A stretch of DNA of 64,000 bases from Macrostomum lignano (GCA_002269645.1 NIVC01000884.1:310001-374000); one strand, 5' to 3'. Counted from the first letter of the stretch, positions 1 through 64,000 are shown. Program-made: numbers and translations. Notes: generated by a model from the sequence alone, not told the origin.

Positions 1-3000
1 CAGAGAGTCAGTAGACACACAGAGAGTCAGTAGACACACAGAGAGTCAGTAGACACACAGAGAGTCAGTAGACACACAGAGCGTCAGTAGACACACAGAG
101 AGTCAGTAGACACACAGAGCGTCAGTAGACACACAGAGAGTCAGTAGACACACAGAGAGTCAGTAGACACACAGAGAGTCAGTAGACACACAGAGAGTCA
201 GTAGACACACAGAGAGTCAGTAGACACACAGAGAGTCAGTAGACACACAGAGAGTCAGTAGACACACAGAGAGTCAGTAGACACACAGAGAGTCAGTAGA
301 CACACAGAGAGTCAGTAGACACACAGAGAGTCAGTAGACACACAGAGAGTCAGTAGACACACAGAGAGTCAGTAGACACACAGAGCGTCAGTAGACACAC
401 AGAGAGTCAGTAGACACAGAGAGTCAGTAGACACAGAGAGTCAGTAGACACAGAGAGTCAGTAGACACAGAGAGTCAGTAGACACAGAGAGTCAGTAGAC
501 ACACAGAGAGTCAGTAGACACACAGAGAGTCAGTAGACACAGAGAGTCAGTAGACACAGAGAGTCAGTAGACACAGAGAGTCAGTAGACACAGAGAGTCA
601 GTAGACACACAGAGAGTCAGTAGACACAGAGAGTCAGTAGACACAGAGAGTCAGTAGACACAGAGAGTCAGTAGACACAGAGAGTCAGTAGACACAGAGA
701 GTCAGTAGACACAGAGAGTCAGTAGACACAGAGAGTCAGTAGACACAGAGAGTCAGTAGACACACAGAGAGTCAGTAGACACACAGAGAGTCAGTATACA
801 CACAGAGAGTCAGTAGACACACAGAGAGTCAGTAGACACACAGAGCGTCAGTAGACACACAGAGAGTCAGTAGACACAGAGAGTCAGTAGACACAGAGAG
901 TCAGTAGACACAGAGAGTCAGTAGACACAGAGAGTCAGTAGACACACAGAGCGTCAGTAGACACACAGAGAGTCAGTAGACACACAGAGAGTCAGTAGAC
1001 ACACAGAGAGTCAGTAGACACACAGAGAGTCAGTAGACACAGAGAGTCAGTAGACACAGAGAGTCAGTAGACACAGAGAGTCAGTAGACACAGAGAGTCA
1101 GTAGACACAGAGAGTCAGTAGACACAGAGAGTCAGTAGACACACAGAGAGTCAGTAGACACACAGAGAGTCAGTATACACACAGAGAGTCAGTAGACACA
1201 CAGAGCGTCAGTAGACACACAGAGAGTCAGTAGACACAGAGAGTCAGTAGACACAGAGAGTCAGTAGACACAGAGAGTCAGTAGACACAGAGAGTCAGTA
1301 GACACAGAGAGTCAGTAGACACACAGAGAGTCAGTAGACACACAGAGAGTCAGTAGACACACAGAGCGTCAGTAGACACACAGAGAGTCAGTAGACACAC
1401 AGAGCGTCAGTAGACACACAGAGAGTCAGTAGACACACAGAGCGTCAGTAGACACACAGAGAGTCAGTAGACACACAGAGAGTCAGTAGACACACAGAGC
1501 GTCAGTAGACACACAGAGAGTCAGTAGACACACAGAGAGTCAGTAGACACACAGAGCGTCAGTAGACACACAGAGAGTCAGTAGACACACAGAGAGTCAG
1601 TAGACACACAGAGAGTCAGTAGACACACAGAGAGTCAGTAGACACACAGAGAGTCAGTAGACACAGAGAGTCAGTAGACACACAGAGCGTCAGTAGACAC
1701 ACAGAGAGTCAGTAGACACACAGAGAGTCAGTAGACACACAGAGAGTCAGTAGACACACAGAGAGTCAGTAGACACACAGAGAGTCAGTAGACACACAGA
1801 GAGTCAGTAGACACACAGAGAGTCAGTAGACACACAGAGAGTCAGTAGACACAGAGAGTCAGTAGACACAGAGAGTCAGTAGACACACAGAGAGTCAGTA
1901 GACACACAGAGAGTCAGTAGACACACAGAGAGTCAGTAGACACACAGAGAGTCAGTAGACACACAGAGCGTCAGTAGACACACAGAGAGTCAGTAGACAC
2001 ACAGAGAGTCAGTAGACACACAGAGAGTCAGTAGACACACAGAGAGTCAGTAGACACACAGAGAGTCAGTAGACACACAGAGAGTCAGTAGACACACAGA
2101 GCGTCAGTAGACACACAGAGAGTCAGTAGACACACAGAGAGTCAGTAGACACACAGAGAGTCAGTAGACACACAGAGAGTCAGTAGACACACAGAGAGTC
2201 AGTAGACACACAGAGAGTCAGTAGACACAGAGAGTCAGTAGACACAGAGAGTCAGTAGACACAGAGAGTCAGTAGACACACAGAGAGTCAGTAGACACAC
2301 AGAGAGTCAGTAGACACACAGAGCGTCAGTAGACACACAGAGAGTCAGTAGACACACAGAGAGTCAGTAGACACACAGAGAGTCAGTAGACACACAGAGA
2401 GTCAGTAGACACACAGAGAGTCAGTAGACACACAGAGAGTCAGTAGACACAGAGAGTCAGTAGACACACAGAGAGTCAGTAGACACACAGAGAGTCAGTA
2501 GACACACAGAGAGTCAGTAGACACAGAGAGTCAGTAGACACAGAGAGTCAGTAGACACACAGAGAGTCAGTAGACACACAGAGAGTCAGTAGACACACAG
2601 AGAGTCAGTAGACACACAGAGAGTCAGTAGACACACAGAGAGTCAGTAGACACACAGAGCGTCAGTAGACACACAGAGAGTCAGTAGACACACAGAGCGT
2701 CAGTAGACACACAGAGAGTCAGTAGACACACAGAGAGTCAGTAGACACACAGAGAGTCAGTAGACACACAGAGCGTCAGTAGACACACAGAGAGTCAGTA
2801 GACACACAGAGAGTCAGTAGACACACAGAGAGTCAGTAGACACACAGAGAGTCAGTAGACACACAGAGCGTCAGTATACACACAGAGAGTCAGTAGACAC
2901 ACAGAGAGTCAGTAGACGCACAGAGAGTCAGTAGACACACAGAGAGTCAGTAGACACACAGAGAGTCAGTAGACACACAGAGCGTCAGTAGACACACAGA

Positions 3001-6000
3001 GAGTCAGTAGACACACAGAGAGTCAGTAGACACACAGAGAGTCAGTAGACACAGAGTCAGTAGACACAGAGTCAGTAGACACACAGAGAGTCAGTAGACA
3101 CACAGAGAGTCAGTAGACACACAGAGAGTCAGTAGACACACAGAGAGTCAGTAGACACACAGAGAGTCAGTAGACACACAGAGAGTCAGTAGACACACAG
3201 AGAGTCAGTAGACACACAGAGCGTCAGTAGACACACAGAGAGTCAGTAGACACACAGAGCGTCAGTAGACACACAGAGAGTCAGTAGACACACAGAGAGT
3301 CAGTAGACACACAGAGAGTCAGTAGACACACAGAGAGTCAGTAGACACAGAGTCAGTAGAGTACAGAGTCAGTAGACACACAGAGAGTCAGTAGACACAC
3401 AGAGAGTCAGTAGACACACAGAGAGTCAGTAGACACACAGAGAGTCAGTAGACACACAGAGAGTCAGTAGACACACAGAGAGTCAGTAGACACACAGAGC
3501 GTCAGTAGACACACAGAGAGTCAGTAGACACACAGAGAGTCAGTAGACACACAGAGAGTCAGTAGACACACAGAGAGTCAGTAGACACAGAGAGTCAGTA
3601 GACACAGAGAGTCAGTAGACACACAGAGAGTCAGTAGACACACAGAGAGTCAGTAGACACACAGAGAGTCAGTAGACACACAGAGAGTCAGTAGACACAC
3701 AGAGAGTCAGTAGACACACAGAGCGTCAGTAGACACACAGAGAGTCAGTAGACACACAGAGCGTCAGTAGACACACAGAGAGTCAGTAGACACACAGAGA
3801 GTCAGTAGACACACAGAGAGTCAGTAGACACACAGAGAGTCAGTAGACACACAGAGAGTCAGTAGACACACAGAGAGTCAGTAGACACACAGAGAGTCAG
3901 TAGACACACAGAGAGTCAGTAGACACACAGAGAGTCAGTAGACACACAGAGAGTCAGTAGACACACAGAGAGTCAGTAGACACACAGAGAGTCAGTAGAC
4001 ACACAGAGAGTCAGTAGACACACAGAGAGTCAGTAGACACACAGAGAGTCAGTAGACACACAGAGAGTCAGTAGACACACAGAGAGTCAGTAGACACACA
4101 GAGAGTCAGTAGACACAGAGTCAGTAGACACAGAGTCAGTAGACACACAGAGAGTCAGTAGACACACAGAGAGTCAGTAGACACACAGAGAGTCAGTAGA
4201 CACACAGAGAGTCAGTAGACACACAGAGAGTCAGTAGACACACAGAGAGTCAGTAGACACACAGAGAGTCAGTAGACACACAGTCAGTAGACGTACAGAG
4301 AGTCAGTAGACACACAGAGAGTCAGTAGACACAGAGTCAGTAGAGTACAGCGAGTCAGTAGACACACAGAGAGTCAGTAGACACACAGAGAGTCAGTAGA
4401 CACACAGAGAGTCAGTAGACACACAGAGAGTCAGTAGACACACAGAGAGTCAGTATACACACAGAGAGTCAGTAGACACACAGAGCGTCAGTAGACACAC
4501 AGAGAGTCAGTAGACACACAGAGAGTCAGTAGACACACAGAGAGTCAGTAGACACACAGAGAGTCAGTAGACACAGAGAGTCAGTAGACACACAGAGAGT
4601 CAGTAGACACACAGAGAGTCAGTAGACACACAGAGAGTCAGTAGACACACAGAGAGTCAGTAGACACACAGAGAGTCAGTAGACACACAGAGAGTCAGTA
4701 GACACACAGAGAGTCAGTAGACACACAGAGAGTCAGTAGACACACAGAGAGTCAGTAGACACACAGAGAGTCAGTAGACACACAGAGAGTCAGTAGACAC
4801 ACAGAGAGTCAGTAGACACACAGAGAGTCAGTAGACACACAGAGAGTCAGTAGACACACAGAGAGTCAGTAGACACACAGAGAGTCAGTAGACACACAGA
4901 GAGTCAGTAGACACACAGAGAGTCAGTAGACACACAGAGAGTCAGTAGACACACAGAGAGTCAGTAGACACACAGAGAGTCAGTAGACACACAGAGAGTC
5001 AGTAGACACACAGAGAGTCAGTAGACACACAGAGAGTCAGTAGACACACAGAGAGTCAGTAGACACACAGAGAGTCAGTAGACACACAGAGAGTCAGTAG
5101 ACACACAGAGAGTCAGTAGACACACAGAGAGTCAGTAGACACACAGAGAGTCAGTAGACACACAGAGAGTCAGTAGACACACAGAGAGTCAGTAGACACA
5201 CAGAGAGTCAGTAGACACACAGAGAGTCAGTAGACACACAGAGAGTCAGTAGACACACAGAGAGTCAGTAGACACACAGAGAGTCAGTAGACACACAGAG
5301 AGTCAGTAGACACACAGAGCGTCAGTAGACACACAGAGAGTCAGTAGACACACAGAGAGTCAGTAGACACACAGAGAGTCAGTAGACACACAGAGCGTCA
5401 GTAGACACACAGAGAGTCAGTAGACACACAGAGAGTCAGTAGACACACAGAGAGTCAGTAGACACACAGAGAGTCAGTAGACACACAGAGAGTCAGTAGA
5501 CACACAGAGAGTCAGTAGACACACAGAGAGTCAGTAGACACACAGAGAGTCAGTAGACACACAGAGAGTCAGTAGACACACAGAGAGTCAGTAGACACAC
5601 AGAGAGTCAGTAGACACACAGAGAGTCAGTAGACACACAGAGAGTCAGTAGACACACAGAGAGTCAGTAGAGTACAGCGAGTCAGTAGACACACAGAGAG
5701 TCAGTAGACACACAGAGAGTCAGTAGACACACAGAGAGTCAGTAGACACACAGAGAGTCAGTAGACACACAGAGAGTCAGTAGACACACAGAGAGTCAGT
5801 AGACACACAGAGAGTCAGTAGACACACAGAGAGTCAGTAGACACACAGAGAGTCAGTAGACACACAGAGAGTCAGTAGACACACAGAGAGTCAGTAGACA
5901 CACAGAGCGTCAGTAGACACACAGAGAGTCAGTAGACACACAGAGAGTCAGTAGACACACAGAGAGTCAGTAGACACACAGAGAGTCAGTAGACACACAG

Positions 6001-6671
6001 AGAGTCAGTAGACACACAGAGAGTCAGTAGACACACAGAGAGTCAGTAGACACACAGAGAGTCAGTAGACACACAGAGAGTCAGTAGACACACAGAGAGT
6101 CAGTAGACACACAGAGAGTCAGTAGACACACAGAGAGTCAGTAGACACACAGAGAGTCAGTAGACACACAAAGTCAGTAGACACACAGAGAGTCAGTAGA
6201 CACAGAGTCAGTAGAGTACAGCGAGTCAGTAGACACACAGAGAGTCAGTAGACACACAGAGAGTCAGTAGACACACAGAGAGTCAGTAGACACACAGAGA
6301 GTCAGTAGACACACAGAGAGTCAGTAGACACACAGAGCGTCAGTAGACACACAGAGAGTCAGTAGACACACAGAGCGTCAGTATACACACAGAGAGTCAG
6401 TAGACACACAGAGAGTCAGTAGACACACAGAGAGTCAGTAGACACACAGAGAGTCAGTAGACACACAGAGAGTCAGTAGACACACAGAGAGTCAGTAGAC
6501 ACACAGAGAGTCAGTAGACACACAGAGAGTCAGTAGACACACAGAGAGTCAGTAGACACACAGAGAGTCAGTAGACACACAGAGAGTCAGTAGACACACA
6601 GAGAGTCAGTAGACACACAGAGAGTCAGTAGACACACAGAGATTCAGTAGACACACAGAGAGTCAGTAGAC
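1..6671 (+). repeat. Large tandem satellite, 19-bp unit AGAGAGTCAGTAGACACAC (17- and 15-bp variants lacking CA/GA); runs off the window start
   Basis: Period 19 read directly (units start at 2, 21, 40, 59); no unique spacers. Confidence 0.99.
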
Positions 6672-7267
6672 AATAATTCTCTCGGTGCATAAATGTTTCT
6701 ATTTGTCTTTTTGCTTTCCTATTTCTGCAGCTCCTCCAGCACAGGTCGAACCTCAGTTAACCGCTGGGTTTCCAGCCTCTTTATTAGTCTTCCTCCTGCT
6801 AGCAGAGTCGTTCTGCCTCGCCGCAGGCCAGCAGGGTGCACAGGCGAGCATTTTGTCGAAAGCCTACTCAAGTAGAATTTCGACTCTCGTGCACCCAACC
6901 CGTCTGGCGCTGCCGAGGAGAATTTTGCTCCGCAGTCTTGACCCCCCTAGCGCGGTTGAGAATGAGGTCAACGAAAGAAACTAGGAAACAGTTGAGCAGT
7001 CATGTGAATTTCTATTTGCCCTCTCTGACCGGGGCCGGGGAGGAATGGGGTGGGATACGAGCTCCATCTGAACCCAGCCTTCACAAAGCCCCCAAGAACC
7101 CTACAGATTATATTTTCCGAGGCCGATGACTAAAATTTGCCAACCATAAATAATTCAGCCGTTTTGGCCGGAGCTGTGCCACGGTTTGAGCAAATTTGAG
7201 AAACTGCTGCGGACCGAGCATTTAGGCAAACATTGGTGATGTGTCCGAGCTGACCGAACCTCTGACT

Positions 7268-8083
7268 TTGTCTACTGACTCTCTGTGACTACTGACTCTG
7301 TGTCTACTGACTCACTGTGTCTACTGACTCTCTGTGACTACTGACTCTCTGTGTGTCTACTGACTCTCTGTGACTACTGACTCTCTGTGTCTACTGACTC
7401 TCTGTGACTACTGACTCTCTGTGTGTCTACTGACGCTCTGTGTGTCTACTGACTCTCTGTGACTACTGACTCTCTGTGACTACTGACTCTGTGTGTGTCT
7501 ACTGACGCTCTGTGTGTCTACTGACTCTCTGTGTGTCTACTGACTCTCTGTGTGTCTACTGACTCTCTGTGTGTCTACTGACTCTCTGTGTGTCTACTGA
7601 CTCTCTGTGTGTCTACTGACTCTCTGTGACTACTGACTCTCTGTGACTACTGACTCTCTGTGTCTACTGACTCTCTGTGTCTACTGACTCTCTGTGTCTA
7701 CTGACTCTCTGTGTGTCTACTGACGCTCTGTGTGTCTACTGACTCTCTGTGTCTACTGACTCTCTTTGTCTACTGACTCTCTGTGTCTACTGACTCTCTG
7801 TGTGTCTACTGACTCTCTTTGTCTACTGACTCTCTTTGTCTACTGACTCTCTGTGTCTACTGACTCTCTGTGTCTACTGACTCTCTGTGTCTACTGACTC
7901 TCTGTGTCTACTGACTCTCTTTGTCTACTGACTCTCTTTGTCTACTGACTCTCTTTGTCTACTGACTCTCTTTGTCTACTGACTCTCTGTGTCTACTGAC
8001 TCTCTGTATCTGCTGACTCTCTGTGACTACTGACTCTCTGTGTCTACTGACTCTCTGTGTCTACTGACTCTCTGTGAGTACTG
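7268..8083 (-). repeat. Same 17/19-bp satellite in inverted orientation (GTGTCTACTGACTCTCT)
   Basis: Reverse complement of the 1-6671 unit, separated from it by about 600 bp of unique sequence. Confidence 0.97.
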
Positions 8084-10545
8084 TTGGGATTGAATAAAAC
8101 AAGATGGCAACTTTTTGAAAGCGACCTACTTCAGTTTATTTTGCACACAGTTTGTCGAGAAGTTCGCTGTAATTGCAGCTTTAGTGCCATTTCAAAGTCC
8201 ACAATTTTCCATGGCTGCAACCATGCGAACTTGTCTGGTGCCCAGCCTGCATCTCAAAGCGGAACCAGACTCGTCTGAGTTAAACAGCAGCTCATGCAGG
8301 GATTATTTTCCCATTCCCAGCAATATTGTTCTGTTTATTTTTTTTACCAAGAGAAGCCCTCCGCTTGCAGGAGAAATGGGAAGCTGGCCCGAGGGAGGGA
8401 GGGATGGGGGTTAGGGAGAAGGTTGAAGTTGGGGGATCGACGGGATGAGGGAGGGAAGCTGAAGAGAGAAGGCGCTGGGCCCCGGCAATTCCCCAATGGC
8501 GAATCCCTCAGGCTATAGGCAAGTGGAATGCCCCAGCTCTATAGGCAAGGGGGATATACTTTCGAACTCAAATCACGAAGACTCAAAGAGTATAGAGGCC
8601 GTTCTCTGCCCACTCCACTCTGCCCAATCGCTAAATCTTGGACTTTTCTCTCTCTCTCTTCCTCCCCTCCTCGCTAGAATAGAATTTTTCCAACGTGGAA
8701 GAAAGCTGGTTTGAGGAAGGAGTGGGGGCGGCTATACTAGCTAGATCTCTGAGCCGGGAAATCTCTGGCGGATGGGTTGGAGTAGAACTGGGAGCGATCT
8801 AGTGCATAAGGATGGAGCACATATGTGTATAACTGTGCCGGTTTTATGCATTTAGTCTTGTGTTAGCTATAGCCATGTATTGCCAATTTGAGAAAATTTC
8901 TTCGGGAAGAAAAACCCATCGGGAGCATCCATCGCTTCAGTATGAACCAGTTTTCTTTTTTTCCGATGACCCTGACACTTGTTGTAACCATCTTGTTGGT
9001 TACTGCTTAACTTTCGGGGGATATTAAATCCAATAAATTGCATGTACTTGTCGACATTTACCGTTATTAATATTATTTTCGAGATAAAATTTAAATTTGA
9101 GTAAATAAGAAGTATTAAAACTAATTCGCAAAATTATTTTAATCGTGACACTCAAGTTAACTTTAATTAATTTAAGTACATTTACTTTACTAATACACAG
9201 AGATTACGATAGATGAGTACGAGCTATTCCGCATTGAGTATTAATATTTACGTTTGATATAGCTACTATATTTTGTCTAGTGTTTTTTAATTCGCATATA
9301 GAAAATATAATCTGAAGGTGTTGTTAATAGAAGTCTTTCTGATTTCTTAATAATTGGTTATAATAGTATTCATAAATTTTTATTTGTCATTTTAGAATAT
9401 TTCTTTTTTAGAATTTTAGCTATATCGTACGTAATATAAACATTACCTTACCATTGAACCATTTTTATGCAGAAAATTATGAGAATTTTGAAATTATAAC
9501 TACAAAAGCTATACGTATTGTAATTAAAGGGTTTTTAAATCCGTATTTAATAGAAAAAGTCAGCAATTAAATTAGTCGAGTGGTGCCATGCATTTTCGAA
9601 CAGTTTTTCCGCTCTCCGATGGCTTATAAAATACCGGAATATGTTGGGTTTTCTCAATATTCTTGGACAATTAAAAAAATGGTGATTTTTCCTCGTGCAG
9701 CTGTCTGGCTTTCATAGTTTGAAGTAACTCATGTAATTCCACATAATTAAGAAAGATAATTAAGTTATTAAATAATACGCTCAATACGACCCTTTAAAGC
9801 AAATGAAATGTGTATAAATACTGTATTTAAGTATATACACAGCATTATTAGATTAACATGTTACATTCGCAAAAATATACCAGATATATTTTGTTAAAAG
9901 CAGTTAAAATATTCGCAAAAATTCAAATTATCCCAAATTCACATTCGCGTTCGAAGATTCAAGATCAAAGACGATCGAAGTGCACCTCGCGGCGGTCGCG
10001 TGGGAGAGAGAGATGTCGAGGCGCGAAAACAGAATATATAAAAAATATTTCTAGCCAGCAGCCATATGCAGATAAACAGGATGCCGCGAGATGACCGTCA
10101 ACAGAGCTAGAGTTTTCCTTCCCGCACCCAGTCTGTCTGCCTGTCAGGCAACATTCCTACAAGCTTTGGCGGGAAAGGGATGGGATATAGCTAGTCTAGT
10201 GTAGGCGGTCTAGAATAATCGCCCGACCCTCTCCTCGTGGCTGCACCTTACCGCGAGTCCCATCGATTATTAGCTTTTGAAACAGGCAACAGCTTTTACA
10301 ATAATAGCGCAGCTAGTATTCTCTTTGCAATCAAAGGCGAGCGCATAGTGTGTATGCAGTAGCCGCATTGCAGACTGACAAGCCATATCATAGCTATCCA
10401 GAAATTGTCTGCACCCAAACATCAAAGCATGGTGAATCCGTATTTATAACAGTACTATTTAGTATTTCCAAATCTTTGTTTAATAACACAAAGTGTAATC
10501 TAAATGTAAAATACATGGGAATTAGCGACAACTTGAAGGTACCAG

Positions 10546-10745
10546 TTTAGTCTCATTAAGGACAGGTATAGTCTCACTTAGGACACATTTAGTCTCACTA
10601 AGGACGCGTTTAGTCTCATTTAGAACTCATGTAGTCTCATTTAGGACACGTTTAATTTCATTTAGGATACGTTTAGTCTCATTTAGGACACGTTTAGTCT
10701 CACTAAGGACACGTTAAGTCTCATTTAGGACGCGTTTAATCTCAT
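10546..10745. repeat. Short 21-bp minisatellite (TTTAGTCTCATTTAGGACACG)
   Basis: About 9 imperfect copies just upstream of the acceptor at 10829. Confidence 0.85.
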
Positions 10746-10829
10746 ACTATAAAAGTACAATAGCTTGCAAGTTTTGTAATTTATAGATTTTCCTGGCTCA
10801 AAACCCAACCTATTTCATTCTTACCACAG

Positions 10830-18249
<7,420 letters not shown>

Positions 18250-18464
18250 AGCTCTGTCCGCGCCTAGCAACCCAGCTGTAACTCTCCTCCTCTCCGAATG
18301 AAGCTCTTGCCAAACTTATTGTTACAAATTTTATTCGACTGGGCAAGTTATATAGGGACCCGAAAAACTTATTTGGGAATTTTATGGAAGTTTCAATGGT
18401 AATTTTAGGGATTTTTATAATATTCGTTGAAATTCCTTGGGATGTTGCTAGCGATTATGAGTTT

Positions 18465-19215
18465 TCCTTGGGATCTTGACCCAGGTTTCCAAATATGGGA
18501 AATCCTTGGGATCTTGACCCAGGCCTAAATATGGGAAATCTTTTGGGATCTTGACCCAGGCCTCGAAATATGGGAAATCCTTGGGATCTTGACCCAGGCC
18601 TCGAAATATAGGAAATCCTTGGGATCTTGACCCAGGCCTCCAAATATGGGAAATTCTTGGGATCTTGACCCAGGCCTCGAAATATGGGAAATCCTTGGGA
18701 TCTTGACCCAGGCCTCTAAATATGGGAAATCCTTTGGGATCTTGACCCAGGCTTCCAATATGGGAAATCCTTAGGGATCTTGACCCAGGTTTCCAAATAT
18801 GGGAAATCCTTGGGATCTTGACCCAGGCCTAAATATGGGAAATCTTTTGGGATCTTGACCCAGGTTTCCAAATATGGGAAATCCTTTGGGATCTTGACCC
18901 AAGCCTCCAAATATGGGAAATCTTTTGGGATCTTGACTCAAGCCTCGAAATATGGGAAATCCTTTGGGATCTTGACCCAGGCCTCGAAATATGGGAAATT
19001 CTTGGGATCTTGACCCAGGCCTCGAAATATGGGAAATCCTTGGGATCTTGACCCAGGCCTCTAAATATGGGAAATCCTTTGGGATCTTGACCCAGGCTTC
19101 CAAATATGGGAAATCCTTGGGATCTTGACCCAGGCCTAAATATGGGAAATCTTTTGGGATCTTGACCCATGCCTCGAAATATGGGAAATCCTTTTGGATC
19201 TTGACCTAGGCCTCT
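18465..19215. repeat. 38-39-bp minisatellite TTGGGATCTTGACCCAGGCCTCGAAATATGGGAAATCC
   Basis: Direct reading. Confidence 0.96.
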
Positions 19216-19653
19216 AAACTCATATTCTACGGATGCATCTCGGTATGACTATGACACCGAAAACCCGTTTAATTTTTGTTAAAACCTGAATTTGATTATA
19301 ACTCAAAATTTTATAGTTTTATTTGTCTCTTCAAATTACCATTTAAAAAATAACCAAATTCATTATTACATACTCGTATTTAAACACCTTCATATGCGTA
19401 GTAGATTTGTCTTAGTTTCCATCTGTTCGGATATGAAATTTCAGACTTGTTTATCTATCTGGCTTTGCTGTCTGTCTGCGCTTGATGACTAAATTTTGGC
19501 ACAGATTGGGTTTTCTAACTTTGCTTGCATTTCTCTGCTTTAAACTTCTCCTGTGGGGCGACATTGTTTCTGAGGAATTTTTTTGATTCTAGGCGTTTTT
19601 GAGCCATGGCTGAAGGCTACTTTGAAAACTGTAAAAGTTCAATGAATTTTAAT

Positions 19654-20177
19654 TGGGATCTTGACTCACCTTAGCTGATCATGTTGGGATCTTGACTCAC
19701 CTTAGCTGATCATGTTGGGATCTTGACTCACCTTAGCTGATCAATTGGGATCTTGACTCACCTTAGCTGATCATGTTGGGATCTTGACTCGCCTTAGCTG
19801 ATCAATTGGGATCTTGACTCACCTTAGCTGATCATGTTGGGATCTTGACTCGCCTTAGCTGATCAATTGGGATCTTGACTCGCCTTAGCTGATCAATTGG
19901 GATCTTGACTCGCCTTAGCTGATCAATTGGGATCTTGACTCGCCTTAGCTGATCATGTTGGGATCTTGACTCACCTTAGCTGATCATGTTGGGATCTTGA
20001 CTCACCTTAGCTGATCAATTGGGATCTTGACTCACCTTAGCTGATCATGTTCACTCACTTTAGCTGATCAAGGCGGATCTTGACTCGCCTTAGCTGATCA
20101 ATTGGGATCTTGACTCACCTTAACTGATCATGTTGGGATTTTGACTCGCCTTAGCTGATCATGTTGGGATTTTGACT
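19654..20177. repeat. 30-31-bp minisatellite TTGGGATCTTGACTCACCTTAGCTGATCATG
   Basis: Direct reading. Confidence 0.96.
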
Positions 20178-20929
20178 TCAAAAGTATTTCTGGGAAAGTG
20201 AAGTCAGGTAAATTCCACCTGAAAAGAAAAATGCTGCAAGATGGCGTGTGTTAAACACAAAAAAAATTCATAAGTATTCTCACAAATAATCAATATTTTA
20301 CCTGTTTGTGCGATCATTTACGTCGCTACATTGCTGAACTTGATAAAATAAATTTATATTTAGACGTACAGAACGTATTTTGCCTCAAAGTCGATTTACT
20401 TATATTAGTTCTAAGATTGTTGCAAATGACATTTATTCTGACACAGATTGCGCCACCAATGTTTCAACTCGTCGCTCTTCGCTAATCTTTGCTGCACTCG
20501 ATAGTCTATATTTTTCCAAGCTATTTATACATACATATATAATATACATATATATGGTATTGAACACACAATGTCCCTGTGCAATGTGTCGACAATGTTG
20601 CAGTTTAATTCCTTTGGTGTCCAACATTCTTCATTAGCAATAATGTTTTTTTATTGTTACAATAACAAGAATACGAGACATGTACTATTTTAGCTACTGG
20701 TCACGAGTAGTCTTCGCCGCAACATTTACTGATAATTATATTTCATTGAATTTGACCGTTCGGGCAATGCGTTACAAGCGGTAACATACGAGTGTATACT
20801 GTGTGTTCAACAGTAGATTGAAGACTTTTGTGAAGTAAATGAAGTTTTACTATGAATTTCTCAAAAAAGAAGAACAAGATGCGTATTTGACCTTTTCTTT
20901 ACTGCTTTGTGATTGTTTTTAGTGTGAGA

Positions 20930-22286
20930 TCATGAGTAAGTTAATGAGTGAGTTAATGAGTGAGTTTATGAGTTCATGAGTGAGTTTAGGAGTTCATGCG
21001 TGAGTTAGTTATGAGTGAGTTAGTTATGAGTTCATGCGTGAGTTAGTTAGGAGTTCATGAGTGAGTTAGTTATGAGTTCATGAGTGAGTTTTAGTTAGGA
21101 GTTCATGAGTGAGTTAGTTATGAGTTCATGCGTGAGTTAGTTATGAGTTCATGAGTGAGTTAGTTATGAGTTCATGCGTGAGTTAGTCATGAGTTCATGA
21201 GTGAGTTAGTTATGAGTTCATGAGTGAGTTAGTTATGAGTTCATGCGTGAGTTAGTTATGAGTTCATGAGTGAGTTAGTTATGAGTTCATGAGTGAGTTA
21301 GTTATGAGTTCATGAGTGAGTTAGTTGTGAGTTCATGAGTGAGTTAGTTATGAGTTCATGAGTGAGTTAGTTAGGAGTTCATGAGTGAGTTAGTTATGAG
21401 TTCATGAGTGAGTTAGTTAGGAGTTCATGAGTGAGTTAGTCATGAGTTCATGAGTGAGTTAGTTATGAGTTCATGAGTGAGTTAGTTAGGAGTTCATGAG
21501 TGAGTTAGTTATGAGTTCATGAGTGAGTTAGTTATGAGTTCATGAGTGAGTTAGTTATGAGTTCATGAGTGAGTTAGTTAGGAGTTCATGAGTGAGTTAG
21601 TTATGAGTTCATGAGTGAGTTAGTTATGAGTTCATGAGTGAGTTAGTTGTGAGTTCATGAGTGAGTTAGTCATGAGTTCATGAGTGAGTTTAGGTGTTCA
21701 TGAGTAAGTTAGTTATATGAGTTCATGAGTGAGTTAGTCATGAGTTCATGAGTGAGTTAGTCATGAGTTCATGAGTGAGTTTAGGAGTTCATGAGTGAGT
21801 TAGTTATGAGTTCATGAGTGAGTTAGTCATGAGTTCATGAGTGAGTTTAGGAGTTCATGCGTGAGTTAGTTATGAGTTCATGAGTGAGTTAGTTAGGAGT
21901 TCATGAGTGAGTTAGTTAGGAGTTCATGAGTGAGTTAGTTAGGAGTTCATGAGTGAGTTTAGGAGTTCGTGAGTGAGTTAGTTATGAGTTCATGCGTGAG
22001 TTAGTTATGAGTTCATGAGTGAGTTAGTTATGAGTTCATGAGTGAGTTAGTCATGAGTTCATGAGTGAGTTTAGGAGTTCGTGAGTGAGTTAGTTATGAG
22101 TTCATGCGTGAGTTAGTTAGGAGTTCATGAGTGAGTTAGTTAGGAGTTCATGAGTTAGTTAGGAGTTCATGAGTGAGTTAGTTAGGAGTTCATGAGTGAG
22201 TTTAGGAGTTCGTGAGTGAGTTAGTTATGAGTTCATGAGTGAGTTAGTTATGAGTTCATGAGTGAGTTAGTTGTGAGTTCATGAGT
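20930..22286. repeat. About 23-bp minisatellite GAGTTCATGAGTGAGTTAGTTAT
   Basis: Direct reading. Confidence 0.97.
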
Positions 22287-23111
22287 TGGATACGAATGCA
22301 TCTGAGTAAGCGCGAAGCTGTTTGGAAAAATTCAAATCACAAACAGAACAGTAAAGTTTTGCTTGGAGTTTTTCAATTATAATTAAATCTTAGTAGAACA
22401 AAGTCATTATAGTAATATAATAATTATTATATTTAATCAATGTAAAACAAACCAACTTGCTAGCTCTAGTTAAGCTTAGCAAAATATTTGGCAAAAAAGT
22501 TGTAACAAATTTATACGACATTTCCTGCTGAGTCGCGTGAACACAGTTGCGGATCCAAGTCTACCCCAGAATCTCATGGACTTTGTAAGTTGAATTAGTA
22601 GAGCATGGGTCAGCTGGGTCAGACATTCTTATGGTATCTTATGTCAGGTAAAGTCAGGTATCCGCAACCCCTTGTTCTATTCAGTGCACTGCCGCATTCG
22701 CATTGACCCGGGGTGTTGTTGCTCGGTTCGTTCACACCCTGTGCGAGCGTGTATTTTAATGTATCAGGGATTTATCAATTATCCACTACCGAGCCGATCT
22801 GCCAGGTGAGTCAAACAATTACAATGAGTTCTTAAAGCCGCGTACTCATGTGAAAAGATTGAATTTGAAAAATGATTTAATGCAATTCATATCTACAAAA
22901 ATATATGCGCTAAGAAGGAAAAGTGAGAAAATCGTTATTTAAAAACAAGCGGGTTGACAGAGGAAGTTATTACAGTCAATTACAGTGAATTACAGCAAGT
23001 TAGTTAGCGGAATGCCAGAATATTAGGTCGAATAATTATCTGATAGTAAGTAGTACAGCAACAGAATTCGACATTGTCATAGGCGCTGTTGAACCTACAC
23101 ACGAGGGCGCA

Positions 23112-25290
23112 TCAGCCGTTGTAGCCATAATCAGCTTTGTTGTGCATCACGAGGCGATCATTCACGAAGTAGAAGCTGTCACTCTTCGTCTCGAACGGGT
23201 TGTCAATCATCTCTTTGACTGAAATTTGTTATTCGGAGTAAATTGATTTCACTCATTATTACTTACATTGCTCACTCATTAAACTGCTTATTCATTCACT
23301 AACTCACCCACACAATCACCCAATCCACTTATTCACTATATCGTGAACAGGGACACACGCAGCGGAAATAAGCCAAGCCGAAAGACATGGGTTTGCCATA
23401 GACTTGTGCAGAAAATCAGCAATCAATTTGGTCTCTATTTGCATTCTATTTGAGCTAACTAAAGATTATCTATAAAGATTCTCTAAGCGACTAAGGGTCT
23501 AGAAAGCTAATTTTGGAATAACGGCCTCTATGTGCCATGTCTCTTGTACTAGAGCTAATTTTGGGCGGAGCAAATTGAACACAAGTACACGGCTATTTCC
23601 GAATTGCTTTCTGCTCTCTGCTAAGTCTATGGCCAAACCCTACTGGCAAATTCGCACCATATTAAACTTAGATTTCGCCAAATAGAGCGCAAAAATGTAA
23701 TAATACATCTGCATGTAGACATTTCTCTGTGCCTTGTGGGGGCTGGCATGGATCTCACGCACGAGCTCTCTCACTCTAAACTTGCGCACCTTTAAACGCT
23801 AAAATCTTACCTTCCTCCTGCGTTAGACTCGGAAATTCGTAAATATGCTCGACGGTGTTTTTTGAATGCGGTATAACAAAGCCAAAATCGAAATCGAACG
23901 ATTTCAATAGCCGGTCGCGAAAATAATGACGCTCAATCATGCGGAATTTGGTGATCTCCAGGTCGCCGACTGTGAATTCGATTCTGATGGAATTAAAAAG
24001 GTCAAGTTATAGCCATGTCCTATACATGTAGTTTGTAAATAATACTATGGTAAATTCTGCAGAAATACCCGTAAAGTAGAGCATAGCCCCTAAAGCTGAT
24101 GCAAGATGGCACTGCGGTGTACTTTTGCCTTTTTATTTGAAGGCAGCACTGTTTTGTGCAGCGCAAAAGTACATGCAGCTGCTTTGTTGGCTTAAATATA
24201 ATTTTTCAGTTGCTTATACTTGCACTGCATTCTTTCGTTAGAACCTTCAGTTATAAACGGACAACATGTTGCACTTACCGACTCAAACCAACGAATGCAT
24301 TTCTATATGAAAAATGGCTAGAAAGAAATAACAAATCACAGAATTAAGAATAGAATTCTCACGTGGCGCCAACAGTTTTAAGCCGGAGAAAATCTTTCGG
24401 GAACTGGTAGCGAATGAACCGACCGGCATTCGGGTCGTCTGGATTTTGAACAATTTCTAAAGTCATGTAGGAAAGTTAGGTTTTAGGTAGGTGCATAAAT
24501 AAAAACAAAAATGCAATTAAAAGGCAGGAAAGATCTCAGTTCATGCGGTACCCGAATCTGGCGGTTTTGAAACTTCGAACAGGACCTGACCGGACACCAG
24601 ATCGCGGAGCTTGAATCGCGTGAACTCGATTTCGTACTTGTTTGCGTCCGTACTGCACAGGTATTCTTAAATAAAGAGGTTAGGCGTCGATTCAAATTAG
24701 CTATAGTTTGAGCCTAATGACTGAAGTTTAAACGATAACAATCAAATTTTTAAGTGAATTTTTAAACGAAAAAAATCATTTTTTCAATATTCTCTCACTT
24801 TATTAACTAATTGTACTAGTAAAATCAAAACTACATTAATTTTCGGAATAAAGCAAATAATTTATTTGAATACACTTGCCAGCTTGCCTTCGAAGTCAAA
24901 AATATTTTGACCCACTTTATGACTCAATAAAGCAACTAAATAGGAAAGTTACCTGACTCAGCAGCAGAGCTGTTTTTTAGGGGACTTGGTTTTTGGAAAG
25001 CTTTGCATTCAATGAAAGGAGAACCGTTCAATCGATACCGAATGGTACATTCTGTTCAATTTAAACTTCATTGGGGTACCTATACTAGTAAATACTATCG
25101 TTAAATTTAGAATTTAGTGGCAGCGTTGTCTCCTACCTTTCGTTGCCGACTTCAGACAAAGAACATCCTCAGGACGAATAGTTCCAGACTTAAGCAAATC
25201 ATCTTCTGTCTTCACTTTTGATTCATTAGCTTTTCTTGCAAGGACACTTCCACCTTTCTTCTTTGGAATTGCTTTAGTTTGTGAAGCCAT
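23112..25290 (-). CDS. UNC119: UNC-119 lipid-binding chaperone, 213 aa; exons 25290-25137, 24665-24552, 24456-24363, 23983-23811, 23218-23112
   Basis: Spliced translation contains [107 protein letters not shown] and [28 protein letters not shown]. All GT-AG; 642 nt in frame. Mostly missed by the ORF track. Confidence 0.96.
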
Positions 25291-25813
25291 TGTCAATGAG
25301 ATTTGACTGTTATAGTTTTGAAATATAATCGACCAACAAGCTTTGTGTGAAAAATAGTGGGATAGGTACAAGTTAAAAAAGTAGGATACCGAGTAGAAAA
25401 AAAAGTTATTGGATTCATCGCAAGAAAATATAAACAGTGAAAAGTGTTATTTTAACTAAAAAATTTTTTTTTAGAACAGTTATCTTAAAGTGCGTCTTTT
25501 TCGAAACATATATTTGTTTTAGTTTACTAAAAGTCTTAATGTTTTTTGAATCAAAATAATTTTCGTCCGGACCTTAGAAATAATCCATCACGTTGGCACT
25601 GGAGCTACAAATCTGGTTATTATTATTATATTCTCTTTAATATCGAGATAACGCATTAATTTTTACTTCTCTGTAGAGACCCTTCGTAGGCTGCTTGATT
25701 TTTTGTTTTATTTGGCAATCTAAAAGACAAGCATCAGGTCTATAACTAAAATAAAAAACTATCCTACTTATACTACCTTGCTGTAAGCCTGTAACCTTTG
25801 CGCCTTAAATACT
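25291..25813. promoter_or_regulatory. Probable shared divergent promoter region of UNC119 and DNM1L
   Basis: Only 523 nt of AT-rich DNA between the two divergent ATGs; positional inference only. Confidence 0.5.
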
Positions 25814-36509
<10,696 letters not shown>

Positions 36510-36934
36510 GAAAAGTACTAATTGACAGTCCCGAGTAGACAAAGATTGCCGGCTACAAACAGACAATGCGGACCCAGTCTTAATCGGTCTTATTGTTCTT
36601 TTTTTCAATTCAGAGTTTGAAAAACTACGATTTGACTGACAACTTTGTGTGACAACTTCTGCGGCAAATTTCTTCTGCTTTAACCAGATAAAAAAGATTT
36701 GCTGCTGTTGCAATTTGGCTCCAAACTTGTTTTTTTACACGGTACGTGACAAATAAAAATAAAAAAGTTATACCTTGTAAAATTTATTTACAAATTATCG
36801 ATCGAAATAAAAATTGTTTTTCTTCCTCCTGTCCTGTTTCTTGCGTGCTTGTGTGTGTGCGTTTTTAAGACCTCAGTTTCTGAGGCTATGTTTGATCATC
36901 GTATAAAATAATCCGCGAATTCCCCTGTCTATAA

Positions 36935-37500
36935 AATGATTCGGGAATTCCCTTAGCAACAGTGTATAGAATCATTCGGGAATTCCCTTAGCAACAGTAT
37001 ATAGAATCATTCGGGAATTCCCTTAGCAACAGTATATAGAATCATTCGGGAATTCCCTTAGCAACGGTCTATAGAATCATTCGGGAATTCGCTTAGCAAA
37101 AGTCTACGAGTACAGAACCATTCGGGAATTCCCTTAGCAACAGTCTACAGAACCATTCGTGAATTCCCTCCCCTAGCAACAGCCTATAGAATCATTTTGG
37201 AATTCCTTTAGCAATGTTCTATAGAATCATTCGGGATTTCCCTTAACAGTCTACAGAACCATTCGGGAATTCCCTTAGCAACAGTCTACAGAACCATTCG
37301 TGAATTCCCTCCCCTAGCAACAGCCTATAGAATCATTTTGGAATTCCTTTAGCAATGGTCTATAGAATCATTCGGAATTTCCCTTAACAGTCTACAGAAC
37401 CATTCGGGAATTCCCTTAGCAACAGTCTACAGAACCATTCGGGAATTCCCTTAGCAACAGTCTATAGAACCATTTGGGAATTCCCTCAGCGACAGTCTAT
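36935..37500. repeat. About 35-bp minisatellite ATTCGGGAATTCCCTTAGCAACAGTCTATAGAATC
   Basis: Direct reading. Confidence 0.94.
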
Positions 37501-38887
37501 GAAACGGTTCCGGTATTCCTAGGAAAATAACCTTTTGACTAATACAAGCGCACGTGGTAATGCGATATTCCACATGCGGTTGTCATATAAACAGCGTGCA
37601 CATTGTCTGTCTCACAAATTTGATCTTATAATTCGCGTGTGACAGATCGAAATCTATTACTTCCTTGACGCCCTCTGCGCTGATTCCTTATTGTTGGTTG
37701 GAATTTTTCGAATCAATTTTTTTCATTGTAAACCCCCGTGTGACGATTGAATTCGATGGCTTTACGAGTAATCGTACGAGTAATTGCGAGTACTTTATTT
37801 TGCATAGCGAAATGCCTAACTTATAAACCGCATGCTTATTAATAATATTAACTAGGACTGAATTATACTTGAGCGTCATTTGTACGAATTTCGAATGGCT
37901 TGCTGTGTTATACTTTATTTTACTATATTAATTTACTCAAAAAAATATGTGCACATTGTGAGTTAGCTTCTAATATGCCATTTTTACTATTAAATTTCGA
38001 ATAAGGAATGCGACAGAAATCACTTACTGTAAGTAGTACGGATTGCAAACATTTGCTAAATTTGTTATTCAACTGTAAAAAAGTATTTTTCATTGGGATT
38101 AGTCTTAAGAGATATGCTCACTTTTTATTTCTTGAATTGTGTAGTTCAGTTTTATAGAATATTTTATGGTATTGCAGTAATAATTTATTAACCCTCTTTC
38201 GAATGTCGTTTCTGCTAGTTTAGTTAAAACCCGATTAATAATACAATTATAATTATATTGAATTATCCCTCAGAACGCATTCGTCATTGTCTGCATTAAA
38301 TTTGTCACAACTTATAATCTGCCCCATCGCAAAGGTTTTCATTTATTACATTTCAATTTATACTGGCCTTCATGCCTAGTTATTGAATTAATCATTTTTA
38401 CTGCATTGCTATATCAGTTTCCACGCCCACTCTAAGTATATAAAAATGTTTTTTGTTATTCAATAGAAACAGAAATAAATGGTTTATAACAACCGTATCT
38501 ATATATGTATATAATTAAAAAATTAACTTTGTTACAATTATACAGGCGCCACCACCAGCAGAGATGCAGAGCAGTGTACCAGCGACCTTGATGTTGGTAC
38601 AAACGAACAAGAGCAGAAAAAGTTTCTATTTGCAATTTTAATTTGTTTATTATTTACTTTCATAGGTTAAACTGAATTTTCGCTATACATGAATGCACAA
38701 ATTGTTTAATTAGACTTTGACAAAGTTTGTAGCAGATACTTAAACGATTAAATCTGCTTGGTGGAAACCACAGGAAATGGAAACGTGGGCGCCGGCAAAA
38801 ATCACCTGTATAACGCCTGGATACTTCACTTTTTTAGTGATATTCAAATCACGCATTAGTAAATTCTTAGAAATGGTTTCTAAATGA

Positions 38888-39222
38888 GGGACCCGTAGCC
38901 CAGTGGTCTGGCGTGGCGCTTTGATGTGCCAGCGGCCCATGGGCTCGATTCCAAATGCAGTCACATACATTAATTTGGGGCTAAATTGGAGTCTCGGCTT
39001 GGCTCTGCTCGTGCAATTAACGCCCTTGAAGGCCAACCCCCAAGGCACAGTGATGTGTACATGTCAAACGATAAATAAAGTTAGGGCCGCTGTACACTCC
39101 TGTGTGTGTGCCTGTGCGTATGACTGCGTACGTATCCGCGCGCTTGTGTGCCTGCTCAGGGGAGTCTGCGGAATGGGGTTGTGTGACAATGTCGCTTAAA
39201 GTGCACCCAGGTGCACACAGTG
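38888..39222 (+). mobile_element. tRNA-headed SINE-like element, copy 1
   Basis: Pol III A box TAGCCCAGTGG (38896-38906) and B box GGCTCGATTCC (38942-38952); the body matches the reverse complement of 53222-53583. Confidence 0.75.
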
Positions 39223-39584
39223 TTTCTAAATCATCTGTAGATATTGATTGAAGTGATTATGAAATTCACACGATTCACTTGATAATGAAACGATCTCTTT
39301 TAAATGTACATATAGCTTGTGCAAAACTTGCTGCGTAGACTTCAAAGACCACGTTTTCAGGAATCAAAGCGGATTCCTTTGTAAAAAACAGTAAAACAAC
39401 CAAATATATTCCTGGCATCATAGTCGCACGACATTTTCTGCATAGCAACAACAATTGAAGCAATTAATGAACTGGGGTTTCCAACCGGTGTATTTCAATA
39501 AAGCAGCAGAGTTACAGCGGTGAATGAATACATCCGAATAATATAGCCAAAAATGCTCAACTTTAACTGTCTGACTGATAAGCC

Positions 39585-42500
39585 TTACTGCATGGGATTA
39601 GGCACAGTCGCTGCTGGGGCAATAATCCCAGGCGGGGGAGGCGGCTGCATGGGATAGATTGTCGCCGGCTGCTGCATCGCTCCAATGGCCACAGACGGGC
39701 CGCCGCTGCTGCCGCCTCCGCCGGCATCATCCGCCGAGGCCGATTTGCCTCCGGCAGCAGAATTTCTGGGCGGCGGAGATTTCGGCCGCAGGCGTTCGAT
39801 CTCCTCTGTACAGCCGGTCAGGTGGGCCTGCGCGTCGCGGCTGAAATAGCCAGAATAGATGCGCGAATCGAAGTTCGAAGCGGCCAGCTCGGGGCCCAGG
39901 GACAGCCAGCCTTTTCTAACGGTGTCGTCCCTGGCGAACAGGTGCAGCCGGCGCCTGCCCAGACAGAAGTGCTCGATAATGTTGAACAGCTCGGCTGGGT
40001 GCGCCTTCTGGCCCCAGCCCGGCTCCTCGTGCATGATGAGGTCAATGTCAACGTTGGCATGGATGAAGTCGCCATCAGTGGAGCGGCGAACCGTGCCCTT
40101 GATACCCATGAGGCAGTGCTCCTTGGTCTGCTGGAATAGGGCCGTCTCCGCCTCCACCTGCGATTAAGGGTGAGGATTAAAAGTGCGAGCAGTTGTACTT
40201 TAACAGACAGAAGGAAGGGGGGCGTTTCGTCACGTTCCGCAGTTATATCGCACTCCGTAATGACTCTGTAAAAAACATCACAATCCTCATAATTCATGAC
40301 AATCCCCAAACTTCATAATTCCCATAATTCATGACAATTCCCAGACTTCGTAATTCCCATAATTCATGACAATCCCCAAACTTCACAATCCCCATAATTC
40401 AGGACAATCCCCAGACTTCATAATTCCCATAATTCATGACAATCCCCAAGCTTCACAATCCCCATAATTCATGACCTTTTCCAAGCTTCACAATCCCCAT
40501 AATTCATGACCTTTTCCAAGCTTCACAAATCCCCATAATTCATGAAATTTTCCAAGCTTCACAATATCCATCATTCATGACATCTTCCAAGCTTCACAAT
40601 CCACAAAATTCATGAAATTCCCCATAATTCACGACAATCCCCATAATTTATGACATTCCCTATAATTCACGACAATCCCCATAATTTATGACATTCCCTA
40701 TAATTCATGATAATCCCCATAATTCATGACATTTTCCAAGCTTCACAATCCCCATAATTCATGACATTTTCCAAGCTTCACAATCCCCATAATTCATGAC
40801 ATTTTCCAAGCTTCACAATCCCCATAATTCATGACATTTTCCAAGCTTCACAATCCCCAAAATTCATGACATTTTCCAAGCTTTACAATCCCCAAAATTC
40901 ATGATTATCCCCATAATTAATGATTATCCCCATAATTCATGATTATCCCCAAGCTTCACAATCCCCAAATATCATGACAATCCCCATATTCATGACATTC
41001 CCTATAATTAATGACAATCCCCATAATTAATGATTATCCCCAAGCTTCACAATCCCAAAAATTCATGACAATCCCTATAATTCATGATAATCCCCATAAT
41101 TCATGATTATCCCCAAGCTTCACAATCCCAAAAATTCATGACAATCCCTATAATTCATGATAATCCCCATATTCATGACATTCCCTATAATTAATGACAA
41201 TCCCCATAATTAATGATTATCCCCAAGCTTCACAATCCCAAAAATTCATGACAATCACAAAAATTCATGACAATCCCCATAATTTATGATTATCCCCAAG
41301 CTTCACAATCCCTAAAATCCAACAATCATCCAACGGGGCAAGCGCACCCCAATATCAGGAACATCTAACTGCCAGAAACAATCCGCCTACCAGCTTGTGT
41401 CCTGGCCGGCCCTTGTTAGTCTTGATCCAGCAGATATCTTCGCACCTACGGAAGCCCCATTTGCGCAGACAGCGGCGGCCGTGCTCCAGACTCTCGCCGT
41501 TGCCGCACCAGAGCCACACGAAGCAGCGGGGGGCGGTGATCTCCTCAATTTTTAACTGTTCAATTTCGTCCCAGGACCAATAGCGGGGGTAATAAACACC
41601 GTGCGATATGTTGTACTCTTCGAGTGGCGGCTCGACCAAGATGGCGTCAAATTTGCAGTTGAGATCGTTCAAGTTGAAGGTGAGCAGGTCGCACCTGGTG
41701 TTTGGGAATTAGAGGTGCAAGTGACGATTGGGAAGATTCTAAAGGTTTATATCGGGAAGATTCTGAAGGTGTCTTTCAGATGGTGGCTTTTGGGAAGATT
41801 CAAATGGTGGCTTTTGGGAAGATTCTGAAGGTGGCTTTTGGGAAGATTCAGATGGTAGCAATTTTGGGAAGATTCTAATGGTGGCTTTTGGGAAGATTCT
41901 GATGGGGCAACTGGGAATATTATGATGAGACAATTGAGAAGATTATGATGGGACAGTTGGAAAGATTATGATGAGGCAACTGGGAAAATTATGATGAGGC
42001 AACTGGGAAAACTATGATGAGGCAACTGGGAAGATGATGATGGGGAAACTGGGAAAATGATGATGGGGAAACTGGGAAAATTTTGATGGGGAAACTGGGA
42101 AAAGTTTGATGGGGAAACTGGGAAAATTATGAAGGGGCAATTGGGAAGATTATGATGGGGCAATTAGGAAGATGATAATATGAGACTATTGGGAGAAATC
42201 TGAGGGTGACAATAGACAAGATTCTAGGTAAATGTTGCTAAAGAAGTTAATACATACTTGAGATACATGGGCGGAGTAGCCGTCTCTTTCACAAGTTCGT
42301 CCTTCAGCCGAATAAGCTCGCGCAATTTCGGGTATTCAGCAAACCGGTTGGCCAGGCCGGCATCGCGAATGAAATTCTGCGGCCTCAGGCCGGTGTCAAC
42401 AAAGTGCTGGCTGTAGTCATTGTGCGGATTGGCCGACTGGGTGCCCTTCAGGAAGATGTTCTTGAAGTCTGCCGGGTTGCGCGTGTTGCCGGCTGCGTCC

Positions 42501-43393
42501 TGCGTGGAAAGCAGACTGGCGGCCTGGCAGTGTTGAGTTTCGGGCGCGCGAATTTGAATGTGGACTTTCTAAGAATTCTATTAGAATACATTTGCAATAA
42601 AATACAAACCCAGAACCCAGCAACTGAGGGTCTGGGAGGCTGGCCCAGCAACTGAGGGTCTGGGAGGCTGGCCCAGCAACTGAGGGTCTGGGAGGCTGGC
42701 CCAGCAACTGAGGATCTGGGAGGCTGACTGCTCAGCCGCAATATCCCAAGAAACCCCAGGCTACTCCAGTTCGCAGCGGCAGCAGACCGCAATGCAGCTC
42801 ACAACTTCCTCGGCAGACTTTTGAACGGCCTCGCTAGTAGACGAGTCGCCACCGGCGCTCTGAACTCGCCTGTGCCGCAGCACGGAGGTCGCCGTCGGGC
42901 CCGCATTCGACGTTGCGGTTGTCGCCGCCTTGGTTGCATCGTCGCTGACAGGCGCTGCTGCCTTGGACGCGGTAGCCGCCGAAGTCATGGACAGCAGCAG
43001 GGAGGACGGCAGCTTCGGCGGTGGCGGAGCCGCCAATCGGCGAATGCCGGTCACGTAGGCCTCAGGATCGAAGCCAGACTTGCCGAGCACCCGGCTGAGC
43101 TGGTCCGGGTGCAGCAAGCCGAACAGGTGCGCCAGAGAGTGGCGCCGGATTGCTTGGCGCCGACGTATGCGCCGAAGCCAACGCCGTCTGGAGCGCTGCT
43201 TTAACAGCGCGGATTCGGCAAACGACGGAGCTTCGTCTAATTCGTCTTTGTCGTCATCTTGATGGACTGCAGGCGGCGACAGCGGAGGAGGCGGCGGCGG
43301 AGGAGGCGGCATCTGCTGCTCCTCGGAATTACCGCCAGGGTTGCAGAGAGAATCTGCGCCGTCCCCGCTGCCGCCGTGAATTGCTGTTTGCAT
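39585..43393 (-). CDS. METTL14: m6A writer scaffold METTL14, about 569 aa; exons 43393-42803, 42499-42258 (alternative in-frame acceptor 42568), 41694-41391, 40157-39585
   Basis: [68 protein letters not shown] (EPPL, not the catalytic DPPW of METTL3), [53 protein letters not shown] and [15 protein letters not shown] introns with consistent phases. Confidence 0.95.
40280..41320. repeat. Composite 17/35-bp minisatellite CCCCATAATTCATGACATTTTCCAAGCTTCACAAT (METTL14 intron 3)
   Basis: Direct reading. Confidence 0.94.
41715..42200. repeat. Degenerate about 23-bp minisatellite GGGAAGATT(C/A)TGA..., drifting along the array (METTL14 intron 2)
   Basis: Direct reading. Confidence 0.88.
42610..42725. 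repeat. 28-bp GGGAGGCTGGCCCAGCAACTGAGG-family minisatellite (METTL14 intron 1)
   Basis: About 4 units matching the 31056-31765 unit. Confidence 0.93.
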
Positions 43394-43499
43394 GGGCGCT
43401 GCTTTCAGACATAAGTAAAATGTCAATATTGAAAACTTGATGAACAACTACTAACAGTAGTTAAATGCAGCAAAAAATAATCTAAAAAAACGAAATTCT

Positions 43500-43680
43500 G
43501 CCGATTCCACTGACTTCTGAGCAGAAGCAAGCGTGCCATTACTGTACGCAGGCGCGCACTCTACACGCGCTCACACAGGGTGTACAGCGGTCCTGACTTT
43601 ATAATCGTAAGGCATGTACACTCTCTGCGCCTTTGGGACTGGCACTCACGGGTTCGAATTGCACGACAACCCCAACGACT
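43500..43680 (-). mobile_element. Diverged fragment of the same SINE-like element (central part)
   Basis: The reverse complement contains GTGTACATGCCTTACGATTATAAAGTCAGGACCGCTGTACAC, compared with GTGTACATGTCAAACGATAAATAAAGTTAGGGCCGCTGTACAC in copy 1. Confidence 0.6.
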
Positions 43681-44365
43681 ACATATATATATTATTTCAA
43701 TAGAACATGTAGACAGGCCTCGGAGTGTCAATTGCAACAGCAAATTTTCAAACAGCAATCGACACGGTGTAAAGCCTGACAGCACAGCTGTTTAATATTG
43801 CATTGTTTAATCCTTCCAGGCCAGCTCATGATGGTAAAAAATAAGAAGGGCTGGCTTGGTACACACCAATGCAAAGCTGAGGTTTTGTAAGTTGCAACTT
43901 CATGAGGGTTCAGATAAGAGGATAAACCTCAGTATGGATTAGGTGAGATTTACGGGATGGATTAATGGAGATTTGCATGGAGGATTATGGAGGATCTCGA
44001 GACTGGATGATGGGAGATTCTAGGACTATTTTATGGGAGATTTTCAGGCTAGATTATGGGAAACTTTGGGGTTAGGATCATGGGAGATACGTACTGAGAC
44101 TGGATTAAGGAACAATCTGGAGGTCGGTCTATGGAAAATCTTAAGGCTAGATTAGGACAGAAATATGAAATTAATAAAATCCATGCATTGCCTAACAATA
44201 CCAGATAAGTGATTGAAAAATCAAACATTTAACAGAGTAGAACAGATTTTAAATTGAAATAATTTATTTATAAATGGCATTGAACCTGCTTAGATAAGCG
44301 AAAGCAAACAGGCGGATTAGACAGGTAAAAACTACAGTCGACTTAAGACAATCTTAGCTAATAGC

Positions 44366-45649
44366 TCAGGTTATACGATAATTAGCATAGGCCCTGTTCT
44401 CTTCGCATGTTTTGTGCAATTGCAATTTGGCGTGCACAGCTTTGCCTTCATTGTTGCTGGCATTCACCAGCTCCCTGGCCAGCGAGCGGTACAGGTGCTC
44501 CTTGGTGCCGCGAACGTTTGACGCAATTCGCAGAAATTTAAACGCTCGCATTTGACTCTCCGACTCGCGCAGCGGGCAGGGCACTTTGTATAGGAAGCCG
44601 CCGCGAAACACGTGCTTAATGATGAGCAGAGGTGAGCAGTTCTCAACGGCTTTGTGTATGACGCGAGTGGGGTCCACCTGCAGCGATGGTGAGACTTAGT
44701 TAGTGGAATTCTATGGCTGTAGAAAGACCGGGGATCTGGGAGGCTGGCCCAGCAACTAAGGATCTGGGAGGCTGTCTCAGCAGCTGAGGATCTGGGAGAG
44801 CGGTGGCCCAGGAACTAAAGATCTGGGAGGCTGTCTCAGCAGCTGAGGATCTGGGAGAGCGGTGGCTCAGCAACTAAGGATCTGGGAGGCTGTCTCAGCA
44901 GCTGAGGATCTGGGAGAGCGGTGGCCCAGCAACTAAGGATCTGGGAGGCTGTTTCAGCAGCTGAGGATCTGGGAGAGCGGTGGCCCAGCAACTAAGGATC
45001 TGGGAGGCTGTCTCAGCAGCTGAGGATCTGGGAGAGCGGTGGCCCAACAACTGAGGATTTGGGAGAGCGGTGGCCCAACAACTGAGGATCTGGGAGAGCA
45101 GTGGCCCAGCAACCCAGGATTTGGGAGGCTGGCCCAGCAGATCAGGATCTATTTGGTTGGGAAGATCTCGAAGGATTTTCCTACACCCAAAGATTTCCAA
45201 TCCCAGAGTGAACTAGCCTCAATGGACGCTTTCTCCTCAGGCGGCGCGGCGTTTCGCCGGGCCATCTGGATGTGCTTGATCTCTGCCATCATCTGGGTGA
45301 ACACGTCGCGCAATTTGTCTCGCTGGCCGCATTTGACAAAGTGTCCAGCAAAGCTGTTTACAATAGGATCGTAGTGCACGCTGAATATCTGGTACTTGCC
45401 AGGCGGCCGGACAGCTTTAGTCCGACGCTCGTCAGTTTTGGGAATGTGCCGCGTGAACAGGTGCGGGTCCGGGTCGGTCTTGGTCCATTCCGGAAACGGG
45501 CCGCGCTTGCGAACTTTCTGTAGAGGCGATTTGTGCCGCACCGGCTGCTGGCTGAGAATGGCGGCGGCGGCAGCGGTTGTTGCGGCCGAGCCCGAGCGAG
45601 ACTGACAGCCTAGCAGGCGGCTGGCATAGCCCAGTAGCAGCTGGGACAT
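44366..45649 (-). CDS. MRPS7: Mitochondrial ribosomal protein S7 (uS7m), about 247 aa; exons 45649-45218 and 44677-44366
   Basis: Transit-peptide-like N-terminus; SVHYDPIVNSFAGHFVKCG, VIHKAVENCSPLL..RGGFLYKVPCPL and LHKTCEENRAYANYR (uS7 C-terminal motif). The donor appears to be GC (see findings). Confidence 0.93.
44732..45140. repeat. 28-30-bp GGATCTGGGAGGCTG..CAGCAACTGA-family minisatellite (MRPS7 intron)
   Basis: Alternating variants of the 31056-31765 unit. Confidence 0.94.
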
Positions 45650-46052
45650 TTATCTCGGTTGTACCTCCGAATCGTTGTTTTTGTCTAGCTTATAGCTTGA
45701 GAATGGCTGCTCAGCCGAGAATGCTAGAATAATAATTAGTATGTTATTAATTAGTAGCTTTATTAACAACATTAATAGTAAAAATCAAACATTAATTATA
45801 TGCTAATTGAAAGAAACATTTTTGTATTCAAATATATCAATAAGTAATGAACGATAAGCGTGTTTATTTTTTAATACAATTCACACTTAATTAGAATGCT
45901 AAGCTTGATATTAGTAATTACAAGATATAAAGCATTGAGACAATAAATAAAGTATTACTAAGGGTCACCGGAAGGTCAAATCGTTAGGGGACCAATCATG
46001 CAGAGAATAATGAATAAGAGATGTGAGCACAGTGTGAGACAGCGAAACTGAG

Positions 46053-49000
46053 TCACTTGAGTCCAATACCAAAGTTAATAGCTAGCAGCAGTTTAGCGGT
46101 ATCCTGCTCATTGCTACGCATAGTCTGGTTCCGCTCCGACTGCTCATTCTCAAAGTCAGGCCTGGCCTGTTTCAATGAATTCAATGCGGTCTCGGCCGCT
46201 TTACGCATCTGCTCGGACGTTCTCGGCTGAGCTTCAATGTTAGTGCCGGATTTCTGAAACTCGTTGCGCCTGTGCTCAACGCTCAGGTCGAGTTTAGTTC
46301 GCAGATAGTGCGGCACACTGTCGTGATTAAGCAGGCCGAGACGGCCTTCTGTGTGGTTCAACAGGTGCTGATCGAGCTGCGGACTCAGGCCAATTGGTAG
46401 TAGAGCGAAATCATTTAAACGAAGCTGCTTCTCGTTGCGCAGGGTGCGGTGCAGGGCGGAGAGCTGGGAGACGCACTCGGCCAGGCAGTTCAGAATCTGT
46501 AGTTGGCGATTTGTTTGGCGTTGTTGAAGACAAAATTTATCTGACACTTGCTTCACCTCAGTAATTTAAATAAGTTTGAAACATCAGAATCTGACAACCT
46601 CAGAGAGAATCTGACAACCTCAGAGAGAATCTGACAACCTCAGAGAGAATCTGACAACCTCAGAGAGAATCTGACAACCTCAGAGAGAATCTGACAACCT
46701 CAGAGAATCTGACAACCTCAGAGAGAATCTGACAACCTCAGAGAGAATCTGACAACCTCAGAGAGAATCTGACAACCTCAGAGACAGAATCTGACAACCT
46801 CAGAGACAGAATCTGACAACCTCAGAGACAGAATCTGACAACCTCAGAGACAGAATCTGACAACCTCAGAGACAGAGTCTGGCAACCTGAGAGAGAGAAT
46901 CTGACAACCTCAGAGACAGAATCTGACAACCTCAGAGACAGAATCTGACAAACTCAGAGACAGAATCCGACAGCCTCAGAGACAGAATCTGACAACCTCA
47001 GAGACAGAATCTGACAACCTCAGAGACAGAATCTGACAACCTCAGAGACAGAGTCTGGCAACCTGAGAGAGAGAATCTGACAACCTCAGAGACAGAATCT
47101 GGCAACCTGAGAGAGAGAATCTGACAGCCTCAGAGACAGAATCTGACAACCTCAGAGACAGAATCCGACAGCCTCAGAGACAGAATCTGACAACCTCAGA
47201 GACAGAATCTGACAGCCTCAGAGACAGAATCTGACAACCTCAGAGACAGAATCCGACAGCCTCAGAGACAGAATCTGACAACCTCAGAGACAGAATCTGA
47301 CAACCTCAGAGACAGAATCTGGCAACCTGAGAGAGAGAATCTGACAGCCTCAGAGACAGAATCTGACAGCCTCAGAGACAGAATCCGACAGCCTCAGAGA
47401 CAGAATCTGACAACCTCAGAGACAGAATCTGACAACCTCAGAGACAGAATCTGACAACCTCAGAGACAGAATCCGACAGCCTCAGAGACAGAATCTGACA
47501 ACCTGAGAGAGAGAATCTGACAGCCTCAGAGACAGAATCTGACAACCTCAGAGACAGAATCCGACAGCCTCAGAGACAGAATCTGACAACCTCAGAGACA
47601 GAATCTGACAACCTCAGAGACAGAATCTGACAAACTCAGAGACAGAATCTGACAACCTCAGAGACAGAATCTGACAATCTCAGAGACAGAATCTGACAAC
47701 CTCAGAGACAGAATCTGGCAACCTGAGAGAGAGAATCTGGCAACCTGAGAGAGAGAATCTGACAGCCTCAGAGACAGAATCTGACAACCTCAGAGACAGA
47801 ATCCGACAGCCTCAGAGACAGAATCTGACAACCTCAGAGACAGAATCTGACAACCTCAGAGACAGAATCTGACAAACTCAGAGACAGAATCCGACAGCCT
47901 CAGAGACAGAATCTGACAACCTCAGAGACAGAATCTGACAACCTCAGAGACAGAATCTGACAATCTCAGAGACAGAATCTGACAACCTCAGAGACAGAAT
48001 CTGACAATCTCAGAGACAGAATCTGACAACCTCAGAGACAGAATCTGGCAACCTGAGAGAGAGAATCTGACAACCTCAGAGACAGAATCTGACAACCTCA
48101 GAGACAGAATCTGACAACCTCAGAGACAGAATCTGACAACCTCAGAGACAGAATCCGACAGCCTCAGAGACAGAATCTGACAACCTCAGAGACAGAATCT
48201 GACAATCTCAGAGACAGAATCTGACAACCTCAGAGACAGAATCTGGCAACCTGAGAGAGAGAATCTGACAGCCTCAGAGACAGAATCTGACAACCTCAGA
48301 GACAGAATCCGACAGCCTCAGAGACAGAATCTGACAACCTCAGAGACAGAATCTGACAACCTCAGAGAAAGAATCTGACAATCTCAGAGACAGAATCTGA
48401 CAGCCTCAGAGACAGAATCTGACAACCTCAGAGACAGAATCTGACAACCTCAGAGACAGAATCTGGCAACCTGAGAGAGAGAATCTGACAGCCTCAGAGA
48501 CAGAATCTGACAACCTCAGAGACAGAATCCGACAGCCTCAGAGACAGAATCTGACAACCTCAGAGACAGAATCTGACAACCTCAGAGACAGAATCTGACA
48601 AACTCAGAGACAGAATCCGACAGCCTCAGAGACAGAATCTGACAACCTCAGAGACAGAATCTGACAACCTCAGAGACAGAATCTGACAACCTCAGAGACA
48701 GAATCTGACAACTTCAGAGACAGAATCTGACAATCTCAGAGACAGAATCTGACAACCTCAGAGAGAATCTGACAACCTCAGAGACAGAATCTGACAACCT
48801 CAGAGAGAATCTGACAACCTCAGAGACAGAATCTGACAACCTCAGAGAGAGAATCTGACAGCCTCAGAGACAGAATCTGACAACCTCAGAGAGAGAATCT
48901 GACAACCTCAGAGAGAATCTGACAACCTCAGAGACAGAATCTGACAACCTCAGAGAGAATTTGACAACCTCAGAGACAGAATCTGACAACCTCAGAGAGA

Positions 49001-49713
49001 ATCTGACAACCTCAGAGACAGAATCTGACAACCTCAGAGAGAGAATCTGACAGCCTCAGAGACAGAATCTGACAACCTCAGAGAGAATCTGACAACCTCA
49101 GAGACAGAATCTGACAACCTCAGAGAGAATCTGACAACCTAAGAGAGAATCTGACAACCTCAGAGACAGAATCTGACAACCTCAGAGAGAATTTGACAAC
49201 CTCAGAGACAGAATCTGACAACCTCAGAGAGAGAATCTGACAGCCTCAGAGACAGAATCTGACAACCTCAGAGAGAGAATCTGACAACCTCAGAGACAGA
49301 ATCTGACAACCTCAGAGACAGAATCTGACAACCTCAGAGACAGAATCTGACAACCTCAGAGACAGAATCTGACAACCTCAGAGAGAATCTGACAACCTCA
49401 GAGACAGAATCTGACAACCTCAGAGACAGAATCTGACAACCTCAGAGACAATCCGACAACCCTTAGTTAGCCAGGGAAATCGAAACCACATGACAGACAA
49501 GCGCAAACAAAGAATCAGGACAATTGCCGCCAGTCACCTTACCTCAGGCCAGGTGGCCGGACGCTTCTCGTCAACTTTAGCAATCAAGGAGCACAGTGTT
49601 CGCCGAATACCGCGCAGTCGGTCGATCAGCTCGTCAAGACAATCGTCCGAGCCGCGATTTCCGCCGCCGCCTTCACGACCGGCCAGCTGTTGATGCTGGA
49701 ACGGATCCGCCAT
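46053..49713 (-). CDS. MED8: Mediator subunit MED8, 204 aa; exons 49713-49543 and 46496-46053
   Basis: TWPE|ILNCLAECVSQLSALHRTLRNEK, LLPIGLSPQLDQHLLNHTEGRLGLLNHDSVPHYLRTKLDLSVE and DTAKLLLAINFGIGL match the MED8 motifs WPSVLD, TEGR, HxxVPxxLRTKPD and LVAAVxFGKGL. Donor GTAAGG, CAG acceptor, phase 0. The start codon lies inside the MED31 CDS. Confidence 0.9.
46585..49460. repeat. 20/22-bp minisatellite AGAATCTGACAACCTCAGAG(AC) filling the MED8 intron
   Basis: Direct reading; about 2.9 kb. Confidence 0.98.
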
Positions 49714-51002
49714 CGACGCCCTGCTGCTGCTGCTGCTCCTGCTGCTCCTGCAGTTGCTGATTGGCCTGTCTAGTTAGCAACCGATGCCGCTTAGGTATAT
49801 AGTGCTGCCAATGCAATAGGATCTGCTCGTCAACTTCCCTAGCTAGGCCTGTTTTAGCGATGTCTTTGCGAAACTGCTGATGCTGCAGTAGATCCAGCAG
49901 CTGCAGACAGAATGGGTACTTGATGTACTTGACGTAGTCCGCCTCTTTCCAGTACTGCAGGTAGCTTAAGTAGTTGATGAATTCGCGTTTCTCAAAGAAG
50001 CGACGCTGGGCTAAGAAGTTCAGGTAATTCGGATTGCCCAGGCACTGGACGAACTCTAGTTCAACCTGCGGGGTGGGATGTGGTTGGGATGAATAAACAT
50101 AGGCTGTTTAATCCTTTGTGTATCCATAGTTAGATGGGCGATTTTATGGGATAGATGGGCGATTCTATGGGGTAGATGGGCGATTCTATGGGGTAGATGG
50201 GCGATTCTATGGGGTAGATAGGCGATTCTATGGTATAGATAGGCGATTCTATGGTATAGATGGGCGATTTTATGGGATAGATGGGCGATTCTATGGGATA
50301 GATGGGCGATTCTATGGGATAGATGGGCGATTCTATGGGATAGATGGGCGATTCTATGGGATAGATGGGCGATTCTATGGGATAGATGGGCGATTCTATG
50401 GTATAGATGGGCGATTTTATGGGATAGATGGGCGATTCTATGGGATAGATGGGCGATTCTATGGGATAGATGGGCGATTCTATGGGATGATGGGCGATTC
50501 TATGGAGTAGATGGGCGATTCTATGGGGTAGATAGGCGATTCTATGGTATAGATAGGCGATTTTATGGGATGGATGGGCGATTCTATGGGATAGATGGGC
50601 GATTCTATGGTACAGATAGGCGATTTTATGGGATCTATGGGCGATTCTATGGGGTAGATGGGCGATTCTATGGGGTAGATGGGCGATTCTATGGTAGAGA
50701 TAGGCGATTTTATGGGATGGATGGGCGATTTTATGGGATGGATGGGCGATTCTTTGGGATAAATGGGCGATTCTATGGGAAAGGGATATGTATTCTGTTC
50801 CACAGGTTACAGCGGCCACCTGTACCCAAGTAGGTATTACCTGAAAGCGCTGTCGCTCTTCGTTATCAGCTCGAGTCTGCTGCAACAGCTGATGCTGGTG
50901 GTGCTGATGATGCTGGAGGCTGGCAGCGGCGGCTGCGGCGGAGAAGTGCGACGTCGGCAAATTGGAATGCGGCGGTAGCGGTGGCGGCTGGTTGGGCTTC
51001 AT
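49673..51002 (-). CDS. MED31: Mediator subunit MED31 (SOH1), 184 aa; exons 51002-50841 and 50065-49673
   Basis: EERQRFQ|VELEFVQCLGNPNYLNFLAQRRFF..FINYLSYLQYWKEADYVKYIKYPFCLQLLDLLQ..EQILLHWQHY, then a poly-Q tail and TGA at 49675-49673. GT-AG phase 0. Exon 2 is absent from the ORF track. Confidence 0.96.
50130..50780. repeat. 21-bp minisatellite GATAGATGGGCGATTCTATGG (MED31 intron)
   Basis: Direct reading. Confidence 0.96.
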
Positions 51003-51649
51003 GTGCCGCGATTAAATTATTTTGTCAATAAACAGTATTGATCTCAGCTTTTATTATTTACCATGAAATTAGTGCATCGACAGGTGCTTTTAGACTTAAG
51101 TTAATATAAGAAAATAAGTATGAATAAAATACACCAAAACAAAAAAAATACAAATTAATAAATTCAACAGCAAGTTAAACAGCAAACTAGCAGGTGCCCA
51201 AATAGTGGCATATTTATTTGTCATTAAGGTATTAACATAATTATTAGTTGTTCATATGAACAACTTCACACTATAATGTCCTAATTGAATTTGAATATTA
51301 ATTACTATAGTGACATTTCAAGGCAATAATTATATAATTATAGCATTGCAGAAAGCTATAACGCAAACAAAAAACTCACAGATGCGCAAGCACTGTTCTG
51401 CGCAACCAAAGTGATTTTGTACAGTCACTGGGCCGATATGTGATGCGCCGAGTCGAACTTGTCTAATTAATTATTGGGTATTTTACGCTAAACAAGTTCA
51501 TAAAAATATGAAAGAAACATAGCATTTGTGACGTTACTACACAATCTTGGATGTCCTAACATAATATACTTGCATATATCGCTATGAGTAATATAGTGTA
51601 GTTTTAGTTCCAGTCTCAGCGATTTCAATTGTCAATACAAACTACTTTT

Positions 51650-51737
51650 GCATTTATCTATCTACCAATCTACCTACCTACCTACCAACCTACCTACCTA
51701 CCTATCTACCAACGCTCGTACGTACCTACTTTTCTAA

Positions 51738-51821
<84 letters not shown>

Positions 51822-51826
51822 TTATC

Positions 51827-51892
<66 letters not shown>

Positions 51893-51930
51893 CCTATCTA
51901 AGTATCTATCTAGCTATTTATCTAGCTATT
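51650..51930. repeat. (TCTA/CCTA)n microsatellite
   Basis: Direct reading. Confidence 0.96.
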
Positions 51931-52264
51931 TTTGAAAAAAAAGGTTTTAGAAGATAACCAATAGCCAACATGCAGGTAGTGGAGACAGAGCTATATGGAC
52001 CGAACAGGTACATAAAATTTAAAATAGAATGAAAGGGAGAAGAAGAGAAAATAAAAATGCAGCAATTTTTGACCAACAAAGTTTAGCAGAAACATACAAA
52101 ACACATACAACAGCAATGGGCATTGATAATAACACAAATTACGCGTAAATTATAATTTAAAATTTAAAACATCTTCCAAAAGCAACTCCGGTTAATGGCC
52201 GTTTATTCGCTTATCGTCAGGTGTTTCATTTTCGGCAGAATTGGACAATTATAAGTTTAAAGCT

Positions 52265-52702
52265 CAGGGCTGGCTCAGGGGCGATTCTTAGACTGATGAC
52301 TCAGGGGCGATTCTTATACTGATGACTCAGGGGCGATTCTTATACCGATGGCTCAGGGGCGATTCTTATACTGATGACTCAGGGGCGATTCTTATACTGA
52401 TGACTCAGGGGCGATTCTTATACTGATGACTCAGGGGCGATTCTTATACTGCTGGCTCAGGGGCGATTCTTATACTGCTGGCTCAGGGGCGATTCTTAGA
52501 CTGATGACTCAGGGGCGATTCTTATACTGATGACTCAGGGGCGATTCTTATACCGATGGCTCAGGGGCGATTCTTATACTGATGACTCAGGGGCGATTCT
52601 TATACTGATGACTCAGGGGCGATTCTTATACTGATGACTCAGGGGCGATTCTTATACTGCTGGCTCAGGGGCGATTCTTATACTGCTGGCTCAGGGGCGA
52701 TT
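52265..52702. repeat. 26-bp minisatellite CTGATGACTCAGGGGCGATTCTTATA
   Basis: Direct reading; starts about 30 nt past the stop codon of the second SR gene. Confidence 0.96.
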
Positions 52703-52733
52703 TTTAAAGCACTGTTATATATCTTTGATGCGC

Positions 52734-53805
52734 TTAGCGACTGCGACTGCTGCCCCGACTGCTGCTGCCGCCGCGATTGCCGCGGTCTCGACGACGATCG
52801 ACGCTGCGACTGCGGCTTCGGCCACGACTGCGACTGCGGCTCCGGTCCCGATCGCGACCTCGGTTGCTTCGGCTACCGCCGCTGCCGCCACCCCGATCTC
52901 TTGTCGGACTGGGCGATCGACCGCCGTACTTGCCGCGGCCGCCAAGGCCGCCTCGACTCGGACACTCGTAAGCGTAGTGGCCGCTGCGGCCACAGCTGTA
53001 GCACCGGTCGTCGCGCGGACTGCGGCCTCGAAAGCCACCGCCGCCTCCGCCACCGCCGCCGCCTCCGCCACCGCCGCCGCCTCCGCCGGCAGCTGCGGGA
53101 CGCCTCTCGTGCTTGGCCAGTTCCAGTCTAAGTTGGAAAAAATAAACAGCTATTGTTGAATGTGTAAAGTCAAGGTGTACATCCTATGTGAGCGCGTGTA
53201 TGAATGGCAATCGATTTTCAAAGTACACACCCTGGCGCACTTTAAGCGACATTGTCACACAACCGGCGAGAGGCATTGCTGCCCATTCCGCCGACTCCCC
53301 TGAGCAGGCACACAAGCGCGCGGACACGTACGCAGTCATACGCACAGGTACACACTCACAGAGGAGTGTACAGCGGCCCTAACTTTATTTATCGTTAGTA
53401 GGCATGTACACTTCACTGTGCCTTGGGGGGTTGGCCATCAAGGGCGTTAATTTCACGAGCAGAGCCAAGCCGAGATTCCAGTTTAACCCCAAATTACGTA
53501 ATGTGACAGCAGTGACTGCTGGAATCGAGCCTGGGCCGGTGGCACATCAGAGCACAGCGCTAGACCATTAGGCTACGGGAGTCTCCTTACCTAGCCCTTG
53601 CACCGCGTATTCTTGGCGGACTTCTAACGGCGTCTTCAGCGTCGCGGCGTTCTCGAAAAGTAACAAAAGCATAGGTGCCGCGACCGTGCACCCAGACAGA
53701 TTCTAGTTCGCCGAAGCTGCGCAGCGCCGATTTAATGTCGCGTTCGTCCGCACCGCCTGGCAGATCGCCCACGTACACTCGGCGGCCCATCTCTTGGCGG
53801 GACAT
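52734..53805 (-). CDS. SRSF7-like: Divergent SRSF7/9G8-like SR protein (RRM + CCHC zinc knuckle + RS), 202 aa; exons 53805-53591 and 53127-52734
   Basis: RRM (RVYVGDL, GTYAFVTF..RDAEDAVR..RGARAR|LELAK), poly-Gly, CYSCGRSGHYAYEC and an RS tail; stop TAA 52736-52734. GT-AG phase-2 intron. Confidence 0.88.
53222..53583 (-). mobile_element. tRNA-headed SINE-like element, copy 2, occupying most of the SR-gene intron
   Basis: A box TAGCCTAATGG (53575-53565) and B box GGCTCGATTCC (53531-53521); long matches to copy 1, e.g. CGATAAATAAAGTTAGGGCCGCTGTACACTCCT and GCGTATGACTGCGTACGT. Confidence 0.78.
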
Positions 53806-53964
53806 GATTGAATTCTAGCTGTGAGACTGCGGCTGCCGATTGAGTATAGTAGTAATATAGCGGTCTCAGTGCAGAAATGTGAGCGAACACATTTTGATAG
53901 AGCTACAGGTTAGTGAGAATAAGGAGCATTGCACATGGCTTAAGGGGTAGACGATTATCTAGAT

Positions 53965-54640
53965 GAAGGGGGGGACTTCTGTTGGGGAATGGCTGAAAGG
54001 GGGAATTCTGTTGGGGAATGGCTGAAAGGAGGAATTCTGTTGGGGAATTGCTGAAAGGGGGAATTTTGTTGGGGAATGGCTGAAAGGGGGAATTCTGTTC
54101 GGGAATGACTGAAAGGGGGAATTCTGTTGGGGAATTGCTGAAAGGAGGAATTCTGTTGGGGAATGGCTGAAAGGGGGAATTCTGTTGGGGAATGGCTGAA
54201 AGGAGGAATTCTGTTGGGGAATTGCTGAAAGGGGGAATTCTGTTGGGGAATTGCTGAAAAGGGGAATTCTGTTGGGGAATGGCTGAAAGGATGAATTCTG
54301 TTGGGTGATTGCTGAAAGGAGGAATTCTGTTGGGGAATGGCTGAAAGGAGGAATTCTGTTGGGGAATTGCTGAAAGGGGGAATTTTGTTGGGGAATGGCT
54401 GAAAGGGGGAATTCTGTTCGGGAATGACTGAAAGGGGGAATTCTGTTGGGGAATTGCTGAAAGGAGGAATTCTGTTGGGGAATGGCTGAAAGGGGGAATT
54501 CTGTTGGGGAATGGCTGAAAGGAGGAATTCTGTTGGGGAATTGCTGAAAAGGGGAATTCTGTTGGGGAATTGCTGAAAGGGGGAATTCTGTTGGGGAATG
54601 GCTGAAAGGGGCAATTCTGTTGGGGGAATGGTTGAAGGAG
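53965..54640. repeat. 28-bp G-rich minisatellite GGGGAATTCTGTTGGGGAATGGCTGAAA
   Basis: Direct reading. Confidence 0.96.
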
Positions 54641-55324
54641 ATTCTGCAGAGGGAGTTATGGTGATATTTTTCTAAAGCATGGTTTTGAGGCGGTTCTTTT
54701 AATTAAAAAGAATATTAGAGACTCTAATAGTTAAGTCCTTAATTATGGCCTAGTAGGCTTATTGATCTCAGTTAGGACACGAGAAAAAATAAAAAAAAGC
54801 ATCGCAAAATGAACACTAGATACGACAGACATGAAGAGAAATTCAGCGGAATTCCAAGGGTCAGTATTAAATATTTTATTTGATTAGTTTAATTTTTGTT
54901 TCGTAATATAGTTGCCGTGAATTATACATTTTTGGTTGAGCTAATAGTTAATAGAAAATAAAAAAATTACAGCGTAGAAGCGCGACGAGCATGCTACTTA
55001 CAGTAATATAAATTGACAGCATTGTCCATAAACGTGGCTATTTAAGGTTATAACAATTGACGGCAGCCAATGAAACTTCATAAATAAACTGTTTATTACT
55101 AATATTAAGAGAAGGCAGTATTGCCTACCGTGTAACAGACCAAAAAGTTTAATTAGTTAACTAAATAACTTGAACAGACACTTTATTCTTACACAACCGG
55201 GTCATAGTGCGGCATTGCGAAATTATGACTCCGATTTAATTAATTATATAATAAAGTAATAATAATGACAACGACAAAGCCGACGGCTACTATTATTCCA
55301 GCCAGATAAAAACGCTACCAAGGG

Positions 55325-57075
55325 TCAAGGTAGCTTCTAGAGTAGCTTAATATGGCAATAGGGTAGCTTATAGAGTAGCTTAATATGGCAATAGGGTAGC
55401 TTCTAGAGTAGCTTAGATATGGTAATAGGGTAGCTTCTAGAGTAGCTTAGATATGGCAATAGGGTAGCTTCTAGAGTAGCTTAATATGGCAATAGGGTAG
55501 CTTATAGAGTAGCTTAGATATGGTAATAGGGTAGCTTCTAGAGTAGCTTAGATATGGCAATAGGGTAGCTTCTAGAGTAGCTTAATATGGCAATAGGGTA
55601 GCTTCTAGAGTAGCTTAGATATGGTAATAGGGTAGCTTCTAGAGTAGCTTAGATATGGCAATAGGGTAGCTTCTAGAGTAGCTTAATATGGCAATAGGGT
55701 AGCTTATAGAGTAGCTTAATATGGCAATAGGGTAGCTTCTAGAGTAGCTTAGATATGGTAATAGGGTAGCTTCTAGAGTAGCTTAGATATGGCAATAGGG
55801 TAGCTTCTAAAGTAGCTTAATATGGCAATAGGGTAGCTTCTAGAGTAGCTTAGATATGGTAATAGGGTAGCTTCTAGAGTAGCTTAATATGGCAATAGGG
55901 TAGCTTATAGAGTAGCTTAATATGGCAATAGGGTAGCTTCTAGAGTAGCTTAGATATGGTAATAGGGTAGCTTCTAGAGTAGCTTAGATATGGCAATAGG
56001 GTAGCTTCTAGAGTAGCTTAGATATGGCAATAGGGTAGCTTATAGAGTAGCTTAATATGGCAATAGGGTAGCTTCTAGAGTAGCTTAGATATGGTAATAG
56101 GGTAGCTTATAGAGTAGCTTAGATATGGTAATAGGGTAGCTTCTAGAGTAGCTTAATATGGCAATAGGGTAGCTTCTAGAGTAGCTTAGATATGGTAATA
56201 GGGTAGCTTCTAGAGTAGCTTAGATATGGCAATAGGGTAGCTTCTAGAGTAGCTTAATATGGCAATAGGGTAGCTTATAGAGTAGCTTAATATGGCAATA
56301 GGGTAGCTTCTAGAGTAGCTTAGATATGGTAATAGGGTAGCTTCTAGAGTAGCTTAGATATGGCAATAGGGTAGCTTCTAAAGTAGCTTAATATGGCAAT
56401 AGGGTAGCTTCTAGAGTAGCTTAGATATGGTAATAGGGTAGCTTCTAGAGTAGCTTAATATGGCAATAGGGTAGCTTATAGAGTAGCTTAATATGGCAAT
56501 AGGGTAGCTTCTAGAGTAGCTTAGATATGGTAATAGGGTAGCTTCTAGAGTAGCTTAGATATGGCAATAGGGTAGCTTCTAAAGTAGCTTAATATGGCAA
56601 TAGGGTAGCTTCTAGAGTAGCTTAGATATGGTAATAGGGTAGCTTCTAGAGTAGCTTAGATATGGCAATAGGGTAGCTTCTAGAGTAGCTTAATATGGCA
56701 ATAGGGTAGCTTCTAGAGTAGCTTAGATATGGTAATAGGGTAGCTTCTAGAGTAGCTTAGATATGGCAATAGGGTAGCTTCTAGAGTAGCTTAATATGGC
56801 AATAGGGTAGCTTCTAGAGTAGCTTAGATATGGCAATAGGGTAGCTTCTAGAGTAGCTTAATATGGCAATAGGGTAGCTTCTAGAGTAGCTTAGATATGG
56901 CAATAGGGTAGCTTCTAGAGTAGCTTAATATGGCAATAGGGTAGCTTCTAGAGTAGCTTAGATATGGTAATAGGGTAGCTTCTAGAGTAGCTTAGATATG
57001 GCAATAGGGTAGCTTGTAGAGTCAGTTCAATATGGTAATAGGGTAGCTTCTAGAGTAGCTGAACACGGTAATAGG
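55325..57075. repeat. 33/34-bp minisatellite GGGTAGCTTCTAGAGTAGCTTAGATATGGCAATA
   Basis: Direct reading. Confidence 0.97.
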
Positions 57076-57230
57076 TTAGGTACTGTTTCTCATCGGGCTG
57101 GCCATAATAGGTAGGCTGCTTCGAGAGCAGCTCCTTACACTGTCTATAAAAGCCTGCAGTTGGTTCAGTTTATCCAACATTCAAACCTGACGCCGCTCTT
57201 CGCCGCTCCCTCGCTACATGCTGCAGCTGT

Positions 57231-57737
57231 TCAGCTCCTAGATCGGGACCGGGAGCGAGTCGAGCGCGACCTCGACCGACGCCGCCGATCGTCGTAGCGG
57301 CCGCCGCGATCGCGGTCCCTGTCCCTAGACCGGTCCCTGTCGCGGTCGCCGCCGCGCAGTCGGGGACACTCGCGAGCGAAATGACCGGGCCGGCCGCACG
57401 AGTAGCAGCCGCCGCCTCGGCCTCCGCCGCCGCCGCCGCCGCCACCGAAGCCGCCCTGGCCGGGTCGGCGGGCTCGCGACCGGCCGCTGGACAGTTCAAC
57501 TCGAGCCCGAACTCCGCAGATGACGGTGCCGTCTAGATCGCGTACAGCGTCGCCAGCGTCGCGCGAATCTTCAAATACAACAAAGGCAAAGCCGGGCGGA
57601 TTGCGGGCAACCCAAACGGAGCGGACGGCGCCGTAGTGCCGGAACGCTTTCTCAATTTCTGACTCCGAAGCGTCGCGCGGCAGGTCGCCGATGTACACTT
57701 TGCAGCCGTCGTCGTCGTCGTAACGTTTGGTTGACAT
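57231..57737 (-). CDS. SRSF7: SRSF7/9G8 (SRSF3/7 family) SR splicing factor, 168 aa, intronless CDS
   Basis: [41 protein letters not shown] (SRSF3/7-type RRM), [14 protein letters not shown] zinc knuckle and RD/RS tail. AG acceptor 11 nt upstream of the ATG; candidate upstream GTAAGT donor at 58785. Confidence 0.93.
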
Positions 57738-60700
57738 TATTTAGCTAGCTTAAAACCTTGAAAAACCATGGCGAGAGGTGGGCAATGGGGGGTGTTAAGC
57801 TGTTTTTAGTATGAGGGCAGAAGTCCTTGTCAGAGGCGAGTTACGGAGATAATTTAAGATGGAAACACTACAAATAGTAAGAGAGAACAAGATAAAAGTG
57901 CAGAGAAGCGTAGGAAATTAAAAAAAAATATTACGGGGTAAATTTCGATCAAATATGGCCTTTATCAAGTAAGCTATTAAATTTCAGACAGTTTTTGAGC
58001 AATGGGTTAACGATAACTGTGAGTGCCTGTGTACACAGTATTGACGCACTTGTATGTGCTCAGGAGCCAGCAGAATGGGCAGAATCGCCTCACAGCCCTG
58101 GTTGTGGGACCGACGTCGCCGAAGGCGTTGCGCCAGGATGCTCACAAGACGCTTGCAATTAATATTGAAGCATTAGTTGAAAATCACTAATTGTCCACCA
58201 CACTGCCACCAAAAAATCTAGGCCACAGAAGAAGTCAGAAAGAGGAGATTAACAGAGAAACAGATAACAACGTAGACGGATATGAAGTGCATTAAAAAAC
58301 TTTGGTAGAAATTCTGCAACACGTTATTAATTTTCATCACAAAATATAGAATTATCCTCGATAAATGAAGGCAAAGATAAGCACGGTTCTTTAAGCACTA
58401 CAATAGTGTAGCTCCCCAACTGAGTTTTCATGTTTAACAGTGCAAATTGTATTTCTGCTTTTCCTTGGGTATAAAAGGCTCTCTAAACGAATTTTCTTTG
58501 AAGATTCTGCACATATCAGTAGATAGAGATAAAACTGCGCAACCAATAAACTTATTGAACTACAGAGCAGCAACTGCAGCTTAATTTAGAGGGGTAATGC
58601 AACTTTATTATTTTTAATAATCTCACTCAAAAAAATCTAAAAATCTCAAGAGTTCTAAATCTTATAGCATGCTACTTATTTAGTAGCATATAAGAAACTA
58701 AGCATAATCCTTCGGATGTTTCCTTTTCAACAACTCCCTAAGGGTAGACGCTTTACAATAAATAAAATTATTGCAGTCAACTTACCGCGCGAAAAGTGAG
58801 CGCGAATCAGAGCAGGCAGAGAGGGGGAGAGGGGGGATAGGAAGGTCGGTTTTTTTAGCAGACTTTAAACGACGGGCGCAGCGCCAATATCGCCGAGTAT
58901 TTTTAAACATTCTGTCTAGCCATCGAGACGGTGGTAGGAACTGTGATGGAAAAGCCGAGACGAAGGAATTAGCAACTGTCGCTGAACGCACTCGATCCGC
59001 CTCTCTCCCCACTCTCTCTTTGCTCTCGGGTGTGCCACTGACTCGACAGTCGGGGGGATTAACTCTTAGCATTAACTTATAACGATGAGGCGGCTGGGCT
59101 GTAGTAGTGTAGTAGGTGTGAGGGTGCAAACTATTGTGGCGAGCTGAGAGCTGCAGGCTGAAGCGCTGAGCTGAGCTTTAATTAGCTGTGTCGAGAGGTT
59201 CATTTTTGCTGCTTTTACTGCTGCTGCTGTGCTGCAAGCTGAGCTGCTGTTAGAAGATTTTTGCTGCTTTGCTGCTGCTGCGCTATTGCTTGTTGCATAA
59301 GGCGACACATTAGACGAATCTCTTCTTGCCGCATTCGAAGAAAAAAGACAGCGCGGGCATACAAAATAGCATGCAATATGAAAATAAAAGCAGGTAAACG
59401 CGTACAAAAATCTACTGAAATGCAGATGTAAATAAAGAATGACTACAGTTTTCTATACAGTATTTTATGTACAATATAATGATAATCAAGCGCGGATATG
59501 AAAGACTATAACAAACACATAAAACGCCGAAATATAACCCTATGAAAATGGTATCTGGGCCAAGAAGCGTTGCATGACTTGCAACCATGCTTGGGCGCAA
59601 CCCAGGGACTCACCCTGCCGTTTCTACTGGCAACACACACATGTAAGTCGCTATTGGACGGAATAGTAGTCACGTGACTGCTCTCAGCCAATAGTGACTT
59701 ACATGTGTGTGTTGCCACTAGAAACGGCCGGGCGACTCCCAAGGTTGCGCATGCATGCTTGCAACTCTTAGACGACTCTTAAAACCGAAACGTCTTGATA
59801 AAAGTGGCCAAAAAGACCGTCAGAGTCGCCTAAGAGTCAATTTGAGGCGTTTTATTGTTGGCGACTTTAAAACTACTTTGGAGCAGCGCAAGCGACTTTT
59901 AGGCGCTTTCATAATGAGTCTATGAATTCATCACTATGCGTCACTATGAATTCAGAATCGCATTTCACATTGATGACAACTCTATTTAGTCTACTTGAGT
60001 TGATAGAAAGTTAATAAACGACTCTTAAAACAAATTTTCAACTCTCTTACGATTTTTGCAACTCACGTGATGCGCTCGTGACTCAACAGTTGCCTGTACA
60101 GTAGTTTGAGTCATTTAGAAAAGTATAAATGTATATAATACAAATAAACGCCAATAAGAAAAGCCTGAAAAATAAGCGAATAATCTCGCTGACGTGTTTC
60201 TCTGCCTGACAAGTTTATTCGTTAAAATTTTCATTTTCCGATGCCACTGATAGTCTTGGACCCTCTTCCGGAGAGATTTGGTCTTCTGCCTTCTCGCTTA
60301 ACGACTGGGACGCAGATTGTTGAAAGCATAAATATATATATATATATTTCTAAGAAATATTAATACATCAGAATATGTACTTAAATCGATACTGCTTATC
60401 TAACATTGAATTATCAAGTTCACTTTGTACTATATATAATTTTTCTTACTAATATGATTTAAAGTTAAAAGCAAAATCTCCCGACTGGTTCGATCAAACA
60501 AATAGTAAAAATGGATTTATATTTATTTCATTCATCAACTCATTAGCCAGGCGTGTATCTATATAGCTCACATGACTATATTTCCACTATAATAATAGTG
60601 CGTAGTGTAATGAAACAGTTGGACACAGGTGACCAAACGGTCAAGTCAGGATGACAATTTGTTGATTATATAAGCAACATTATTCTTATTTTAAAATGCA

Positions 60701-60859
60701 ATTTCAACAAGCTAGCGTGGGCAGTTACACATACTGATCAGGTGATCAGGTATTTCAAATTCAACTTAAAATACTAAAACTTTAACGAATGGCTCTCCAT
60801 AACAAGGCATTAGCACAATTTTAGGACCATGAAGATCTTTACTAGCGTCCTTCAGTTCT

Positions 60860-62165
60860 TCAATGAGCCCCTTAAGGTCCTTTAATGAGCTCATTCCGGC
60901 CCTTTAATAATCTCCCTCAGGTCCTTCAATGAGCTCCTTCAGGTCCTTTAATAATCTCCCTCAGGTCCTTCAATGAGCTCCCTCAGGCCCTTTAATAATC
61001 TCCCTCAGGTCCTTCAATGAGCTCCTTCAGGTCCTTTAATAATCTCCCTCAGGTCCTTCAATGAGCTCCCTCAGGCTCTTAATAATCTCCCTCAGGTCCT
61101 TTAATGATCTGCCTCAGGTCCTTCAATGAGCTCCCTCAGGTCCTTCAATGATCTCCCTCAGGTCCTTTAATAATCTCCCTCAGGTCCTTTAATGATCTCC
61201 CTCAGGTCCTTCAATGAGTTCCCTCAGGTCCTTTAATAATCTCCCTCAGGTCCTTTAATGAGCTCCCTCAGGTTCTTTAATGATCTCCCTCAGGTCCTTC
61301 AATGAGTTCCCTCAGGTCCTTTAATAATCTCCCTCAGGTCCTTTAATGAGCTCCCTCAGGTTCTTTAATGAGCTCCCTCAGGTCCTTCAATGAGCTCCCT
61401 CAGGTTATATGATAATGAGCTCCCTCAGGTCCTTCAATGAGCTCCCTCAGGTTATATGATAATGAGCTCCCTCAGGTCCTTCAATGAGCTCTCTCAGGTT
61501 ATATGATAATGAGCTCCCTCAGGTCCTTCAATGAGCTCCCTCAGGTTATATGATAATGAGCTCCCTCAGGTCCTTCAATGAGCTCTCTCAGGTTATATGA
61601 TAATGAGCTACCTCAGGTCCTTCAATGAGCTCCCTCAGGTTATATGATAATGAGCTCCCTCAGGTCCTTCAATGAGCTCCCTCAGGTTATATGATAATGA
61701 GCTCCCTCAGGTCCTTCAATGAGCTCTCTCAGGTTATATGATAATGAGCTCCCTCAGGTCCTTCAATGAGCTCCCTCAGGTTATATGATAATGAGCTCCC
61801 TCAGGTCCTTCAATGAGCTCTCTCAGGTTATATGATAATGAGCTCCCTCAGGTCCTTCAATGAGCTCCCTCAGGTTATATGATAATGAGCTCCCTCAGGT
61901 CCTTCAATGAGCTCCCTCAGGTTATATGATAATGAGCTCCCTCAGGTCCTTCAATGAGCTCTCTCAGGTTATATGATAATGAGCTACCTCAGGTCCTTCA
62001 ATGAGCTCCTCAGGTTATATGATAATGAGCTCCCTCAGGTCCTTCAATGAGCTCCCTCAGGTTATATGATAATGAGCTCCCTCAGGTCCTTCAATGAGCT
62101 CCCTCAGGTTATATGATAATGAGCTCCCTCAGGTCCTTCAATGAGCTCCCTCAGGTTATATGATA
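60860..62165. repeat. 22-bp minisatellite GAGCTCCCTCAGGTCCTTCAAT turning into a 47-bp (22+25) dimer
   Basis: Direct reading. Confidence 0.96.
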
Positions 62166-62193
62166 AGAAACGTCCCTTTCCAAGCGAACAACT

Positions 62194-63756
62194 TTAGCTT
62201 TGACTGTCCGATCGATGCCGACCAACAACGCTAGCCTGTCGAAACCGCTCCAACAGCGGCTTGGCAACTCTGGACACGGTCGGTTCCAGCTTCATCAGAC
62301 ACACTAATAAACCAATTTTGCGTTGATTATCAAACGATTTCGCGTCGTTAAGTACAAACGGTAAATCGTAGTTCTGCAAAGCTTTAGCGTCCGAATCGTG
62401 TATAGCCGTGCGCAGTCTGAGCAGATGCAAGCAACGCTCAAACTGTTCAGTTTGCAGTAGGAATACGATTAATCCGGCAGTTTTCTGCTTTAACACTAGG
62501 TGCAATACTAGGCCGCCGAAATGGCGAGTAGCCTGCAGCTCGGCGTAGGCCTTGGCATCGTCGACGGCTTCGTAGACTCGGTCGCGAATTCGAACGTACT
62601 GCGGATCGTTTGGCTCGAACTGGACAGTGGCCCGGTCCAATACGTAGGCATACTTGCGCAACTCTGGCGACAAAAGGCGCTCAAGATTTTTCGGCACGGC
62701 AAACATGCTGGGCACTACGGTGCGACGGTGCGGCAGCGGGAAGTAGGTCTGCGGGTTTTGAGATGTCCATCTTTATCGTTGACTCTTTACTGACTATTCT
62801 TGACTACTGACTGTGTCTACTGACTCTGACTGACTCTCTGTGTTTACTGACTCTCTGTGTCTACTGACTCCCTGTGTCTACTGACTCTCTGTGTCTACTG
62901 ACTCTCTGTGTCTACTGACTCTCTGTGTCTACTGACTCTCTGTGTCTACTGACTCCCTGTGTCTACTGACTCTCTGTGTCTACTGACTCCCTGTGTCTAC
63001 TGACTCTCTGTGTCTACTGACTCTCTGTGTCTACTGACTCTCTGTGTCTACTGACTCCCTGTGTCTACTGACTCCCTGTGTCTACTGACTCTCTGTGACC
63101 ACTGACTCTCTGTGTCTACTGCTCTGTGTCTACTGACTCTCTGTGACTACTGACTCTCTGTGTCTACTGACTCTCTGTGTCTACTGACTCTCTGTGTCTA
63201 CTGACTGTGTCTACTGACTCTCTGTGACTACTGACAGTGTCTACTGACTCTCTGTGTCTACTGACTCTCTGTGTCTGCTGACTCTCTGTGTCTACTGACT
63301 CTCTGTGTCTACTGACAGTGTCTACTGACTCTCTGTGTCTGCTGACTCTCTGTGTCTACTGACTCTCTGTGTCTACTGACAGTGTCTACTGACTCTCTGT
63401 GTCTACTGACTCTCTGTGTCTACTGACTCTCTGTGACTACTGACTGTGTCTACTGACTCTCTGTGTCTACTGACTCTCTGTGACTACTGACTGTGTCTAC
63501 TGACTCTCTGTGACTACTGACTCTAAATCAAAGAGTTTACGAGTTTACTAACCTGCAATAAATCCCGTCTCTCGCTGCGCATCGGGGACCGCAATTGGCC
63601 GTTGCTCTCGCGAATAGCCATAAATCGATCCTGGGGAGCCACCTTGTCTTTGATGCCAATATCGACTACTACGATTTTTTGTCCAGGTGGGAGGCAGTTG
63701 GCCAGCCTATCGGAGTCGTCTTGCAGTACGCGAGTGTCTGATTTTTCTTTCCAAGT
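62194..63756 (-). CDS. MRPS22: Mitochondrial ribosomal protein S22 (mS22), 5'-partial; exons 63756-63553 and 62748-62194
   Basis: VVVDIG..QDRFMAIRESNGQLR..ERRDLLQ|TYFP..TVQFEPNDPQYVRIRDRVYEAVD..AELQATRHFGGLVLHLV corresponds to the MRPS22 motifs ERFIVVREPSGTLR, VYFP, QFEPDS and LRSTRYFGGMV. GT-AG phase 0. Confidence 0.9.
62805..63525 (-). repeat. 17-bp GTGTCTACTGACTCTCT satellite, same family as 1-6671 and 7268-8083, in an MRPS22 intron
   Basis: Identical unit. Confidence 0.96.
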
Positions 63757-63814
63757 CTGCAGTGATGGAAGTTTGATATTGGTTGTTTTATTGAAGATTT
63801 ACTCGGAGATTAGA

Positions 63815-64000
63815 GCATGACTCTCCCAGTGATTAGGGCATGACTTTCCCAGTGATTAGGGCATGACTTTCCCAGTGATTAGGGCATGACTCTCCCAGTG
63901 ATTAGGGCATGACTTTCCCAGTGATTAGGGCATGACTCTCCCAGTGATTAGGGCATGACTCTCCTAGTGATTAGGGCATGACTCTCCCAGTGATTAGGGC
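63815..64000. repeat. 23-bp minisatellite GCATGACTCTCCCAGTGATTAGG (MRPS22 upstream intron)
   Basis: Period 23; runs off the window end. Confidence 0.95.

What the first reader, a model, noticed from the sequence alone, without database searches (positions are those of the whole stretch)
46053..51002. Two Mediator subunits, MED31 and MED8, encoded as overlapping same-strand ORFs: a bicistronic, frameshift-fusion or alternatively spliced Mediator locus
Seen: MED31 ends with TGA at 49675-49673. The only in-frame ATG for MED8 exon 1 is at 49713, inside MED31 (..cag cag ggc gtc gAT Ggc..), giving a 41-nt overlap in the +1 frame. The MED8 frame is closed upstream by TAA at 49776-49774, so there is no earlier start. 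By eye there is no minus-strand AATAAA/ATTAAA between the MED31 stop and the MED8 stop (46053); the first AATAAA is at about 45868-45863. Known: MED31 (middle-module knob) and MED8 (head module) are normally unlinked and lie near each other at the Pol II CTD-binding cleft. Inferred options: (a) one mRNA makes both subunits by reinitiation or leaky scanning; (b) a +1 ribosomal frameshift in the CAG-rich stretch 49773-49676 gives a MED31-polyQ-MED8 fusion tethering middle to head; (c) the shared phase-0 exon 1 is spliced to alternative acceptors TTCCAG|49695 or CAACAG|49686, which are in the MED8 frame, so one promoter yields either subunit; (d) SL trans-splicing inside MED31; (e) a 1-nt assembly error hiding a true fusion gene. 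The MED8 ORF also stops right after FGIGLK and lacks the long C-terminal tail of vertebrate MED8.
Basis: partly seen in the sequence, partly recalled or inferred. Interest (0 to 1): 0.92.

Follow-up and report, generated by a model that had tools for sequence, protein, structure and literature searches.

The report
Overlapping MED31–MED8 dicistronic flatworm genes
In the flatworm Macrostomum lignano, two Mediator subunit genes lie head to tail with a 41-base coding overlap inside a multi-gene transcription unit; they encode separate proteins, not a fusion, and the upstream gene has no internal AUG, which suggests that ribosomes reach the second gene by scanning through the first.

Summary
The window is Macrostomum lignano Mlig_3_7, identical to NIVC01000884.1. 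On the minus strand, MED31 (184 aa, Pfam 6e-37) ends at TGA 49675-49673. MED8 (204 aa, Pfam 7e-28, identical to PAA75450.1/PAA85684.1) starts at ATG 49713. The overlap is 41 nt and MED8 is in the +1 frame.

The same junction is present in all three genomic copies. A cDNA-like contig from a relative with saturated synonymous divergence has a 35-nt overlap at the same frame offset. This excludes an assembly indel and argues against a frameshift fusion.

The pair heads a same-strand cluster, MED31-MED8-mRPS7-METTL14. A published de novo transcript (RNA1509_3511, 3507 nt, flagged TRANSSPLICED) carries both MED31 and mRPS7 hits, so this is a polycistronic unit of a kind already known in this species.

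New here: spliced MED31 mRNA has no ATG in any frame for 511 nt between its own start and the MED8 start (shuffle P=0.0014). The relative also has none. The MED31 AUG context is weak, and no AAUAAA separates the two ORFs.

Best reading (about 0.5): a dicistronic mRNA on which MED8 is reached by leaky scanning or delayed reinitiation, as in MOCS2A/B. Main rival (about 0.3): SL trans-splicing inside MED31. Interest is moderate.

The parts
50841..51002 (-). MED31 exon 1. ATG at 51002-51000 in the context cgcggCacATGA. Encodes a 54-aa low-complexity N-terminus. Phase-0 donor.
50066..50840 (-). MED31 intron (GT..AG). Contains a 21-nt tandem repeat at 50131-50780.
49673..50065 (-). MED31 exon 2 coding part: Med31/SOH1 domain, poly-Q tail, and TGA at 49675-49673.
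49714..50999 (-). AUG-free path. In the spliced mRNA (exonic parts 50999-50841 and 50065-49714, 511 nt) there is no ATG in any frame between the MED31 start and the MED8 start.
49673..49713 (-). 41-nt dual-coding overlap, covering the MED31 C-terminus and the MED8 N-terminus. MED8 is in the +1 frame.
49543..49713 (-). MED8 exon 1. ATG at 49713 in the context cgTcgATGG. This is the start of the deposited CDS PAA75450.1/PAA85684.1.
46497..49542 (-). MED8 intron (GT..AG). Almost entirely a 22-nt tandem repeat (46585-49461, about 133 copies). Its length differs between the three genomic copies.
46053..46496 (-). MED8 exon 2 coding part, ending ...FGIGLK and TGA at 46055-46053.
49696..49701 (-). 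TTCCAG, an exact match to the published M. lignano trans-splice acceptor motif [T/C]TNCAG. It lies 13-18 nt downstream of the first base of the MED8 ATG. An SL-donated AUG here would be in the MED8 frame. This is a candidate only.
   Evidence: motif from PMC8629364
49748..49753 (-). CTGCAG, the second motif match, with its splice point 34 nt upstream of the MED8 ATG. An SL AUG here would be in the MED31 frame. This is a candidate only.
45863..45875 (-). The first canonical poly(A) signals downstream of both ORFs: ATTAAA at 45875-45870 and AATAAA at 45868-45863. A further AATAAA lies at 45764-45759.
44366..45649 (-). Third gene of the cluster, mitochondrial ribosomal protein S7 (247 aa, PAA75449.1/PAA85685.1). 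Exons are 45649-45218 and 44677-44366, joined across a GC-AG intron.

Best explanation
MED31 and MED8 are two separate proteins encoded by the first two cistrons of a same-strand, SL-capped polycistronic transcription unit (MED31-MED8-mRPS7-METTL14) of Macrostomum lignano.

The MED31 stop lies 41 nt downstream of the MED8 start, and no poly(A) signal intervenes. Any complete MED31 mRNA must therefore run into MED8, and most simply ends at the MED8 poly(A) site near 45850. This gives a mature dicistronic MED31-MED8 mRNA.

MED31 is read from the first genomic AUG, which sits in a weak context (C at -3, A at +4). Small subunits that pass this AUG meet no other AUG for 511 nt. They may pass it by leaky scanning, or because they have not yet regained initiation competence after the short uORF opened by the AUG at the end of the spliced leader. 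They then start at the MED8 AUG.

Shown here: the gene models, the overlap, its conservation, the AUG-free path, the missing poly(A) signal, and RNA contigs or transcripts that span the ORFs. Inferred: that the dicistronic RNA is the translated MED8 template, and the initiation mechanism.
For: (1) AUG-free path.
- Only the MED31 start precedes the MED8 ATG in the spliced mRNA of all three M. lignano copies.
- The 498 nt of MED31 sequence upstream of the MED8 ATG in the orthologous contig L001 also have no ATG.
- Dinucleotide shuffles expect 4.9 ATG in M. lignano (P(0)=0.0014) and 2.7 in L001 (P(0)=0.038).
- ATG density in the neighbouring MED8 and mRPS7 CDS is 16 per 1353 nt. My Poisson estimate from that density expects about 6 ATG in 511 nt.
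- MED31 has no internal Met. Only 4 of 120 homologues share that, and Macrostomum has F/I, H and L at the three positions where other species most often have Met.
- Synonymous sites between the two species are saturated (pS 0.68-0.74). The shared absence of out-of-frame ATGs is therefore not simple inheritance.

(2) The first AUG lacks both a purine at -3 and a G at +4. The MED8 AUG has G at +4, and the orthologue also has A at -3.

(3) There is no AATAAA or ATTAAA between the MED31 stop and the MED8 stop.

(4) L001 is an intron-less 1160-nt contig running from the MED31 CDS through the MED8 stop into the 3' UTR.

(5) Grudniewska et al. 2016 (PMC5173321, supplementary file 2) list Cluster-16441.0 as 'MED31; MRPS7'.
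- Transcript RNA1509_3511 is 3507 nt, flagged TRANSSPLICED, has Pfam SOH1, and its best UniRef hit is mitochondrial S7.
- I infer that it runs through MED8, which lies between those genes in all three genomic copies.

(6) GenBank holds the MED8 CDS but no MED31 protein for any of the three copies. That is what a one-CDS-per-transcript pipeline would give for a dicistronic gene, because it keeps the longer ORF (204 versus 184 aa).
Against: - No read-level data were available, so translation of MED8 from the dicistronic RNA is not demonstrated.
- SL trans-splicing is very common in this species: 30-39% of genes, and 45% of the genes with human homologues. Mapping of SL reads found about four times more sites than de novo assemblies (PMC5730564, PMC8629364). 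The absence of an assembled SL-MED8 transcript is therefore weak evidence.
- With the amino-acid sequence held fixed, the absence of out-of-frame ATGs is unremarkable (P=0.23 and 0.19). The signal rests mainly on the Met-less protein.
- L001 has a low ATG density overall.
- The AUG-free exon 2 would equally suit a MED8 mRNA whose 5' end lies inside MED31 exon 2.
- The species' own start-codon consensus was not determined. Only about six starts were seen.
- If the mRNA is SL-capped, the SL's own AUG comes first, which complicates simple leaky scanning.
- MED31 may be missing from GenBank because of the authors' repeat filter.
Confidence: 0.5

Rival explanations
1. Conventional operon resolution. 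The precursor is SL trans-spliced at an AG inside the last 10-80 nt of the MED31 CDS (CAG tract 49760-49720, or TTCCAG|49695 with the SL's terminal AUG in frame). This gives a monocistronic SL-MED8 mRNA. MED31 is made only from precursors that escape this trans-splicing, so each precursor yields one protein or the other.
For: [quoted passage not shown]
- The cluster has operon geometry: spacers of -41, 403 and about 957 nt on one strand.
- MED8, mRPS7 and METTL14 share the transcriptional-unit name prefix Mlig030536.
- There are two exact [T/C]TNCAG motif matches, at 49747 and 49695. The SL AUG would be in the MED8 frame at 49695.
- 17 AG dinucleotides lie in the 120 nt upstream of the MED8 ATG.
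Against: - This model does not predict the AUG-free MED31 mRNA.
- Every acceptor in the CAG tract (49756-49720) puts the SL AUG in the MED31 frame. That creates a 16-28-codon uORF ending 41 nt past the MED8 AUG.
- The deposited MED8 CDS starts at 49713, so the annotated transcript does not begin at 49695.
- There is no pyrimidine tract upstream of the ATG in M. lignano.
- About 0.3 motif matches are expected by chance in such a stretch (my estimate).
- No MED8-only transcript appears in the published cluster.
Confidence: 0.3
2. Simple gene overlap. MED8 has its own transcription start inside MED31 exon 2 or at the end of the MED31 intron, and MED31 is polyadenylated at a non-canonical site within MED8 exon 1 or its intron.
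For: - An AUG-free exon 2 (352 nt) would also give a clean 5' UTR for such an mRNA.
- A k-mer assembly such as L001 cannot tell overlapping mRNAs from one molecule.
Against: - No promoter-like AT-rich segment lies inside the GC-rich exon 2.
- ATGs are present at the 3' end of the intron (50128-50095).
- No canonical poly(A) signal follows the MED31 stop. Only GATAAA at 46541 and ACTAAA at 46298 were found.
- A published SL-capped transcript spans MED31 to mRPS7.
Confidence: 0.08
3. Alternative cis-splicing from the shared phase-0 MED31 exon 1 donor (50841) to TTCCAG|49695 or CAACAG|49686. MED8 would then be made with the 54-aa MED31 N-terminus as a leader.
For: - The frames are compatible.
- Flatworm acceptors are often shared between cis- and trans-splicing (PMC12582326).
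- The orthologue has AG|CAT at the homologous place, also in frame.
Against: - The MED8 genomic ATG and the residues after it are conserved in both species. That would be unnecessary under this model.
- The MED8 match to the human chain begins only 9 residues from the human N-terminus, at query residue 24, so no long leader is expected.
- The orthologous acceptor context is purine-rich.
- This model does not explain the AUG-free path.
Confidence: 0.03
4. Termination-reinitiation. Ribosomes finishing MED31 at 49673 move back 41 nt to the MED8 AUG.
For: Both ORFs are on one RNA and overlap.
Against: - From general knowledge, reinitiation after a 184-codon ORF and a 35-41-nt backward move is outside what known stop-start systems do.
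- No structured element is present (z=+0.85).
- There is no Rfam match.
Confidence: 0.02
5. A programmed +1 frameshift in the CAG tract gives a MED31-polyQ-MED8 fusion, or a 1-nt assembly error hides a true fusion gene.
For: - The MED8 frame is open for 21 codons upstream of its ATG.
- A fused model exists in UniProt (A0A1I8I420).
Against: - The junction is identical in frame in three independently assembled genomic copies. One of them carries a 3-nt deletion and substitutions.
- It is also in frame in a species with saturated synonymous divergence (overlap 35 nt, same offset).
- The MED8 ATG is conserved.
- The UniProt fusion depends on an impossible 7-nt 'intron', GTTCCAG.
- There is no stimulatory structure or known element.
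Confidence: 0.015

Closest known systems
Human MOCS2 (MOCS2A/MOCS2B), a dicistronic mRNA with overlapping ORFs read by leaky scanning
   Same: - Two subunits of one complex are encoded on one transcript.
- The ORFs are in different frames and overlap by tens of nt (77 bp in MOCS2, 41 here).
- Leaky scanning is given as the mechanism for the downstream ORF (PMC9607355).
   Different: - The proteins are unrelated.
- MED31-MED8 sits inside an SL trans-spliced polycistronic unit with two further genes.
- The mechanism here is inferred from sequence only.
- From memory, alternative first exons have also been proposed for MOCS2.
SL trans-spliced operons of flatworms, nematodes and tunicates, including C. 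elegans SL1-type and Ciona operons that lack intercistronic DNA
   Same: - A same-strand cluster is transcribed as one precursor, and the transcript is SL-capped.
- The spacers to the third and fourth genes are short.
- Ab initio predictors fuse the genes into chimeric models, a known artefact (PMC2760879; PMC12582326; here A0A1I8I420).
   Different: - In known types, the upstream poly(A) site precedes or abuts the downstream acceptor. In S. mansoni all 45 analysed pairs had at least 5 bp between them.
- Here the coding regions overlap by 41 nt, so one precursor cannot yield both mature monocistronic mRNAs.
Viral leaky-scanning mRNAs with an AUG-poor first cistron (from memory: HIV-1 vpu-env, and ORFs I-III of rice tungro bacilliform virus)
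   Same: A weak first AUG is followed by a long stretch without AUGs up to the next start.
   Different: This is a cellular locus. The viral examples are recalled from memory and were not checked here.

Membership tests
MED31 / SOH1 (Pfam PF05669) | Full-length match to the Med31 domain above the curated cut-off | tested here: met
   126 bits against a cut-off of 25, residues 51-143 matching profile positions 2-94 of 95. Human MED31 scores 5e-42.
MED8 (Pfam PF10232) | Match to the Med8 domain above the curated cut-off | tested here: met
   98.3 bits against a cut-off of 28.3, residues 25-204. Human MED8 scores 2.4e-21 over residues 10-191.
MED8 (metazoan form) | Conserved C-terminal tail ending in the ..IKTNIK..HPY.. 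motif | tested here: not met
   The ORF stops at the position equivalent to human residue 192. The orthologous cDNA-like contig stops at the same place. The motif was not found in 43000-46200 by tblastn or in any frame of the window.
SL trans-spliced operon | Same-strand genes with short spacers, covered by one precursor transcript | tested here: met
   Spacers are -41, 403 and about 957 nt. Published transcript RNA1509_3511 carries MED31 and mRPS7 hits and is flagged TRANSSPLICED.
SL trans-spliced operon | The downstream gene (MED8) receives the spliced leader at its own acceptor | not testable with these tools
   Only motif matches at 49747 and 49695 were found. No read data were available. 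No gene-level record was found in the papers or supplements searched.
SL trans-spliced operon | [quoted passage not shown] | tested here: not met
   The MED31 stop (49673) lies downstream of the MED8 ATG (49713). There is no AATAAA or ATTAAA before 45875.
Leaky-scanning dicistronic mRNA (MOCS2 type) | No AUG in any frame between the first and second start codons | tested here: met
   No ATG in 511 nt in three copies, and none in 498 nt of the orthologue. Shuffle P is 0.0014 and 0.038.
Leaky-scanning dicistronic mRNA (MOCS2 type) | First AUG in a suboptimal context | tested here: inconclusive
   C at -3 and A at +4 is weak by the general Kozak rule. The species' own consensus was not established.
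Leaky-scanning dicistronic mRNA (MOCS2 type) | Both ORFs on one mature, translated mRNA molecule, with initiation at the second AUG | not testable with these tools
   L001 and RNA1509_3511 are short-read assemblies. They are compatible with this feature but do not prove single molecules or translation.
Programmed +1 ribosomal frameshift fusion | The downstream ORF lacks its own start, and a conserved shift site or stimulator is present | tested here: not met
   The ATG is conserved in both species. The fold z-score is +0.85. There is no Rfam hit.

The most novel reading that the evidence does not exclude
Their ratio would be set at the level of translation. Ribosomes that bypass the weak MED31 AUG, possibly after the short uORF opened by the spliced leader's own AUG, scan an AUG-free MED31 coding region kept free by selection, including loss of every internal methionine. 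They then initiate MED8. This would be a second animal case of the MOCS2 principle, and the first one embedded in an SL operon.
Probability: 0.45. Interest if true: 0.6.

Novelty: new variant of a known kind. Interest (0 to 1): 0.5.

Why it matters
Operons resolved by spliced-leader trans-splicing are usually described as giving one mature mRNA per gene. A conserved pair whose coding regions overlap cannot be resolved that way.

If MED8 is read by scanning through an AUG-free MED31, translation-level coupling of two subunits of one complex exists inside an animal operon. It would also mean that selection can remove every methionine from a conserved protein to keep the scanning path open.

There are practical consequences too.
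- M. lignano MED31 is absent as a separate protein from GenBank and UniProt, and UniProt carries a four-gene chimera. Orthology and completeness surveys for Mediator in flatworms may therefore be misled.
- M. lignano has working transgenesis, so the mechanism can be tested directly.

Tried and rejected
- **Assembly error or true fusion.** Rejected by three genomic copies and the orthologue.
- **Frameshift signals.** No structure and no Rfam family.
- **MED31-MED8 linkage elsewhere.**
  - The Clonorchis and Heterobilharzia MED31 loci show no MED8 within 10 kb, either annotated or by tblastn (best E=0.43, a chance-level match).
  - Two other invertebrate MED8 contigs have unrelated neighbours on the opposite strand.
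  - No MED31 homologue among the 120 listed carries a Med8 domain.
- **More Macrostomum orthologues.** A profile search found none beyond L001.
- **Gene-level SL or poly(A) evidence.** The locus names Mlig030536 and Mlig020072 and the term MED8 were absent from the papers and stored supplements searched.
- **Using the gene numbers (g2/g3/g8...) to infer whether the annotators cut between MED31 and MED8.** The numbers are not positional and include filtered isoforms, so this was inconclusive.
- **The acceptor motif as evidence.** Two matches in about 150 nt are not clearly above chance.
- **SL sequence in the window.** None found.
- **Locating the SL acceptor upstream of MED31.** No motif match. 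Every candidate gives a short SL-AUG uORF that ends before the MED31 AUG.
- **A separate exon for the missing MED8 C-terminal motif.** Not found.
- **ATG-free runs in raw genomic sequence as a background.** Unusable, because long tandem repeats dominate them.

Full report
**Origin and gene models**

The minus strand of the window is identical, with 0 mismatches over 15,661 nt, to NIVC01000884.1 of the Macrostomum lignano Mlig_3_7 assembly, GCA_002269645.1.

- MED31 has exon 1 at 51002-50841, a GT..AG intron at 50840-50066, and exon 2 at 50065-49673. It encodes 184 aa.
- MED8 has exon 1 at 49713-49543, a GT..AG intron at 49542-46497, and exon 2 at 46496-46053. It encodes 204 aa.
- Pfam confirms both: Med31 at 6.1e-37 and Med8 at 6.8e-28. 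Both also align to the human Mediator chains.
- The MED8 model is exactly the deposited protein PAA75450.1/PAA85684.1.

**Check of the observation**

- The TGA is at 49675-49673 and the ATG at 49713.
- The overlap is 41 nt, with MED8 in the +1 frame.
- TAA at 49776-49774 closes the MED8 frame upstream.
- There is no AATAAA or ATTAAA until 45875/45868.
- The two AG sites at 49695 and 49686 are in the MED8 frame.

**Not an artefact and not a fusion**

M. lignano carries three copies of the locus (L002, L003 = the window, L004). All three have the same junction. L004 differs by a 3-nt deletion and several substitutions just upstream, yet keeps both frames.

L001 is a Logan contig from run SRR30276804, 1160 nt long. 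It lacks both introns, so it is most simply a transcript. It comes from a relative of M. lignano.
- The MED31 domain is 90% identical and MED8 is 75% identical at the protein level.
- Synonymous sites are saturated (pS 0.68-0.74).
- MED31 stops at 531-533 and MED8 starts at 499. The overlap is 35 nt at the same frame offset.
- The MED8 ATG and the following residues (MA..HQ.L.AGRE.GGGG) are conserved.

There is no unusual RNA structure (z=+0.85) and no Rfam match. The only fused 'MED31-MED8' protein in the databases is UniProt A0A1I8I420. This is an ab initio chimera of all four neighbouring genes, and it bridges the frame change with an impossible 7-nt intron, GTTCCAG. Such chimeras are a recognised artefact at operons (PMC2760879; PMC12582326).

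**Context**

MED31, MED8, mitochondrial ribosomal protein S7 and a METTL14-like gene follow each other on one strand. The spacers are -41, 403 and about 957 nt, in all three copies.

In M. lignano, 30-39% of genes receive a 35-nt spliced leader that ends in AUG. About 15% of genes lie in operons, and about 7% of assembled transcripts are polycistronic precursors (PMC8629364; PMC5730564).

Supplementary file 2 of Grudniewska et al. 2016 (PMC5173321) lists a neoblast-enriched cluster named 'MED31; MRPS7'.
- Its transcript RNA1509_3511 is 3507 nt, flagged TRANSSPLICED, and has a Med31 Pfam hit and a best UniRef hit to ribosomal protein S7.
- Spanning those two genes needs at least 2276 nt of spliced RNA, and the path passes through MED8.
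- The locus is therefore a polycistronic unit of a known kind.

Linkage of MED31 and MED8 was not seen elsewhere. Two trematode MED31 loci and two other invertebrate MED8 loci were checked.

**How MED8 is expressed**

The usual operon scheme requires the upstream mRNA to be polyadenylated before the downstream trans-splice site. That cannot apply here, because MED31 ends 41 nt after MED8 begins and no poly(A) signal intervenes.
- In the spliced mRNA, the MED31 start is the only ATG in any frame before the MED8 ATG. This is 511 nt without an ATG, in all three copies.
- The 498 nt preceding the MED8 ATG in L001 also have none.
- Dinucleotide shuffles expect 4.9 ATG (P(0)=0.0014) in M. lignano and 2.7 (P(0)=0.038) in L001.
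- The neighbouring CDSs have one ATG per 85 nt.
- Most of the signal is at the protein level. MED31 has no internal methionine, and only 4 of 120 homologues share this.
- With the protein sequence fixed, the absence of out-of-frame ATGs is unremarkable in either species (P=0.23 and 0.19).
- The MED31 AUG has C at -3 and A at +4. The MED8 AUG has G at +4, and in L001 it also has A at -3.

These are the classic marks of a dicistronic mRNA read by leaky scanning. The closest cellular precedent is MOCS2A/B (PMC9607355).

If the mRNA is SL-capped, the SL's own AUG opens a short uORF that ends before the MED31 AUG at every candidate acceptor. Delayed reinitiation could then contribute to bypass of the MED31 AUG.

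Two indirect observations point the same way.
- No MED8-only transcript appears in the published cluster.
- GenBank has MED8 but no MED31 for any copy. A pipeline keeping the longest ORF of a dicistronic transcript would give this result. The authors' repeat filter could also explain it.

**Main rival**

The main rival is SL trans-splicing inside MED31. It has a high prior in this species. Two exact matches to the published acceptor motif [T/C]TNCAG lie at 49747 and 49695, and the SL AUG would be in the MED8 frame at 49695.

Several points count against it.
- Two motif matches are about what chance would give.
- The deposited CDS starts upstream of 49695.
- Acceptors in the CAG tract put the SL AUG in the MED31 frame, which creates a uORF over the MED8 start.
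- The model does not predict the AUG-free path.

Trans-splicing and leaky scanning are not mutually exclusive. I could not obtain read-level data, so the choice between them remains an inference. My estimates are:

| Mechanism | Estimate |
|---|---|
| Scanning-dependent translation from the dicistronic mRNA | about 0.5 |
| Internal trans-splicing | about 0.3 |
| Internal promoter | 0.08 |
| Each of the remaining options | 0.03 or less |

**Verdict**

The fusion and error readings are rejected. The locus is a variant of known polycistronic organisation, and the evidence that the two Mediator subunits are coupled at translation is suggestive but unproven.

Interest is moderate (0.5). The case is a clean one that can be tested by experiment, but it is not a new category.

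Noticed in passing
window 49673-51002 (-); L002, L004: M. lignano MED31 is not present as a separate protein in the 5.8-billion-protein collection or in GenBank; the best hits are arthropod MED31 at 51-65% identity. It appears only inside the chimeric UniProt model A0A1I8I420 (1171 aa: MED31+MED8+mRPS7+METTL14), which uses a 7-nt pseudo-intron.
   Followed up: yes
window 46053-46100 (-); L001 1090-1122: Macrostomum MED8 ends at ..FGIGLK (..LGVGLK in the L001 relative). It lacks the C-terminal tail with the IKTNIK..HPY motif that is conserved in 11 of the 13 other MED8 homologues retrieved and in human MED8. From memory, this tail tethers MED18/MED20. The motif was not found elsewhere in the window.
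   Followed up: partly
window 46585-49461: A 2.9-kb array of a 22-nt tandem repeat (about 133 copies, 92% matches) fills the MED8 intron. Its length differs greatly between the three genomic copies: the MED8 gene is 3661, 2369 and 1448 bp.
   Followed up: partly
window 50131-50780: A 21-nt tandem repeat (31 copies) fills the MED31 intron. The intron length also differs between copies: 775, 733 and 383 nt.
   Followed up: partly
window 44678-45217 (-): The deposited 247-aa mRPS7 protein is reproduced only with a GC-AG intron (donor GAG|GCTAGT, acceptor CTGCAG). The intron contains a 31-nt tandem repeat (45000-45150).
   Followed up: yes
window 1-6692: A 6.7-kb array of a 19-nt tandem repeat (CAGAGAGTCAGTAGACACA) lies at the start of the window. 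Many other ATG-free runs of 0.7-1.9 kb suggest further satellite-like arrays across the window.
   Followed up: no
L002 3285-3791; L004 2395-3460: Two different SR-protein-like genes (RRM plus CCHC zinc knuckle plus RS tail) lie a few kb upstream of MED31 in the paralogous copies. No gene is annotated in the corresponding 6 kb of the window copy.
   Followed up: no
protein P0123: A Clavelina lepadiformis (tunicate) protein model combines a Med31 domain with a homeobox domain. It may be another operon-derived chimeric prediction.
   Followed up: no
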